Origin: a virus
Lineage: Duplodnaviria > Heunggongvirae > Uroviricota > Caudoviricetes
Virus record (IMG/VR): IMGVR_UViG_2648501392_000008
Reading direction: 5' to 3' (one strand)
Length of the DNA stretch: 15,547 nt
Notes under the pieces: generated by a model
The model's database searches: none
What the model saw: the letters and a program-made list of their open reading frames with translations, nothing else
Told to the model about the DNA's origin: nothing
Position numbers and translations under genes: made by a program
Shown here: one piece after another, positions 1 through 15,547 of the stretch
Layout: each line of letters starts with the position of its first letter
Position numbering within the stretch: the first letter of the stretch is position 1

Positions 1-259
1 ATCGGAAACGATGATCTGGCAGCCTGAGTTCACAGATAAAATACTCTCCAGGAAACCCGGGGCGGTTCACATCTGATTCAATCAGGCAGTTAACATGACA
101 TTCCGCAATCACGCCACCGGGTTCTCCTTTCCATTTTTGGCAAACAAAAACTCCTGTTAAATTGCCGTGCTGGTTAACAGATGTATGCCCTACGATGTAG
201 CTTCCTTTAGTTGCTTTCTCTGCCTTTTCACGCAGTGCCTGATAGTTAATTTGGGTCAC
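1..259 (-). CDS. Ead/Ea22-like prophage protein, N-terminal part only (gene runs off the window start)
   Basis: Minus-strand frame opens at GTG (259..257) overlapping the TGA of the upstream gene (GTGA), with GGAGGA 8 nt upstream. Translation MTQINYQALREKAEKATKGSYIVGH... recalls the conserved N-terminus of Ea22-like proteins (from memory). Not in the ORF track because there is no stop inside the window. Confidence 0.4.
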   Translation of the reverse strand, partial: MTQINYQALREKAEKATKGSYIVGHTSVNQHGNLTGVFVCQKWKGEPGGVIAECHVNCLIESDVNRPGFPGEYFICELRLPDHRFR

Positions 260-465
260 TCTTCATCCTCCAAGTCGGCAACGGCGTCCATCACATCAGA
301 ACCGCGAATAACCTCAAAAGCACGGCAGGCCATTTGAAATACCAGTTGCTCTTGCGGATGCGGTGATTCCCAATATTTGAATCCAGGGCGATGCGCGTAC
401 CCCATCATTGAATAAAAATCACCAGCAAGCTTAATCGCGGCATCAACAAGCTCTCTGTTAGTCAT
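256..465 (-). CDS. Hypothetical small prophage protein (about 69 aa from the internal ATG; ORF-track frame extends to 513)
   Basis: ORF-track frame 256..513; ATG at 465..463 sits 11 nt after the stop of the upstream gene (477) behind an A-rich GGAAAAAGA. Its last codons contain the SD of the next gene. No recognisable domain. Confidence 0.4.
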   Translation of the reverse strand: MTNRELVDAAIKLAGDFYSMMGYAHRPGFKYWESPHPQEQLVFQMACRAFEVIRGSDVMDAVADLEDEE

Positions 466-476
466 TCTTTTTCCGC

Positions 477-1088
477 TCACTGGTTGCCTCCTTTGCGAAT
501 CTGTTCCGCCCATTCTTCTAGGGATTTCTCCGCATATTCACCGGACAGGCCATCAATCGGGTGTGGTTCATTAGCCAACTCTTCTTTCGCTGACAGAATC
601 ATGCGTGTAACGTCGAAAACTTCACGTAAAGACTTATTGATAAATCCGTGATTGAAAGTAGCAGCAAGACGGCTTGCGGTATAGTTAATCCCCTCGTTGC
701 GTGCTTCCGCACGAATTTCAGCCAGGAAAGCATCGGTGGCTGGAGTTTCGCTGTGGTGTAGGGCATCGTTGATAATCATTGCAGCAACACCAGCCTGCCC
801 TGCATCCGTGACCGACACATGCTCAAGAGTTACGGCCATTGCGTGTTTCAGCCCCGCATTCTCCGCCGCCAGCGCCGAAAACTTCTCGTGTGCCAACTTA
901 ACAGCTGCATCAGCCTGCTTAATTGACTCAATCGCTTTCTGTTGGTCTTCGGACAGAGCCAAAATCTTGGCCTCCGCTTCAGCAAATTTACGCACCAGAT
1001 ATTCAGCATTTGTTTCATTCACTTTCAGATCTCGTGGTACACATTTCCCGCGAAGAAACCCTTCCATTTCGAAAACATTCATGCGCAT
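477..1088 (-). CDS. Hypothetical prophage protein, alanine/glutamate-rich and probably coiled-coil (203 aa)
   Basis: Long ORF with GGAG 8 nt upstream of ATG 1088; overlaps the stop of the upstream HD gene by 10 nt (translational coupling). No family recognised. Confidence 0.5.
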   Translation of the reverse strand: MRMNVFEMEGFLRGKCVPRDLKVNETNAEYLVRKFAEAEAKILALSEDQQKAIESIKQADAAVKLAHEKFSALAAENAGLKHAMAVTLEHVSVTDAGQAGVAAMIINDALHHSETPATDAFLAEIRAEARNEGINYTASRLAATFNHGFINKSLREVFDVTRMILSAKEELANEPHPIDGLSGEYAEKSLEEWAEQIRKGGNQ

Positions 1089-1615
1089 GTGCGTAACTCC
1101 GATAACTCGTTAAAGCGCTCCATAAACATCCCGTAGGCATGGCTCGGAGCCAGTGGAATAACTTTGAACATTTCTGTTGCCGGGATACCTTCCAGTACTG
1201 GCCAGAAAGAGCCATCATCAAGCCCGAGATCGCGGCGTTCGGTTGCCAGCATGATGAGATCGGCATATTTCACAGGCGTGCTCATAACCGGGGGTAACCC
1301 GTATTTCTCACGGATTACGGCGTCTATTTTTTCTTCCATCCGTTTATAGTCAGGAAGAAGGCGTTTCAGTGGAGCGGGAATATCCTGGCAATACGCTTCT
1401 GTTGCATCATGCATTAACGCTTCAAAAGCAAATTCCTGCGGCACCAGCTGGCTGCAAAGCACCGCATGTTGGGCGACACTGTAGAAGTGAGAAAGATGAC
1501 CGGCAAAGCGGCAGATATTTGAAAGGGAAACCGCGATATCGTTAATCACGATGTCGTCTTTATTTATCTTGTCATAATAAAAATGCTTCCCGGAAAAAGT
1601 TTTAATAAATGACAT
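1079..1615 (-). CDS. HD-domain phosphohydrolase (YfbR-like 5'-deoxynucleotidase family)
   Basis: ATG at 1615 with GGAGAA SD directly upstream (the ORF-track N-terminal extension to 1684 has no SD). Product MSFIKTFSGKHFYYD...HAVLCSQLV...ALMHDATEAY has the spacing and character of an HD-domain nucleotidase; the exact metal-binding residues were not mapped by eye. Confidence 0.6.
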   Translation of the reverse strand: MSFIKTFSGKHFYYDKINKDDIVINDIAVSLSNICRFAGHLSHFYSVAQHAVLCSQLVPQEFAFEALMHDATEAYCQDIPAPLKRLLPDYKRMEEKIDAVIREKYGLPPVMSTPVKYADLIMLATERRDLGLDDGSFWPVLEGIPATEMFKVIPLAPSHAYGMFMERFNELSELRTCA

Positions 1616-1705
1616 TTTGTTCTCCACGTTATATGCGCTGCACCGCTCTGAATTTTGATTGCAGCAATCCAGCCCATTTGACATGGGATGATTGCTGCAA
1701 TTTTT

Positions 1706-2624
1706 TTAAGTTGTTGGATTTTGGCTTTTATCTTCTTTGTAAGAAAGAAGGTCACACATCAAATTAACTACCTTGCTGAATTGGAAAAGGTCAGCGCCAG
1801 TCTGATGACGCCACTGGAATGCTTTATCATCTTCATCATTAAATGTCTGAGATTGAGTATTGATGCGCGAAAAATGGAAATTTTCGGTAAGAATGAAGGT
1901 CACACCGCAACCGGATAACTCCATTTTATCAGCAGTGAAACTACTACTAAGACTATCGGCCAGTTCGCTTTGAATTGACTCATGCTCAGCTGAGTAGCGA
2001 ATAATTTCCTTTTGATCTGCGTAGCGTGATAGCTGAATATAATTTCCGACAGTGAATCCTTCAAATGCATTGGCTGCACCATTGATGTAGTTATTCAGGC
2101 GTGTAGTCAGTCCATTCTTGATATCACTGATGTTGATTGTTTCTGTTTTCACTGAACCGACAACCTTAATCAGCATTGCGCATACCATACCGGCTATTAT
2201 TTTATTGGTTGTGTTGATTACCAATAATTTCTCATCAGTGCTGTACAATGCAAGAATCAGCGTAGACTTAACAAATGCCTGTTTGGCATAGATCTACTCG
2301 TACGTTATCAATAATGGCCAGTCGTTCGGCACGCTTTAATTTATTCCCGGACATATTTTCGATTGTTTGGATTCGAGAATTAGCTTCTTTCATGACGACA
2401 TGTCGGGGAATTATTTTCTGATCATGACGGATTACCATTGCGTACCCACCAGATATCGGAGTTACCAGTTCACCAGTGACAGGATTCTCTACAAAAGAGG
2501 ACCGTGAAAATTCTGTTTCCCCGATTTCAGAATAAGGGAGTTCGAGAAGATGACCTTCAATAGCCTGTATACTAGGTAATGTTGCTCGGTACACAATTGC
2601 GTTACGAAATTTTGGTAATTTCAT
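1706..2624 (-). pseudogene. rdgC: rdgC-like recombination-associated gene interrupted by a frameshift near 2270-2295
   Basis: ATG at 2624 with GAGGAAAA SD gives MKLPKFRNAIVYRATLP...KIIPRHVVMKEA, resembling the RdgC N-terminus (MLWFKNLMVYRL...KILPSPVIKQAL, recalled). The frame stops at 2268, and the continuation (QAFVKS...LLVINTTNKIIAGMV..., ORF 1706..2248) is in another frame. The two pieces sum to about 300 aa, the RdgC length. Confidence 0.55.
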
Positions 2625-2953
2625 TCTATTTTCCTCTGCACAAGATATTAGTTTCTCCACAAAACAGAGAAGAACACCTGCGGTGGCAGCCGCCCGGGTG
2701 GATTGGGTTATGAGCCCGTCGTCCGGTGATGCTCTTCTCTGTTTTGTAAAAAGAGCGGTACCAGCCGGAAGCAAGTGTACAAACTGGTACCGCCAAAGCA
2801 GTGGCTGCTGTGGTGACCGATGCTGATCTCCGGCTTGCGGTTATTTCAGACTCTCACGGGCGTTTAATTGCCCCGCCGAACAGCTCTTTTCCGCAATAGC
2901 TGCAATGTCTTTCGCGCATCAGCCTGCGCATTCACCACAACTCTAAAAACAAA

Positions 2954-3004
2954 TGTAGGATATCCAACATGCGAGTGTCAAGAGTTTATGTTGGTTATCC
3001 TACA
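2954..3004. promoter_or_regulatory. OL-like operator pair: 17-bp inverted repeat tgtaggatatccaacat (2954-2970) / atgttggttatcctaca (2988-3004)
   Basis: Near-perfect 17-bp inverted repeat (1 mismatch, 17-bp spacer) just downstream of the cI terminator; the same motif recurs in the cI-cro intergenic region. Confidence 0.5.
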
Positions 3005-3021
3005 TAAAAAGATAGGCTCAT

Positions 3022-3047
3022 AAAAAAACCGGGGATACCCCGGTTTT
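3022..3047 (-). terminator. Rho-independent terminator downstream of cI (bidirectional-looking hairpin)
   Basis: Stem accgggg / ccccggt with loop ata, flanked by an A-run on plus (= U-run on the minus transcript), about 20 bp after the cI stop. Confidence 0.65.
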
Positions 3048-3067
3048 GCGATAGTGAGGAAGATGTG

Positions 3068-3721
3068 TCAAAAATCCATTATTACTTGTTTGACAAGACC
3101 AACTATTCTGCAGTTCTCACCGCATTCAATAGTTTTATAGTTAGGATTTAGTGGGACGAGATACCTGTTCGGCCAGTCCTCAACAAATTTTTTGAGTGTC
3201 GCTTCTTGCCCACCATTGATATGGGCAACAACGATTTTTCCGTTAATACACTCTGTATCAATAATATCTGGCTCTACGATAACGATAGAACCTTCTGGTA
3301 TCGATGGTGAGCCGAGGGGATTGGTCATTGAATCACCACGGACCCGTAGTGCAAATGCCATTTCTGATACAAGGGCGGTAGTATAAACCCACTCTTCAGC
3401 ATCTTCTTTCCTGACACCAGGCTCCGTCATTGTCCATGAACCCGCCTGAACCCACGAGATTAGGGGGACTTTTTTAACTGCGAATATTTCAGGTTTTAGA
3501 TTTATCTTTGGTTCAGGCGAGCCTTTTCCGCTAACAAGCCACAGAGGATCGCATTTAAGTGCGTTGGCTAGGGCTTGAAGGTTGGCTCCATTTGGTTGGT
3601 AGTCGTCCTTTTCCCATCCAGTAACCGTGACACGGTTCACACCAGTCAAATCAGCCAGTGCTTGTTGTGTCAGGTTCAGTTCTTTTCGCCTTTGGCGAAT
3701 ACGATCACTCATGTTCATCAT
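3068..3721 (-). CDS. cI: cI-like phage repressor (N-terminal XRE-type HTH, C-terminal S24/LexA-type autopeptidase)
   Basis: N-terminus RIRQRRKELNLTQQALADLTGVNRVTVTGWE is a classic HTH; C-terminus has GDSM (catalytic Ser) and a downstream Lys in LexA/S24 arrangement. Divergent from the cro-like gene with operator repeats between them. Confidence 0.85.
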   Translation of the reverse strand: MMNMSDRIRQRRKELNLTQQALADLTGVNRVTVTGWEKDDYQPNGANLQALANALKCDPLWLVSGKGSPEPKINLKPEIFAVKKVPLISWVQAGSWTMTEPGVRKEDAEEWVYTTALVSEMAFALRVRGDSMTNPLGSPSIPEGSIVIVEPDIIDTECINGKIVVAHINGGQEATLKKFVEDWPNRYLVPLNPNYKTIECGENCRIVGLVKQVIMDF

Positions 3722-3783
3722 GTAGGCAATCCTACCACATGCCCATGTAGGATTCTTGACATTGGCATGTTGGATATCCTACA
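3721..3783. promoter_or_regulatory. OR-like operator cluster (3 sites: 3721-3736, 3746-3762, 3767-3783) in the cI-cro divergent promoter region
   Basis: Repeats of the TGTAGG...CCTACA half-site family: tgtaggcaatcctacc, tgtaggattcttgacat, atgttggatatcctaca. The last is the exact reverse complement of the site at 2954-2970. Confidence 0.55.
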
Positions 3784-3816
3784 TTTCTGCTTAACGTAAT
3801 TTAACGGGAGACAGAA

Positions 3817-4014
3817 ATGCGGAAATCCGACGTGATTAATTATTTCGGCGGAGTTTGTAAAATCGCCGAAGCCCTAGGTATTAAGCATCCGTCTGTTTCA
3901 GAGTGGCCTGAGATTATTCCTGAAGGCCGAGCGTACCAGTTAGAAAAAATTACTAACGGGAAACTGAAAGTTGACGTGTCTTTATATCAAAAGACTAACA
4001 GTGCTGCGGCATAA
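3817..4014 (+). CDS. Cro-like small DNA-binding protein (YdaS/Cro family)
   Basis: 65-aa ORF divergent from cI, GGGAGA SD 7 nt upstream of ATG; GGVCKIAEALGIKHPSVSEW is a YdaS/Cro-type HTH. Confidence 0.65.
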   Translation: MRKSDVINYFGGVCKIAEALGIKHPSVSEWPEIIPEGRAYQLEKITNGKLKVDVSLYQKTNSAAA

Positions 4015-4041
4015 AAACACCACAGAAATGAGGAATTAACC

Positions 4042-4626
4042 GTGGGTAAAGAACCTGAATGGAAAGTTGATAAACAACCAGCATGGCTGGTGGCAGCAAT
4101 ACGAAGAACGATTGCTGATTTACCTCATGGCTATGAGGAAGCAGCAGAAATTCTTGGTTTGTATAAATCTGATGATATCACCCCAGCAAAAGATCAATTG
4201 CATAACAGACTGCGTAGCGGTGGGGATCAAATTTTTCCACTTGAGTGGGCCATGGTTTTACAGGATGCCAGTGGTACCAGGCATGTAACAGATGCAATAG
4301 CCCGTCGTAGTAATGGGGTGTTTGTGCCGCTGGTGGTCATTGATGACATTGACAATGGTGACATTAATCAGCGGCTGATGGAGTCAATAGAATGGATTGG
4401 CAAGCATTCCCAGTACTTACGCAAGGCAACTGCTGATGGAGTTATTGACCAGGCTGAGCGTGAGCAAATCGAAGAGAACAGCTACCAAGTAATGGCGAAG
4501 TGGCAGGAGCATTTAACACTGTTATTTCGTGTTTTTTGTGCGCCGGAAAAGAGTAACGCCCGCGAGTGTGCAGCTCCGGGCGTCGTGGCGTCGATTGCTT
4601 CTGGTTGTGGAGAAACTAACGCATGA
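4042..4626 (+). CDS. CII-like / YdaT-like prophage regulatory protein
   Basis: GTG start with GAGGA SD 7 nt upstream; position immediately after the Cro/YdaS-like gene; product loosely resembles YdaT / phage-186-CII-type proteins (recalled, not searched). Confidence 0.5.
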   Translation: MGKEPEWKVDKQPAWLVAAIRRTIADLPHGYEEAAEILGLYKSDDITPAKDQLHNRLRSGGDQIFPLEWAMVLQDASGTRHVTDAIARRSNGVFVPLVVIDDIDNGDINQRLMESIEWIGKHSQYLRKATADGVIDQAEREQIEENSYQVMAKWQEHLTLLFRVFCAPEKSNARECAAPGVVASIASGCGETNA

Positions 4627-5783
4627 ATAGTTTAACGGCAAATAACCGTTTGTCGCAACAGCTGGTGGTCAGCGTCGCTGAACACCTGTTGTTACGGCAT
4701 GAATGCAGATTACCAAATCACCTGGCTGTAAGTAACCACAGAGAACTTTACCTGACTGTGGGGGGCGAGTTGTGCAGGAACTTAACCGCTGGTTTCGTGA
4801 CGGAAGAGGGCTTTATGTCCATGTTATTCGTTGGGAGCCAGAAACACAGCGCGTTATCTATCTTCGCAAAGACTACCCGCATGAGTGCTTTAGTCCTTTG
4901 TGGAAATTCAGGCGTGATTTTGTTGAGTGTGAAGGACCACCAGCATATTGATTCTGCAATTCCGGGACGTTACACTGCTCAGGCACCTTATAAAGCGGGT
5001 GCCGGGATTGGCGTCCTGAAATTGTCAACGGCGATGTATGACGCGCCAGCGTCTTTTTTATCGTCCGCATTTGCTCACATCCAGATTATGGTGGGCTGGG
5101 CGGGGGCACCGAAAGGTGCGCCGGTCTCCGTTGACGCCGGTTACGCCAACCCCGTCCAGTTCACCACCAGTGAAATTGGCGTTTCCGGTGGTGGAAGTTT
5201 TTCACTGTCAACGGAGGCTGCCATCATGGCTACGATCCCAGCCCTCACTCAACCTGAAATCACCATTGACAACGGCCAGGCCGTTACCACTTCTTTGGCT
5301 GTTGCCAACTTCTTCTCCAAGCGTCACGACGATGTGCTGAAAAAGATCCGCACTCTGGATTGTTCCCCAGAGTTTTGTGCCCGCAATTTTGCGGAGACAT
5401 CGATTTCGGTAAATCAACCGAACGGTGGTACACGCAAGCTCCCTTGCTATCAAATCACACGAGACGGTTTTGCGTTTCTTGCTATGGGTTTCACGGGTAA
5501 ACGTGCTGCCCGGTTCAAAGAGGCATACATAAATGCCTTTAACCAGATGGAGAAACAGCTTTCAAAGCCCGCTGTACCGAGCGACGTTGCACATAACGCC
5601 AGCGTTCTCTGTTCCTACATTTCATCAATTCATCAGGTCTGGCTGCAGCAGCTTTATCCTATGTTGGCAAAAGCCGAATCTCCGCTGGCTGTTAGCTTAT
5701 ATGACTATATTAATGATGCTTCGGCGCTGGCCAGTCTCATAAATTTGTCGCTGAACCCTTCAGAGGTAAGGGGGCGCAAATGA
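4623..5783 (+). CDS. Rha-domain phage regulatory protein with a roughly 200-aa N-terminal region of unknown function
   Basis: ATGA overlap with the upstream stop. Residues about 210-310 (QAVTTSLAVANFFSKRHDDVLKKIRTL...ITRDGFAFLAMGFTGKRAARFKEAYINAFNQME) match the Rha/pRha domain. An internal ATG at 5226 with GGAGG upstream could also initiate a standalone Rha protein. Confidence 0.55.
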   Translation: MNSLTANNRLSQQLVVSVAEHLLLRHECRLPNHLAVSNHRELYLTVGGELCRNLTAGFVTEEGFMSMLFVGSQKHSALSIFAKTTRMSALVLCGNSGVILLSVKDHQHIDSAIPGRYTAQAPYKAGAGIGVLKLSTAMYDAPASFLSSAFAHIQIMVGWAGAPKGAPVSVDAGYANPVQFTTSEIGVSGGGSFSLSTEAAIMATIPALTQPEITIDNGQAVTTSLAVANFFSKRHDDVLKKIRTLDCSPEFCARNFAETSISVNQPNGGTRKLPCYQITRDGFAFLAMGFTGKRAARFKEAYINAFNQMEKQLSKPAVPSDVAHNASVLCSYISSIHQVWLQQLYPMLAKAESPLAVSLYDYINDASALASLINLSLNPSEVRGRK

Positions 5784-6004
5784 TCCGGAATATTTTCAAA
5801 CGGTTTACCAATCATACTTTCCGTTGTCCTCGTCCGGGTCAGTGGTACACCACGCCTGCTGGGCATGTTCTACGTGTTAGCCTGGTTGACCGTGAATGTC
5901 AGAAGGTGGTTTGTGAACCGCTGGGCCGTAATTACCGCGTCAGTATGCCGCTTATAGCCTTTTGCTCCGGAAAAATGTTTAAGCGTCTGGGAGGTGTGGC
6001 GTGA
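5780..6004 (+). CDS. Hypothetical small protein (74 aa, several Cys)
   Basis: ATGA overlap with the Rha gene stop; AGGGGG SD 6 nt upstream. Confidence 0.4.
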   Translation: MIRNIFKRFTNHTFRCPRPGQWYTTPAGHVLRVSLVDRECQKVVCEPLGRNYRVSMPLIAFCSGKMFKRLGGVA

Positions 6005-6300
6005 ACTGTTTTCAGTTTGTGTGCGGATGTGCTTTCGATAACCCGATTCAGCGCCTAATTATGTTGCGTGTTTTGATGTCGGGTTCTTCAGACGGTGAAG
6101 GCGAGAGAGTTATTGATCATCAGGTGCTTGCTGATTTCTGCTGTTGTTCTAAGCAAGCGATATTCAGGGAAACCCTGGCACTGGAAAGAGCTGGTTATCT
6201 TCATATCCGAAAAATTGCAACGCTTACTATTGATGCAAAAGCCAGACTACAACCTGCGCGTGGCTACACAATTCTCATGCTGCGGAAGGAGGTTGTATGA
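6001..6300 (+). CDS. Hypothetical winged-helix-like DNA-binding protein (99 aa), possibly replication-associated
   Basis: GTG start overlapping the upstream stop (GTGA) with GGGAGGTG SD; LADFCCCSKQAIFRETLALERAGYLHIRK looks like a wHTH recognition region. Assignment is weak. Confidence 0.4.
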   Translation: MNCFQFVCGCAFDNPIQRLIMLRVLMSGSSDGEGERVIDHQVLADFCCCSKQAIFRETLALERAGYLHIRKIATLTIDAKARLQPARGYTILMLRKEVV

Positions 6301-7304
6301 GCCGTTACGCCCCCACACCGGAAGTTATGGCTATTGGTCAAATTAATATTTCCGGCAATGTTACACCTGCGACCTGGTGGAAATATATTCGACTACCCAG
6401 TGGGCGTCCGGATGCGACGGCTATCGCTCTGCTTTCAGAGATCGTTTACTGGTACCGCCCGACAGAGGTCAGGGATGAGCACACCGGAGCGTTGCTGGGA
6501 TATCGCAAGCGTTTTCAGGGCGACAAACTGCAAAGAAGCTACCAGGCGTTTGCTGAGCAGTTTGGTTTCGGGAAAAGGGAAACCGCAGATGCGCTGAAGC
6601 GTCTGCGCGATGCAGGGTTTATTACTCTGGATTTACGCACGGTGGAAATGCTCGATGGGGTGAAATGCAGCAATATTTTGTTTGTCGGGATCAACCCACA
6701 GGCAATTGCGGCCATCACCACACCTTCTTCTGTTTCGCCAGAAAGTAACAGCAATAATGCAATCAGCGATACAGCTATTACGTTAAAACGGAACACCCCC
6801 CGACGTCATAACGGAACAGGGGATACGCCGAATGTTGATACAAATACAGAGATTACTACAGAGATTACTACAGAGATTACTACAGAGATTACAACGGAGA
6901 CTAAAAACACTATTGGCGCATCCGCTGACGCGTCTGCACCAGCGCGTTCTGCCAGACAGGAATATTCACCGGAATTTGAACAGGCCTGGCAGGAATATCC
7001 CAAACGTGCTGGTGGTAATTCAAAATCCGCCGCTTTTAAAGCCTGGAAAGCCCGAATCAGGGAAGGTGTGACACCCGAAACCATGCTCGACGGTGTGAAA
7101 CGCTATGCCGCCTGGGTGCGTGTCTCTGGAAATACCGGTACCCAGTTCGTGAAGCAGGCGTCGACGTTCTTTGGTCCGGATCGTCATTTCGAAGAATCCT
7201 GGGAAGTTCCTGCGGTATCTGCAGCCAGACGCGAGGACCCGTACTTCAAAGCCAGTTACGACAACGTGGACTACAGCCAGATCCCGGAAGGATTCAGGGG
7301 GTGA
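6297..7304 (+). CDS. Phage replication initiation protein (lambda O-like / replisome organiser) with origin iterons inside the gene
   Basis: GGAAGGAGG SD before ATG 6297; N-terminal wHTH-like region; C-terminal EFEQAWQEYPKRAGGNSKSAAFKAWKARI motif typical of enterobacterial prophage replication proteins; 12-bp iterons within the coding sequence. Confidence 0.7.
   Translation: MSRYAPTPEVMAIGQINISGNVTPATWWKYIRLPSGRPDATAIALLSEIVYWYRPTEVRDEHTGALLGYRKRFQGDKLQRSYQAFAEQFGFGKRETADALKRLRDAGFITLDLRTVEMLDGVKCSNILFVGINPQAIAAITTPSSVSPESNSNNAISDTAITLKRNTPRRHNGTGDTPNVDTNTEITTEITTEITTEITTETKNTIGASADASAPARSARQEYSPEFEQAWQEYPKRAGGNSKSAAFKAWKARIREGVTPETMLDGVKRYAAWVRVSGNTGTQFVKQASTFFGPDRHFEESWEVPAVSAARREDPYFKASYDNVDYSQIPEGFRG
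6846..6893. repeat. Iteron array: 4 tandem copies of 12-bp acagagattact (candidate phage replication origin)
   Basis: Direct tandem repeats at 6846-6857, 6858-6869, 6870-6881 and 6882-6893 (last copy 1 mismatch), encoding TEIT repeats in the O-like protein. Confidence 0.7.
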
Positions 7305-7306
7305 TC

Positions 7307-7399
7307 ATGAGTCTTTTGAATGAAGTTCAGAAATTCATTGAAGCCCATCCGGGGTGTACTTCCGGAGACATTGCGGATGCTTTTTACGTGGGGGCTTAA
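7307..7399 (+). CDS. Possible small ORF (30 aa) translationally coupled between the replication gene and the Dam gene
   Basis: ATG at 7307 with GGGGG 6 nt upstream; stop TAA overlaps the Dam ATG (TAATG). Too short for the ORF track; no homology evidence. Confidence 0.3.
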   Translation: MSLLNEVQKFIEAHPGCTSGDIADAFYVGA

Positions 7400-8052
7400 T
7401 GAGTAATAAATATTGCCAGGCGCTGGTAGAACTGCGGAACAAACCAGCCCATGAACTGAAGGAAGTGGGCGATCAGTGGCGCACGCCGGACAACATTTTC
7501 TGGGGAATTAACACCTTGTTTGGTCCGTTTGTTCTGGATCTGTTCACTGACGGTGATAACGCCAAATGTGCCGCGTATTACACGGCGGAAGACAACGCGC
7601 TGGCGCATGACTGGTCAGAACGTCTTGCGGAGCTTAAAGGTGCTGCCTTTGGTAATCCCCCATACAGCCGCGCCAGTCAGCATGAGGGGCAATACATCAC
7701 CGGCATGCGTTACATCATGAAACATGCCAGTGCCATGCGTGATAAGGGCGGGCGCTATGTTTTCCTGATCAAAGCGGCCACCAGCGAAGTGTGGTGGCCG
7801 GAAGATGCAGATCATATTGCTTTTATTCGCGGGCGTATTGGTTTTGAACTGCCAGCCTGGTTTATCCCGAAAGACGAAAAGCAGGTGCCAACAGGTGCTT
7901 TCTTCGCTGGTGCTATTGCTGTTTTCGACAAGACCTGGAAGGGAGCGGCAATCAGCTACATCGGGCGCGATGAACTTGAGGCATGTGGTGAGGCGTTTCT
8001 GGCGCAGGTTCGCCAGCAGGCGGAAAAACTGGTCAGGGAGATGGCGGCATGA
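7399..8052 (+). CDS. Phage Dam-type N6-adenine DNA methyltransferase
   Basis: WRTPDNIF...LDLFTDGDNAKCAAYYTAEDNALAHDW...AFGNPPYS: the NPPY catalytic motif and flanking pattern are characteristic of the phage Dam family. ATG 7399 is preferred to the GTG at 7354 because of the SD. Confidence 0.85.
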   Translation: MSNKYCQALVELRNKPAHELKEVGDQWRTPDNIFWGINTLFGPFVLDLFTDGDNAKCAAYYTAEDNALAHDWSERLAELKGAAFGNPPYSRASQHEGQYITGMRYIMKHASAMRDKGGRYVFLIKAATSEVWWPEDADHIAFIRGRIGFELPAWFIPKDEKQVPTGAFFAGAIAVFDKTWKGAAISYIGRDELEACGEAFLAQVRQQAEKLVREMAA

Positions 8053-8375
8053 CGACATTAACTCAATGCCAGCAGCAGGTGCTGGATATGCTGATTTCTT
8101 ATCAGAAAGAACGTGGCTTCCCGCCAACCAATCAGGAGGTGGCAACCATGCTGGGATACCGTTCGGTGAATGCAGCGGTGGAGCATCTTCGCGCACTGGA
8201 GAAAAAAGGTGTCATCACGATAAAGCGTGGCGTGGCCCGGGGTATCACTCTTCATACCGCGGTGAAGGACGACGACAGCGAGGCGGTCGGGATTATCCGC
8301 GCCCTGCTTGCCGGTGAGGCAAACGCCAGGCTGCGTGCAGCCCACTGGTTACATGAGAGGGGCCTGAAAGTATGA
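8049..8375 (+). CDS. LexA N-terminal DNA-binding-domain protein lacking the S24 peptidase domain
   Basis: MTTLTQCQQQVLDMLISYQKERGFPPTNQEVATMLGYRSVNAAVEHLRALEKKGVITIKRGVARGI aligns by eye with the LexA N-terminus (LTARQQEVFDLI...[36 protein letters not shown], recalled); only 108 aa, with no Ser/Lys peptidase region. Confidence 0.7.
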   Translation: MTTLTQCQQQVLDMLISYQKERGFPPTNQEVATMLGYRSVNAAVEHLRALEKKGVITIKRGVARGITLHTAVKDDDSEAVGIIRALLAGEANARLRAAHWLHERGLKV

Positions 8376-8767
8376 AGCTAATACTGCCTTTTCCGCCCAG
8401 CGTGAACACGTACTGGCGACACCCCAACAAAGGGGCGTTTGCTGGTAAGAGCCTGATAAGCGCGGCGGGGCGAAAATTCCAGAGCGCGGCGTGTGCAGCA
8501 ATAGTTGAGCAGTTACGTCGTCTGCCGAAACCAACGTCGGCACCTGCTTCAGTGGAGATCGTGTTGTTTCCTCCGGATAACCGGATCCGCGATCTGGACA
8601 ACTATAACAAGGCGCTGTTTGACGCCCTGACCCACGCGGGTGTGTGGGAAGACGACAGACAGGTGAAAAGAATGCTGGTGGAGTGGGGACCGGTTATCCC
8701 GGAGGGGAAGGTCGAGATCACTATCAGTAAGTACGAAAAAGCGAGTTGCAAATTAGCAACTCGGTAA
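8372..8767 (+). CDS. rusA: RusA Holliday-junction resolvase
   Basis: LPFPPSVNTYWRH...RDLDNYNKALFDALTHAGVWEDDRQV matches RusA conserved blocks; ATGA coupling with the upstream gene. Confidence 0.85.
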   Translation: MKLILPFPPSVNTYWRHPNKGAFAGKSLISAAGRKFQSAACAAIVEQLRRLPKPTSAPASVEIVLFPPDNRIRDLDNYNKALFDALTHAGVWEDDRQVKRMLVEWGPVIPEGKVEITISKYEKASCKLATR

Positions 8768-8929
8768 CGGAATTGAGCAACACCCTAAATTTGGGTATTA
8801 CCTCGTTAAAGATACTGTATTTATGAACAGTGTATCCTTGATAACTATTAAAAATCGCAGTAAGTTCATCCTGCATCAACGAAAAGGGAGTGCAGTCCCG
8901 CTCGTGGATAAAAATTTGTGGAGAAACCA

Positions 8930-9745
8930 ATGAATCAGTTGCTTGTAATTGATGGCGTTTCTGTGCGCCAGTACTTCGAATCTAACTACTGTCTTAACGA
9001 CCTTCAGAAAGCTGCTCTTCTTGCCGCTGGTGAGAATCGCTCCTCCCGTTCGCTGGAAGTTCACGAGTTTATGCGTCGTCCTGAAACGAAGGCTCTTGTG
9101 GAATTATTGGAAGAAGAAACTACGGGAGATTCCCGTAGTATTCCTGTCATCACCATTCAGGGGCGCAATGGTGGGACGTATGTCTGTAAAGAGCTGGTCT
9201 ATGCATATGCAATGTGGATCAGCCCGGCATTCAGCTTAAAAGTGATACGTACTTTTGATGCGCTTCATAATTCATCACCAGAAGAAACCACATCCGACAA
9301 AATTAAATCCGGGGTCATTCTGCTTGAATCAGCAGCAAAGACTCTAAATCTGTCAAACTCCTCGAAACTTGGTGCATACCAGAAATTATCAAAGGTAGCT
9401 GGTCTTCCTGAACTTATGCCGATCTATGCCATTGATGCACCTGCTGATGCGCCAGATGGTTCAAGCCGCCCTACGCTGTCGCTGAGTGCACTGCTGAAGC
9501 AGTATGGTATCCGCCTGACGGCTAATCAGGCATATCACCAGATGGCGAAGCTGGGGATCGTTGAACAACGCGAACGATACAGCCGTACCGCGATTAACAA
9601 CATCAAAAAATTCTGGTCGCTGACAGCGAAAGGTTGCATGTTCGGCAAGAACATCACCAGTCCCGCAAATCCGCGCGAGACGCAGCCGCATTTCTTCGAA
9701 TCCCGATTCCCTGAGCTGTTAAAGCTGCTCGATACCGTTCATTGA
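8930..9745 (+). CDS. KilA-N domain protein (antirepressor-like)
   Basis: ATG 8930 with GGAG SD; the N-terminal region (IDGVSVRQYF...IQGRNGGTYVCKELVYAYAMWISPAFSLKVIRTF) is a KilA-N fold signature; the C-terminal half resembles antirepressor C-terminal regions. Confidence 0.7.
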   Translation: MNQLLVIDGVSVRQYFESNYCLNDLQKAALLAAGENRSSRSLEVHEFMRRPETKALVELLEEETTGDSRSIPVITIQGRNGGTYVCKELVYAYAMWISPAFSLKVIRTFDALHNSSPEETTSDKIKSGVILLESAAKTLNLSNSSKLGAYQKLSKVAGLPELMPIYAIDAPADAPDGSSRPTLSLSALLKQYGIRLTANQAYHQMAKLGIVEQRERYSRTAINNIKKFWSLTAKGCMFGKNITSPANPRETQPHFFESRFPELLKLLDTVH

Positions 9746-9746
9746 G

Positions 9747-10742
9747 GTGACCGTGAGAGCACTACTGACCCCTGAAATTGCCCCGCGTATGGGGATCGTA
9801 TTGTTCAGACCCGGTTCAGAGCTGATGCCCCTGTTTATGCAGGGGCGTGTCCTGCTGGAGCCTGAGCCGGAACGTTATTCATCTTTTGCCAGTGGTGCCG
9901 TTCCGGCAGCATCACAACCGCTGGCGGATGATCCTGCCGTTCGGGTCGTGTTCCGCAATGAGGCAGTGATCCGTCGTGCTGGTGGCGTGGAATGTCTTGA
10001 AAGCTGGTTACTTCGTGAAAAAGGTTGCCAGTGGCCTCATTCCGACTGGCACAGCGAGAACATGACCACAATGCGACACGCGCCGGGCGCAATCCGTCTG
10101 TGCTGGCACTGCGATAACCAGCTGCGCGATCAGTTCACGGAACGGCTGGAATCAATGGCAACGGATAACTGTGCCCGCTGGGTGTTGTCTGTTGTGCGTC
10201 GGGATCTCGGTTTTGATGACAGTCACGTTGTGACAATGCCGGAACTGTGCTGGTGGCTGGTTCGTAATGATCTGGCGGATGCCTTACCGGAAAGTGCAGC
10301 CCGTAAGGCACTGAGATTACCGAAGCCTGTTGTGCCGTCTGTCACCCGGGAGAGTGACCTTGTGCCTTCGGTTCCGGCCACCAGCATCATCCAGAATAAA
10401 GCGAAAAAGGTGCTGGCGCTGAAAGTGGATCCGGAGTCGCCGGAGTCTTTTATGTTACGCCCAAAACGTCGCCGCTGGGTTAACGAAAAGTACACGCGCT
10501 GGGTTAAGACGCAGCCGTGTGCATGTTGTGGAAAGCCTGCTGATGATCCCCACCACCTGATAGGCCACGGTCAGGGGGGAATGGGTACAAAAGCGCATGA
10601 CCTCTTCGTGCTGCCTTTGTGCAGAAAGCATCACGACGAGCTGCATGCGGATACCGTGGCATTTGAAGAGAAGTATGGCTCCCAGCTGGAGCTGATATTT
10701 CGTTTTATCGATCGTGCGCTGGCAATAGGCGTGCTGGCCTGA
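9747..10742 (+). CDS. DUF968-family prophage protein (YdfU-like) with a C-terminal Cys/His HNH-like motif
   Basis: C-terminal CACCGKPADDPHHLIGHGQGG...LCRKHHDELH; position between KilA-N/RusA and Q is typical. Start uncertain (GTG 9747 or GTG 9753 with a GAGGTG SD). Confidence 0.6.
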   Translation: MTVRALLTPEIAPRMGIVLFRPGSELMPLFMQGRVLLEPEPERYSSFASGAVPAASQPLADDPAVRVVFRNEAVIRRAGGVECLESWLLREKGCQWPHSDWHSENMTTMRHAPGAIRLCWHCDNQLRDQFTERLESMATDNCARWVLSVVRRDLGFDDSHVVTMPELCWWLVRNDLADALPESAARKALRLPKPVVPSVTRESDLVPSVPATSIIQNKAKKVLALKVDPESPESFMLRPKRRRWVNEKYTRWVKTQPCACCGKPADDPHHLIGHGQGGMGTKAHDLFVLPLCRKHHDELHADTVAFEEKYGSQLELIFRFIDRALAIGVLA

Positions 10743-10759
10743 TTTTGTGGAGAAAGTTG

Positions 10760-11131
10760 ATGCGTGATATTCAAATGGTTCTTGAACGTTGGGGGGCATG
10801 GGTGGCAAATAATCACGAGGATGTGGAATGGTCATCTGTTGCTGCAGGTTTTAAGGGATTAATTCCTTCGAAAGTAAAATCCCGCCCGCAATGTAGCGAT
10901 GACGATGGCCTGATCATTAGCTCTGCGATGACAGTTCTTAAGAAAAAGGAACCGTATCAATACGAATTACTGGAAATGTATTATGTGTATGGGGTTACAT
11001 TACGGGTGTTGGGGGTAAAACTGGGGATATCACTTAATCAGGTTGTTATCAGACTGCAGAAAGCTGAAGGGTTTATTGACGGTTGTCTGGCAATGTTGGG
11101 GGTATCTTTAGAAATTGATTGTTACATATAG
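10760..11131 (+). CDS. Late-gene antiterminator Q (QuuD/phage-21 type)
   Basis: ATG 10760 with GGAGAAAG SD; the N-terminus MRDIQMVLERWGAWVANNHEDVEWSS matches the recalled N-terminus of DLP12 QuuD. Confidence 0.8.
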   Translation: MRDIQMVLERWGAWVANNHEDVEWSSVAAGFKGLIPSKVKSRPQCSDDDGLIISSAMTVLKKKEPYQYELLEMYYVYGVTLRVLGVKLGISLNQVVIRLQKAEGFIDGCLAMLGVSLEIDCYI

Positions 11132-11168
11132 TAATAAATTCAATCAAAGTAAATAATCATATTTTATT

Positions 11169-11205
11169 ATAACCTCCTGATGATACCTGTTCATTGGGAG
11201 GTTAT
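11169..11205 (+). promoter_or_regulatory. 9-bp inverted repeat (ataacctcc ... ggaggttat) that would sequester the SD of the downstream 205-aa gene
   Basis: Perfect 9-bp arms at 11169-11177 and 11197-11205 with a 19-nt loop; the right arm contains GGAGG 5 nt before ATG 11207. Confidence 0.35.
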
Positions 11206-11206
11206 T

Positions 11207-11824
11207 ATGGATAAAAATGTAGAGCATGTATTAGTTGATGCAATTGAAAATAAGCAATCTTTAACAGTCGTTTACTTAGGAGGGAGCCAGCCCGGAACAT
11301 TAAGGAATATTTCTCCGATTAGTATAAATGGGGATAAATTGCGGGCAAGATGCCATAGTTCTGGAGCAGTAAAGGTTTTCAATCTTGGGAAAATACAGTT
11401 ACCCAGTGACTCCTGCGCGGTATCTATGCACTATGGAGATTTAGAAGTTAAAGCTTATGAGACGATGCAGAGCGTAAATGACAACTTTCATGCCCTTTAT
11501 CCTGAAGGACGATGGGGTGTTGATTTTAATGAGCATCGCTTTGCTTTATTTGATTTTTTTAAAAACGGGAAACGAAAAAAAACGGCATTTATGGCAATTG
11601 AGTTCAGGGAAAGAGATGAAGAGAAAATAATAACAGGTGTAACAATTGATATTGGTATATCTGGAACAGTGATTTCTGAGAAGTCCCGAATCCCAAAAAG
11701 ACGACCATGGGTAGTGGTTGGTCCCGAACACGGAGAATACAGTACTTATTCAACTTTGGACAAGGCTGCTACAGCGTTTTTTGAGAGGCTTTCGTTGATA
11801 GCATCCGGCCTGGAAGATAATTGA
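11207..11824 (+). CDS. Uncharacterised cargo (moron) protein, 205 aa, with a WYL-like N-terminal region
   Basis: Strong SD (GGGAGG) before ATG 11207; AT-rich codon usage unlike the flanking phage genes; followed by an intrinsic terminator. The N-terminal block SLTVVYLGGSQPGTLRNISPISINGDKLRARCHSSGAVKVFNLGKI fits the WYL-domain pattern by eye. No other domain recognised. Confidence 0.55.
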   Translation: MDKNVEHVLVDAIENKQSLTVVYLGGSQPGTLRNISPISINGDKLRARCHSSGAVKVFNLGKIQLPSDSCAVSMHYGDLEVKAYETMQSVNDNFHALYPEGRWGVDFNEHRFALFDFFKNGKRKKTAFMAIEFRERDEEKIITGVTIDIGISGTVISEKSRIPKRRPWVVVGPEHGEYSTYSTLDKAATAFFERLSLIASGLEDN

Positions 11825-11953
11825 TTTTATGTTTGGTATTCAGAGTTCGCCGTGCTTAAGAAAGTCAAGATTCTAAAAATACTGAATGAGCTACTTGTGT
11901 TATAACAAAAATGCTATTAGTGTGTTAAGAGTGGTTACTTCGCCACACAACTT

Positions 11954-11978
11954 AAACCCGCCACTGAGCGGGTTTTTT
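11954..11978 (+). terminator. Rho-independent terminator after the 205-aa gene
   Basis: aaacccgc-cactga-gcgggttttttg: 5-8 bp GC stem, 6-nt loop, 6-T run. Confidence 0.7.
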
Positions 11979-12076
11979 GTACCTGTAAACTTGGTGCAGT
12001 ACAGTAAACACGCTGGTGGTCGTGAATACTGACTTTTTATCTTGCTGGCTTTTTAGACAAGAGTTATTGGTATGTC

Positions 12077-12298
12077 ATGTTAACCAGAAGGGAAAAAGAC
12101 ATGCTAAAACAGCAAGATATGACCGAAACCGCCAGAGTGGTGTTTAATGAATTGAGCGTCACCGAACCGGCGACAGTCGGGGAGATTGCGCAGAATACTT
12201 ACCTTTCACGCGAACGCTGCCAGTTAATACTGACCCAGCTGGTTATGGCGGGTCTGGCAGACTATCAGTTCGGTTGTTACAGACGCCTTCCGCAGTGA
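12077..12298 (+). CDS. Small putative winged-helix/HTH DNA-binding protein (73 aa; alternative start at 12101)
   Basis: ORF ending inside an intrinsic terminator; ATVGEIAQNTYLSRERCQLILTQLVMAGLADY resembles a wHTH recognition region. Best SD (AGAAGGGA) precedes the ATG at 12101. Confidence 0.45.
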   Translation: MLTRREKDMLKQQDMTETARVVFNELSVTEPATVGEIAQNTYLSRERCQLILTQLVMAGLADYQFGCYRRLPQ

Positions 12299-12308
12299 AG
12301 GCTTTTTT
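12285..12308 (+). terminator. Rho-independent terminator overlapping the stop codon of the small HTH gene
   Basis: gccttc-cgcagt-gaaggc followed by tttttt; the TGA stop lies at the loop/stem junction. Confidence 0.65.
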
Positions 12309-12448
12309 ATTTGTGGTAAATGGGCGGTTGGTGGGTGTTAGGGGCACCCACCAGCCATCTGCTCATGCGTTGGGTTCACAAGCAAACCTCAGGCCCACTG
12401 CTTTGCGCAAAAGCAGAATGAGCCTATCAGAGACAGGCTTAATGATCC

Positions 12449-13525
12449 ATGCTTAATACTGTAAAAATATCCAGTTGTGAGTTAATCAACGCCGACTGCC
12501 TGGAATTTATCCGGTCGTTACCCGAAAATTCTGTTGACCTGATAGTCACGGACCCGCCGTACTTTAAAGTGAAGCCTGAGGGCTGGGATAACCAGTGGAA
12601 GGGCGACGATGATTACCTGAAGTGGCTGGACCAGTGTCTGGCGCAGTTCTGGCGGGTGCTGAAACCTGCCGGAAGTCTTTACCTGTTCTGTGGTCATCGC
12701 CTGGCATCTGATATCGAAATCATGATGCGTGAACGCTTCAGTGTGCTGAACCATATTATCTGGGCGAAGCCGTCCGGACGCTGGAACGGGTGCAACAAGG
12801 AAAGCCTGCGGGCGTATTTTCCGGCCACAGAACGCATTCTGTTCGCGGAACATTATCAGGGGCCGTATCGTCCGAAAGATGATGGCGATGAGGCGAAGGG
12901 CAGGGCACTGAAACAGCATGTGATGGCCCCGCTGATTTCTTACTTTCGTGATGCGCGTGCTGCTCTTGGGATAACGGCAAAACAGATTGCAGATGCCACA
13001 GGAAAGAAAAACATGGTGTCGCACTGGTTCAGTGCCAGTCAGTGGCAGCTACCGAACGAAAGCGATTATCTGAAATTACAGTCGCTGTTTGCCCGGGTGG
13101 CAGAAGAGAAACATCAGCGGGGAGAACTGGAAAAGTCCCATTACCAACTGGTCAGCACATACAGTGAGCTGAACCGGCAGTATATGGAACTGCTGAGTGA
13201 ATATAAAAATTTGCGGCGGTATTTCGGTGTGACGGTGCAGGTGCCGTACACCGATGTGTGGACGCATAAACCGGTGCAGTACTATCCAGGGAAACATCCG
13301 TGCGAAAAACCGGCAGAAATGCTGCGGCAGATAATCTGCGCGAGCAGTCGTCCGGGTGACCTGGTGGCGGATTTTTTCATGGGTTCTGGCTCAACCATAA
13401 AAGCAGCTATGGCGCTCGGGCGTCGTGCAACTGGTGTTGAACTGGAGGCAGAACGTTTTGCGCAGACCGTTAAGGAGATTAGTCACATCCTTACATGCTC
13501 AATTGATGACGGGAAGGATGGATAA
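12449..13525 (+). CDS. Beta-class N6-adenine/N4-cytosine DNA methyltransferase (YhdJ-like), apparently an orphan
   Basis: SVDLIVTDPPYF (motif IV) at the N-terminus and DLVADFFMGSGSTIKAAMALGRRATGVE (motif I, FxGxG) near the C-terminus, i.e. the beta-class permuted order as in E. coli YhdJ. No restriction endonuclease gene is adjacent. Confidence 0.85.
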   Translation: MLNTVKISSCELINADCLEFIRSLPENSVDLIVTDPPYFKVKPEGWDNQWKGDDDYLKWLDQCLAQFWRVLKPAGSLYLFCGHRLASDIEIMMRERFSVLNHIIWAKPSGRWNGCNKESLRAYFPATERILFAEHYQGPYRPKDDGDEAKGRALKQHVMAPLISYFRDARAALGITAKQIADATGKKNMVSHWFSASQWQLPNESDYLKLQSLFARVAEEKHQRGELEKSHYQLVSTYSELNRQYMELLSEYKNLRRYFGVTVQVPYTDVWTHKPVQYYPGKHPCEKPAEMLRQIICASSRPGDLVADFFMGSGSTIKAAMALGRRATGVELEAERFAQTVKEISHILTCSIDDGKDG

Positions 13526-14744
13526 AGATATGGTCAGTTCAGGCTGTGAAGCAAGTAGACAGATAAGGCTGCAATAAAAACTGACAATAGTAAAATAGCT
13601 TTTTCCCAGGTAGTCATGAATACGATCTCTTAAAGCGCCCGCTGATACCAGCGGGCAATACATACTGGCATTAATGTTAAGTTCAGGGATAATTCATCGT
13701 ATTTTGTGGTACGACGCTATCAATATTAATAAACAGTATTTTTCATGTAAAATTTCTGTTTTTTTGATCTGATTCTCGTTTCCTGGGTTATGATGTTGTT
13801 GTGAACCATGCTGTTGAATGATAATGTTCGGGTATAAAATTGTTGCTGATATGTAGCGCAGTGAGCGGGTGGTATTTCTGTTGCTGAGTGTACGGATACA
13901 GTGCTTCCCTCCCTCAGCGGGGGGCAGGTGTGCTGTGGTTTTAGAGACACCGGAAACGAGAATGATGCGGGTTTGCTGGTGCCGGGATAGAGTCGCCGGA
14001 GGTCATGACATAGAGCAAAAAAGGAATGTGCATGCAAATACACACCTCTTCGGAGAGCTCTTCTTTATATGGATGAGCCTCAAGGTCAATAGTTTATCTG
14101 TTATGTATTCATATGTTGTTACTTATATAATCCATACGGGCATATCATCAGTACACACATACTATTATGGCATTTTATTTTTGTTTTAACTGAATTCCCG
14201 GGGCACTCTTTTTGATTTCTGATAAGGAACCAGAATTTTCTGTTAAATGGTGTCACGTTGTAAATGGTTAATGGAAGCAGCTTATTATCCATAATCACAC
14301 CTGAGTTAACAGGTGTGAGAATACTTCCGGGTGGCAGGAACACATCTGACTGATACCAGATTATCAACTTTATTTTACACCATACAGTTGAAAACGTTAT
14401 TCCGCTTGATGGGCATATCACTGTGTCAATAACTATCCATTCCATCTTTTAACCTTCTCGGTACACATTGCTTTCGATTGTTTTGCTAAAAATCATAGTC
14501 AATAAATCAGTGTAACTCATTGATAAAGATCGTTTTCTTTGTCTTCCTGGGGTTTTCTTTTCTAATTTTGTATCACTTTGGTTCAAGTTGTTTCATTTTT
14601 TGTAATACAAATTAGCAGGATGAGCGGGAATATAAAAAAATCGGATGTTTTTGTAATGGATATTATTTTTTGTAAAATAATGTATTTTTATTTAAATCTC
14701 TATCAGAAAAGAATTTATTGTTCCTTTATATGGTGGAAAAGGTC

Positions 14745-15547
14745 ATGGTATTTAAACACTACGATGTGGTCAGGGCGGCGTCGCCGTCAGACCTTGCGGA
14801 AAAGCTGACACACAAACTGAAAGAGGGCTGGCAGCCATATGGCGGACCGGTTGCCATTACGCCGTACACACTGATGCAGGCGGTGGCTATTGAAGGAGAG
14901 CCACAGGTCGGCCCTTCATCTGAGCCGGACTGGTTCTACGTGGTTGTGCTTGCCGGACAGTCCAACGGCATGGCCTACGGTGAAGGGCTTCCGTTACCGG
15001 ATTCTTACGATGCTCCGGATCCGCGCATTAAACAGCTGGCGCGCCGCAGCACGGTAACTCCGGGTGGAGAGAGTTGTACGTATAACGACATCATCCCGGC
15101 TGACCACTGCCTGCATGATGTGCAGGATATGAGTACGCTGAATCATCCGAAGGCAGACCTGAGCAAAGGGCAGTACGGCTGTGTCGGCCAGGGCTTACAT
15201 ATTGCCAAAAAACTGCTTCCGTATATCCCGAATAACGCGGGGATCCTGCTGGTACCATGCTGTCGTGGTGGTTCGGCATTCACCCAGGGCGCGGAGGGGA
15301 CATTCAGTGCGGACACGGGGGCCAGCCAGGATTCGGCACGCTGGGGTGTGGGTAAACCGTTATATCAGGACCTGATTGCGCGCACTAAAGCTGCATTACA
15401 GAAGAACCCGAAAAATGTGTTGCTGGCGGTGTGCTGGATGCAGGGAGAGTTTGACATGAGCGCCGCCACCCACGCACAGCAACCTGCGCTGTTTACAGCC
15501 ATGCTGACACAGTTTCGTGCTGACCTCTCCGTGTTTAACGCGCAGTG
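14745..15547 (+). CDS. nanS: Prophage sialate O-acetylesterase NanS-p-like protein (DUF1737 N-terminus plus SASA/SGNH esterase), 5' part only; continues beyond the window end
   Basis: Translated by hand from ATG 14745: MVFKHYDVVRAASPSDLAEKLTHKLKEGWQPYGGPVAIT...WFYVVVLAGQSNGMAYGEGLPLPDSYD... contains the GQSN esterase motif and the NanS/YjhS-like context seen downstream of stx in Stx phages. Not in the ORF track because there is no stop inside the window. Confidence 0.75.
   Translation, partial: MVFKHYDVVRAASPSDLAEKLTHKLKEGWQPYGGPVAITPYTLMQAVAIEGEPQVGPSSEPDWFYVVVLAGQSNGMAYGEGLPLPDSYDAPDPRIKQLARRSTVTPGGESCTYNDIIPADHCLHDVQDMSTLNHPKADLSKGQYGCVGQGLHIAKKLLPYIPNNAGILLVPCCRGGSAFTQGAEGTFSADTGASQDSARWGVGKPLYQDLIARTKAALQKNPKNVLLAVCWMQGEFDMSAATHAQQPALFTAMLTQFRADLSVFNAQ

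Follow-up and report, generated by a model that had tools for sequence, protein, structure and literature searches.

A gene of the RdgC family carried by an Escherichia coli prophage is found as two open reading frames (ORFs) lying in different frames, which raises the question of whether the gene has been inactivated by a mutation, has been misread during sequencing or assembly, or is normally expressed in two parts or by recoding. The DNA analysed here (hereafter the window) has 15,547 nt and is the entire contig JHRX01000088.1 of the E. coli draft assembly GCA_001265685.1; all positions are those of the window. An earlier note, made from the sequence alone, had described the two RdgC-like segments and had proposed gene decay in a cryptic prophage, a sequencing or assembly indel and, as a less likely case, programmed frameshifting.

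Two halves of one RdgC family gene

The features of the gene are as follows.

2268..2624, minus strand: ORF of the N-terminal fragment of the prophage rdgC, with 113 native codons, 5 out-of-frame codons (QTGIC) and the stop TAA at 2270-2268 (118 aa)
1706..2284, minus strand: C-terminal rdgC part, with 192 native codons (K114 to T305) and the stop, in the +1 frame relative to the start codon
2632..2636, minus strand: Shine-Dalgarno-like GAGGA, read from the sequence, 7 nt before the ATG at 2624-2622
2285..2286, minus strand: frameshift site, CC in place of the single C of intact copies (1-nt insertion after codon 113)
2271..2293, minus strand: zone of 23 nt open in both frames, ATCTATGCCAAACAGGCATTTGT, between TAG 2296-2294 (+1 frame) and TAA 2270-2268 (frame 0)

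The N-terminal (2268..2624) and C-terminal (1706..2248) segments described previously are both present. The open frame of the N-terminal half extends from 2774 to 2268 (minus strand), and its likely start at ATG 2624-2622 gives a product of 118 aa; the GAGGA motif and the same start annotated in relatives support this ATG as the probable true start. The C-terminal ORF, as called mechanically, covers 2248..1706 (minus strand), starts with TTG at 2248 and encodes 180 aa. The Pfam RdgC profile (PF04381) matches the 118-aa half over profile positions 3-113 of 298 (E 2.4e-13, 50.5 bits) and the 180-aa half over positions 124-279 (E 1.8e-9, 37.8 bits). The two halves thus cover successive stretches of one family profile, in the correct order and with no overlap, and the observation of a split rdgC-like gene is confirmed far beyond chance.

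The earlier note had found that the halves sum to about full length. Deletion of one C in silico restores a protein of 305 aa that is 100% identical to WP_000775327.1, found in many E. coli prophages beside yfdR. This frame-restored protein gives a single match to the Pfam RdgC profile (3-278 of 298, 108.4 bits for a cut-off of 25) and is similar in sequence to the E. coli RdgC (2OWL) over residues 6-259 (E 2.3e-9). All six NCBIfam RdgC models (NF001460-NF001465) score it below their curated cut-offs, the best reaching 91 bits against 227 (NF001464). As these scores are far under the cut-offs, the protein belongs to a divergent phage-borne branch of RdgC and is not an equivalent of the chromosomal gene. 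Chromosomal RdgC, represented by the structures of the E. coli (2OWL) and Pseudomonas aeruginosa (2OWY) proteins, forms a ring-shaped dimer, binds DNA and inhibits RecA. The prophage protein shares with it the PF04381 family over nearly the whole profile, as well as an aligned gate Phe, but chromosomal rdgC is a housekeeping gene, whereas the gene of the window represents a distant subfamily, is phage-encoded in a pL operon and is frameshifted. In the window, the frame is broken after codon 113 and no single polypeptide of about 300 aa is encoded. Because relatives carry a single 305-aa ORF, the locus is a pseudogene of an RdgC family member rather than an intact member.

The frameshift site

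The window reads CTATGCCAAAC where intact copies read CTATGCAAAC, the extra C being one of the CC at 2286/2285 (gene positions 339/340). Intact copies were taken from three complete E. coli genomes, each with a 918-bp rdgC encoding WP_000775327.1. The 919-nt gene of the window aligns to these three genes with one gap and with one other base difference from each. The switch had been placed near 2270-2295, around ctatgcc on the minus strand, and the alignment shows this position to be exact. As the +1 frame is closed by TAG at 2296-2294 and frame 0 by TAA at 2270-2268, the 23 nt at 2293-2271 are the only possible zone for a change of frame. Past the extra C, frame 0 encodes QTGIC before the TAA, whereas the native sequence KQAFVKST... 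continues in the +1 frame, so that the window copy encodes 118 aa instead of 305 aa. The insertion is recent, because, the extra C aside, only one base differs from each intact copy aligned.

The inserted C creates a perfect 5-bp hairpin, ATGCC-AAACA-GGCAT (window 2277-2291, minus strand), where the intact allele has the imperfect ATGC-AAACAG-GCAT. Such a perfected quasi-palindrome matches template-switch mutagenesis and may hint at this origin, with a simple one-base duplication being equally possible. When single-base insertions or duplications were simulated at random on the intact gene, 6-8% of them likewise came to lie in a perfect stem of 5 bp or more. A contingency locus with phase variation was considered as well and rejected, as there is no repeat tract and the run is only CC.

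Occurrence of the allele and of intact copies

The window segment 1500-2900 was compared by megablast with 5,426 complete E. coli genomes. It gave 20 records with a coverage of at least 80% and an identity of 98-99.7%, each annotated with a single rdgC beside yfdR, and the full-length matches are one base shorter than the query. An 80-nt probe across the site matched 20 complete E. coli genomes carrying the segment, none of which has the extra C: no match reached 99% identity, and in each of the eight matches listed, 79 bases align with the query of 80. An exact 39-mer with the extra C had no match in one-genome-per-species contigs, IMG/VR viral contigs or JGI metagenome contigs. The present rdgC was not found in any INPHARED phage record, where only flanking sequence matches, chiefly the leader and, for three of the records, also the yfdR end; the plasmid search gave no match. 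The exact intact protein occurs on 607 public contigs, a close variant of 305 aa on 461, and the 118-aa product on only two. The allele is therefore rare, and the second carrier of the truncated product was found only through an exact-protein look-up. The neighbouring yfdR is shared by relatives carrying WP_000775327.1, and the repressor/cro module is shared in strain CAU16175.

A homologue search returned 164 proteins. Among the 120 listed, about 100 have 301-320 aa (most 301-313 aa), each as one protein, about a dozen are shorter (three of them named 'partial'), and about eight have 364-385 aa, some with an added FtsK-gamma domain. In five of these longer proteins (P0110, P0111, P0115, P0118 and P0120; 372-385 aa, 37-39% identity), the extra domain is PF09397 (FtsK gamma), giving a fusion of RdgC with a DNA-sequence-reading winged helix. 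For the protein cluster, the sequences of five shorter members were compared. Four of them are either named 'partial' or miss nothing but the N-terminus, their start having been called further downstream, and all four are in the normal frame; the remaining one has the same N-terminal 121 residues with one substitution.

Two cluster members of 121 aa (P0132 and P0133, on three contigs in all) both end with …KQAFVKST, 8 codons beyond the frameshift of the window; one bears the name 'partial' together with a full-protein name, the other 'partial' only. In strain G5 (NZ_CP060065.1, hit H11), the match to window 1500-2900 is in two pieces that together span about 650 extra bases, and two hypothetical genes are annotated. 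There may be a recurrent mosaic junction or insertion point inside rdgC.

A genuine insertion or a sequencing error

The evidence is best explained by a genuine single-base insertion that inactivated a prophage-borne rdgC, making the locus a private frameshift pseudogene of an accessory gene; a probability of about 85% is given to this reading. The main alternative is an extra C introduced by sequencing or assembly, in which case the genome itself would carry an intact gene. The contig comes from a draft assembly made up of short contigs, the allele is on only two contigs against about 1,000 intact ones, and a single base difference from each intact copy, the extra C aside, is also what would be expected of an error. 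However, the Logan contig SRR19671036_191 (6,660 nt), which was assembled separately, matches window 215-6874 at 100% identity and has the extra C. The two assemblies, which by accession numbers apparently derive from different sequencing runs, suggest that the base is real, although the comparison is made at the assembly level and a systematic error could recur in two data sets. Indel errors concentrate in long homopolymers, and consensus indel errors elsewhere are rare at normal coverage. Here, the change is from C to CC, with no long homopolymer, and both the NCBI contig and the Logan assembly agree, whereas an artefact would typically be seen in one assembly only and in a homopolymer. An assembly artefact is therefore unlikely, and the indel error proposed from the sequence alone has lost ground to the genuine insertion.

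Programmed frameshifting and two-gene arrangements

A functional split would involve either a programmed +1 frameshift within 2293-2271, providing low-level full-length RdgC, or halves made separately and assembling. The 23-nt zone is indeed open in both frames, the conserved Phe would be retained if the +1 shift took place no later than the GGC codon, and the extra C lies within the small perfect hairpin described above. On the other hand, the shifted arrangement is not conserved: it is absent from all 20 complete genomes and from the approximately 1,000 contigs with the intact protein, and homologues down to 37% identity are nearly all single full-length ORFs. No codon of the zone would allow +1 re-pairing of the P-site tRNA beside a stop or rare codon, and there is no A or T run for transcriptional slippage; the 23-nt overlap shows no known +1 or slippery motif and no homopolymer. 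The fold of 2310..2240 has z = -0.81, with 50 of 200 shuffles folding as well. The comparison with the +1 frameshifting of prfB (RF2) leads to the same view. The sole likeness is the +1 shift needed to join the halves, whereas the CUU-UGA-type site and the upstream Shine-Dalgarno-like stimulator of prfB, at its spacing, are absent in the window. As for halves made separately, neither TTG 2248 nor the in-frame ATGs that follow it have a Shine-Dalgarno sequence upstream, and the break lies inside the gate domain and not in the domain linker S160-N170 (PMC2965237). A functional split is thus considered highly improbable, in agreement with the low rank that programmed frameshifting had been given from the start.

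That two adjacent RdgC-like genes could be the normal arrangement in a group of phages is barely credible: gene callers and RefSeq/UniRef do give the halves as two proteins, each named 'recombination-associated protein RdgC' (WP_282956674.1, 118 aa, and WP_349251647.1, 180 aa) and without a pseudogene flag, but the three relatives inspected all have one 918-bp gene, the lengths of the listed homologues and the normal frame of the short cluster members refute the idea, and the halves match complementary parts of one Pfam profile instead of two full copies.

Predicted effect on the protein

In E. coli RdgC, the finger comprises residues 77-115, with the basic fingertip residues R97, K98, K100 and K101, the gate interface involves R118 and F120, and the horseshoe interface involves Q212, E218, H222 and K227; the substitutions F120S, F120T and K227A abolish function in vivo (PMC2965237). 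In the 2OWL alignment, F117 of the prophage protein stands opposite the gate Phe F120, and the break, at K114, is opposite P117, right after the finger and before the gate Phe. Three of the four basic fingertip residues align (K95, K97 and R98 opposite K98, K100 and K101). For the horseshoe interface, where identity is low and the alignment uncertain, E218 corresponds to E220 and Q212, H222 and K227 are unmatched.

The change from C to CC after codon 113 is predicted to add five wrong codons followed by TAA, giving a 118-aa product from the normal ATG. Of the native protein, this product would keep the basic finger and the N-terminal portion of the gate domain; F117, encoded past the frameshift, and the whole horseshoe dimerisation half would be missing. 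Because the gate Phe and the horseshoe half are lost, it should form no closed ring round DNA. A loss of function is thus expected, by low-identity homology to the E. coli RdgC. The 192 remaining codons, in the +1 frame and with no convincing ribosome-binding site, are probably not translated in useful amounts, some restart at TTG 2248 or at a later ATG, with fragments complementing each other, being possible. The premature stop could also lower the expression of yfdR and of downstream genes through polarity.

It is very unlikely that the break is other than neutral, either because loss of an RdgC/RexA-like protein was selected (for example, that of an early-left RecA inhibitor altering induction or host recombination) or because some full-length or two-piece RdgC is still made from the allele via low-level +1 read-through or restart.

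Genomic setting

The following features surround rdgC.

1079..1615, minus strand: yfdR-like 5'-deoxynucleotidase gene, next gene downstream in the same operon (from the annotation of relatives)
2952..2981, minus strand: pL-like promoter (TTGACA, 18 nt, TACATT), overlapped by palindromic operators, with rdgC as the first ORF downstream
2953-2970, 2988-3005 and 3767-3784: 18-nt palindromic operator ATGTTGGATATCCTACAT
3022..3047, minus strand: intrinsic-terminator-like hairpin with a 10-bp G+C-rich stem (-17 kcal/mol, z = -3.87), then UUUUUUU

By this layout, the early-left (pL) operon of a lambdoid prophage, in an E. coli draft genome, apparently begins with rdgC. The contig encodes Ea22-like, yfdR-like and rdgC genes, an S24-peptidase repressor (3721..3068, minus strand), Cro, CII-like and Rha proteins, replication genes, Dam, LexA-like, RusA, KilA-N, DUF968 and Q-like proteins and a DNA methylase. 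The earlier note had spoken of gene decay in a cryptic prophage. The inactivating indel in rdgC bears out the decay of this gene, but the 'cryptic' state is not established, the other early genes on the 15.5-kb contig looking intact: those compared match their own family profiles over most of the profile length. A general decay of the prophage is rejected on present evidence, as gene calls are full-length for the repressor, cro, CII-like, Rha, replication, Dam, RusA, KilA-N, DUF968, Q-like and methylase genes, and the break in rdgC is therefore isolated.

The yfdR-like ORF (window 1079-1684, minus strand) is open over 201 codons from ATG 1684. In relatives, the annotated gene has 178 codons (537 nt, start at 1615). 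Against the Pfam YfbR-like profile, the ORF scores 24.0 bits, just under the cut-off of 25.9.

Identical promoters (TTGACA, 18 nt, TACATT) are found leftward at 2981..2952 and rightward at 3756..3785, the latter, pR-like, being carried together with an operator by a near-identical 40-nt inverted copy at 3754-3793. The terminator-like hairpin lies just past the repressor gene, between the repressor transcript and the pL operon. From its position about 330 nt downstream of the pL-like promoter, rdgC should be off in the lysogen and turned on when the prophage is induced. Indeed, because both the hairpin and the operator-covered promoter precede it, rdgC is more likely an early lytic gene, repressed in the lysogen. 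A few lambdoid phages are known to carry RdgC homologues just left of cI, for which expression from the cI transcript, like that of rexA, has been suggested (PMC12315714); the RexA protein of lambda shares the RdgC fold (PMC11077077). The window has the same layout as these early-left homologues, but, in contrast to the suggested cI-transcript expression, the hairpin (3047-3022) and the pL-like promoter (2981-2952) stand between the repressor gene and rdgC.

The pL leader itself contains an almost perfect hairpin (window 2654-2752, minus strand), with arms of about 25 bp at 2659-2683 and 2723-2747 (-49.2 kcal/mol, z = -6.4), ending about 30 nt before the rdgC start. The leader region 2648-2900 recurs at 97-98% identity in mEp460 and in many Stx-converting phages, in which different genes follow it, and PGAP calls a frameshifted partial pseudogene in this region in strain CAU16175. 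The hairpin may act in processing, termination or antitermination, or may be what remains of a gene.

On the plus strand, Rfam identifies isrK (4983-5059, 62 bits) and a C4 antisense RNA (5084-5171, 81 bits) inside a 386-aa ORF (4623-5783), which gene callers give as a single protein. A Pfam 'Ash' match at aa 117-212 of this ORF covers the same DNA as both RNAs, the Rha domain starts from aa 222, and PGAP calls a shorter Rha gene of 894 nt in a relative. The upstream part of the ORF may be an RNA-based immunity module like that of P1 c4 and not coding.

Meaning of the broken gene

The split rdgC is an ordinary inactivating mutation, known in kind and involving no special coding device, and it has little significance beyond annotation hygiene; both fragments are already in RefSeq, and the gene is a known accessory phage gene. 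WP_282956674.1 and WP_349251647.1 are to be read as one frameshifted pseudogene, their separate entries being an annotation flaw. For the prophage, carriage is possible without an intact phage-borne rdgC, which is in this sense dispensable. For the family, the locus provides one clear case of a phage rdgC that lies behind pL and not in the repressor transcript, which bears on the expression proposed for its lambdoid homologues (PMC12315714).

Follow-up and report, generated by a model that had tools for sequence, protein, structure and literature searches.

A conserved three-way-junction RNA element behind the early-left leader terminator of N-less temperate phages

Introduction

RNase III cuts long regular helices, examples of which are known from the lambda N leader and from early sites in T7. 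The RNase III hairpins of the lambda N leader and of T7 R1.1 are long, near-perfect, and untranslated, and they lie just before the ribosome-binding site of the first gene; sites of this kind are also found in tandem or intercistronic arrangement. These sites have neither an invariant apical sequence nor a tRNA-like hairpin. A second kind of leader RNA is represented by the C4 RNA of phages P1 and P7 and the CI RNA of P4 (Rfam clan CL00128), in which a long stem encloses two hairpins and which are embedded in an operon leader and excised from it by processing. In HK022, a lambdoid phage without N, the nascent put RNA of the early leaders consists of two adjacent stem-loops of about 35 nt each (about 70 nt in total; PMC9378689). 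It is present in two copies, at pL and pR, before the terminators that are suppressed, and putR is located about 270 nt from its promoter (PMC9378689). STnc100 and PasD, which are promoter-proximal RNAs of phage operons that end at a terminator, adjoin Q and pR', not pL (bioRxiv 10.64898/2026.05.13.724894). Finally, sRNA-17 is a 193-nt RNA of an mEp460-like prophage in Escherichia coli K1 strain RS218, which was characterized by 5'/3' RACE and Northern blot hybridization (PMC7719688).

Here we describe the early-left leader of a caudoviral genome fragment of 15,547 nt (IMG/VR record IMGVR_UViG_2648501392_000008), the whole of which is called the window. A first-pass annotation of this sequence had pointed to a long inverted repeat in the leader and had considered an RNA-based antitermination element similar to put, or alternatively a recombination or regulatory structure. 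We found that the inverted repeat forms the 24-bp helix, P1, that closes a conserved three-way-junction RNA of about 105 nt, which is encoded leftward from pL. The upstream part of the same leader is already known as sRNA-17 (PMC7719688), and the inverted-repeat element is new to Rfam 15 and to that paper.

Results

The leader starts at a promoter with repressor operators and contains an sRNA-17 homologue

The window corresponds to the immunity and early region of a temperate E. coli phage of the SfV/mEp460/ST64B type. It carries an S24/HTH repressor gene (3068 to 3721, minus strand) that ends with a hairpin terminator (3025 to 3047), a gene for a P22-type Cro (3817 to 4014), genes for a CII-like protein, a Rha-family antirepressor and replication, and a gene for a Q-like late antiterminator (10745 to 11131), the only gene of antiterminator type seen in the window. 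The "OL-like operators" reported earlier are genuine: the 18-bp repressor site ATGTAGGATAWCCAACAT is present three times in the window, with 0.01 matches expected by chance. OL2 (2988 to 3005) also serves as an arm of inverted repeat I2, OL1 (2953 to 2970) overlaps the −10 hexamer of pL, and the third copy (3767 to 3784) lies over pR and overlaps its −10 hexamer. The promoter pL (2952 to 2981, minus strand) consists of TTGACA (2981 to 2976), an 18-nt spacer, and TACATT (2957 to 2952). It matches the consensus at 10 of 12 positions, and its hexamers and spacing are identical to those of pR (3756 to 3785, plus strand). Judged by the promoter spacing, transcription from pL probably starts near position 2944.

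To place sRNA-17 on the window, we used its published primers and probe (PMC7719688). The primers for the full-length RNA matched positions 2749 to 2780 and 2910 to 2942, the RACE primers matched 2796 to 2814 and 2894 to 2914, and the Northern blot probe matched 2831 to 2880, each with 0 to 1 mismatches. The stretch from 2942 to 2749 (minus strand, about 194 nt) agrees with sRNA-17 in identity, strand, and 3' end, and we therefore designate it an sRNA-17 homologue, consisting of a structured leader domain and a terminator. It covers the upstream two-thirds of the leader delimited in the first-pass annotation and is read from the same strand. In the window the homologue starts directly at pL, whereas the original study proposed an ArcA-regulated promoter in a longer leader (PMC7719688).

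An intrinsic terminator is located between pL and the inverted repeat, which had been overlooked before. It spans positions 2793 to 2748 on the minus strand, with the stem GCGGUACCAG/CUGGUACCGC (2793 to 2784 and 2764 to 2755) followed by a U-run (2752 to 2748). The hairpin (2793 to 2755) contains a perfect 10-bp inverted repeat (I6) and forms a 13-bp stem in the minimum-energy fold. A hairpin with 5 to 7 U residues was found directly 5' of the inverted-repeat element in 97 of 102 distinct variants; the sequence of the hairpin differs among them, as is usual for intrinsic terminators. At locus L106 and a few others, no terminator precedes the element. The 3' end of sRNA-17, which was mapped in vivo by RACE, is at position 2749, inside this U-run.

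The published "virulence sRNA" sRNA-17 is thus the terminated leader of the early-left operon, and its reported "targets" yfdP and yfdR may therefore reflect effects in cis. In RS218, replacement of sRNA-17 by a resistance cassette raised the yfdP level about 95-fold (PMC7719688, Table 1), and yfdP is the gene right behind the element. This increase is probably a polar effect, with transcription through the leader reaching the downstream genes. As to read-through, the leader terminator may be just leaky.

The first gene of the operon is rdgC, with its start codon (ATG) at 2624. Compared to an intact copy of 305 amino acids, the gene is frameshifted in the window by one nucleotide inserted at about 2286. 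Between the element and rdgC there is a linker (2649 to 2625, minus strand) with a weak hairpin (about 2645 to 2632), which overlaps the Shine-Dalgarno sequence AGAGGA. Most relatives have a stronger hairpin at this position, with the loop UGGCAG or UUGCAG, and from its placement the hairpin is a functional candidate. The order of the leader is therefore pL, sRNA-17 homologue, terminator, element, small Shine-Dalgarno hairpin, and first early-left gene.

The inverted repeat is the closing helix of a conserved RNA

The perfect 15-bp inverted repeat noted earlier, ACAAAACAGAGAAGA (2659 to 2673) and TCTTCTCTGTTTTGT (2733 to 2747) with a 59-nt spacer, is exact. It extends to arms of 25 nt (2659 to 2683 and 2723 to 2747) with 84% complementarity, and in the minus-strand RNA the addition of G·U pairs lengthens it to a helix of 24 to 25 bp. 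The minus strand folded with −49.2 kcal/mol, compared to −26.7 ± 3.5 kcal/mol for 200 shuffled sequences (z = −6.4), none of which folded as well; the z score of the plus strand was −3.9.

The element spans positions 2754 to 2650 on the minus strand, as delimited by covariance model R1, and contains the helices P1, P2, and P3. The 5' strand of P1 (2752 to 2728) includes the right arm of the 15-bp repeat and the U-run of the terminator, and its 3' strand (2678 to 2654) includes the left arm. P2 carries an internal hairpin, which belongs to the conserved core GACGGGCUCAUAACCCAAUCCA (2720 to 2699) and consists of GGG at 2717 to 2715, the loop CUCAUAA at 2714 to 2708, and CCC at 2707 to 2705. P3 (2693 to 2680) is a variable hairpin, GCGG-CUGCCA-CCGC in the window. 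At the base of P1, the U residues of the terminator form U·G and U-A pairs with GUGGAGA. The element thus begins where sRNA-17 stops and is not a part of it, and the paper on sRNA-17 (PMC7719688) does not mention it. Since the element begins within the U-run of the terminator, it is present in read-through transcripts only.

Related prophages were used to analyze covariation. The covariance model was built from 12 sequences, and 57 distinct sequences from about 14 enterobacterial genera were aligned to it. Canonical pairing was found at 96.8% of the pair positions, compared to 43 to 55% if the partners were slid by 1 to 3 columns. Double-sided changes were detected in 16 of the 38 pairs, and none of 500 shuffles reached the observed values by any measure; fitting of the alignment to the model biases these counts toward the structure, and the sequences share a phylogeny. 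Compensatory changes were, however, obvious in plain MAFFT alignments too. In P1, between 19 and 24 of the 24 pairs are canonical in each of the 57 sequences, and 10 pairs show double-sided changes. In P3, the arm of which ranges from 14 to 39 nt among relatives, three of the four pairs covary. The long helix is not universal: at locus L033, the closing helix is reduced to about 7 bp, and the fold has no significant stability (z = −1.4).

The structure is strand specific. Model R1 scored 114 bits on the minus strand of the element and 35 bits on the plus strand. Among the aligned pair positions, G·U outnumbered A·C by 233 to 13, so that 96.8% of the positions pair if read as the pL strand, compared to 86.6% for the opposite strand. 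The excess of G·U assigns the structure to the leftward transcript. This bears on a purely DNA-level explanation, which would see in the repeat a cruciform, a recombination site, or a palindrome bound by a protein. The 15-bp arms are perfect as DNA, and boundaries of sequence mosaicism lie close by, at 2648 and 2815. A DNA element would nevertheless leave the G·U pattern and the markedly better pairing of one strand unaccounted for, and the P3 of variable length and the three-way junction are RNA-like; moreover, the operators of the repressor differ in sequence and are located elsewhere. The recombination structure entertained in the first-pass annotation is thus disfavored, and we regard any DNA-level role as extremely improbable.

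A coding function was excluded as well, since the lengths of the element fall into all classes modulo 3 (25, 23, and 9 sequences). This is in line with the earlier remark that the leader has no plausible open reading frame, and we consider it untranslated. In summary, the element is a real and strongly supported structured RNA. The covariation is sufficient to build a model, making the element a well-supported candidate for a new RNA family.

The element is widespread and follows the first terminator of phage operons

The terminator together with the element was detected in 2,520 of 5,426 complete E. coli genomes (46%). Of the 3,362 matching places, 3,350 were chromosomal, which is consistent with prophage copies, and the median was one place per genome. 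In a scan with the exact core, more than 120 IMG/VR contigs were found to carry the element, as were species-representative genomes from about 14 enterobacterial genera; the repeat closes a three-way junction in each of these. The repeat region behaves as a mosaic module: it is 97 to 99% identical in mEp460, cdtI, Ayreon, SfV, SfII, SfIV, and many Stx2 phages, whereas for Salmonella ST64B and a Klebsiella phage the identity is about 85%. The carriers include Stx2-converting, SfV-type serotype-converting, and ST64B-type prophages. In RefSeq the element is unannotated or appears as "hypothetical protein", and it is almost never annotated in these prophages.

Most members are located downstream of a cI-like repressor gene and 5' of rdgC or of genes of the yfdP family (phrog_204, unknown function). 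In the left arm of Stx2a_1447, the order is cI, leader, element, yfdP, yfdQ, yfdR, and further on xis and int, and the left arms of mEp460 and ST64B are arranged alike. The gene behind the element varies between the yfdP family, two kinds of rdgC, and a holin gene, suggesting that the element travels with the leader and the terminator and not with a particular gene. The holin gene is found in the divergent loci L029 and L033, in which the element has a Q antiterminator gene with a tR'-like terminator on one side and the holin-endolysin genes on the other; for these two late-leader variants, a search for GenBank phage relatives revealed none beyond the holin region.

Further matches of the covariance model were located in phage P1, on the strand that encodes its tRNA-Asn and tRNA-Thr. 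Visual inspection and folding revealed four or five tandem long-stem units between these tRNA genes and tciA. Two units carry ACGGG(G/U)UCAUAUCCCAAUCUA, one carries a T-arm-like hairpin GGGUUCGAAUCCC, and the loops of the paralogues read GUCAUAU or UUCAUAU. A structured domain alternates with these units. One of its copies, an intergenic segment, is 97% identical to window positions 2806 to 2941, and other copies show a sub-threshold resemblance to Rfam STnc100. A preprint on the P1 transcriptome does not mention this region of the tRNA operon. The orientation of the element is always that of the operon, including the P1 units, and what the family members share is a place directly behind the terminator that comes first in a phage operon, in sense orientation.

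Such a distribution could also be produced by a selfish or relic sequence, either a MITE-like palindrome or a decayed tRNA-fMet fragment, that is carried along as a mosaic passenger without a function of its own. The terminal inverted repeats, the small size (105 to 130 bp), the several paralogous copies in P1, the varied contexts (early-left leader, late leader, and tRNA operon), the junctions of the mosaic at 2648 and 2815, and a partial identity to tRNA fit this picture. It is hard to reconcile with the same orientation to transcription in every case, with the fixed position abutting the U-run of the terminator, and with compensatory changes and a strand-specific G·U bias, which indicate selection on RNA. 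Furthermore, the core stays unchanged across about 14 genera despite divergence of the neighboring sequence, no target-site duplication or flanking direct repeat was found at the ends of the element in the window, and each prophage has one copy, with none elsewhere in the host chromosomes. We consider a passenger of this kind highly improbable. A MITE- or ERIC-like repeat was likewise discarded as a class, given the median of one copy per genome and, in the contexts examined, the placement in a prophage operon leader with sense orientation throughout.

The operon lacks N, and the element differs from put

No N-like gene is present in the window, as stated before, and none was found in the complete left arms of the relatives Stx2a_1447, mEp460, and ST64B. 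An N-like gene just outside the window or a lack of conservation of the inverted repeat would have spoken against the earlier interpretation of the leader; neither was observed in the relatives, in which the inverted repeat is a conserved RNA structure. Antitermination of the lambda N/nut type was rejected, since N is missing and the first genes are rdgC or members of the yfdP family. Near pR, we detected no boxB-like hairpins with the conserved GCAG loop of the leader.

The absence of N makes a put-like mechanism conceivable, in which the RNA would bind the transcribing RNA polymerase, as put binds the zinc-binding domain of the β' subunit, and confer resistance to termination in place of N. 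Like put, the element is a highly conserved structure in the nascent RNA, close to the start of the early-left operon of a phage family without N; its distance from the promoter resembles that of HK022 putR (PMC9378689), and its invariant core could serve as a polymerase contact. The architecture differs, however, since put consists of two adjacent stem-loops and the element is a three-way junction closed by 24 bp. The position differs as well: put acts from two sites in front of the terminators, whereas the element has one copy, 3' of the sole clear terminator of the leader. Behind pR, no second element was detected by motif search or by the covariance model, which found only 2650 to 2754 and its reverse strand in the window. 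With blastn-short, no match of putL to positions 2625 to 2950 was present among the matches listed, although this comparison is weak because putL and putR barely resemble each other and share only words of 7 to 8 nt.

Farther downstream in the left operons of the window, mEp460, and ST64B, no strong minus-strand terminators were found by a scanner that sees loops of 3 to 8 nt only. In addition, Q is already available in the late operons in which the divergent members follow tR', and the four or five tandem paralogues in the P1 tRNA operon would make little sense for a polymerase modifier. The proposal of a put-like antiterminator has therefore not been borne out, and we judge it very unlikely.

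The invariant core includes a match to the initiator-tRNA anticodon arm

The 21-nt core GACGGGCUCAU-ACCCAAUCC is invariant in the 57 distinct sequences except for loop position 6, which is A or U; the variant (A37U) is found in the ST64B and Klebsiella types. The core survives even in loci L029 and L033, despite their different P1 sequence. A motif search allowing up to 3 mismatches revealed a single copy in the window. Within the core, CGGGCUCAUAACCC, with GGG-CUCAUAA-CCC, agrees at all 14 nt with the tRNA-fMet anticodon arm encoded by metZ of E. coli. The identity spans three G-C pairs and the entire 7-nt loop, including the positions C32 and A38. Three G-C pairs in the anticodon stem are a mark of initiator tRNAs. 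The likeness is limited to this loop and its 3-bp stem; the two pairs that would follow in the stem are mismatched.

The element is not a tRNA gene: it has no acceptor, D, or T arm, ARAGORN found 0 tRNA or tmRNA genes in the window, and the Rfam tRNA model gave no match on the element at an E value of ≤10. Cis-acting tRNA mimics such as the thrS operator and viral tRNA-like structures offer a comparison for this arm. Pairing of the loop (CUCAU) with AUGAG at the start of yfdP was inspected by eye and dropped; the starts of rdgC in the window and of sb37 in ST64B lack AUGAG.

One way to read this likeness is a tRNA mimic that acts in trans. The closing helix would be cut by RNase III or a similar enzyme, and the apical domain of 60 to 90 nt would be released as a stable RNA with an initiator-tRNA arm. 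Early in lytic growth, such an RNA could serve as a decoy for nucleases that attack the tRNA-fMet arm (enteric VapC/MvpT) or as a ligand of the 30S P site, IF3, or MetRS. The first position in an early operon is typical for antidefense functions. Besides the 14-nt identity with its three G-C pairs and C32/A38, such a role is suggested by the invariance of the core over about 14 genera while the stems vary, by the P1 paralogues beside real tRNA genes, one of them with the T-arm-like hairpin, and by a topology shared with C4, a processed RNA of P1 that has a homologue in the window (5084 to 5171). Furthermore, VapC of Salmonella and Shigella cleaves the anticodon stem-loop of tRNA-fMet, and all VapCs tested cut structures of this kind (reviewed in PMC7180214).

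On the other hand, the released product is hypothetical, just a 3-bp stem is mimicked, and the P1 paralogues alter loop positions 32 and 38. The element is not recognized by ARAGORN or by the Rfam tRNA and C4 models, and no complementary target is enriched within ±3 kb. An RNA from a single locus would also have to compete with the abundant cellular tRNA-fMet. We therefore consider a released, trans-acting RNA rather unlikely.

A dedicated mimic of the initiator-tRNA anticodon arm, which either docks in cis into the 30S P site and thereby loads or holds ribosomes at the first early-left cistron, or is excised as a decoy guarding tRNA-fMet, is a distinctly unlikely proposition. If the hairpin is functional, it would represent anticodon-arm mimicry by a bacterial virus, directed at translation initiation or at defense against toxins. 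As a decoy, it would protect the tRNA-fMet pool of the host and the translation of the phage from VapC/MvpT of Shigella, Salmonella, and E. coli plasmids. Whether as a decoy or in cis, the mimic and the T-arm-like and CAU-loop units of P1 would make up a phage RNA family of "tRNA parts".

An antisense function as in the C4/CI clan was also rejected. The element shares with C4 and CI RNA the long stem enclosing two hairpins and the setting in a leader, and its excision is hypothetical; it differs by having no match to the C4 model at an E value of ≤10 and no RCCA 3' end for RNase P. In the window the C4 model matches 5084 to 5171 and not the element, and there are no complementary targets nearby. 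Within ±3 kb of the core, we counted 172 complements of 8 nt at 140 loci, which is the level of chance (about 1.4 expected per locus). A complement that recurs 1.8 kb downstream represents a single coding sequence, inherited within the yfdR homologue, and a 9-nt complement at 3015 to 3023 in the window is at chance level.

A cis-acting processing and binding module is the preferred reading

We favor, with a probability of roughly 45%, that the element is a posttranscriptional leader module that acts in cis on read-through transcripts by combining RNase III-type processing with the binding of a factor. According to this model, RNA polymerase that reads through the leader terminator would transcribe the element, the 24-bp helix of which is a candidate site for processing by a double-strand-specific (RNase III-type) nuclease and for stability control. 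Cleavage in the helix would detach the sRNA-17 leader and set the 5' region of the early-left mRNA. The invariant apical domain with the initiator-tRNA anticodon hairpin would be a putative binding site for a host factor, most plausibly a part of the translation-initiation machinery. The element itself would not be the antiterminator. RNase III cleavage, factor binding, and an effect on the expression of the downstream genes are thus all predictions of the model.

The comparison with known RNase III substrates is consistent with the processing step. For RNase III, a mostly continuous duplex of about 20 bp or more is expected, and the helix is of sufficient length, with 19 to 24 of 24 pairs canonical in 57 of 57 sequences. 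Like the hairpins of the lambda N leader and T7 R1.1, the element is a long, near-perfect, untranslated helix just before the ribosome-binding site of the first gene, and the P1 units correspond to the tandem or intercistronic RNase III sites. Unlike those sites, the element has an invariant apical sequence and a tRNA-like hairpin, and cleavage is a candidate property. The invariant core is not accounted for by processing alone, as RNase III does not depend on conservation at the apex. Surveys of RNase III targets were reportedly done in E. coli K-12, a strain without the element; in its prophage CPS-53 the element is deleted. The element marks a decision point for early-left expression (recombination, excision, and integration) in a phage family without N.

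Searches of Rfam 15 with the window and its subregions (gathering scores and E values of ≤10) revealed no family on the element. The best scores over it, 17.5 bits for the hairpin ribozyme and 17.1 bits for a plant microRNA, are noise, and the only families matched in the window, C4 and isrK, are located away from it. In the literature on tRNA-like and RNase III leader elements and on initiator-tRNA mimics in prophages, we found no description of the element. The leader of the window gave no match to STnc100 at an E value of ≤10. Positions 31 to 147 of STnc100 (RF02076) matched the structured domain of P1 and of the ST64B leader with 34 to 35 bits, compared to a gathering score of 47; the likeness to STnc100 and PasD is thus one of the sRNA-17-type domain and not of the element.

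The leader and its sRNA-17-type domain

In the window, the minus-strand leader starts with a homologue of sRNA-17 (2749-2942), which begins directly at the repressor-controlled pL promoter; in E. coli K1 RS218, sRNA-17 is a 193-nt RNA (PMC7719688). The genes yfdP and yfdR, reported as "targets" of sRNA-17, are the genes immediately downstream of it in cis. The cryptic prophage CPS-53 of E. coli K-12 (L152 7248-7604) has retained yfdP, yfdQ and yfdR, while the repressor, the leader, sRNA-17 and the three-way-junction element are all missing. Therefore, K-12 data sets are uninformative on the element.

Part of the Rfam family STnc100 (positions 31-147) matched the sRNA-17-type domain of two related loci, the ST64B leader (L004, 2191-2309) and phage P1 (L007, 1324-1444), with scores of 34-35 bits versus the gathering score of 47, and thus below threshold. 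STnc100, PasD and the sRNA-17-type leader domain may therefore belong to a single larger family of phage RNAs that lie close to their promoter and end in a terminator. This layout, a promoter-proximal RNA with a terminator end, would fit a riboswitch-like arrangement as well.

Relatives of the element in other contexts

Phage P1 (L007; OP279344.1 63634-67769, reverse complement) carries four or five long-stem units related to the element in tandem on the minus strand (about 1441-2664), with tRNA-Asn/tRNA-Thr on one side and tciA on the other. Two of these units contain a hairpin with a CAU loop, and one contains a T-arm-like hairpin. Copies of a structured domain are interspersed between the units, and one of these copies shares 97% identity with window positions 2806-2941.

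Divergent members were detected in two further loci (L029, about 4877-4979; L033, about 85-200). They share the core of the element, differ in the closing helix, and have the holin-endolysin genes on one side and, on the other, the gene for a Q antiterminator together with a tR'-like terminator; this site is a late-operon leader. In one IMG/VR prophage (L106), some 125 nt separate the stop codon of the repressor gene from the start of the element (about 6711-6900), and this interval contains neither a terminator nor an sRNA-17-type domain. Downstream of the element comes a short operon with xis-like and integrase genes at its end.

Sequences around the element and rdgC

Directly in front of the first gene's Shine-Dalgarno sequence, a small hairpin (window 2632-2645, and equivalent sites in L004-L031) is kept in most loci, with the loop UGGCAG, UUGCAG or GUGCAG. 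The UUGCAG loop is also present in many variable P3 hairpins of the element. The loop of the element itself (GGCUCAUAA, 2708-2716) has a perfect 9-nt complement just past the repressor-gene terminator (3015-3023), and complements of this type occur in that region at about chance frequency.

Strain CAU16175 has an intact rdgC of 305 aa; compared with that copy, the rdgC of the window (1706-2624, minus strand) carries one surplus C at about 2286, which divides it into the ORFs 2268..2624 and 1706..2248. Either rdgC is a pseudogene here, or the surplus C is an error of sequencing.

isrK and C4 RNAs in the pR operon

On the plus strand, isrK (4983-5059; 62 bits) and a C4 antisense RNA (5084-5171; 81 bits) were detected within the pR operon, upstream of a Rha-family antirepressor, an arrangement resembling P1 immI. 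Both RNAs lie inside a mechanically called ORF of 386 aa (4623..5783). Residues 117-212 of this ORF match Pfam "Ash", but the DNA behind that match is the same DNA that encodes isrK and the C4 RNA, and this segment may therefore correspond to no real protein.

What the first reader, a model, noticed from the sequence alone, without database searches (positions are those of the whole stretch)
8049..8375. LexA DNA-binding domain without the autopeptidase domain
The protein matches the LexA N-terminal winged-helix domain along its length but stops at 108 aa, before the RecA-stimulated cleavage site and the Ser/Lys dyad. Such a protein could bind SOS boxes without being cleavable, giving an SOS-insensitive repressor or a competitor that rewires host or prophage SOS responses. 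It sits in the replication-to-nin operon, coupled between Dam and RusA.
Basis: partly seen in the sequence, partly recalled or inferred. Interest (0 to 1): 0.55.

Follow-up and report, generated by a model that had tools for sequence, protein, structure and literature searches.

The report
Prophage LexA look-alike without protease domain
A lambdoid prophage gene encodes the DNA-binding end of the bacterial DNA-damage (SOS) repressor LexA without its self-cleaving domain; it is real, strongly conserved and present in about 41% of complete E. coli genomes, including Shiga-toxin phages, but its function has not been tested.

Summary
The ORF at 8049-8375 (+) is a real 108-aa gene. Its start overlaps the dam stop codon and its stop overlaps the rusA start codon, in the early-right operon of a lambdoid prophage. 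Residues 1-70 are specifically LexA-like: Pfam LexA_DNA_bind E 3e-19, and 1.0 A rmsd with 50% identity to LexA in its DNA complex. Four of LexA's five base-contact residues are kept (S39, N41, A42, E45; E44 is Val), and so is the wing RGI. There is no S24 protease domain.

Two details of the finding are wrong. The LexA match does not run the whole length, because residues 75-103 form a conserved two-helix tail. The protein also does not stop before the cleavage site: homology runs through the hinge, and Ala88-Gly89 aligns with LexA Ala84-Gly85.

The family (PHROG 362) sits in the nin region of prophages of several enterobacterial genera, under strong purifying selection (dN/dS about 0.05). It is routinely annotated "LexA family transcriptional regulator". 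I found no functional study.

My best reading (confidence 0.4) is a RecA-insensitive, tail-dimerised binder of LexA-type boxes made during lytic growth. The window has two strong LexA boxes as candidate targets. The main rival is a regulator with diverged specificity, like phage GIL01 gp6. I rate it a new variant of a known kind, of moderate interest.

The parts
8049..8375 (+). Gene for the 108-aa LexA-derived protein (PHROG 362). The stop codon is included.
   Evidence: ORF; Pfam PF01726 E 2.9e-19; PHROG 362 E 4e-59 over its full length; dN/dS about 0.05.
8035..8040 (+). Shine-Dalgarno AGGGAG, 8 nt upstream of the ATG and inside the end of dam.
   Evidence: Read from the sequence.
8049..8258 (+). 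Residues 1-70: LexA-type winged helix-turn-helix (helices 6-22, 28-35, 40-52; wing strands 56-58 and 66-68).
   Evidence: AF2 model with pLDDT 79-89 in this part; Foldseek hit to 3jso at rmsd 1.0 A and 50% identity.
8166..8204 (+). Recognition helix, residues 40-52 (VNAAVEHLRALEK). N41, A42 and E45 match LexA, and S39 just before the helix matches too. E44 is replaced by V.
   Evidence: Alignments; column counts; contact residues as listed in PMC3091678.
8271..8357 (+). Residues 75-103: family-conserved two-helix tail (helices 75-88 and 93-103; A97 invariant, L101 nearly invariant). It is the inferred dimerisation module.
   Evidence: AF2 pLDDT 87-89 after a low-confidence linker, with overall pTM 0.57; conservation; no PDB sequence match.
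8310..8318 (+). Ala88-Gly89-Glu90 codons, which align with the LexA cleavage site Ala84-Gly85-Glu86. Probably a relic.
   Evidence: BLASTP; hhalign. G89 occurs in only 20 of 32 family members. The model predicts a helix end here.
7354..8052 (+). Upstream dam (phage N6-adenine methyltransferase). Its stop codon overlaps the start of the LexA-like gene. The likely true start is the ATG at 7399.
   Evidence: Pfam Dam E 7e-45; sequence.
8372..8767 (+). Downstream rusA. Its start codon overlaps the stop of the LexA-like gene.
   Evidence: Pfam RusA; found directly after the gene in 72 of 75 related loci.
8813..8832 (.). Strong LexA box TACTGTATTTATGAACAGTG between rusA and kilA-N. It is a candidate target on the prophage (inferred).
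   Evidence: 16 of 20 matches to the consensus with intact CTGT/ACAG; 0 of 1000 shuffles gave any such box.
12457..12476 (.). Second strong LexA box TACTGTAAAAATATCCAGTT, in codons 3-9 of the N6_N4 methylase gene. It is a candidate target (inferred).
   Evidence: Exact box in 2 related loci and a close variant in 18, at the equivalent downstream offset; read at the methylase start in 2 of them.
9747..10742 (+). DUF968/HNH gene, the most constant downstream neighbour of the family.
   Evidence: Pfam DUF968 E 1.5e-81; present downstream in 75 of 75 loci and in all six genus-level contexts.

Best explanation
The gene encodes a LexA-derived DNA-binding protein that RecA cannot switch off by self-cleavage.

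Anatomy. It consists of LexA residues 1 to about 89 (winged helix-turn-helix, hinge, and a relic of the cleavage strand) joined to a short extra helix. The region after the wHTH has been remodelled into a two-helix tail. The S24 protease/dimerisation domain is gone.

Timing. The gene is translated from the early-right operon, with overlapping stop and start codons at the dam and rusA junctions. It is therefore made after cI inactivation or on infection, not in the quiescent lysogen.

Action. I infer that the tail replaces the lost LexA dimer interface. The protein would then bind as a dimer to CTGT-type half-sites, that is LexA boxes or a close variant. The candidate sites are the two strong boxes on this prophage (8813-8832 and 12457-12476) and host SOS operators. 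Binding would restore LexA-type repression at the time when host LexA has been destroyed.

Shown: gene reality, domain anatomy, LexA-specific homology, retained contact residues, absence of the protease, operon position, purifying selection, and the presence of LexA boxes. Inferred: dimerisation through the tail, box specificity, a repressive outcome, and timing.
For: - LexA-specific homology: Pfam 69 bits, and PDB sequence hits are LexA only. BLASTP gives 43% identity over 91 aa, E 1e-21. hhalign gives probability 99.7. The model superposes on DNA-bound LexA at 1.0 A.
- Contact residues S39, N41, A42 and E45, plus K53 and R64-G65-I66, are kept. S39, N41, K53 and RGI are invariant across 32 family members.
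- No S24 domain.
- The tail is conserved, predicted with confidence, and separated from the wHTH by a low-confidence linker.
- LexA DNA-binding domains repress only when fused partners interact (PMC12369361).
- No sigma-70-like promoter was found in 7200-9200, which fits expression from PR only.
- Two LexA boxes lie in the window, against none in 1000 shuffles.
- In Klebsiella the homologue sits in an operon dinI - orf - lexA-like - DUF968 - Q-like. A LexA box overlaps the -10 of its promoter, which links the family to SOS control.
- dN/dS is about 0.05.
Against: - There are no binding or expression data.
- E44 is replaced in every family member. Position 45 is E in only 19 of 32, and is L, I, G, A or V in the Klebsiella, some Salmonella and Citrobacter subfamilies. 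If host LexA boxes were the common target, these positions should be fixed.
- The Cronobacter, Atlantibacter, Kosakonia and Citrobacter loci have no LexA box within 5-6 kb.
- The box-bearing rusA/kilA-N spacer is present in only 185 of 5426 genomes, against 2233 with the gene.
- A different dimer geometry could change the half-site spacing.
- Dimerisation is inferred only; no multimer model could be run.
- GIL01 gp6 shows that truncated LexA homologues can change both target and sign of regulation (PMC6182141).
Confidence: 0.4

Rival explanations
1. It is a phage-specific transcription factor whose operator has diverged from the LexA box, as in GIL01 gp6. It would repress or activate a phage promoter and would have no general effect on the host SOS regulon.
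For: - Recognition-helix positions 44 and 45 vary between subfamilies, and E44 is never kept.
- There is no consistent LexA box near divergent relatives.
- Precedent: gp6 binds GaCACAnnTGTGaC and activates the late promoter P3 (PMC6182141).
- Standalone LexA-DBD proteins are common in viral proteomes.
Against: - The E. coli-type protein keeps S39, N41, A42 and E45.
- No alternative conserved palindrome was found near the gene.
- The window has almost no intergenic space in this operon apart from the LexA-box spacer.
- Late control here is already supplied by Q.
Confidence: 0.3
2. It is a DNA-targeting or regulatory accessory of the neighbouring DNA-metabolism genes (DUF968/HNH nuclease, RusA or the methyltransferase), not a transcription factor.
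For: - DUF968 is downstream in 75 of 75 loci and in every genus-level context, even where RusA or Dam is absent or replaced.
- One natural fusion joins a LexA-like NTD to a DUF968 HNH domain (P0159).
- The gene overlaps rusA by its stop/start codons.
Against: - The fusion is a singleton seen on one contig, probably a deletion in a decaying prophage.
- The locus sample is dominated by close relatives.
- The co-occurrence may simply reflect the conserved nin-region gene order upstream of Q.
Confidence: 0.08
3. It is a decoy or trans-substrate for the SOS proteolysis machinery. The retained Ala-Gly region docks into the active sites of RecA*-activated LexA, cI or UmuD. It would either be cleaved in trans, making it SOS-sensitive after all, or compete with their self-cleavage.
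For: - Ala88-Gly89-Glu90 aligns with LexA Ala84-Gly85-Glu86 in both BLASTP and hhalign.
- Intermolecular cleavage by LexA and cI is documented (Kim and Little 1993, known to me only as a title in the reference list of PMC8951638).
Against: - G89 is present in only 20 of 32 members and A88 in 20 of 32.
- The region is predicted helical, not the strand-loop of LexA.
- Alignment confidence is lowest in this stretch.
Confidence: 0.05
4. It is a non-functional remnant of a captured lexA gene.
For: It has the appearance of a truncated gene.
Against: - dN/dS is about 0.05 across 46 alleles (1-3 nonsynonymous against 10-16 synonymous differences among the 25 most divergent alleles).
- Full-length homologues at 40-57% identity occur in at least six genera, and their tail is conserved.
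- The gene is present in isolated, viable phages: SfV, SfII, SfIV, mEp460, cdtI and Stx2 phages.
Confidence: 0.02

Closest known systems
Escherichia coli LexA (SOS repressor; PDB 3jso, 1lea)
   Same: The N-terminal wHTH shows 43% identity over 91 aa and 50% over the 68 aligned columns of the domain, with 1.0 A rmsd. Contact residues S39, N41, A42 and E45 and the wing RGI are kept. An Ala-Gly sits at the aligned cleavage position.
   Different: There is no S24 protease/dimerisation domain (Ser119/Lys156). E44 is Val and P40 is Val. The hinge and cleavage region is remodelled into a two-helix tail. The gene is encoded in a phage early operon rather than being autoregulated by its own SOS box.
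GIL01 (Bacillus tectivirus) gp6, a truncated LexA homologue that activates the late promoter P3 (PMC6182141)
   Same: It is a phage-encoded LexA DNA-binding domain without the protease domain, expressed from the early operon.
   Different: gp6 is 66 aa and has no tail. BLASTP finds no similarity to the window protein, so the two were captured independently. gp6 recognises a non-LexA palindrome and activates transcription. The window protein keeps most LexA contact residues.
Engineered LexA(1-87) DNA-binding-domain fusions (LexA-based bacterial two-hybrid; PMC12369361)
   Same: The architecture is a LexA DBD plus a heterologous interaction module. In those systems the module is what allows operator binding and repression.
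   Different: The window protein is a natural protein, and the oligomeric state of its tail is untested.
Phage and plasmid SOS modulators that act on LexA or RecA (GIL01 gp7, DinI)
   Same: The likely purpose is the same: a mobile element adjusting the host SOS response. A Klebsiella homologue is co-operonic with dinI.
   Different: gp7 binds LexA, and DinI, from general knowledge, acts on RecA. The window protein would act directly on DNA.

Membership tests
Canonical LexA repressor (TIGR00498 equivalog) | N-terminal LexA-type winged helix-turn-helix | tested here: met
   PF01726 at 69 bits against a cut-off of 23.7; Foldseek hit to 3jso at rmsd 1.0 A.
Canonical LexA repressor (TIGR00498 equivalog) | C-terminal S24 peptidase domain with the Ser/Lys dyad, which is also the dimer interface | tested here: not met
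   No Peptidase_S24 hit. TIGR00498 scores 70.7 bits against a cut-off of 110.95 and aligns only to model positions 1-91 of 203. The protein ends at residue 108.
Canonical LexA repressor (TIGR00498 equivalog) | Ala-Gly cleavage site in the hinge that is cleaved on RecA* stimulation | tested here: inconclusive
   Ala88-Gly89 aligns with Ala84-Gly85. However, it is not conserved in the family, it is predicted helical, and there is no catalytic domain in cis.
Canonical LexA repressor (TIGR00498 equivalog) | Binds CTGT-N8-ACAG SOS boxes | not testable with these tools
   Only indirect evidence: four of five base-contact residues are kept, and candidate boxes lie at 8813 and 12457.
PHROG 362 (phage 'transcriptional repressor', LexA-NTD plus tail) | Full-length profile match | tested here: met
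   E 4.2e-59, residues 1-108 against profile positions 1-106 of 106. The Klebsiella homologue matches the same profile.
PHROG 362 (phage 'transcriptional repressor', LexA-NTD plus tail) | nin-region context in lambdoid prophages (after replication and methylase genes, before DUF968 and Q) | tested here: met
   Window; Cronobacter, Salmonella, Atlantibacter, Kosakonia and Citrobacter loci; 75 of 75 loci have DUF968 downstream.
GIL01 gp6-type truncated LexA activators | Sequence relatedness to gp6 | tested here: not met
   No BLASTP alignment with E <= 100.
GIL01 gp6-type truncated LexA activators | Binds a non-LexA palindrome overlapping a -35 element and activates a late promoter | not testable with these tools
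   No such motif was identified near the gene. Late control in this phage is supplied by Q.

The most novel reading that the evidence does not exclude
An abundant prophage-encoded LexA surrogate that cannot cleave itself. It is present in about 41% of complete E. coli genomes and in Stx2a, Stx2c and Cdt phages. Once its own phage is induced, it would re-silence LexA-controlled genes. These would include host SOS functions, colicin and toxin modules, and the LexA-controlled antirepressors of rival prophages. This would give the induced phage priority in polylysogens and would shape SOS-dependent toxin release. A further twist is possible: the retained Ala-Gly might let RecA*-activated LexA or cI cleave it in trans.
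Probability: 0.2. Interest if true: 0.7.

Novelty: new variant of a known kind. Interest (0 to 1): 0.45.

Why it matters
SOS induction controls prophage induction, Shiga-toxin release, mutagenesis and persistence. A very common phage gene that could restore LexA-type repression independently of RecA would add a layer of control over the E. coli SOS network that has not been examined, and a possible mechanism for competition between prophages. It is directly testable with a few reporter and EMSA experiments. If the protein instead has its own operator, it would be a second, independently evolved example of a captured LexA domain given a new role by a phage. It would also give the missing functional annotation for a gene now labelled 'LexA family transcriptional regulator', and sometimes wrongly 'SOS-response repressor and protease LexA', in thousands of genomes.

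Tried and rejected
- Literature: nine full-text searches and look-ups in the Stx-phage and SfIV papers found no functional work on this enterobacterial family. Only GIL01 gp6 and gp7 turned up. The Zhang 2010 (LexA-DNA structure) and Mo 2014 papers were not held.
- Defence-system membership: PADLOC gave nothing meaningful.
- Alternative operators: I counted CTGT/ACAG pairs at spacings 0-20 and looked for short inverted repeats around the gene and in the Klebsiella promoter region. Only the canonical spacing-8 boxes stood out, together with an unrelated 27-bp palindrome at 7316-7342.
- General linkage of the gene to LexA boxes: rejected as a rule. 48 of 86 fetched loci carry one of six recurrent strong boxes, but they lie at different places, and eight loci from four other genera have none.
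- Rosetta-stone link to DUF968: the fusion protein is a singleton.
- Pseudogene or remnant: rejected by dN/dS.
- Relationship to gp6: no sequence similarity.
- The tail alone has no match to any PDB sequence.
- The afdb50 fold library was unavailable.

Full report
**Observation.** The ORF at 8049-8375 (+) exists and encodes 108 aa. An AGGGAG Shine-Dalgarno lies 8 nt upstream. The ATG overlaps the stop of the Dam methyltransferase ORF (ATGA, 8049-8052). Its own stop overlaps the ATG of rusA (ATGA, 8372-8375).

The window is the early region of a lambdoid prophage:

| Feature | Coordinates |
|---|---|
| S24-type cI | 3068-3721 (-) |
| cro | 3817-4014 |
| cII-like | 4042-4626 |
| Rha/Ash-type ORF | 4623-5783 |
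| replication gene | 6297-7304 |
| dam | 7354-8052 |
| LexA-like gene | 8049-8375 |
| rusA | 8372-8767 |
| kilA-N gene | 8930-9745 |
| DUF968/HNH | 9747-10742 |
| Q | 10745-11131 |
| N6_N4 methylase | 12449-13525 |

**Is it LexA-specific or a generic wHTH?** It is LexA-specific.
- Pfam LexA_DNA_bind scores 69 bits (E 2.9e-19, residues 1-65). The next HTH models score 19 bits or less, below their cut-offs.
- Every PDB sequence hit is a LexA.
- BLASTP against E. coli LexA gives 43% identity over 91 aa, E 1e-21.
- An AF2 model built on 32 family members (pLDDT 83.6) superposes on LexA in its DNA complex (3jso) at 1.0 A over 68 columns, with 50% identity.
- Of the five DNA-contacting residues of LexA helix 3 listed in PMC3091678 (S39, N41, A42, E44, E45), the protein keeps S39, N41, A42 and E45. 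E44 is Val. K53 and the wing R64-G65-I66 are also kept.

**What is missing and what is extra.** There is no Peptidase_S24 domain, and the TIGR00498 lexA model is matched only over positions 1-91 and below its cut-off. Two details of the finding need correcting.
- First, the LexA match does not cover the whole protein. After a low-confidence linker (residues 69-74), residues 75-88 and 93-103 form two confidently predicted helices. These are conserved across the family: A97 is invariant, L101 is nearly invariant, and positions 80, 83, 86, 87 and 100 are mostly hydrophobic. The tail has no match to any PDB sequence.
- Second, the protein does not end before the LexA cleavage site. BLASTP and profile-profile alignment both carry the homology through the hinge, so that Ala88-Gly89-Glu90 lies opposite LexA Ala84-Gly85-Glu86.

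The gene therefore looks like lexA cut just after the cleavage strand. That region has since been remodelled into part of a helical hairpin. Gly89 is present in only 20 of 32 family members, so I treat the Ala-Gly as a relic rather than a working cleavage site.

**Family and distribution.**
- The protein matches PHROG 362 ('transcriptional repressor') over its full length (E 4e-59).
- The DNA is found in 2233 of 5426 complete E. coli genomes (2855 copies), annotated 'LexA family transcriptional regulator'.
- It is found in 61 phage records, including SfV (orf42, 'unknown'), SfII, SfIV, mEp460, phage cdtI, and Stx2a, Stx2c and Stx2k phages. Several of these records misannotate it as 'SOS-response repressor and protease LexA'.
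- Exhaustive HMMER and profile searches find full-length relatives of 105-130 aa at 40-57% identity. They occur in Salmonella, Citrobacter, Cronobacter, Klebsiella/Raoultella, Atlantibacter, Kosakonia and other genera.
- Their context is constant: replication genes, a PerC-like gene, a DNA methyltransferase of varying family, the LexA-like gene, rusA, a KilA-N or Rha/ANT gene, DUF968, then the Q antiterminator.
- DUF968 follows in 75 of 75 loci with enough downstream sequence, and rusA in 72 of 75.
- Purifying selection is strong. Among 46 E. coli-type alleles, pooled dN/dS is about 0.05.

The gene is functional and already annotated. However, nine full-text searches found no experimental work on it.

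**Surroundings relevant to function.** The window holds two LexA boxes of high quality, each with 16 of 20 matches to TACTGTATATATATACAGTA and intact CTG...CAG. None of 1000 dinucleotide-preserving shuffles produced even one such box.
- Box 1 (8813-8832) lies in a 150-bp spacer between rusA and kilA-N, 438 bp downstream of the gene. The spacer is an insertion found in only 185 genomes and is absent from SfV, where rusA and kilA-N are 20 bp apart. The box overlaps or abuts plausible -35 hexamers for a rightward promoter that would drive kilA-N, DUF968 and Q.
- Box 2 (12457-12476) occupies codons 3-9 of the late-region methylase. The exact box or a close variant recurs at the equivalent downstream offset in 20 related loci (exact in 2, variant in 18); I read it at the methylase start in SfV and one other locus, and in the two Salmonella loci it lies about 9 nt into the annotated N6_N4 methylase gene.

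In Klebsiella prophages the homologue lies in an operon dinI, phrog_1813, lexA-like, phrog_1212, DUF968, Q-like. The promoter of that operon (TTGAAC-N17-TATACT) has a perfect LexA box over its -10. These observations tie the family to SOS-controlled circuitry. They are not universal, though: the Cronobacter, Atlantibacter, Kosakonia and Citrobacter loci have no box within 5-6 kb.

**Mechanism.**
- Established knowledge: an isolated LexA DNA-binding domain represses only when its fused partners interact. This is the basis of LexA two-hybrid systems (PMC12369361).
- Inference: the conserved, largely hydrophobic two-helix tail is tethered by a flexible linker. Its position relative to the wHTH is uncertain in the model (pTM 0.57 despite high local pLDDT). 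It is the obvious candidate to replace the lost dimer interface.
- No sigma-70-like promoter is seen in 7200-9200. The gene should therefore be expressed with the PR operon, after cI cleavage or on infection.
- Together these points give the best-supported model: a LexA surrogate, insensitive to RecA, that occupies LexA-type boxes on the phage and possibly the host when host LexA has been cleaved. I give it 0.4.

**Main rival.** The main rival (0.3) is a regulator with diverged specificity.
- Position 44 is never Glu in the family.
- Position 45 is E in 19 of 32 members, D in 7, and hydrophobic or small in the Klebsiella, one Salmonella and the Citrobacter subfamilies. All of these hosts use the same LexA box.
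- GIL01 gp6, the only characterised phage LexA truncation, binds a different palindrome and activates a late promoter (PMC6182141).

gp6 itself is unrelated in sequence (no BLASTP hit) and lacks the tail, so the two represent independent captures of the LexA domain.

**Minor rivals.** These are an accessory role with DUF968 or RusA, supported only by synteny and a singleton fusion protein; a decoy or trans-substrate role for the retained Ala-Gly region; and a dead remnant, rejected by dN/dS.

**Verdict.** At the level of annotation the feature is already known. Functionally it is an uncharacterised variant of a known kind (phage-encoded truncated LexA homologues). It differs from gp6 in three ways: independent origin, a conserved C-terminal module, and retention of most LexA base-contact residues. 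Its very high prevalence in E. coli and its presence in toxin-converting phages make it worth a small set of decisive experiments. Interest is moderate.

Noticed in passing
window 8768-8929 (box at 8813-8832): A 150-bp spacer between rusA and kilA-N carries a near-consensus LexA box. It is present in only 185 of 5426 E. coli genomes and absent from SfV. Possible rightward promoters are TGAACA (8824-8829)/N17/TATTAA (8847-8852), or TTGATA (8838-8843)/N17/TAAGTT (8861-8866). Either would put kilA-N, DUF968 and Q under direct LexA control, a possible cI-independent route to Q expression.
   Followed up: partly
window 8733-8815, minus strand: A candidate small RNA of about 80 nt, antisense to the 3' end of rusA. 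It would start next to the LexA box and has two hairpins, the second followed by a U-run. MFE is -27.3 kcal/mol with z = -5.2 against shuffles. There is no Rfam match and no convincing -35/-10.
   Followed up: partly
window 12457-12476: A second strong LexA box (TACTGTAAAAATATCCAGTT) lies inside codons 3-9 of the N6_N4 DNA methylase gene, just after a terminator at 12285-12310. The exact box recurs in 2 related loci and the variant TACTGTAAAAATAAACAGTG in 18, at the equivalent downstream offset. It was read at the methylase start in SfV and one other locus, and lies about 9 nt into the annotated methylase gene in two Salmonella loci.
   Followed up: partly
window 4726-4741 and 4983-5171: Rfam isrK (4983-5059) and C4 antisense RNA (5084-5171) lie inside the ORF annotated by Pfam as Ash plus Rha (4623-5783). 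This resembles a P1 immI / Gifsy-type antirepressor control module. A perfect CTGT-N8-ACAG (CTGTAAGTAACCACAG) sits about 250 bp upstream.
   Followed up: no
L003:1088-1107, L004:2444-2463 (and 19 more related loci): LexA boxes matching 17-18 of 20 consensus positions (TACTGTTTTTAC/TATACAGTA) lie 3-5 kb upstream of the LexA-like gene. By my own reading of the reverse strand, not checked with an ORF or domain tool, they fall in the linker-coding part of a different cI repressor allele.
   Followed up: no
L084:4385-7243 (Klebsiella prophage; also L085, L086): An operon dinI, phrog_1813, LexA-like (130 aa, with an N-terminal extension), phrog_1212, DUF968, Q-like antiterminator. It lies behind a TTGAAC-N17-TATACT promoter whose -10 is overlapped by a perfect LexA box. 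This implies LexA-controlled Q expression.
   Followed up: partly
protein P0159 (ENA, single contig): A singleton 240-aa fusion of a LexA-like NTD to the HNH C-terminal domain of DUF968 (68% identical to the C-terminal 114 residues of the window's DUF968 protein). It is probably a deletion product, but it joins the two most constantly linked genes.
   Followed up: yes
proteins P0131, P0156 and other hits with two matched stretches: Proteins of about 140-350 aa carry two LexA-type wHTH domains in tandem in one chain. They may be single-chain pseudo-dimers.
   Followed up: no
window 1706-2248 and 2268-2774, minus strand: An RdgC-like gene is split into two adjacent ORFs, matching Pfam RdgC positions 130-279 and 3-113. 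It is probably a frameshifted or interrupted gene.
   Followed up: no
window 6806-7084 and 7316-7342: The replication protein contains the repeated motif TEIT TEIT TEIT TEIT TE, so the coding DNA holds tandem 12-bp repeats that may be origin iterons. A 27-bp imperfect palindrome (TTGAATGAAGTTC G GAAATTCATTGAA) lies between the replication gene and dam, where relatives carry a PerC/YfdN gene.
   Followed up: no

Follow-up and report, generated by a model that had tools for sequence, protein, structure and literature searches.

Separately inherited accessory genes occupy the stx-less interval between Q and nanS-p of a tailed phage

Which genes occupy the interval between the antiterminator gene Q and nanS-p when stx is missing, and do they form a single system? 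The question is raised by IMG/VR virus record IMGVR_UViG_2648501392_000008 (Caudoviricetes), from which a stretch of 15,547 nucleotides, hereafter the window, was analysed. The initial annotation saw in this interval one uncharacterised module, a candidate for anti-phage activity. It consisted of three plus-strand genes followed by an AT-rich tail. The three genes are real: they encode a 205-aa protein, a small winged-helix protein and a 358-aa methyltransferase. Nevertheless, the interval combines accessory genes with separate inheritance histories and is not a single new module. It probably represents an stx-less form of the accessory array of Stx2 phages, assembled from four or more blocks that were exchanged independently and differ in job and expression logic.

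The left border is formed by Q (123 aa, 10760..11131, plus strand; PF06530, E 1.5e-47), whose mechanically called ORF begins at TTG 10745. The protein corresponds to RefSeq WP_001204814.1 in S88 and shares 56-58% amino acid identity with Q of 933W-like Stx2 phages. The right border is the 5' part of nanS-p, which encodes a 9-O-acetyl sialate esterase (14745..15547, plus strand; DUF1737, E 4.2e-16; SASA, E 1.4e-13) and corresponds to a RefSeq SASA-family esterase gene in a related locus (L001). The interval has the moron-slot position, between Q/PR' and nanS-p and upstream of the lysis genes. Stx2 phages such as Stx2_EH2201, 1720a-02, phiP27 and phage 2851 share the order DUF968-Q-wHTH-MTase-...-iraM(-)-nanS-p, and the PR' and leader hairpin element of the window recurs in their arrays. 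In the Stx2a phage Stx2_EH2201, the gene order of the window is found with tRNAs and stx2AB added (Q-wHTH-MTase-tRNAx3-stx2AB-iraM(-)-nanS-p), which bears out the earlier assignment of this interval to the slot that carries stx in Stx phages. The order in phage 1720a-02 is Q-wHTH-MTase-stx2A. Compared with these arrays, the window lacks tRNAs and stx2AB and has an unrelated 590-bp spacer in their place. It also has an extra WYL-domain gene between Q and PR', and its iraM belongs to a different lineage, with 63% identity. The interval holds neither stx homology nor tRNAs (none with ARAGORN), those of the ileZ-argN-argO type included.

Comparison with relatives revealed homology breakpoints at ~11906, ~12002, ~12372 and ~13476, so the blocks are independently exchanged and do not form one operon. 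The homology of S88 covers 10700-12372 of the window, that of O39:NM 12002-15547 and that of 1720a-02 11906-13476. No complete E. coli genome carries at least 80% of the interval in one place. Divergence depths are also unequal. With respect to L060, dS is 0.80 for Q and 0.82 for the WYL gene, which have co-diverged, versus 0.26 for DUF968, 0.10 for the winged-helix gene and 0.17 for the methylase gene; divergence depths differ four- to eight-fold. The cargo itself varies. Relatives with the same iraM allele carry in the slot a C5-MTase, an NsnA/PD-T4-2_A-like GmrSD_N protein and a HEPN protein, and other relatives have two genes of no assigned function between Q and the winged-helix gene. This makes the slot a hot spot of cargo variation.

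These observations bear directly on the idea that the 205-aa protein, the small HTH protein and the methyltransferase make up one undescribed accessory or anti-phage module under Q-dependent late transcription. The three genes are adjacent and co-oriented, the diverged lineage L060, L063 and L067 keeps Q-WYL-wHTH-MTase together, and the slot of L077 does carry defence-type cargo, namely an NsnA/PD-T4-2_A-like GmrSD_N protein and a HEPN protein. However, the genes recombine independently: the wHTH-MTase pair is found without the WYL gene in most phages, and in S88-type prophages WYL-wHTH is kept with an AraC-like gene replacing the methylase gene. In addition, the methylase is a known stand-alone enzyme and the WYL gene is upstream of PR'. 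PADLOC defence-system models gave no system-level match: the methylase was recovered only as a generic MTase_II/orphan MTase, the WYL protein below threshold (E 0.0014-0.0066), the winged-helix protein weakly (E 0.003) and the IraM-family protein not at all. The one-module reading is very improbable and largely refuted by the block structure, together with the unequal divergence. Judging from homology, two products are already known, a non-specific DNA adenine methylase of the M.EcoGII type and an RpoS stabiliser of the IraM family, and the winged-helix gene is a ubiquitous enterobacterial prophage gene. The interval is thus mostly built of known parts, and what remains of interest is the WYL-domain protein, widespread but unstudied.

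The putative late promoter PR' is located downstream of the WYL gene, at 11895..11930 on the plus strand, with a -35 element TTGTGT (11895-11900), a -10 element TAGTGT (11918-11923) and a predicted start near A11930. The region aligns column for column with that of the 933W-like phage Stx2 II. Mapping by dRNA-seq and Term-seq in Sakai placed the start 258 nt before the 3' end of tR' (PMC7547250), and in Stx2 II this distance leads to the A of TAAG|AGTGGTTAC. The block TTGTGTTATAACAAAAA at PR' is invariant in L060 and L063 though its surroundings are ~80% identical. The hexamers are weak (3/6 and 3/6 consensus) and the site is absent from the list of the promoter scan.

From +25 to +49 of PR' (11954..11978, plus strand), a leader hairpin followed by a U-run forms the first terminator-like site, conserved in four Q types. 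Region 11925-11985 folds at -20.1 kcal/mol (z -3.35). A weak STnc130 match (30 bits, below the gathering score of 55) overlaps the hairpin on the minus strand. Homology to the PR'-tR'/StxS locus of Sakai Stx phages covers the -10 element, the start, the sequence transcribed first and the hairpin that comes next. In Sakai-type phages, transcription passes this hairpin and yields the 258-nt StxS precursor (Sy et al. 2020, PMC7547250). In contrast to that locus, the leader of the window runs into the winged-helix gene and not into the StxS 3' region, and no StxS-like sequence or Rfam match was found in the window. The conserved leader also contains a Chi site, GCTGGTGG (12012..12019, plus strand), invariant in all four aligned prophage types.

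PR' could instead be located immediately downstream of Q (~11132-11180). The WYL gene would then belong to a PR'-to-terminator leader, constitutive in the lysogen like StxS, and its tight linkage to Q would suit a Q/qut/cargo unit. In that region, TATTAT (11165-11170) is a 5/6 -10-like element; its counterpart in the L060 alignment is TACAGT, with a TGAACA -35 at 16 nt. However, no acceptable -35 is present there in the window, and in L060 the candidate elements are set apart by an indel of 11 nt. Moreover, what corresponds to the mapped PR' (-10, start and first transcribed stretch) is at 11918-11945, downstream of the WYL gene, and in 1720a-02 and Stx2 II the PR'-type element directly follows Q. 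We consider such an early promoter quite unlikely.

We infer an expression timing for every gene of the interval. With PR' near 11930, the WYL gene lies between Q and PR' and is therefore not Q-dependent late cargo, as had been proposed. Because of this position, it would be co-transcribed with Q as a delayed-early message, or transcribed from its own weak promoter, within a Q and WYL block (10760-11905). Its translation would be held low by an RNA hairpin burying both the Shine-Dalgarno sequence (GGGAGG, 11196-11201) and the AUG (11163..11211, plus strand; inverted repeat I3). The minimum free energy of this hairpin is -23 kcal/mol (z -5.25) and none of 200 shuffled sequences folds as well. 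In L060 and L063, whose WYL proteins are ~72% identical to that of the window, a G-U change preserves its arms.

The WYL gene (11207..11824, plus strand) is AT-rich (GC 0.36-0.40) and encodes a protein of 205 aa. The protein has a WYL beta-barrel, a ligand-binding domain of the Sm/SH3-like kind; its Pfam WYL score is below threshold. Residues 1-65 correspond to the barrel; according to secondary structure, one helix comes first, then the barrel. The fold matches DriD, CapW and BrxR, whose solved structures contain bound ssDNA according to the entry titles. Within the family, barrel residues Y23, R33 and K56 are invariant and K62 is nearly invariant (at least 90%). The C-terminal part is an alpha/beta domain with no informative structural match. 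WYL regulators such as DriD, CapW, BrxR and PafBC are ~290-330 aa long and carry an N-terminal winged-HTH DNA-binding domain. In contrast, the protein of the window has ~200 aa, no HTH family match was found for it in Pfam, NCBIfam, PADLOC or PHROGs, and its C-terminal domain bears no recognisable likeness to the WCX dimerisation domain of these regulators. It is also phage-borne and stand-alone. The exact Q allele is followed by the WYL gene in all ten distinct contexts found. The gene is disrupted in three of them and is thus dispensable for prophage carriage. Among relatives of the WYL gene, an XRE/CI-like gene is found upstream in four loci and Rha downstream in four others.

The WYL protein would most likely act as a sensor of nucleic acid (ssDNA or RNA) or nucleotides, feeding phage developmental regulation or host-defence signalling. 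A more specific proposal is that this HTH-less protein, as sensor or decoy, binds ssDNA or another nucleic-acid signal and either modulates a phage switch (Q, Rha or CI-like partners) or blunts CapW (CBASS) or BrxR (BREX) operons by signal titration or dimer poisoning. The resemblance to DriD, CapW and BrxR, with ssDNA in their structures and no HTH here, is in line with this, as are the basic and aromatic barrel residues. So are the recurrence of the family beside phage regulators, the co-divergence with Q and a tight translational masking, as expected of a dosage-sensitive regulator. We nevertheless hold this specific scheme to be rather unlikely. Slightly less probable still, and speculative, is the extension to a whole uncharacterised phage family (~950 representative clusters) founded by the Q-linked protein, whose members would be free-standing nucleic-acid sensors acting in trans on Q, Rha and CI-like circuits, or decoys against WYL-regulated immunity (CapW-CBASS, BrxR-BREX). 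If true, phage regulators or counter-defence proteins would gain a new class, whose translation is silenced by the hairpin sequestering the Shine-Dalgarno sequence until a specific cue arrives.

The first gene downstream of PR' encodes a 65-aa winged-helix protein (12101..12298, plus strand; phrog_331, E 1.2e-37), annotated as TrmB family or as a DprA-like winged helix; its Pfam TrmB match is weak (E 0.0034). The start was set at the conserved ATG 12101, since relatives have ACG in place of the upstream ATG 12077. We found 334 relatives of the protein in E. coli, Shigella, Salmonella, Klebsiella and Citrobacter prophages. The terminator scan places an intrinsic terminator over the stop codon (12285..12311, plus strand), a modest hairpin (-9.5 kcal/mol, z -1.25) and a candidate equivalent of tR'. 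In Sakai-type Stx lysogens PR' is constitutively active. If such constitutive activity applies here too, the PR'-leader hairpin-Chi-wHTH block (11895-12311) would be the part transcribed in the lysogen, as far as the first hairpin is read through.

One could view the winged-helix protein as a C-protein-like controller dedicated to the timing of the methylase, since its gene directly precedes the methylase gene in numerous phages with and without stx, phiP27 and SfV among them. Yet the same gene precedes the AraC-like gene in S88-type prophages, the terminator and a recombination junction (~12372) separate it from the methylase gene in the window, and the region in front of the latter showed no operator-like repeat. 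Such a dedicated role appears doubtful. In 933W-like phages, the winged-helix gene and most of the methylase gene were lost jointly, which is uninformative in this respect.

The methylase gene (12449..13525, plus strand) encodes a 358-aa DNA methyltransferase of the N6/N4 family (PF01555, E 1.1e-42, residues 29-340; PADLOC MTase_II, E 9e-161), of the N6-adenine type. The first description of the enzyme as YhdJ-like was too generic. It is probably orphan, no nuclease gene being present in the interval, and it is an orthologue of M.EcoGII: 324 of 350 residues (93%) agree with the sequence given for that enzyme in Table S1 of PMC11551740, which was machine-read from the PDF and may contain a few errors. 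It is also 91% identical to the enzyme of phage 1720a-02, which Murray et al. 2018 (PMC5778455) name as a close relative. M.EcoGI and M.EcoGII are non-specific adenine methyltransferases from prophages of E. coli O104:H4 C227-11, and M.EcoGII is silent in the lysogen (PMC5778455). The window enzyme has the same beta-class order, DPPY ... TRD ... FxGxG, with TDPPYF at residues 34-39 (DPPY 35-38) and FMGSGS at ~310-315 of the translation, and its gene has the same prophage position, downstream of Q and the small winged-helix gene. It differs from M.EcoGII in length (358 vs 349 aa), by ~26 substitutions and by a different and longer C-terminal tail from ~residue 340; nucleotide homology stops at 13476. 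From this similarity, the enzyme is predicted to be non-specific for adenine context.

Three independently terminated units had been proposed for the plus-strand genes. A terminator does follow the winged-helix gene, but the hairpin at 11954-11978 belongs to the PR' leader and does not close the 205-aa gene, and the one after the methylase gene (13637-13656) has no U-run. Because of its location downstream of the terminators, the methylase would be made only upon Q antitermination. Its probable silence in the lysogen, suggested by its location downstream of PR' and two terminators, fits the reported silence of M.EcoGII. Once made, it would methylate adenines in any context on replicating phage DNA, and progeny would be broadly protected from host restriction.

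The tail of the interval had been described as 1.2 kb without convincing ORF. Only 13526..14118 (~590 bp), at the position of tRNAs and stx2AB in Stx2 phages, is in fact gene-less. This spacer contains two ORFs of ~105 aa without Pfam match, gives no Rfam or phage match and folds no better than shuffled sequences. Among 5426 complete E. coli genomes, only 28 contain it, and the same count holds for the iraM allele with its flanks; the exact IraM-family protein is indexed in 4116 assembly-collection blocks.

On the minus strand, 14119..14445 encodes a 108-aa protein of the IraM/IraL family of RssB anti-adaptors. NCBIfam NF007393 matches residues 1-107 with 144.2 bits (cut-off 121), a PF11183 match is on record, and the gene is annotated iraM by RefSeq in 99%-identical loci. 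IraM (K-12, e14-adjacent), IraL (CFT073 potB island) and RssC of Salmonella share with it family, length and location on a mobile element; their genes, too, are small, AT-rich and preceded by an upstream region of their own. However, identity is only 55% with K-12 IraM and 61% with the IraL-type protein of L013, which makes it a third lineage. Homologues with 63% identity occur in 46 phage records, mostly of Stx2 phages. IraL and IraM are demonstrated RssB anti-adaptors, carried on a genomic island and on prophage e14 respectively, with different RssB binding modes. By homology, the protein of the window would bind RssB and stabilise RpoS in the lysogen, its gene being expressed from its own promoter in AT-rich DNA on the opposite strand.

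The divergent intergenic region between iraM(-) and nanS-p(+) (14446..14744) is AT-rich (GC 0.335-0.36). In K-12, iraM induction is PhoP-dependent. No convincing PhoP box was found upstream of iraM in the window: the best site (14513-14529) has 3 mismatches, and the number of sites this good exceeds that in shuffled sequences only modestly (62 vs 41). The same region contains three TTTTTGTAA-type direct repeats, with repeat family D1 at 14597-14684.

The window spans the junction between the early and late regions of a lambdoid E. coli prophage. Q (10760-11131) is recognized by PF06530 (E 1.5e-47), and nanS-p, which encodes a 9-O-acetyl-sialate esterase with DUF1737 and SASA domains, starts at 14745 on the plus strand. 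The interval between them contains four genes, not three. The three plus-strand genes proposed in the initial annotation are all present. They encode a 205-residue protein with a WYL domain (11207-11824, GC content 0.36-0.40), a 65-residue winged-helix protein (wHTH, 12101-12298) and a 358-residue N6/N4 DNA methyltransferase (12449-13525). The start of the wHTH gene was set at the conserved ATG 12101 because relatives have ACG at the position of ATG 12077. A fourth gene, on the minus strand (14119-14445), had been overlooked. It encodes a 108-residue protein of the IraM family and lies within the ca 1.2 kb that had been described as free of any convincing ORF; the gene-less part is only 13526-14118. 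No tRNA was found in the window with ARAGORN, and no Rfam family matched inside the interval at the gathering threshold.

This gene order is of a known kind. In the Stx2a phage Stx2_EH2201, ydfU (DUF968) and Q are followed by wHTH, the methyltransferase gene, tRNAs Met, Arg and Arg, stx2AB, iraM on the minus strand and yjhS/nanS-p. In phage 1720a-02, the order is Q, wHTH, methyltransferase, stx2A. The array of the window is the Stx2-phage array minus stx. It differs from that of Stx2 phages by a 590-bp spacer where the tRNAs and stx stand, by the lineage of its iraM and by the additional 205-residue gene directly after Q. Stx-negative lambdoid prophages have no truly “empty” stx slot: their slot contains the very array by which stx2 is flanked in Stx2 phages. 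This clarifies which genes accompany stx and what benefit there is for a lysogen that lacks stx: a late promoter (PR') leader, constitutive by analogy, a predicted Q-gated anti-restriction hyper-methylase and, in antisense orientation, a predicted RpoS stabiliser. The new parts are a third IraM lineage and the uncharacterised WYL protein. Remnants of stx or tRNA genes, a structured RNA and a coding gene were sought in the spacer (13526-14118): it matches no phage, neither of its strands folds significantly as RNA, and Pfam gives no hit for its ORFs. Among 5426 complete E. coli genomes, only 28 have the spacer, which carries a 17-nt inverted repeat (13772-13788 / 13947-13963).

The interval is a mosaic rather than one module. 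No complete E. coli genome carries at least 80% of it at one place. The S88 locus matches the window over 10700-12372, beyond which it has an AraC-like gene and three tRNAs; the O39:NM locus matches 12002-15547, behind a different (DUF1133) antiterminator; phage 1720a-02 matches 11906-13476. Divergence was measured against L060, a locus of a diverged lineage that retains Q, WYL, wHTH and methyltransferase genes. In dS, Q (0.80) and the 205-residue gene (0.82) stand well above DUF968 (0.26), wHTH (0.10) and the methyltransferase (0.17). Therefore, Q and the 205-residue gene form one old unit and the rest was exchanged more recently. The idea of a variable cargo slot holds, as relatives sharing the iraM allele house different cargo there; the unity and the novelty attributed to the island do not, nor does the expression logic assigned to its first gene. 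The present content gives no support to a new anti-phage cassette. In one relative with the same iraM allele (L077, 5810-9508), the Q-to-iraM slot contains a C5 DNA methylase, an NsnA/PD-T4-2_A-like GmrSD_N protein and a HEPN protein. In another (L079, 7618-9079), two opposite-strand genes (308 and 182 aa) stand exactly between Q and wHTH, at the WYL position; neither has a Pfam or PADLOC match.

The expression of the array depends on the position of PR'. In both Sakai Stx phages, the PR' start was mapped 258 nt upstream of the 3' end of the late terminator tR' (Sy et al., PMC7547250). The same distance, measured back from the U-run of tR' in the 933W-like phage Stx2 II, leads to the A of TAAG/AGTGGTTAC, seven bases past a TATCAT -10 element and ca 20 nt past the Q stop codon. 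The window can be aligned column for column with this element, showing a -10 TAGTGT at 11918-11923, GTTAAGAGTGGTTAC and the same hairpin and U-run at 11954-11978. Moreover, the 17-nt block TTGTGTTATAACAAAAA, comprising the -35 and the upstream spacer, is invariant in L060 and in L063, another locus of the diverged lineage, with surroundings that are ca 80% identical. Phages that carry another Q allele have a different sequence here, in keeping with a Q-specific site. From the alignment with the mapped Sakai-type element and the invariance of TTGTGTTATAACAAAAA, we infer that PR' lies at 11895-11930. Its hexamers are weak and it was not listed by a consensus promoter scan. Within 11132-11206, no acceptable -35 could be seen by eye, and a location there was set aside in favour of the aligned site. 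The Chi site at 12012, in the PR' leader, is conserved across four types of prophage. On the minus strand, 11946-12082 gives a weak match over the full length of the STnc130 sRNA (Rfam, E<=1; 30 bits against a gathering score of 55). It overlaps the leader hairpin and the Chi site on the opposite strand, is probably driven mainly by the bidirectional terminator and was not counted as a gene.

With PR' at 11895-11930, the 205-residue gene would stand between Q and PR' and would be expressed from the Q transcript or from its own promoter, not as Q-dependent late cargo. The wHTH gene would lie between PR' and a terminator at 12285-12311, which is the position of the precursor of StxS, the sRNA of Sakai-type phages. 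The methyltransferase gene would be past the terminators. The proposal that three units are independently terminated is borne out in part only.

The methyltransferase is of a known type, M.EcoGII-like. Comparison with the M.EcoGII sequence in Table S1 of the SUPREM paper (PMC11551740) gives 324 identical residues out of 350 (93%), and the 1720a-02 enzyme is 91% identical. The earlier “YhdJ-like” label reflects a generic beta-class similarity only (NF008572, 112 bits against a cut-off of 292). M.EcoGII is encoded by a prophage, modifies adenine whatever the sequence context and is silent in the lysogen (Murray et al., PMC5778455); a location past the terminators would fit this silence. M.EcoGII belongs to a large enzyme family found in E. 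coli prophages, and the 1720a-02 enzyme was named as a close relative (PMC5778455). The last 10-20 residues of the window enzyme differ from those of M.EcoGII, and nucleotide homology to other phages stops at 13476. In phage Stx2 II (L085, ca 850-958), the last ca 30 methyltransferase codons (KAAMALGRRAIGVELESGRFEQTVREVQNVVSQNG, followed by the stop) remain directly after tR'. Accordingly, the StxS-type leader appears to have replaced wHTH and most of the methyltransferase gene in 933W-like phages.

The minus-strand protein passes the NCBIfam IraM model (144 bits for a cut-off of 121). It is 55% identical to K-12 IraM and 61% identical to the IraL-type protein that comparison locus L013 encodes in this slot. 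Where loci are 99% identical, RefSeq gives the 14119-14445 gene the name iraM. Both IraM and IraL have been shown to act as RssB anti-adaptors, stabilising RpoS; IraM was placed on prophage e14 and IraL on the CFT073 potB island (PMC4045071). RefSeq ends the e14 feature of K-12 ca 270 bp short of iraM. We regard the window gene as a third lineage within the known IraM/IraL family, with a predicted anti-adaptor role. Homologues with 63% identity are found in 46 phage records; most are from Stx2c and Stx2a phages, and the genes run counter to the late genes. Few complete E. coli genomes have the allele with its flanks (28 of 5426); in the index of the assembly collection, however, the exact protein appears in 4116 blocks, from prophages that have three different Q families. 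By analogy, this phage region may reach RpoS by two separate routes, StxS in Sakai-type phages and IraM-family proteins in the window and in Stx2 phages. No good PhoP box was found upstream of iraM, the best site having three mismatches. The AT-rich region 14597-14684, between iraM and the divergent nanS-p, contains three direct repeats (TTTTTGTAAT-like 18-mers) that could be a regulator or H-NS site.

The WYL protein, encoded between Q and the proposed PR', is the one gene product here worth following up: it is widespread, under purifying selection, tightly co-inherited with the Q allele and probably masked at translation. Sequence models yield only sub-threshold WYL matches, and PHROGs lists the protein as phrog_8498, of unknown function. 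An exhaustive profile search retrieved 954 representative clusters (191 at E<1e-30), nearly all of stand-alone proteins of 190-205 residues. Y23, G26, R33 and K56 are invariant in the family alignment, and an AF2 model calculated with an 80-sequence alignment has a pLDDT of 85.8. The C-terminal domain was examined with two AF2 models and three fold searches, which turned up weak resemblance only (to frataxin/CyaY, PsiB and AcrIIA11). Among fused relatives, the only partner is a zinc ribbon, in one case. A dN/dS of 0.20 against L060 points to purifying selection. The Shine-Dalgarno sequence and the AUG are inside a predicted hairpin (-23 kcal/mol, z -5.25), which relatives with a WYL protein of ca 72% identity keep by means of a G-U change; this hairpin would mask translation. 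The exact Q allele is followed by the 205-residue gene in all ten distinct contexts. The gene is truncated or split in three of them (L008, L010 and L011, 4448-5067), and the prophage thus tolerates its loss.

Distant members of the family are also phage-borne and stand beside regulators. An XRE/CI-like HTH gene is immediately upstream in four loci (L068, L069, L074, L075), and Rha is immediately downstream in four others (L015, L016, L070, L072). In L068 and L069 (3529-5094), a small sigma/LuxR-like gene is found downstream. These settings recall that of the window gene beside Q, since Q itself weakly matches a sigma-70 region-4-like domain. No paper on a stand-alone phage WYL family of this type was retrieved by a full-text literature search. 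Our best guess, which we nevertheless consider unlikely to be right, is that the protein works on its own as a sensor of nucleic acids or nucleotides and acts in trans, either on phage regulators or on a host defence under WYL control.

Across the window, Chi sites (GCTGGTGG) are abundant, with 12 in 15.5 kb for 0.52 expected from shuffles. They are located at 4086, 4329, 4661, 4937 (minus), 7008, 7778 (minus), 8674, 9978, 10249, 10378 (minus), 12012 and 12348 (minus), 8-9 of the 12 being on the plus strand. Finally, two Rfam matches, isrK with 62 bits and C4 antisense RNA with 81 bits, lie next to each other at 4983-5171 on the plus strand. Both exceed their gathering scores and are in the early region near Rha-family genes. 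Judging from these matches, the two would constitute a P1/P7-type immunity RNA pair within a lambdoid prophage.

Follow-up and report, generated by a model that had tools for sequence, protein, structure and literature searches.

We describe here a gene for a WYL-family protein without a helix-turn-helix (HTH) motif, carried by an Escherichia coli prophage. The stretch of DNA analyzed, which we refer to as the window and which is 15,547 nt long, is part of a lambdoid prophage with the gene order LexA-like CI repressor, Cro, replication genes, RusA, KilA-N, DUF968/HNH, antiterminator Q, the WYL gene, a small winged-helix gene, and an N6/N4 DNA methyltransferase. The WYL gene occupies 11207..11824 of the plus strand, encodes 205 residues followed by a stop codon, and matches phrog_8498 over its full length (E 2.9e-126); PHROGs 8498 and 31886 are both described as of 'unknown function'. 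The protein is identical to WP_000360285.1, for which RefSeq gives the product name "hypothetical protein" or, in newer records, "WYL domain-containing protein". We found no paper in the literature that mentions WP_000360285; a paper on Gifsy-1/RtcR and a Vibrio island review name WYL solely in other contexts, and a paper on P2/P4 hotspots has it in the reference list only.

Elsewhere in the window, the prophage repressor is extended at its C-terminus in the manner of LexA-like repressors that cleave themselves, and is annotated as XRE family in the prophage of E. coli S88. The replication region includes a 335-residue open reading frame (6297-7304) with a tandem peptide repeat, (TEIT)x4, near 6830-6880, and the underlying DNA repeat may represent origin iterons inside an O-like initiator gene. 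The segment 3' of the methyltransferase (13526-15547) is AT-rich and contains short open reading frames only and no tRNA genes predicted by ARAGORN, and we note that the S88 and UPEC 26-1 prophages have Met/Ile and Arg tRNAs at this position after the methyltransferase, where the window has none.

The region from 11100 to 12000, which includes the WYL gene with its leader and downstream spacer, is 100% identical to the S88 prophage and 99.9-100% identical in the remaining top-listed complete E. coli genomes. It is present over at least 80% of its length in 51 of 5426 complete E. coli genomes, and full-length Q with its 75-bp spacer is found in 74 of the 5426. The gene is rare in this species (51-74 genomes, about 1%). 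Among the viral contigs of IMG/VR there are 42 copies 98-100% identical to the E. coli gene, one of them truncated, together with three distant copies, and a plasmid collection searched with the gene gave zero matches. A search of Rfam with window positions 10700-12500 gave nothing significant.

Start codon, leader, and selection

An AT-rich open reading frame had been predicted at these coordinates, and this is confirmed by a GC content of 0.396 and a GC3 of 0.320, compared with GC contents of 0.50-0.56 for the neighboring DUF968, HTH, and methyltransferase genes; that of Q is low too, at 0.42. A longer open reading frame beginning at the in-frame ATG at 11180 was considered and rejected, since in the diverged UPEC 26-1 allele this ATG does not share the reading frame of the gene, and we conclude that the true start is at 11207, which is also the RefSeq start codon. 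The strong Shine-Dalgarno sequence of the original prediction is present as GGGAGG at 11196-11201, five nucleotides 5' of the ATG, but it is buried in a predicted RNA hairpin (11169..11205, plus strand) with a 15-bp stem and a 7-nt loop, in which 11169-11183 pairs with 11191-11205. The 3' arm, which holds the GGGAGG, stops one nucleotide before the ATG, and the 99-nt leader has a minimum free energy of -23.4 kcal/mol with a z-score of -2.96. The hairpin is retained in the second, 76%-identical allele, with one C-G pair changed to U-G, two wobble pairs changed to Watson-Crick pairs, and one mismatch, and these largely pair-preserving changes are suggestive of a conserved structure in a comparison of two sequences. 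Possible roles of the hairpin are to restrict translation from read-through transcripts, to stabilize the 5' end, or to act as a weak terminator with a U-rich tail. A consensus scan for sigma-70 promoters found none convincing for the WYL gene.

Selection was assessed from the two E. coli alleles, those of the window and of UPEC 26-1, the latter being present also on a metagenome contig. The two proteins are 70.9% identical, with a dS of 0.81 and an overall dN/dS of 0.225; the regional values are 0.13 for the WYL domain, 0.23 for the C-terminal domain, and about 1.2 for the linker between them. The gene is thus real, and both of its domains are under purifying selection. A hitch-hiking or decaying reading frame that serves no function in E. 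coli would fit with the scarcity of the gene and with the sequestration of its Shine-Dalgarno sequence, but because of the selection data, obtained from two alleles that are both intact, we regard this as highly improbable, and it is also at odds with the identical or near-identical sequences in 42 IMG/VR contigs and dozens of genomes, and with the hundreds of intact family members of the same length.

A WYL barrel with a putative ligand face

The N-terminal 66 residues (11207..11404, plus strand) comprise a helix followed by a WYL beta-barrel. The WYL pattern had been proposed for approximately the first 60 residues, and both sequence and structure bear this out for residues 8-64. These residues align with positions 5-66 of the 70 in the Pfam WYL profile (PF13280) with a score of 16.5 bits and an E-value of 0.0085; this score is below the gathering threshold of 21.8 bits, and the same profile matches 48 of 73 relatives at E<=0.1, the best at 1.2e-4. 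When the PDB was searched with the single protein sequence there were no matches, whereas a profile of the WYL part matched WYL proteins only, namely DriD (E 6.5e-5), CapW (0.02), BrxR (0.04), and PafC (0.25). The model is a five-stranded Sm/SH3-like barrel, nearest to solved WYL domains.

Six residues, Y23, S27, R33, K44, K56, and F58, are positioned on the likely ligand face. Across an alignment of 73 family sequences, R33, K56, and F58 never vary, and conservation of Y23, S27, and K44 is 90% or more. DriD contacts single-stranded DNA through Tyr168, Ser172, Arg178, and Arg176 (PMC9186387), and the first three of these align with Y23, S27, and R33 in an alignment that covers residues 5-38 only; the fourth, R176, aligns with the variable T31 and is not conserved. 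In the Pfam pattern, K44, K56, and F58 correspond to the WYL-motif tyrosine and the "R.F" motif, and on this basis they are probably the counterparts of DriD Tyr192, Arg204, and Trp206. The domain is therefore a WYL barrel with a conserved basic and aromatic putative ligand face.

The protein begins just seven residues before the WYL-associated helix, and the model has a single short helix ahead of the barrel. Searches of Pfam and NCBIfam for an HTH gave no matches, with noise only from NCBIfam. The barrel is followed by a linker of residues 67-85 (11405..11461, plus strand), which is variable and modeled at low confidence, with pLDDT below 50 for residues 69-78.

A family-specific C-terminal domain

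The remainder of the protein, residues 86-205 (11462..11821, plus strand), is an alpha/beta domain specific to the family, and residues 80-205 when modeled separately give a pLDDT of 84.4 and a pTM of 0.73. The model has a helix, three strands, a disordered loop of about 35 residues that is charged (both acidic and basic) and of low confidence, two further strands, and a long helix. The conserved positions are G102, W103, L114, K119, G121, P167, A187, and F191, together with basic residues around the "KNGK" and "R.RPW" motifs; W168, next to P167, is invariant only in a five-sequence alignment.

The C-terminal part had been described as matching nothing recognizable, and profile and fold searches agree. 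Sequence profiles of the domain matched nothing in Pfam and only noise among PDB sequences (E>=0.16, Csx28 among them), and the model found no match below E 0.04 in the BFVD viral fold library. A word-based profile search with the C-terminal domain by itself found it solely in WYL-linked relatives or fragments of them, and we conclude that the domain is new as far as similarity can be detected. Neither profile nor fold comparisons (PHROG, PDB, BFVD) matched the protein to a virion or lysis protein; such a match, with no SH3-like WYL fold, would have spoken against the original prediction, and neither was seen. We considered whether the domain could be a WCX or dimerization domain, and rejected this since no DriD, PafBC, CapW, or BrxR chain appears among its fold matches.

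A further model, raised in the original prediction, is a sensor-effector fusion, in which ligand binding by the WYL domain would unleash the C-terminal domain as a cryptic effector, either toxic or enzymatic, leading to abortive infection. The two domains are obligately linked, the C-terminal domain has basic patches, and certain relatives have, as fusions, hydrophobic segments that seem to span the membrane or an additional 150-residue domain, all of which would suit such an arrangement. However, the residues conserved in the domain (G, W, L, K, G, P, A, and F) include no acidic, histidine, serine, or cysteine set that could form a catalytic site; the histidines present in most relatives are absent from the E. 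coli protein, and there is no fold match to a nuclease, NADase, pore, or kinase. We therefore give this model a low probability. Because there are neither conserved catalytic residues nor an HTH, neither a classical effector nor a DNA-binding regulator is evident.

A cargo site between Q and the late leader

The genetic context of the WYL gene is best seen by comparison with PPyecE_EH1910, a phage with the same type of Q and the same downstream genes. Relative to it, the window has about 790 extra base pairs between the Q stop codon (11131) and a conserved block that starts at 11924 on the plus strand (GTTAAGAGTGGTTACTTCGCCACACAACTTAAACCCGCC...) and leads into a terminator at 11956-11978. At the same site PhiR40_1 has a minus-strand gene for a 148-residue protein, with a weak, sub-threshold match to a lipoprotein signal, followed by the same conserved block. 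Horizontal acquisition of the WYL gene, as first suggested by its codon usage, is thus substantiated both by the insertion and by the different cargo in PhiR40_1. The gap between Q and the late leader (11132-11923 in the window, 1042-1080 in L009, and 926-1550 in L016) is a cargo hotspot that is empty in PPyecE_EH1910 and is occupied by the WYL gene in the window and in UPEC 26-1.

The Q gene itself (10745..11131, plus strand) is of the Pfam PF06530 type (E 1.5e-47). Only the 74 genomes with either WYL allele contain the 3' two-thirds of this Q and the 75-bp spacer, and UPEC 26-1 has a diverged version of the Q and WYL pair; because this part of Q and the spacer are found only with WYL alleles, we conclude that part of Q and the WYL gene travel as one AT-rich module. 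There is a mosaic breakpoint inside Q at about 10920, and in hundreds of E. coli genomes the match to this Q is confined to its first ~60-177 nt.

A putative late promoter and leader are located at 11895..11955 (plus strand), with a -35-like TTGTGT at 11895 followed by the conserved block (GTTAAGAGTGGTTACTTCGCCACACA) from 11924. The four phages with this Q type that we compared (the window, UPEC 26-1, PPyecE_EH1910, and PhiR40_1) all have a -35-like hexamer, TTGTGT, TTTACA, or TTAGTG, 28-31 nt before the block. As the block is shared despite the differing cargo, and as these hexamers precede it, the late promoter and a short leader probably begin just 3' of the cargo, which would place the WYL gene between Q and the late promoter.

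The sole strong intrinsic terminator near the WYL gene is at 11956..11978 (plus strand), 132 bp past its stop codon, where ACCCGC and GCGGGT are predicted to form a hairpin followed by six T residues, resembling a late-leader terminator of the tR' type. It had been taken to be the gene's own terminator, but it belongs to the phage backbone: sequences with 92-100% identity are present in many lambdoid phages that do not have the WYL gene, and it is annotated as a terminator in SfV and Ayreon. SfV has a different type of Q with its own promoter-like sequence, and is common to the window only from the terminator onward. The suggested linkage with the downstream HTH and methyltransferase genes is likewise lost, since both are present in PPyecE_EH1910, SfV, phiP27, and several Stx2a phages without the WYL gene. 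These two, a 73-residue winged-helix protein (12077-12298; phrog_331, with weak matches to TrmB and MarR) and an N6_N4 methyltransferase (12449-13525; PADLOC MTase_II, E 9e-161), are backbone genes rather than partners of the WYL gene. The methyltransferase looks like an orphan, as no gene for a cognate restriction enzyme is evident among the annotated neighbors.

The position of the WYL gene invites a counter-defense role, in which the protein is made together with Q during lytic growth and masks or soaks up single-stranded DNA or another WYL ligand, such that host responses triggered by single-stranded DNA stay off; the responses that might be targeted are the derepression of immune operons by CapW- or BrxR-type regulators, and RecA/SOS. 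The gene is the last after Q and 5' of the putative late promoter, and in both E. coli alleles it is inherited along with the 3' portion of Q; its WYL domain is closest to those of regulators of immunity and DNA damage that sense single-stranded DNA, and a sponge or decoy would have no effector domain, as is the case here. However, stoichiometric binding of bulk single-stranded DNA is a demanding mechanism, the fold matches are at noise level, and an anti-defense gene would not be expected to have relatives in chromosomal integron arrays and defense islands, or membrane-anchored variants, both of which are described below. On balance we consider counter-defense unlikely, though a serious alternative.

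Relatives and their genomic contexts

An exhaustive HMM search of 1.84 billion representatives identified 954 clusters of relatives at E<=1e-3, of which 608 are at <=1e-10 and 191 at <=1e-30, although the weaker tail of the 954 may contain proteins matched through the WYL part alone. Among the best 150 clusters most proteins are about 190-210 residues long and nearly all match over both domains. Named sources are mostly marine and environmental Gammaproteobacteria, with genera including Spongiibacter, Pseudoalteromonas, Leucothrix, Vreelandella, Nitrincola, and Dokdonella, and there are further members in a tubeworm endosymbiont, a Pseudoalteromonas phage, and a cyanophage. No defense-protein model in PADLOC-DB 2.0 was matched, with only weak matches to generic Cas-associated WYL models (E 0.0014-0.0066). 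The family thus consists of a WYL domain without an HTH joined to a C-terminal domain of its own and has no described function, the WYL assignment itself being already in RefSeq.

Some members have additional parts. Three proteins (P0203, P0219, and P0220) have an N-terminal hydrophobic stretch, a putative transmembrane helix as judged from sequence, followed by a charged, apparently coiled-coil segment, and another (P0167) has C-terminal zinc ribbons and hydrophobic segments. Phage PY3 gp2 and P0145 have an extra C-terminal extension of 150-170 residues, which we call domain X, and which in Pseudoalteromonas luteoviolacea is a separate gene immediately 3' of the family member. Domain X is about 150 residues long (L012, 768-1223; L002, 2006-3115, residues ~200-369; P0145, residues ~200-356), is marked by the motifs WYF.VPY.FR.ALDIK and MGWD..KN.MY.GS, and has no match in Pfam, PADLOC, or the PDB. 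It is not present in the E. coli insert.

We inspected about 12 genomic contexts, and a scan of species-representative genomes gave four loci. A conserved partner gene was looked for and rejected, as the neighbors of 10 relatives are mutually unrelated by BLASTP, with domain X the sole exception. Several relatives are in prophages, between the large terminase and Rha (L006 and L063) or adjoining AntA (L014). Others adjoin an integrase, as in L015 and in phage PY3, and in the latter a LexA-like repressor lies on the other side. The family member of three marine prophages (L013, L061, and L062) is directly 3' of an HTH gene of 138-139 residues that is divergent from Cro and the replication genes, and whose product is weakly CI-like, with a sub-threshold match to Pfam Phage_CI_repr (E 0.007).

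These neighborhoods raise the question of whether the protein is a co-factor of the prophage switch, sensing single-stranded DNA and, having no DNA-binding domain, contacting a repressor, antirepressor, Q, or RNA polymerase so as to tune induction or late timing to DNA damage or replication. The neighbors are often phage regulators (the CI-like HTH of L013, L061, and L062, Rha in L006 and L063, AntA in L014, the LexA-like repressor in PY3, and Q in E. coli), and PafBC and DriD show that WYL domains loaded with single-stranded DNA are able to control transcription. Nonetheless, the neighbors vary from phage to phage, and such junctions are also classic insertion sites for morons; members in integron cassettes have no phage switch, and the repressor of the E. 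coli prophage is LexA-like by its C-terminal extension, and if it does cleave itself, then no extra sensor would be needed. We see a role in the switch as improbable but a serious alternative, to much the same degree as counter-defense.

Two of the relatives are in arrays that look like sedentary chromosomal integrons because of their repeats, their many toxin-antitoxin pairs, and the presence of PDC-M34A/B. In the first (L004, 900-16588), twelve attC-like repeats of ~107 nt (..CTAACAA...GTTAG..) separate small genes on the same strand, many of them toxin-antitoxin pairs; one repeat stops 12 nt 5' of the family member, and the candidate defense pair PDC-M34A/B is two genes 5' of it. In the second (L007, 9087-15700), the family member is the first gene after an integrase fragment, and the next repeat comes after a second gene. 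The repeats of the two arrays are ~107-112 nt, and in both the family member shares a cassette with a second, unrelated gene. These relatives, and not the E. coli copy, are therefore in attC-bounded, unidirectional arrays of the integron-cassette kind. A further relative, in a metagenome-assembled genome of Leucothrix mucor (L064, 1968-4883), has directly 5' of it a PDC-S15 FRG-domain protein and a DUF262/GmrSD_N-RiboL-PSP HEPN pair (NsnA/PD-T4-2-like), with a NERD/zinc-ribbon protein 3'. Known or candidate defense genes are thus beside the family member in two of about 12 contexts, and, as a tally over about a dozen contexts rather than a test of enrichment, the distribution is that of a mobile accessory gene involved in conflict.

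Interpretation

Taking these observations together, the broad reading is one in which the WYL gene encodes a ligand-sensing accessory protein for conflict or regulation that acts by binding, to which we give a probability of roughly 55%. In its more specific form, the best explanation is that the protein is a stand-alone, non-catalytic sensor of nucleic acid that is carried as mobile cargo, and we judge this to have about even odds. The WYL domain would bind short single-stranded DNA, or less likely single-stranded RNA, arising in infection, replication, or DNA damage, and the C-terminal domain would then drive oligomerization or contact with a partner, so that action would be by binding rather than by cleavage or recognition of an operator. 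The ligand proposed here is suggested by the alignment with DriD over residues 5-38 only.

What such a sensor would do for the prophage is a more tentative matter. The role that we favor is a protective one, in which the lysogen or host is shielded from other phages through superinfection exclusion or defense, because relatives are in chromosomal integron arrays, beside defense systems, and after CI-like genes, and because some have membrane anchors, although we hold this role with rather less than even confidence. Against it, no effector domain is evident through which binding would stop a phage. Furthermore, the E. coli gene is coupled to Q in the terminal part of the early-right operon, which fits expression in lytic growth as well as in a lysogen. 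More speculatively, the E. coli protein may be a representative of a large unrecognized class in which an HTH-less WYL barrel that senses single-stranded DNA is joined to a new output domain, forming a one-gene conflict module spread across prophages, integrons, and defense islands; it would then be either a new single-protein anti-phage system or the first phage decoy for the single-stranded DNA alarm read by regulators of the CapW, BrxR, and DriD types. This is an attractive possibility but a somewhat doubtful one.

The family is of interest in that it retains the WYL sensor, whereas one uncharacterized domain replaces both the DNA-binding and the dimerization or output domains, and the gene moves alone on mobile elements. 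Its function, once known, should reveal how a nucleic-acid signal gives an outcome without transcription or an obvious enzyme, and whether prophages use such sensors for protecting the host, for blinding host immunity, or for timing induction. The practical value today is modest, as the gene is in about 1% of complete E. coli genomes and RefSeq already records the WYL domain.

Comparison with known systems

WYL domains are known mainly as ligand sensors within transcription factors, through which the appearance of single-stranded DNA turns on operons for immunity or DNA damage. DriD, PafBC, CapW, and BrxR share a wHTH-WYL-WCX organization, whereas the protein described here has neither the wHTH nor the WCX. 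WYL1, the Cas13d accessory protein, begins with a ribbon-helix-helix and acts alongside a Cas effector, and Pif1-type proteins are helicases with a WYL domain; neither partner domain is present in the prophage protein, and there is no CRISPR context. It differs also from Hfq and other Sm-like proteins in that its motifs are of the WYL type rather than Sm1/Sm2, and Hfq does not have the additional C-terminal domain. The C-terminal domain can be compared with the frataxin/CyaY-like alpha-beta sandwich (also seen in PsiB, YjbR, and AcrIIA11), albeit with marginal scores, 8-12% identity, and a disordered insertion of 35 residues, and the likeness of the model is one of topology and not evidence of kinship.

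Parallels in genomic organization are to be found among the morons and exclusion genes of lambdoid phages, such as lambda rexAB 3' of cI, bor, and the Stx genes 3' of Q. Like these, the WYL gene is AT-rich cargo at a regulatory junction, with other cargo at the same site in related phages, and in the three marine prophages its homologues come directly after the weakly CI-like HTH gene, much like rexAB after cI in lambda. The resemblance is nonetheless one of position, as the protein has no relation in sequence or fold to Rex, Bor, or Stx.

Follow-up and report, generated by a model that had tools for sequence, protein, structure and literature searches.

Why does a lambdoid prophage keep, among its late genes, an orphan DNA methyltransferase behind a small helix-turn-helix-class gene and a long spacer, and how might such an enzyme be controlled? 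We asked this of a window of 15,547 nucleotides (the whole stretch of prophage DNA that was analysed), for which an initial annotation had listed a Dam-type methyltransferase (7399-8052) and a second, "YhdJ-like" methyltransferase preceded by a 73-aa gene. The two reading frames of the latter unit (12077-12298, 73 aa; 12449-13525, 358 aa) and the spacer of exactly 150 nt after the small ORF (12299-12448) all exist as described, and the first methyltransferase is indeed of the Dam family, encoded elsewhere in the prophage by an ORF at 7354-8052 (PF05869, E = 7e-45).

On sequence grounds, the 358-aa ORF at 12449-13525 (+ strand) encodes an M.EcoGII-family beta-class N6-adenine DNA methyltransferase. 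The protein matches PF01555 over residues 29-340 (E = 1e-42) and shows the beta-class order already recognized in the initial annotation, with DPPY near the N-terminus (residues 35-38), a central recognition domain and FMGSGS (FxGxG) near the C-terminus (~309-314). The stretch between motifs IV and I, initially taken for a long insertion, is a normal target-recognition domain, found at that place in every beta-class enzyme. The PHROG matches were to DNA methyltransferases (phrog_67 and phrog_6025), PADLOC returned generic type II methyltransferase models only, and a search among solved structures recovered just generic beta-class enzymes (RsrI, CcrM), matched over the catalytic halves, and no M.EcoGII structure. 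With YhdJ, an orphan beta-class adenine methyltransferase of E. coli that is chromosomal and sequence-specific, the window enzyme shares Pfam family and motif order, but the likeness is at class level only: the YhdJ equivalog model (NCBIfam, PRK11524) scored 111.7 bits against a cut-off of 292 and aligned over the catalytic halves only, so that the label had to be dropped. Comparison with M.EcoGII gave 324 identical residues out of 350 (~93%) with 2 gaps over the full length including the recognition domain, true identity being probably slightly higher, as the comparison sequence (PMC11551740, Supplementary Table S1) was machine-read from a PDF with some errors. The window protein differs from M.EcoGII in its C-terminal tail and is 9 residues longer (358 vs 349 aa); it is an M.EcoGII orthologue.

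M.EcoGII and M.EcoGI of E. coli O104:H4 C227-11 have the same beta-class motif order and recognition domain as the window enzyme and are likewise prophage-borne. M.EcoGII methylates adenine in all dinucleotide contexts, resides in a prophage, is not expressed in the lysogen and is deleterious if expressed constitutively (PMC5778455, PMC12707154); host methylation signals of M.EcoGI and M.EcoGII were absent, and the M.EcoGII family is very large, occurring in Stx and other enterobacterial phages (PMC5778455). Its recognition domain has been modelled as a four-helix bundle, the catalytic domain comprising residues 1-134 and 260-349, and reconstructed ancestors of the clade were active on both DNA and RNA (PMC11551740). 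Extrapolating from the 93%-identical enzyme, adenine methylation by the window protein should be essentially context-independent, i.e. in nearly every adenine context rather than at the specific target motif that had been anticipated. In the literature that we searched, no description of M.EcoGII mentioned an upstream winged-helix gene, terminators or a structured leader, and no report of in vivo induction of M.EcoGII-type enzymes was found.

Across Escherichia, Salmonella and Klebsiella relatives, the methyltransferase and the small gene, which encodes a winged-helix protein (see below), form a pair placed after a terminator, with the Q antiterminator on one side and the lysis genes on the other. 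This slot is where the Shiga-toxin genes sit in Stx phages, and in one Stx2a phage the pair is found directly upstream of ileZ-argN-argO-stx2AB. The placement in a cargo slot and the orphan status proposed initially were thus both borne out: the neighbours of the methyltransferase in the window are the winged-helix gene, an unmatched 105-aa ORF and iraM, and no nuclease domain was detected in neighbouring window ORFs, nor next to the methyltransferase in the related loci for which annotation or Pfam content was listed. A tRNA scan of the window gave none. The elements leading up to the methyltransferase are the following.

10745..11131, + strand: Q antiterminator gene of the QuuD/PF06530 type (PF06530, E = 1.5e-47)
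11885..11930, + strand: presumed late promoter pR' and Q-loading region (ttgtgt-N17-tagtgt, then gTTAAGAGTGG)
11955..11984, + strand: first intrinsic terminator, tR'-like (cccgc-cactga-gcggg, then T6; -13.8 kcal/mol, z = -4.0)
12012..12019, + strand: exact Chi site just inside the conserved module
12050..12076, + strand: conserved two-part block upstream of the small gene, promoter-like in appearance (cTTGCTG-N12-AGAGTTATtgGTATGTCA)
12101..12298, + strand: gene for the 65-aa winged-helix protein (phrog_331; NCBI name "TrmB family transcriptional regulator")
12285..12312, + strand: second intrinsic terminator, T1 (stem 12285-12290 / 12297-12302, then T6-A-T3; -8.9 kcal/mol)

We propose the Q antiterminator as the trans-acting switch for everything downstream. 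The Q proteins ahead of the pair in related phages belong to three different Pfam families, and the sequence upstream of the first terminator varies with the Q family. The late promoter is presumed from position and partial homology only: the TGTTAAGAGTGG motif recurs in some loci only, including locus L002, whose Q is annotated merely as antitermination protein Q, and a homologue of 11923-11977 is found in DLP12 of K-12 ~120 nt upstream of the holin essD. Nearly all related loci have a terminator at the position of the first one, with differing stems, and homology with other prophages starts at ~12002. The block at 12050..12076 keeps both sequence and spacing from Escherichia to Proteus, its spacer sequence being variable. 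It is not a tandem palindrome, the sole clear dyad lying downstream of the small gene, and in the region upstream of the small gene RNAalifold gave no consensus RNA structure and Rfam no family. The second terminator had been seen at the end of the small gene in the initial annotation and is there; the stop codon TGA (12296-12298) falls inside its hairpin, and compensatory changes between genera affect five of the six pairs in the stem. The small gene had accordingly been called terminator-isolated. Terminators do bracket it, but lasting insulation does not follow: downstream of a presumed Q-dependent late promoter region, both are best read as silencers bypassed by Q.

The small gene itself is shorter than first drawn. 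The ATG at 12101 is preceded by AAGGG, has an ATG at the equivalent position in almost all of ~70 related loci and corresponds to the start in the RefSeq annotation, while the ATG at 12077 is not conserved, which leaves 65 aa instead of 73. A structural model of the protein shows a three-helix winged helix, not the all-helical Xre-type fold of controller proteins. Pfam returned no HTH_3/Xre match, TrmB being the sole match and below threshold, and PADLOC no convincing match; the protein has two invariant cysteines and no Cys4 zinc finger. The gene is under purifying selection (median dN/dS = 0.19). A full methyltransferase follows it in 66 of the 68 contigs with enough downstream sequence, and conversely it precedes the methyltransferase in ~60 of 80 species-level loci. 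Roughly a quarter of the methyltransferase loci are without it, and there the leader is indistinguishable and the palindrome described below unchanged; in a few other loci it is kept beside a different cargo gene. Hence the module has no strict requirement for the winged-helix protein in cis. Its gene is a conserved partner of the methyltransferase and very probably a regulator of the module. Our literature search found no description of the small gene or of the leader.

The spacer between the two genes, 147-154 nt long in most Enterobacteriaceae-type loci, is a conserved structured RNA with the following parts.

12310..12454, + strand: conserved, structured 5' leader of the methyltransferase mRNA (covariance model R1; window match of 116.7 bits, E = 2e-23)
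12320..12366, + strand: helix P1 (AUGGGCG 12320-12326 with UGCUCAU 12360-12366), around the hairpin 12326-12356
12373..12448, + strand: long-range helix P2, from RNAalifold (GGUUCA 12373-12378 with UGAUCC 12443-12448; AAGC 12380-12383 with GCUU 12437-12440)
12392..12424, + strand: helix P3, an irregular hairpin within P2 with the palindrome 12398-12416 at its tip

Model R1 has one full-length + strand match per locus, directly 5' of the methyltransferase ATG, in 52 genome loci. In the leader alignment 94.8% of cells are paired (31-41% in slid controls), and compensatory changes occur in 11 pairs (4.5 +/- 1.4 in shuffles, none of 500 reaching 11), statistics that overstate independence, both because the covariance-model alignment was fitted to the structure proposed in this analysis and because a single clade (Proteus and Morganella) contributes most of the changes, the others being scattered. 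The minimum-free-energy fold of the leader has z = -4.2, and G-U pairs outnumber A-C pairs by 145 to 24, consistent with a + strand RNA. Both features noted in the initial annotation, a hairpin with a 12-bp stem and a palindrome, were recovered in place. The hairpin (12326-12337 / 12345-12356) has 12 pairs, one of them G-U, and together with its outer helix folds at -30.5 kcal/mol (z = -5.05; 0 of 200 shuffles folded as well). The palindrome ctgcttt-gcgca-aaagcag (12398-12416) is by itself unexceptional (-8.4 kcal/mol, z = -1.05), yet it is conserved across genera, and the central cores of P3 are self-complementary in every variant type seen (GCGC, GTGCAC, GTCGAC, ACGCGT). P2 shows compensatory changes in four pairs, e.g. 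AAG:CUU to GGA:UCC in Proteus and Morganella, and the single-sequence minimum-free-energy fold likewise gives it; its 3' end is the base before the methyltransferase AUG (12449), which is without a Shine-Dalgarno sequence. Hairpin and palindrome are parts of one conserved RNA structure and not stand-alone features. A local hairpin before the ATG (12421-12439) was discarded as it is present in the E. coli type only, and so was an ORF across the leader (TTG, 12274-12456), its frame being broken by single-base indels between genera. Rfam 15 gave at best 16.3 bits on the leader against a gathering score of 36, and the leader regions of five related loci also stayed below threshold; a sub-threshold match to STnc130 (- strand, 30 bits, gathering score 55) is essentially the terminator plus A-rich sequence. 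Inspection of the leader by eye gave no convincing match to an RfaH ops site, boxA or a sigma-70 promoter. These conserved control elements seem to be undescribed; the enzyme itself is ordinary.

Taken together, we think it probable that this lambdoid prophage carries the locus as a Q-dependent anti-restriction module within its late operon, with several layers of control preventing its expression in lysogens. Context-free adenine methylation would protect the DNA of phage progeny against the large number of restriction enzymes blocked by adenine methylation, and among the roles first suggested for the methyltransferase, protection from host restriction is the best supported, at the expense of epigenetic regulation or of a modification half of some other system. 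Such an enzyme harms the cell, and for this reason it would be silenced in the lysogen at several levels. Because two terminators (11955-11984 and 12285-12312) stand between the presumed pR' and the methyltransferase, transcription should get as far as the latter only after induction, by RNA polymerase that Q has modified and made terminator-resistant. At the start of its mRNA, the ~145-nt structured leader would then pair through P2 the bases right before the AUG, burying the start codon region, and the absent Shine-Dalgarno sequence suggests an intrinsic limit to translation. What is invoked here about non-specificity, toxicity and silence in lysogens comes from the literature on the orthologue M.EcoGII; sequence identity, gene order, terminators, RNA covariation and, for the small gene, the winged-helix fold and the purifying selection come from this analysis, and we infer Q-dependence, translational sequestration and any role of the winged-helix protein. 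For the window enzyme, silence in the lysogen is implied only by the two terminators ahead of it and by the predicted sequestration of its start.

The regulation of M.EcoGII in nature has so far been guessed at, the published view being that it is likely switched on at prophage excision, and the enzyme is a commercial tool for mapping chromatin accessibility, for MadID and for the engineering of RNA methylation. Finding the family in a fixed place of lambdoid late operons (the Shiga-toxin slot), with a conserved accessory gene and a structured leader, offers testable elements for how phages silence a genome-wide methylase and then deploy it against restriction. A further and rather unlikely suggestion is that the leader represents an undescribed class of cis-regulatory RNA that gates a toxic methylase, either with the winged-helix protein as partner, in the manner of Com, or with some other signal, for instance a metabolite or the methylase. 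If true, gating by the leader, with or without the winged-helix protein, would be how a widely used biotechnology enzyme is switched on in nature. On the practical side, the labels "YhdJ-like" and "site-specific DNA-methyltransferase" are misleading for such genes, and methylome studies should expect no motif from them.

Several known systems resemble parts of this arrangement. By analogy of function, the closest would be com-mom of phage Mu, where Com opens an mRNA structure that occludes the mom start. Here too, the predicted mRNA structure (P2, 12437-12448) would occlude the start of the modification gene, and it is conserved with compensatory changes. In com-mom and in the com-like operons of Hia5, Hin1523 and Nme1821, the DNA-modification gene is harmful, stays silent in lysogens, is strictly controlled through Com and has a small gene immediately before it (PMC3299994, PMC6483171), and modification genes of this type have broad specificity, harm the host, are silent in lysogens and are expressed late (PMC3299994, PMC12707154). 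The two systems are, however, not homologous: a winged helix stands against a Cys4 zinc finger, a beta-class enzyme against the Mom/Hia5 type, and a lambdoid Q-antiterminated operon against the C-activated mom promoter of Mu. An intrinsic terminator separates the two genes only here, and RNA binding by the winged-helix protein is hypothetical. Controller units of restriction-modification systems, to which the initial annotation had likened the locus, also combine a small helix-turn-helix-class gene with a methyltransferase and a nearby palindrome. C proteins are all-helical and of the Xre type, recognize C-boxes ahead of the C gene and act mainly on the timing of the nuclease. In the window, by contrast, the small protein has a winged-helix fold, the palindrome follows the small gene and there is no nuclease. 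The small gene is terminator-bounded as in phage morons, a moron-type promoter not being demonstrable here, and the module occupies the stx slot, immediately after a leader made up of a constitutive promoter and a terminator, as in Stx and lambdoid phages with their pR'-tR' late leader. A paper on the Stx prophage pR' region did not mention the methylase. StxS has no homologue in the window locus and was ruled out as the identity of the element, Sakai Sp5 being without the module save for a decayed methyltransferase remnant.

There are other ways of reading the locus. The winged-helix protein could be a DNA-binding transcriptional regulator, like a controller protein or a moron-encoded repressor, made from its own promoter-like block between the terminators and binding either the palindrome 12398-12416 or its own upstream block so as to repress or time the methyltransferase. 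The bracketing terminators and the preceding two-part block of fixed spacing do give a moron-like architecture, the gene is tightly linked to the methyltransferase, and in all variants the dyad is symmetric through its very centre, which the loop of an RNA hairpin need not be. Yet a sigma-70 consensus scan does not call the block, its best -10 candidate being without the -7 T, the leader shows no evident promoter that an operator could control, the palindrome persists unchanged where the gene is missing, and the protein is not homologous to controller proteins and has no nuclease beside it; we consider such a regulator possible but doubtful. Alternatively, the protein might act like the unrelated Com of Mu, binding a leader hairpin in the late mRNA and opening P2, a mechanism by which methyltransferase would be made only if the two genes are co-transcribed late in infection. 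The shared layout with com-mom and with the com-like genes that precede the non-specific adenine methyltransferases, the sequestration of the start region by P2 and the missing Shine-Dalgarno sequence all speak for it. Leaders with no winged-helix gene in cis nevertheless keep their structure instead of relaxing it, a terminator intervenes between the two genes, two invariant cysteines are not a Cys4 zinc finger and RNA binding is purely hypothetical, which makes this an unlikely mechanism.

That the enzyme is instead a sequence-specific, YhdJ-like orphan, serving epigenetic regulation or surviving as the modification half of a restriction system with its partner elsewhere, would fit a beta-class PF01555 enzyme with no adjacent nuclease and the type II methyltransferase models assigned by PADLOC. 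We hold it to be very improbable in view of the ~93% identity to a biochemically non-specific enzyme across the recognition domain, the score far under the YhdJ equivalog cut-off and a fixed late-operon position behind terminators, ill-suited to a housekeeping or epigenetic role in the lysogen; in addition, no methylation signal from M.EcoGI or M.EcoGII is seen in the host (PMC5778455). The last reading concerns the spacer, whose conservation could reflect elements of the DNA, a Chi site in an inverted repeat and a protein-binding palindrome, with the RNA structure as a by-product. The - strand arm of the hairpin 12326-12356 is an exact Chi site (12348-12355), 39 of the 49 related leaders have one as the 5' arm, Chi occurs 12 times in the window where shuffles predict 0.5, the centre of P3 is palindromic in all variants, and in recombinants the first hairpin moves independently of the remaining leader. 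Against this, Proteus leaders have no Chi site and retain the hairpin through compensatory changes, P1 and the long-range P2, with arms ~60 nt apart, covary beyond the reach of local DNA dyads, and G-U pairs exceed A-C pairs six-fold, which indicates a + strand transcript. As a full account of the spacer, the DNA elements thus seem quite improbable, and we favour the structured leader RNA; part of the leader conservation may still act on DNA, given the self-complementary centre of P3 and the Chi site in the hairpin arm.

The window comes from a lambdoid E. coli prophage and covers its early-to-late region, in which Q is followed by a 205-aa ORF, a small winged-helix gene and a methylase, an oppositely oriented iraM-family gene and the start of a further gene, at which the window ends. 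In the RefSeq annotation of a near-identical prophage this last gene encodes a SASA-family esterase, followed by holin and lysozyme. The features of the region are:

7354–8052, Dam-family methyltransferase gene
9747–10742, DUF968 gene
10745–11131, Q antiterminator, QuuD-type (PF06530)
11207–11824 (+), AT-rich (36–40% GC) 205-aa ORF between Q and the presumed late promoter (pR')
11955–11984, first terminator
12050–12076 (+), two-part block CTTGCTG-N12-AGAGTTATCTGTATGTCA, 5' of the small gene
12101–12298 (+), small gene (65 aa)
12285–12312, second terminator
12320–12326 with 12360–12366, leader helix P1
12373–12378 with 12443–12448 and 12380–12383 with 12437–12440, long-range leader helix P2
12392–12424, leader helix P3, inside P2
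12449–13525 (+), methylase gene (358 aa)
14119–14445 (−), iraM-family anti-adaptor gene (RpoS stabiliser), within an AT-rich island of the phage late region

The 205-aa ORF matches phrog_8498, a family of unknown function (WYL-domain matches were sub-threshold only), is also found in E. coli strain 219 and looks like an inserted cargo gene. A 105-aa ORF adjoining the iraM-family gene (13726–14043) gave no matches. The 12.0–13.8 kb segment is a very common prophage cassette, present in about 3000 of 5426 complete E. coli genomes by megablast. Within it, the initial annotation had described a 73-aa ORF with a terminator over its stop codon, a 150-nt spacer, a 12-bp hairpin (12326–12356), a palindrome (12398–12416) and a 358-aa PF01555 methyltransferase, all of which lie where it had placed them. 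Its start for the small gene has to be revised, as ATG 12077 is not conserved; the real start is ATG 12101, the annotated one, which has a good Shine-Dalgarno sequence and is matched by an ATG at the equivalent position in nearly all of about 70 related loci.

The methylase had been considered YhdJ-like with a long insertion, but the equivalog model scores only 111.7 bits (cut-off 292), and the supposed insertion is the normal target-recognition domain of a beta-class enzyme. Aligned over its whole length, recognition domain included, the protein shares 324 of 350 residues with M.EcoGII, some of the differences being obvious machine-reading errors in the reference sequence (Supplementary Table S1 of PMC11551740), and copies in Stx2-converting phages are 86–91% identical to it. 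It is therefore an orthologue of this known enzyme, and non-specific adenine methylation is strongly implied. M.EcoGII is prophage-encoded and unexpressed in the lysogen; in vitro its methylation can reach 99% of adenines, many restriction enzymes are blocked by it, its constitutive expression is harmful, and its family has been described as very large, with members in Stx and other enterobacterial phages (PMC5778455; PMC12707154).

The 65-aa gene and the methylase are flanked by Q and ileZ-argN-argO-stx2AB in a Stx2a phage and by Q and holin in prophages of Klebsiella and Salmonella; in E. coli strain 219 the order is Q, 205-aa ORF, small gene and methylase, then directly essD-rrrD. The Q proteins of these loci belong to three Pfam families (PF06530, PF06323 and DUF1133); the sequence 5' of the first terminator varies with Q type, and the module is conserved from just past this terminator. 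A homologue of window positions 11923–11977 lies about 120 nt 5' of holin in DLP12 of K-12. From the gene order, the Q-linked upstream sequence and the DLP12 homology, we infer that pR' and its terminator are located at about 11885–11984 and that both genes belong to the late transcript that depends on Q, following the logic by which the stx genes are controlled (PMC7547250). Prophage Sp5 of E. coli Sakai retains, between Q and ileZ and 5' of stx2 (2031–2213 of locus L003), only a degraded piece of a methylase of this family, corresponding to its C-terminal ~65 residues (42% identity), which suggests loss of the module from that Stx2a phage lineage. A Klebsiella-type prophage (L004) has a tRNA gene directly 3' of the methylase (5384–5456), reminiscent of the tRNAs (ileZ-argN-argO) found after the methylase in Stx2 phages.

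The spacer between the two genes is 147–154 nt long in most Enterobacteriaceae-type loci and more conserved in sequence than the adjoining small gene. RNAalifold with manual refinement gave three helices: P1 surrounds the 12-bp hairpin, and P3, whose tip is the palindrome, is enclosed by P2. A covariance model of this structure found exactly one full-length plus-strand match in each of 52 genome loci, always abutting the methylase ATG (12310–12454 in the window, 116.7 bits). In the model-based alignment, which is fitted to the proposed structure, standard pairs occupy 94.8% of cells against 31–41% with partners slid by 1–3 columns, and 11 pairs show two-sided changes against 4.5 ± 1.4 in shuffles (reached by 0 of 500), these compensatory changes being contributed chiefly by Proteus and Morganella, with others at scattered sites. 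An independent MAFFT alignment agreed with this (17 such pairs versus 8.6 ± 1.8). The excess of G-U over A-C pairs (145 versus 24) fits an RNA of the methylase's sense, and the window leader alone folds into the same helices (−62.8 kcal/mol, z = −4.2). No Rfam family matches the leader. Since P2 ends at the base before the methylase AUG, which has no preceding Shine-Dalgarno sequence, the start region should be poorly accessible, and P2 would be expected to limit methylase translation.

Several features of the leader complicate a purely RNA reading. In its 15.5 kb the window carries 12 exact Chi sites (GCTGGTGG), located between 4086 and 12355, eight on the plus strand, against 0.5 expected from shuffles (reached by 0 of 200); examples are 12012–12019 (+) and 12348–12355 (−). 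Of 49 related leaders, 39 have an exact Chi site as the 5' arm of the hairpin; in the window the plus arm has one mismatch and the minus arm is exact. In all variants observed (GCGC, GTGCAC, GTCGAC, ACGCGT) the tip of P3 remains self-complementary right to its centre, a symmetry more in keeping with a dyad-symmetric DNA site, or with a kissing loop, than with an ordinary hairpin loop. The leader is also modular. Loci without the small gene keep it complete, directly after a terminator, while five viral contigs (L107, L145, L171, L190 and L223) keep the small gene, P1 and the first hairpin, with a recombination joint right after P1, beyond which an AT-rich gene for a 237-aa AraC-family regulator takes the place of the remaining leader and the methylase (e.g. 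6696–7409 in L171, where it was Pfam-checked). Xenorhabdus and Photorhabdus have a shorter spacer, and in several of their loci a T-run follows the hairpin.

The small-gene family is spread across Enterobacterales, with identities as low as 38% (Xenorhabdus, Photorhabdus, Proteus), and evolves with a median pairwise dN/dS of 0.19. Its homologues lie directly 5' of the methyltransferase in about 60 of 80 loci (one genome per species), and a full methylase follows in 66 of 68 viral contigs with an E. coli-type protein and enough downstream sequence. The initial annotation had likened the arrangement to a controller-protein/methyltransferase unit, but the protein is not a homologue of controller proteins; NCBI annotates it as "TrmB family transcriptional regulator" or "DprA-like winged helix", and AlphaFold2 predicts a confident winged helix (three helices and a beta-hairpin, pLDDT 91). 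C40 and C59, one opening the recognition helix and the other in the wing, are invariant across the family and may form a redox or metal site. The block 5' of the gene is kept from Escherichia to Proteus, its spacer fixed in length and variable in sequence; it shows neither a consensus RNA structure nor an acceptable sigma-70 −10 element. For the winged-helix protein, a DNA-binding regulator is a tentative possibility, and a Com-like RNA-binding translational activator is an unlikely one; the remaining probability goes to some other function. The quarter of loci that have no winged-helix protein and keep an unchanged leader argue against an obligatory cis partnership with it. In the window and the aligned Enterobacteriaceae-type loci, the small-gene stop codon (12296–12298) lies inside the terminator hairpin (12285–12302), so a ribosome finishing the gene could disturb termination, and translation of the small gene could in this way be linked to read-through into the leader of the methylase; Proteus and Morganella loci have no such hairpin.

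In the lysogen, constitutive late-promoter transcripts would end at the first terminator, those reading through at the second, and any passing both would be poorly translated because of P2. After induction, Q would render RNA polymerase terminator-resistant and both genes would be co-transcribed with the lysis and morphogenesis genes; progeny DNA would become heavily adenine-methylated and withstand many restriction systems of the next host. This proposed strategy is the same as that of Mu mom and of the non-specific adenine methylases that replace mom 3' of com-like genes in Haemophilus and Neisseria Mu-like prophages (PMC3299994; PMC12707154). The enzyme itself is already known, and thousands of genomes contain the cassette in annotated form. 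In the searchable literature we found no description of the fixed late-operon position behind two terminators, of the conserved winged-helix partner or of a conserved, covarying leader that buries the methylase start codon, and the interest of the locus lies mainly in the leader RNA and the partner gene.

Convergent with the 3' end of the methylase, directly after a hairpin (13637–13660), is an unannotated 27-aa hydrophobic ORF (MTTWEKAILLLSVFIAALSVYLLHSLN; 13534–13617, minus strand) with a Shine-Dalgarno-like sequence. It is found in only 3 of the 292 loci compared and resembles small membrane or toxin peptides.

Follow-up and report, generated by a model that had tools for sequence, protein, structure and literature searches.

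An iraM/iraL-family gene beside a probable STnc100 relic in a likely lambdoid-prophage cargo slot next to nanS-p

The interval at positions 13526-14744 of the DNA analysed here is very probably a cargo ("moron") slot in the late region of a lambdoid prophage, with an iraM/iraL-family gene as its main occupant and an STnc100 relic beside it; we put the probability of this reading at about 85%. The slot appears to be an ordinary one of its kind, since an intact gene already annotated as iraM lies next to a decayed gene for a known sRNA. The window, by which we mean the whole stretch of 15,547 nt, comes from a Caudoviricetes record of IMG/VR (IMGVR_UViG_2648501392_000008). On the left, the interval is bounded by the stop codon of an N6/N4 DNA methyltransferase gene (12449..13525, +; Pfam PF01555, 1.1e-42; RefSeq label 'DNA-methyltransferase') and on the right by the ATG at 14745 of nanS-p, whose 5′ part fills the rest of the window (14745..15547, +; Pfam PF08410 and PF03629, i.e. 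DUF1737 and SASA esterase; RefSeq label 'SASA family carbohydrate esterase'). The Q gene (10745-11131) lies upstream of the methylase gene, a terminator-like site was seen at 12285-12302, and in identical loci the holin and lysis genes come after nanS-p. The slot would have the methylase gene and the gene of the antiterminator Q on one side, and nanS-p and the lysis genes on the other. As had been claimed for it, the interval is AT-rich, with 37.1% GC compared to 47.8% for the window.

The main occupant is the minus-strand ORF at 14119..14445, which encodes an intact protein of 108 aa (RefSeq WP_001443281.1) of the iraM/iraL family of RssB anti-adaptors. The product scores 144.2 bits against NCBIfam model NF007393 (PRK09919; cutoff 121), and the match covers the full length, from residues 1-107 to model positions 1-110 of 114. 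A phmmer search of the PDB returned the IraM structure 8twd_A for query residues 1-77 (E = 2e-29), and PHROG 4407 was matched at 3.3e-55; the crystallised core of 8TWD comprises residues 1-78 and has a PmrD-like fold, and the homology described here is at the sequence level. Pfam returned nothing for any ORF of the interval, this one included. The gene bears the name iraM in those complete E. coli genomes in which the region is present at 99-100% identity. Gene, family and mechanism are already known, and the exact protein already bears the name iraM in RefSeq.

The protein is 54% identical to K-12 IraM (YcgW/ElbA), a member of the same family with 107 aa, 83% identical to a protein of STEC299 and 61% identical to a protein of an ST131 prophage. 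We take the latter as IraL-type, because its 66 residues identical to K-12 IraM (66/112 = 58.9%) give the figure published for IraL, and use it as a stand-in for IraL of uropathogenic E. coli CFT073, an IraM homologue on horizontally acquired DNA (PMC4045071). Across five lineages, 46 alignment columns are invariant, including four cysteines in the C-terminal part that K-12 IraM shares. Residues in contact with RssB were taken as clusters I-III from PMC10844676 and mapped by alignment with K-12 IraM. All five residues of cluster I, which contacts the RssB N-terminal domain, are identical to IraM (I4, I6, W22, K26 and I42), as are F18, W30, I61, Y62 and P66. In cluster II, which contacts the RssB C-terminal domain, two of five are identical and three changed conservatively; cluster III retains two of four, the other two being substituted. 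The changes T13S, C14S, L75I, H63N and I64V alter clusters that contact the C-terminal domain and linker in K-12, and the mode of RssB binding may differ from that of IraM owing to the substitutions in cluster II (3/5) and cluster III (2/4). IraL likewise keeps the N-terminal-domain contacts and shares H63N, I64V, L75I and T13S with the window protein. Overall, the contact residues are compatible with RssB binding, perhaps IraL-like through the N-terminal domain only. The product is predicted to bind RssB, which would block delivery, protect the stress sigma factor RpoS from ClpXP and so raise its level in the lysogen.

Comparison among relatives revealed that purifying selection acts on the ORF, as read from substitution patterns: dN/dS was 0.13-0.20, and among 19 near relatives, which span several serogroups, none of the 327 coding sites varied and no indels were found. 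In the same 19 relatives, the flanking non-coding DNA showed 1.7-2.7% variable sites plus indels. The protein has a relative encoded on 279 IMG/VR contigs. In 60 of the 63 related viral contigs with enough flank for the position to be checked, a divergent nanS-p starts 217-330 bp upstream of the iraM-family gene, and Stx2c phages, an ST131 prophage and STEC299 share this divergent layout. The IraL-type ST131 prophage has the same slot, with methylase, tRNA genes, STnc100, iraL (-) and nanS-p (+) in this order; its intergenic region aligns only weakly with that of the window, which is 40 bp longer, and its STnc100 gene is intact, whereas the one here is decayed. The context of K-12 iraM differs, as it adjoins icd at the e14 site.

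The non-coding leader that follows the methylase gene (13526..13781, +) is common to about 13 other E. coli prophages at 77-85% identity, where tRNA genes come next. Such genes occupied the corresponding position in 9/9 sister prophages examined and are missing here, with none detected in the window by ARAGORN or by Rfam. Local alignment with the relatives' segments also gave no stx remnant, which the original prediction had suggested looking for, and for 13782-14044 the alignments with the segments of six relatives, under stringent scoring for remnants of tRNA, stx or sRNA genes, did not exceed shuffled controls. An origin of 13782-14044 outside the lineage was considered and rejected: an exact 20-mer scan of species-representative genomes yielded one match, presumably due to chance, in a MAG of the unrelated Cyclobacteriaceae. 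In IMG/VR, the same scan hit 17 E. coli prophage contigs, all near-identical, and INPHARED phage records contained no match. The most parsimonious explanation is loss of the tRNA genes from this lineage rather than their gain elsewhere.

In 9/9 relatives tested, a bona fide STnc100 gene (83-158 bits) stands together with the tRNA genes at a position that corresponds to 13881..14071 (+) of the window. This stretch, which is convergent with the iraM-family gene, aligns collinearly to positions 2-209 of 210 of the L053 copy of STnc100, and the two agree in 137 of the 175 aligned columns. Forward-strand scores of 13782-14040 against 32 STnc100 genes averaged 38.2 +/- 10.9, compared to 21-25 for four sequence controls and for two segments from the neighbourhood; the terminator part was excluded from this test. 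The homology is seen only by permissive pairwise alignment plus orientation controls, and the STnc100 copies of eight of the nine relatives overlap the nine comparison sequences of the initial pairwise alignments. From this alignment evidence we conclude that 13881-14071 is a strongly decayed STnc100-family gene. The suggestion of a small-RNA locus therefore stands for this stretch, as a decayed gene. The full-length collinearity, the retained blocks, including GCGGGTTTG and a hairpin of a C-run and a G-run, and the canonical position and orientation would also suit a divergent but working STnc100-like sRNA gene, which we consider unlikely. The Rfam model RF02076 gave no match at E <= 10 in searches of 1451 nt and 226 nt, although other families were listed there with scores as low as about 12 bits (gathering score, 47 bits), and an nhmmer profile of the 32 STnc100 genes found nothing in the interval. 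The fold is no more stable than that of shuffled sequence (z = +0.39, against -3.0 +/- 0.8 for the 32 bona fide copies). Moreover, the CCGGG/CCCGG helix is gone and, in the L053 alignment, only about 4 bp are left of the 7-bp GC stem of the terminator. A deletion of 59 bp (13865-13923) is present in two relatives, and others differ in poly-G length at 13913-13918.

Expression signals can be assigned to the iraM-family gene on both sides. A Shine-Dalgarno sequence, GAAGG (14457-14453, -), lies 7 nt before the ATG. The proposed -10 box TATGAT (14497-14492, -) aligns with TATACT in STEC299, TATACT in the IraL-type ST131 sequence and TATAAT in a Stx2c phage, each upstream of the homologous gene; in the IraL-type sequence the end of the hexamer is 7 nt upstream of a start site, itself 33 nt upstream of the ATG, and this placement agrees with the iraL promoter fragment '-100 to +33' of PMC4045071. 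We infer the position of the promoter and its -10 box from this alignment to the iraL upstream region; no good or canonical -35 box was found upstream of the gene. Downstream, a predicted intrinsic terminator (GGUGUGUAUUUGCAUGCACAUUCC followed by UUUUUU; 14017..14046, -) begins 73 nt past the stop codon, and its hairpin forms when the minus strand is folded to minimum free energy; homology with the STEC299 iraM module begins at 14045. Promoter, Shine-Dalgarno sequence, 108-codon ORF and terminator would together form a self-contained minus-strand unit, convergent with the STnc100-family remnant, and the tRNA genes that lie between leader and STnc100 in sister prophages would have been lost. 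Morons have been defined as autonomous units with their own promoter and terminator in the late region downstream of Q/PR' (Juhala et al. 2000, as it is cited in PMC4104026). The features found here are the position after Q and before the lysis genes, the predicted T6 terminator and a candidate promoter, proposed by homology to iraL. During lytic growth, to judge from gene order, Q-modified transcription from upstream would cross the entire interval, antisense to iraM.

Regulation of the gene is likely to differ from that in K-12. As Bougdour et al. are said to have reported in 2008, the K-12 iraM promoter is PhoP/PhoQ-dependent and responds to low Mg2+. A search of 13526-14744 for the PhoP box KGTTTANNNNNKGTTTA with up to two mismatches gave no match, and homology with K-12 stops at the CDS, the upstream regions being unrelated. 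With neither a PhoP box nor K-12 upstream homology, the gene falls outside a strict definition of K-12-type IraM by its PhoP-dependent promoter. Regulation would then be PhoP-independent, and the gene may be expressed from its own promoter in the lysogen.

The divergent intergenic region (14446..14744) presumably carries the promoters of both the iraM-family gene and nanS-p. Its GC content is 28% (0.281), and across lineages only short blocks of the DNA upstream of the iraM-family gene align. The repeated motif reported just upstream of nanS-p was confirmed: three copies of TTTTTGTAA (at 14597, 14648 and 14667) are packed into 80 bp, and the motif is enriched over whole-window shuffles (mean 0.27 copies; three copies were reached in 0/200). 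Promoter-like sites are present on the plus strand (TTGTAA-16-TAAAAT, 14651-14678) and on the minus strand (ATTACA-17-TATATT, 14657-14629). Homopolymer indels distinguish the relatives at the runs 14596-14601, 14634-14640 and 14666-14671; natural poly-T variants have 6, 7, 8 or 10 T. DNA this poor in GC, with 36% in the gene, could be silenced by H-NS, and the silenced promoter region that the original prediction suggested is conceivable on sequence grounds.

An intact gene that is silent or non-functional in the lysogen, through H-NS silencing or as an incipient pseudogene, is distinctly unlikely. It would be in keeping with the GC content of 36% in the gene and 28% upstream, with the lack of a canonical -35 box and with poly-T and poly-A tracts whose lengths differ among relatives. 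However, an ORF under purifying selection and identical in the 19 relatives is not what a silent gene would lead one to expect, and the homologue iraL, whose genomic setting is of the same type, is expressed: its own promoter is active in log phase and RpoS is stabilised (PMC4045071).

The leader contains an invariant block of 56 nt (13630..13685) around the GC hairpin gcccgctg-atac-cagcgggc, which was found at 13637-13656 as described before. A six-sequence alignment showed a single variable position (a/g) in the block and flanks that have diverged by about 15-25%, and 0/56 block sites vary among the 19 near relatives. Rfam has no family that matches 13630-13685, and a canonical U-tail beside the hairpin is absent on both strands. 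A module-boundary or terminator-like element and the body of a short minus-strand RNA are candidates for its nature. In the latter case, an sRNA of about 58 nt would have the block as its body and terminate at the hairpin, similar to AsxR and AgvB, the prophage anti-sRNAs of 51-60 nt (PMC4104026). Near-invariance between diverging flanks, the location in a moron region where such sRNAs occur (PMC4104026) and a promoter-like TTGATA-16-TACGAT (13723-13696, -), which would start an RNA near 13689, speak for an sRNA, yet we give it little credence. The tail after the hairpin is merely GCUUU(U)AAG, the -35 box is unconserved and the -10 box damaged in one relative. The family of these anti-sRNAs is modelled on a conserved 3′ region of about 42 nt together with its terminator, and Rfam detected neither AsxR (RF02703) nor AgvB in the window, whether the gathering score or E <= 10 was the threshold, whereas AsxR of Sakai Sp5 scored 88 bits as a positive control; nothing in the interval attains a gathering score, and only weak hairpin-type chance matches appear at E <= 10. 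As the hairpin is invariant, there is no covariation to be seen in it. Moreover, the block sits at a mosaic junction, beside which three sequences (L008, L024 and L027) switch partner, and this position could account for its conservation at the DNA level.

Next to the leader lies a GU-rich, lineage-specific stretch of 44 nt (13783..13826), which is a gap in the aligned relatives. Its minus strand holds CACAACA and is complementary to 14 nt of GcvB R1, with a duplex energy of -25.1 kcal/mol; this is rank 14 among the 10,346 windows tested across the whole stretch. A GcvB decoy or mimic at 13786-13813 was rejected as not significant, as several sites inside the longest ORFs are equal or better. 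A structured RNA in 13840-14118 or 13620-13840 was likewise discarded (folding z-scores -0.22, +0.25 and -1.62). We rate lower still the proposal that the 56-nt block is the body of an undescribed sRNA of the anti-sRNA class, about 58 nt long and on the minus strand, and, separately, that the 44-nt insertion is a GcvB decoy; if one of them is true, the moron slot would gain a new regulatory RNA besides its iraM-family gene.

The original prediction described about 1.2 kb with no convincing ORF, and itself named a conserved protein-coding gene as the finding that would overturn it. This headline fails because the intact iraM-family gene is present, covering 327 of the 1219 bp and leaving non-coding stretches of 593 bp and 299 bp. 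The four ORFs listed in the prediction are all present (13726..14043 -, 13869..14189 +, 14119..14445 - and 14578..14808 +). Three were rightly dismissed as spurious, with no significant match in Pfam or NCBIfam, and we also reject 13499..13663 (-) and 14449..14586 (-), which lack such matches too; the frames of 13726..14043 and 13869..14189 are broken in relatives by indels (the poly-G run and the 59-bp deletion). The description of all four as junk-like and devoid of Shine-Dalgarno sequences does not extend to 14119..14445 (-), given its GAAGG. Decayed cargo is an apt term for the STnc100-family relic and the missing tRNA genes, but not for the intact gene. The perfect 9-bp inverted repeat with 6-nt spacer at 14295-14318 exists, although not as a separate element: it corresponds to codons 43-51 (LTPVNSGVI) of the iraM-family CDS, and the complementarity of its arms declines from 9/9 here to 8/9, 6/9, 6/9 and 3/9 in homologues, so that we regard it as a by-product of coding and discard an operator or terminator. 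There is scarcely any chance that the whole interval is non-coding, as decayed cargo or a long nanS-p 5′ UTR with spurious ORFs only, and for 14119-14445 this is already refuted, for although the DNA is AT-rich, Pfam is blank and three of the four ORFs are spurious, two of them overlapping the indel-broken poly-G run, the fourth passes the curated IraM model, matches a solved structure, has a dN/dS of 0.1-0.2 and is invariant and indel-free, unlike its flanks, and the upstream region consists of short conserved blocks and not of one UTR conserved across phages.

The correction of this call implies that small ORFs which run opposite to a phage late operon, and which are AT-rich and rich in Cys and Ile, can be genuine cargo. 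The locus follows a general frame of methylase or Q, leader, tRNA genes (sometimes stx), STnc100 (+), an iraM-family gene (-) and divergent nanS-p (+). In Stx prophages and other lambdoid ones, STnc100 (EcOnc27) and AsxR/AgvB form a convergent sRNA pair at the moron site (PMC4104026). This is the same place, with cargo downstream of PR' on one side and the conserved ORF of nanS-p on the other; in Sakai Sp5, stx2B and nanS-p flank the pair STnc100 (+) and AsxR (-). In contrast to these sites, the STnc100 copy here fails the RF02076 model, and the minus-strand partner is a protein-coding anti-adaptor gene instead of an anti-sRNA of 51-60 nt. An iraM-family gene faces STnc100 on the minus strand in the window and in 7/9 Rfam-scanned relatives, and has been lost in the other two. 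The literature searched contained no paper that links iraM with nanS-p or states a swap of regulator devices at this position. Little here is new overall, and a device swap at one position is a modest comparative observation rather than a new system. With AsxR in Sp5 and a protein predicted to affect RpoS turnover here, lambdoid prophages seem to vary the devices by which they reprogramme global regulators of the host at this position.

The window comes from a lambdoid E. coli prophage and represents its early-to-late regulatory region, with genes for a CI-like repressor (3068-3721, minus strand; domain searches), the Q antiterminator (10745-11131; Pfam Phage_antitermQ, 1.5e-47) and an N6/N4 DNA methylase (12449-13525), and with the 5′ part of nanS-p (DUF1737 and SASA) starting at 14745. 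The chromosomes of E. coli O39:NM F8704-2 and E110019 contain the interval between the last two, 13526-14744, at 100% identity; a search of 5426 complete genomes found it at ≥99% identity in 28, including O121, O111 and O103 strains. In these carriers nanS-p is followed by holin and lysis genes; this places the interval in the Q-to-lysis segment, described as a moron insertion site (PMC4104026). Its low GC content (0.371 versus 0.478 for the window) was correctly recognised, as were four ORFs (13726..14043 and 14119..14445, minus strand; 13869..14189 and 14578..14808, plus strand).

The original prediction regarded none of these ORFs as convincing and found no Shine-Dalgarno sequence, which is wrong on both counts for 14119..14445. 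Judged from its sequence, this ORF (108 aa, WP_001443281.1) is a real IraM-family gene, and GAAGG lies 7 nt before its ATG. Its product matches the curated NCBIfam model for the anti-adapter protein IraM end to end (144.2 bits, cutoff 121) as well as PHROG 4407 (3.3e-55), residues 1-77 match the crystallised IraM core 8TWD (E = 2e-29), and in the listed carrier genomes RefSeq gives this very ORF the name iraM. The Pfam result is empty because Pfam has no model for the IraM family. With K-12 IraM the protein shares 54% identity, with a Stx2c-phage homologue 62%, with that of STEC299 83% and with an ST131-prophage homologue 61%; we take the last of these as IraL-type since its 66 IraM-identical residues of 112 equal the 58.9% identity published for IraL (PMC4045071). 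Pairwise dN/dS ranges from 0.09 to 0.20. The 327 coding positions show neither substitutions nor indels in a set of 19 near-identical relatives, whereas in the non-coding flanks 1.7-2.7% of sites vary and there are several homopolymer indels as well as a 59-bp deletion. The 9-bp inverted repeat reported at 14295-14318 is present and is a by-product of coding, as it falls within codons 43-51 and arm pairing decays in homologues (9/9, 8/9, 6/9, 6/9 and 3/9).

On the minus strand, a TATGAT hexamer (14497-14492) has aligned counterparts, TATACT or TATAAT, in the upstream regions of three homologues, and a predicted terminator, a hairpin followed by six U (14046-14017), starts 73 nt past the iraM stop. 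In the IraL-type sequence the aligned hexamer is placed as required for transcription to begin 33 nt ahead of the ATG, a position that fits the iraL promoter fragment described as "-100 to +33" (PMC4045071). Homology to K-12 ends at the coding sequence and a motif search of the interval found no PhoP box, which argues that regulation differs from that of K-12 iraM. We regard the 299-bp stretch separating iraM from nanS-p (14446-14744, GC 28%) as a promoter region shared by both genes. The TTTTTGTAA repeats noted previously are confirmed here, with three copies (0.27 in shuffles); they overlap with promoter-like hexamers on either strand (TTGTAA-16-TAAAAT, plus; ATTACA-17-TATATT, minus) and are not conserved in STEC299. 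Tract lengths vary among 98-100% identical prophages at 13913-13918 (G6), 14596-14601 (T6), 14634-14640 (A7) and 14666-14671 (T6); the last lies in the plus-strand promoter-like spacer upstream of nanS-p and has one additional T in most relatives and four in one.

Outside the iraM-family gene, 593 bp remain on the methylase side (13526-14118). Here the segment 13881-14071 (plus strand) initially seemed unique, as its matches were confined to the lineage. The terminator and body of the sRNA STnc100 were first seen in the 3′ flanks of iraM homologues, and all nine relatives tested carry a full STnc100 gene convergent with iraM (Rfam, 83-158 bits) as well as tRNA genes. In a permissive alignment the segment is collinear with full-length STnc100, matching the copy of the related locus L053 in 137 of 175 aligned columns. 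With the terminator excluded, it scores 38.2 ± 10.9 against STnc100 genes, versus 21-25 for controls (reverse-complement, reversed, complement and neighbouring segments). Neither the Rfam STnc100 model nor an nhmmer profile matches the segment, its fold stability is gone (z = +0.39 versus -3.0 ± 0.8 for 32 real copies), and the alignment shows one helix lost and the terminator weakened. Relatives vary in poly-G length within it, and two have a 59-bp deletion. The segment is best read as a decaying STnc100 relic. In the related loci L006 (2185-2310) and L008 (3907-4035), RefSeq partial "hypothetical protein" pseudogenes overlap real STnc100 copies (Rfam 132 and 141 bits) and are probably annotation artefacts.

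The leader of the interval (13526-13781) is common to about 13 other E. coli prophages at 77-85% identity, and in all fetched prophages sharing it tRNA genes follow about 250 bp further on. No tRNA gene or detectable trace of one is present in the interval; by parsimony, we infer that they were lost here rather than gained elsewhere. The GC hairpin reported at 13637-13656 exists, and the 56 nt around it (13630-13685) are almost invariant across prophage lineages while their flanks differ by 15-25%. This block is located where neighbouring modules are exchanged; it matches no Rfam family, has no proper U-tail on either strand, and is the one remaining point that has some potential. Next to the leader lies a lineage-specific 44-nt insertion (13783-13826), GU-rich on the plus strand, where it resembles the GcvB R1 seed (GGUUAUGAUGUUGU, 13/14 identical); its minus strand holds CACAACA. 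Its GcvB R1 complementarity is unexceptional (duplex energy rank 14 of 10,346 in the window), and several other window sites, most within the longest ORFs, pair with R1 at least as well.

Elsewhere in the window, isrK (4983-5059, 62 bits) and C4 antisense RNA (5084-5171, 81 bits) match above Rfam gathering scores on the plus strand, inside or adjoining an ORF with Ash and Rha domains (4623-5783); 4983-5171 resembles a P1/P7-type c4/antirepressor immunity element in a lambdoid prophage. In a segment of 33-41% GC between the Q and methylase genes, ORF 11180-11824 (plus strand, 214 aa) matches PHROG 8498, a family of unknown function (3.4e-126); Pfam gives no match. F8704-2 and E110019, whose iraM loci are 100% identical, have a DUF1133 gene in its place, so this position is another exchangeable cargo site. 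Two plus-strand hairpins with T-runs 3′ of Q are candidate tR′-type terminators of the late promoter: 11940-11980 (aaacccgc-cactga-gcgggtttttt; seen by eye, absent from the scan listing) and 12285-12302 (GCCTTC-CGCAGT-GAAGGC, then TTTTTT), at the end of a 73-aa ORF (12077-12298, PHROG 331). Near-identical relatives (L015-L031; 14850-15547 compared) diverge sharply within the 5′ part of nanS-p, with 25% variable sites in 14745-14900 versus 0-2.7% upstream, which indicates that a recombination breakpoint lies inside nanS-p.

The iraM module is common; in an IMG/VR scan, 279 viral contigs code for a relative. Among the fetched loci, 63 have 700 bp or more of flank upstream, and in 60 of these a divergent nanS-p starts 217-330 bp upstream of iraM; downstream, 34 of 66 loci have a methylase gene and 5 have stxA. 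STEC299 and two prophages, one Stx2c and one from ST131, share this iraM/nanS-p layout. Four sister prophages that have the methylase leader in common with the window (L008, L009, L010 and L011) carry tRNA genes and STnc100 without an iraM-family gene before nanS-p, L008 retaining a small pseudogene call at its position; the gene was therefore gained or lost between close relatives. In prophage Sp5 of strain Sakai, the same slot between stx2B and nanS-p holds STnc100 (plus strand) facing the anti-sRNA AsxR (minus strand), an arrangement described by Tree et al. (PMC4104026), whereas in the window lineage and many others an iraM-family gene takes the minus-strand position. No paper on the iraM-nanS-p link or on this contrast between AsxR and iraM was found in the searchable library. 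The slot comparison is a comparative remark on known parts, and the finding itself, an overlooked but already annotated gene plus ordinary decay of a cargo slot, is already known.

[quoted passage not shown] All five IraM residues that touch this domain (I4, I6, W22, K26 and I42) are conserved in the window protein, as are F18, W30, I61, Y62 and P66. Among its substitutions relative to IraM are T13S, C14S, L75I, H63N and I64V; of these five, all but C14S are shared with the IraL-type protein. [quoted passage not shown]
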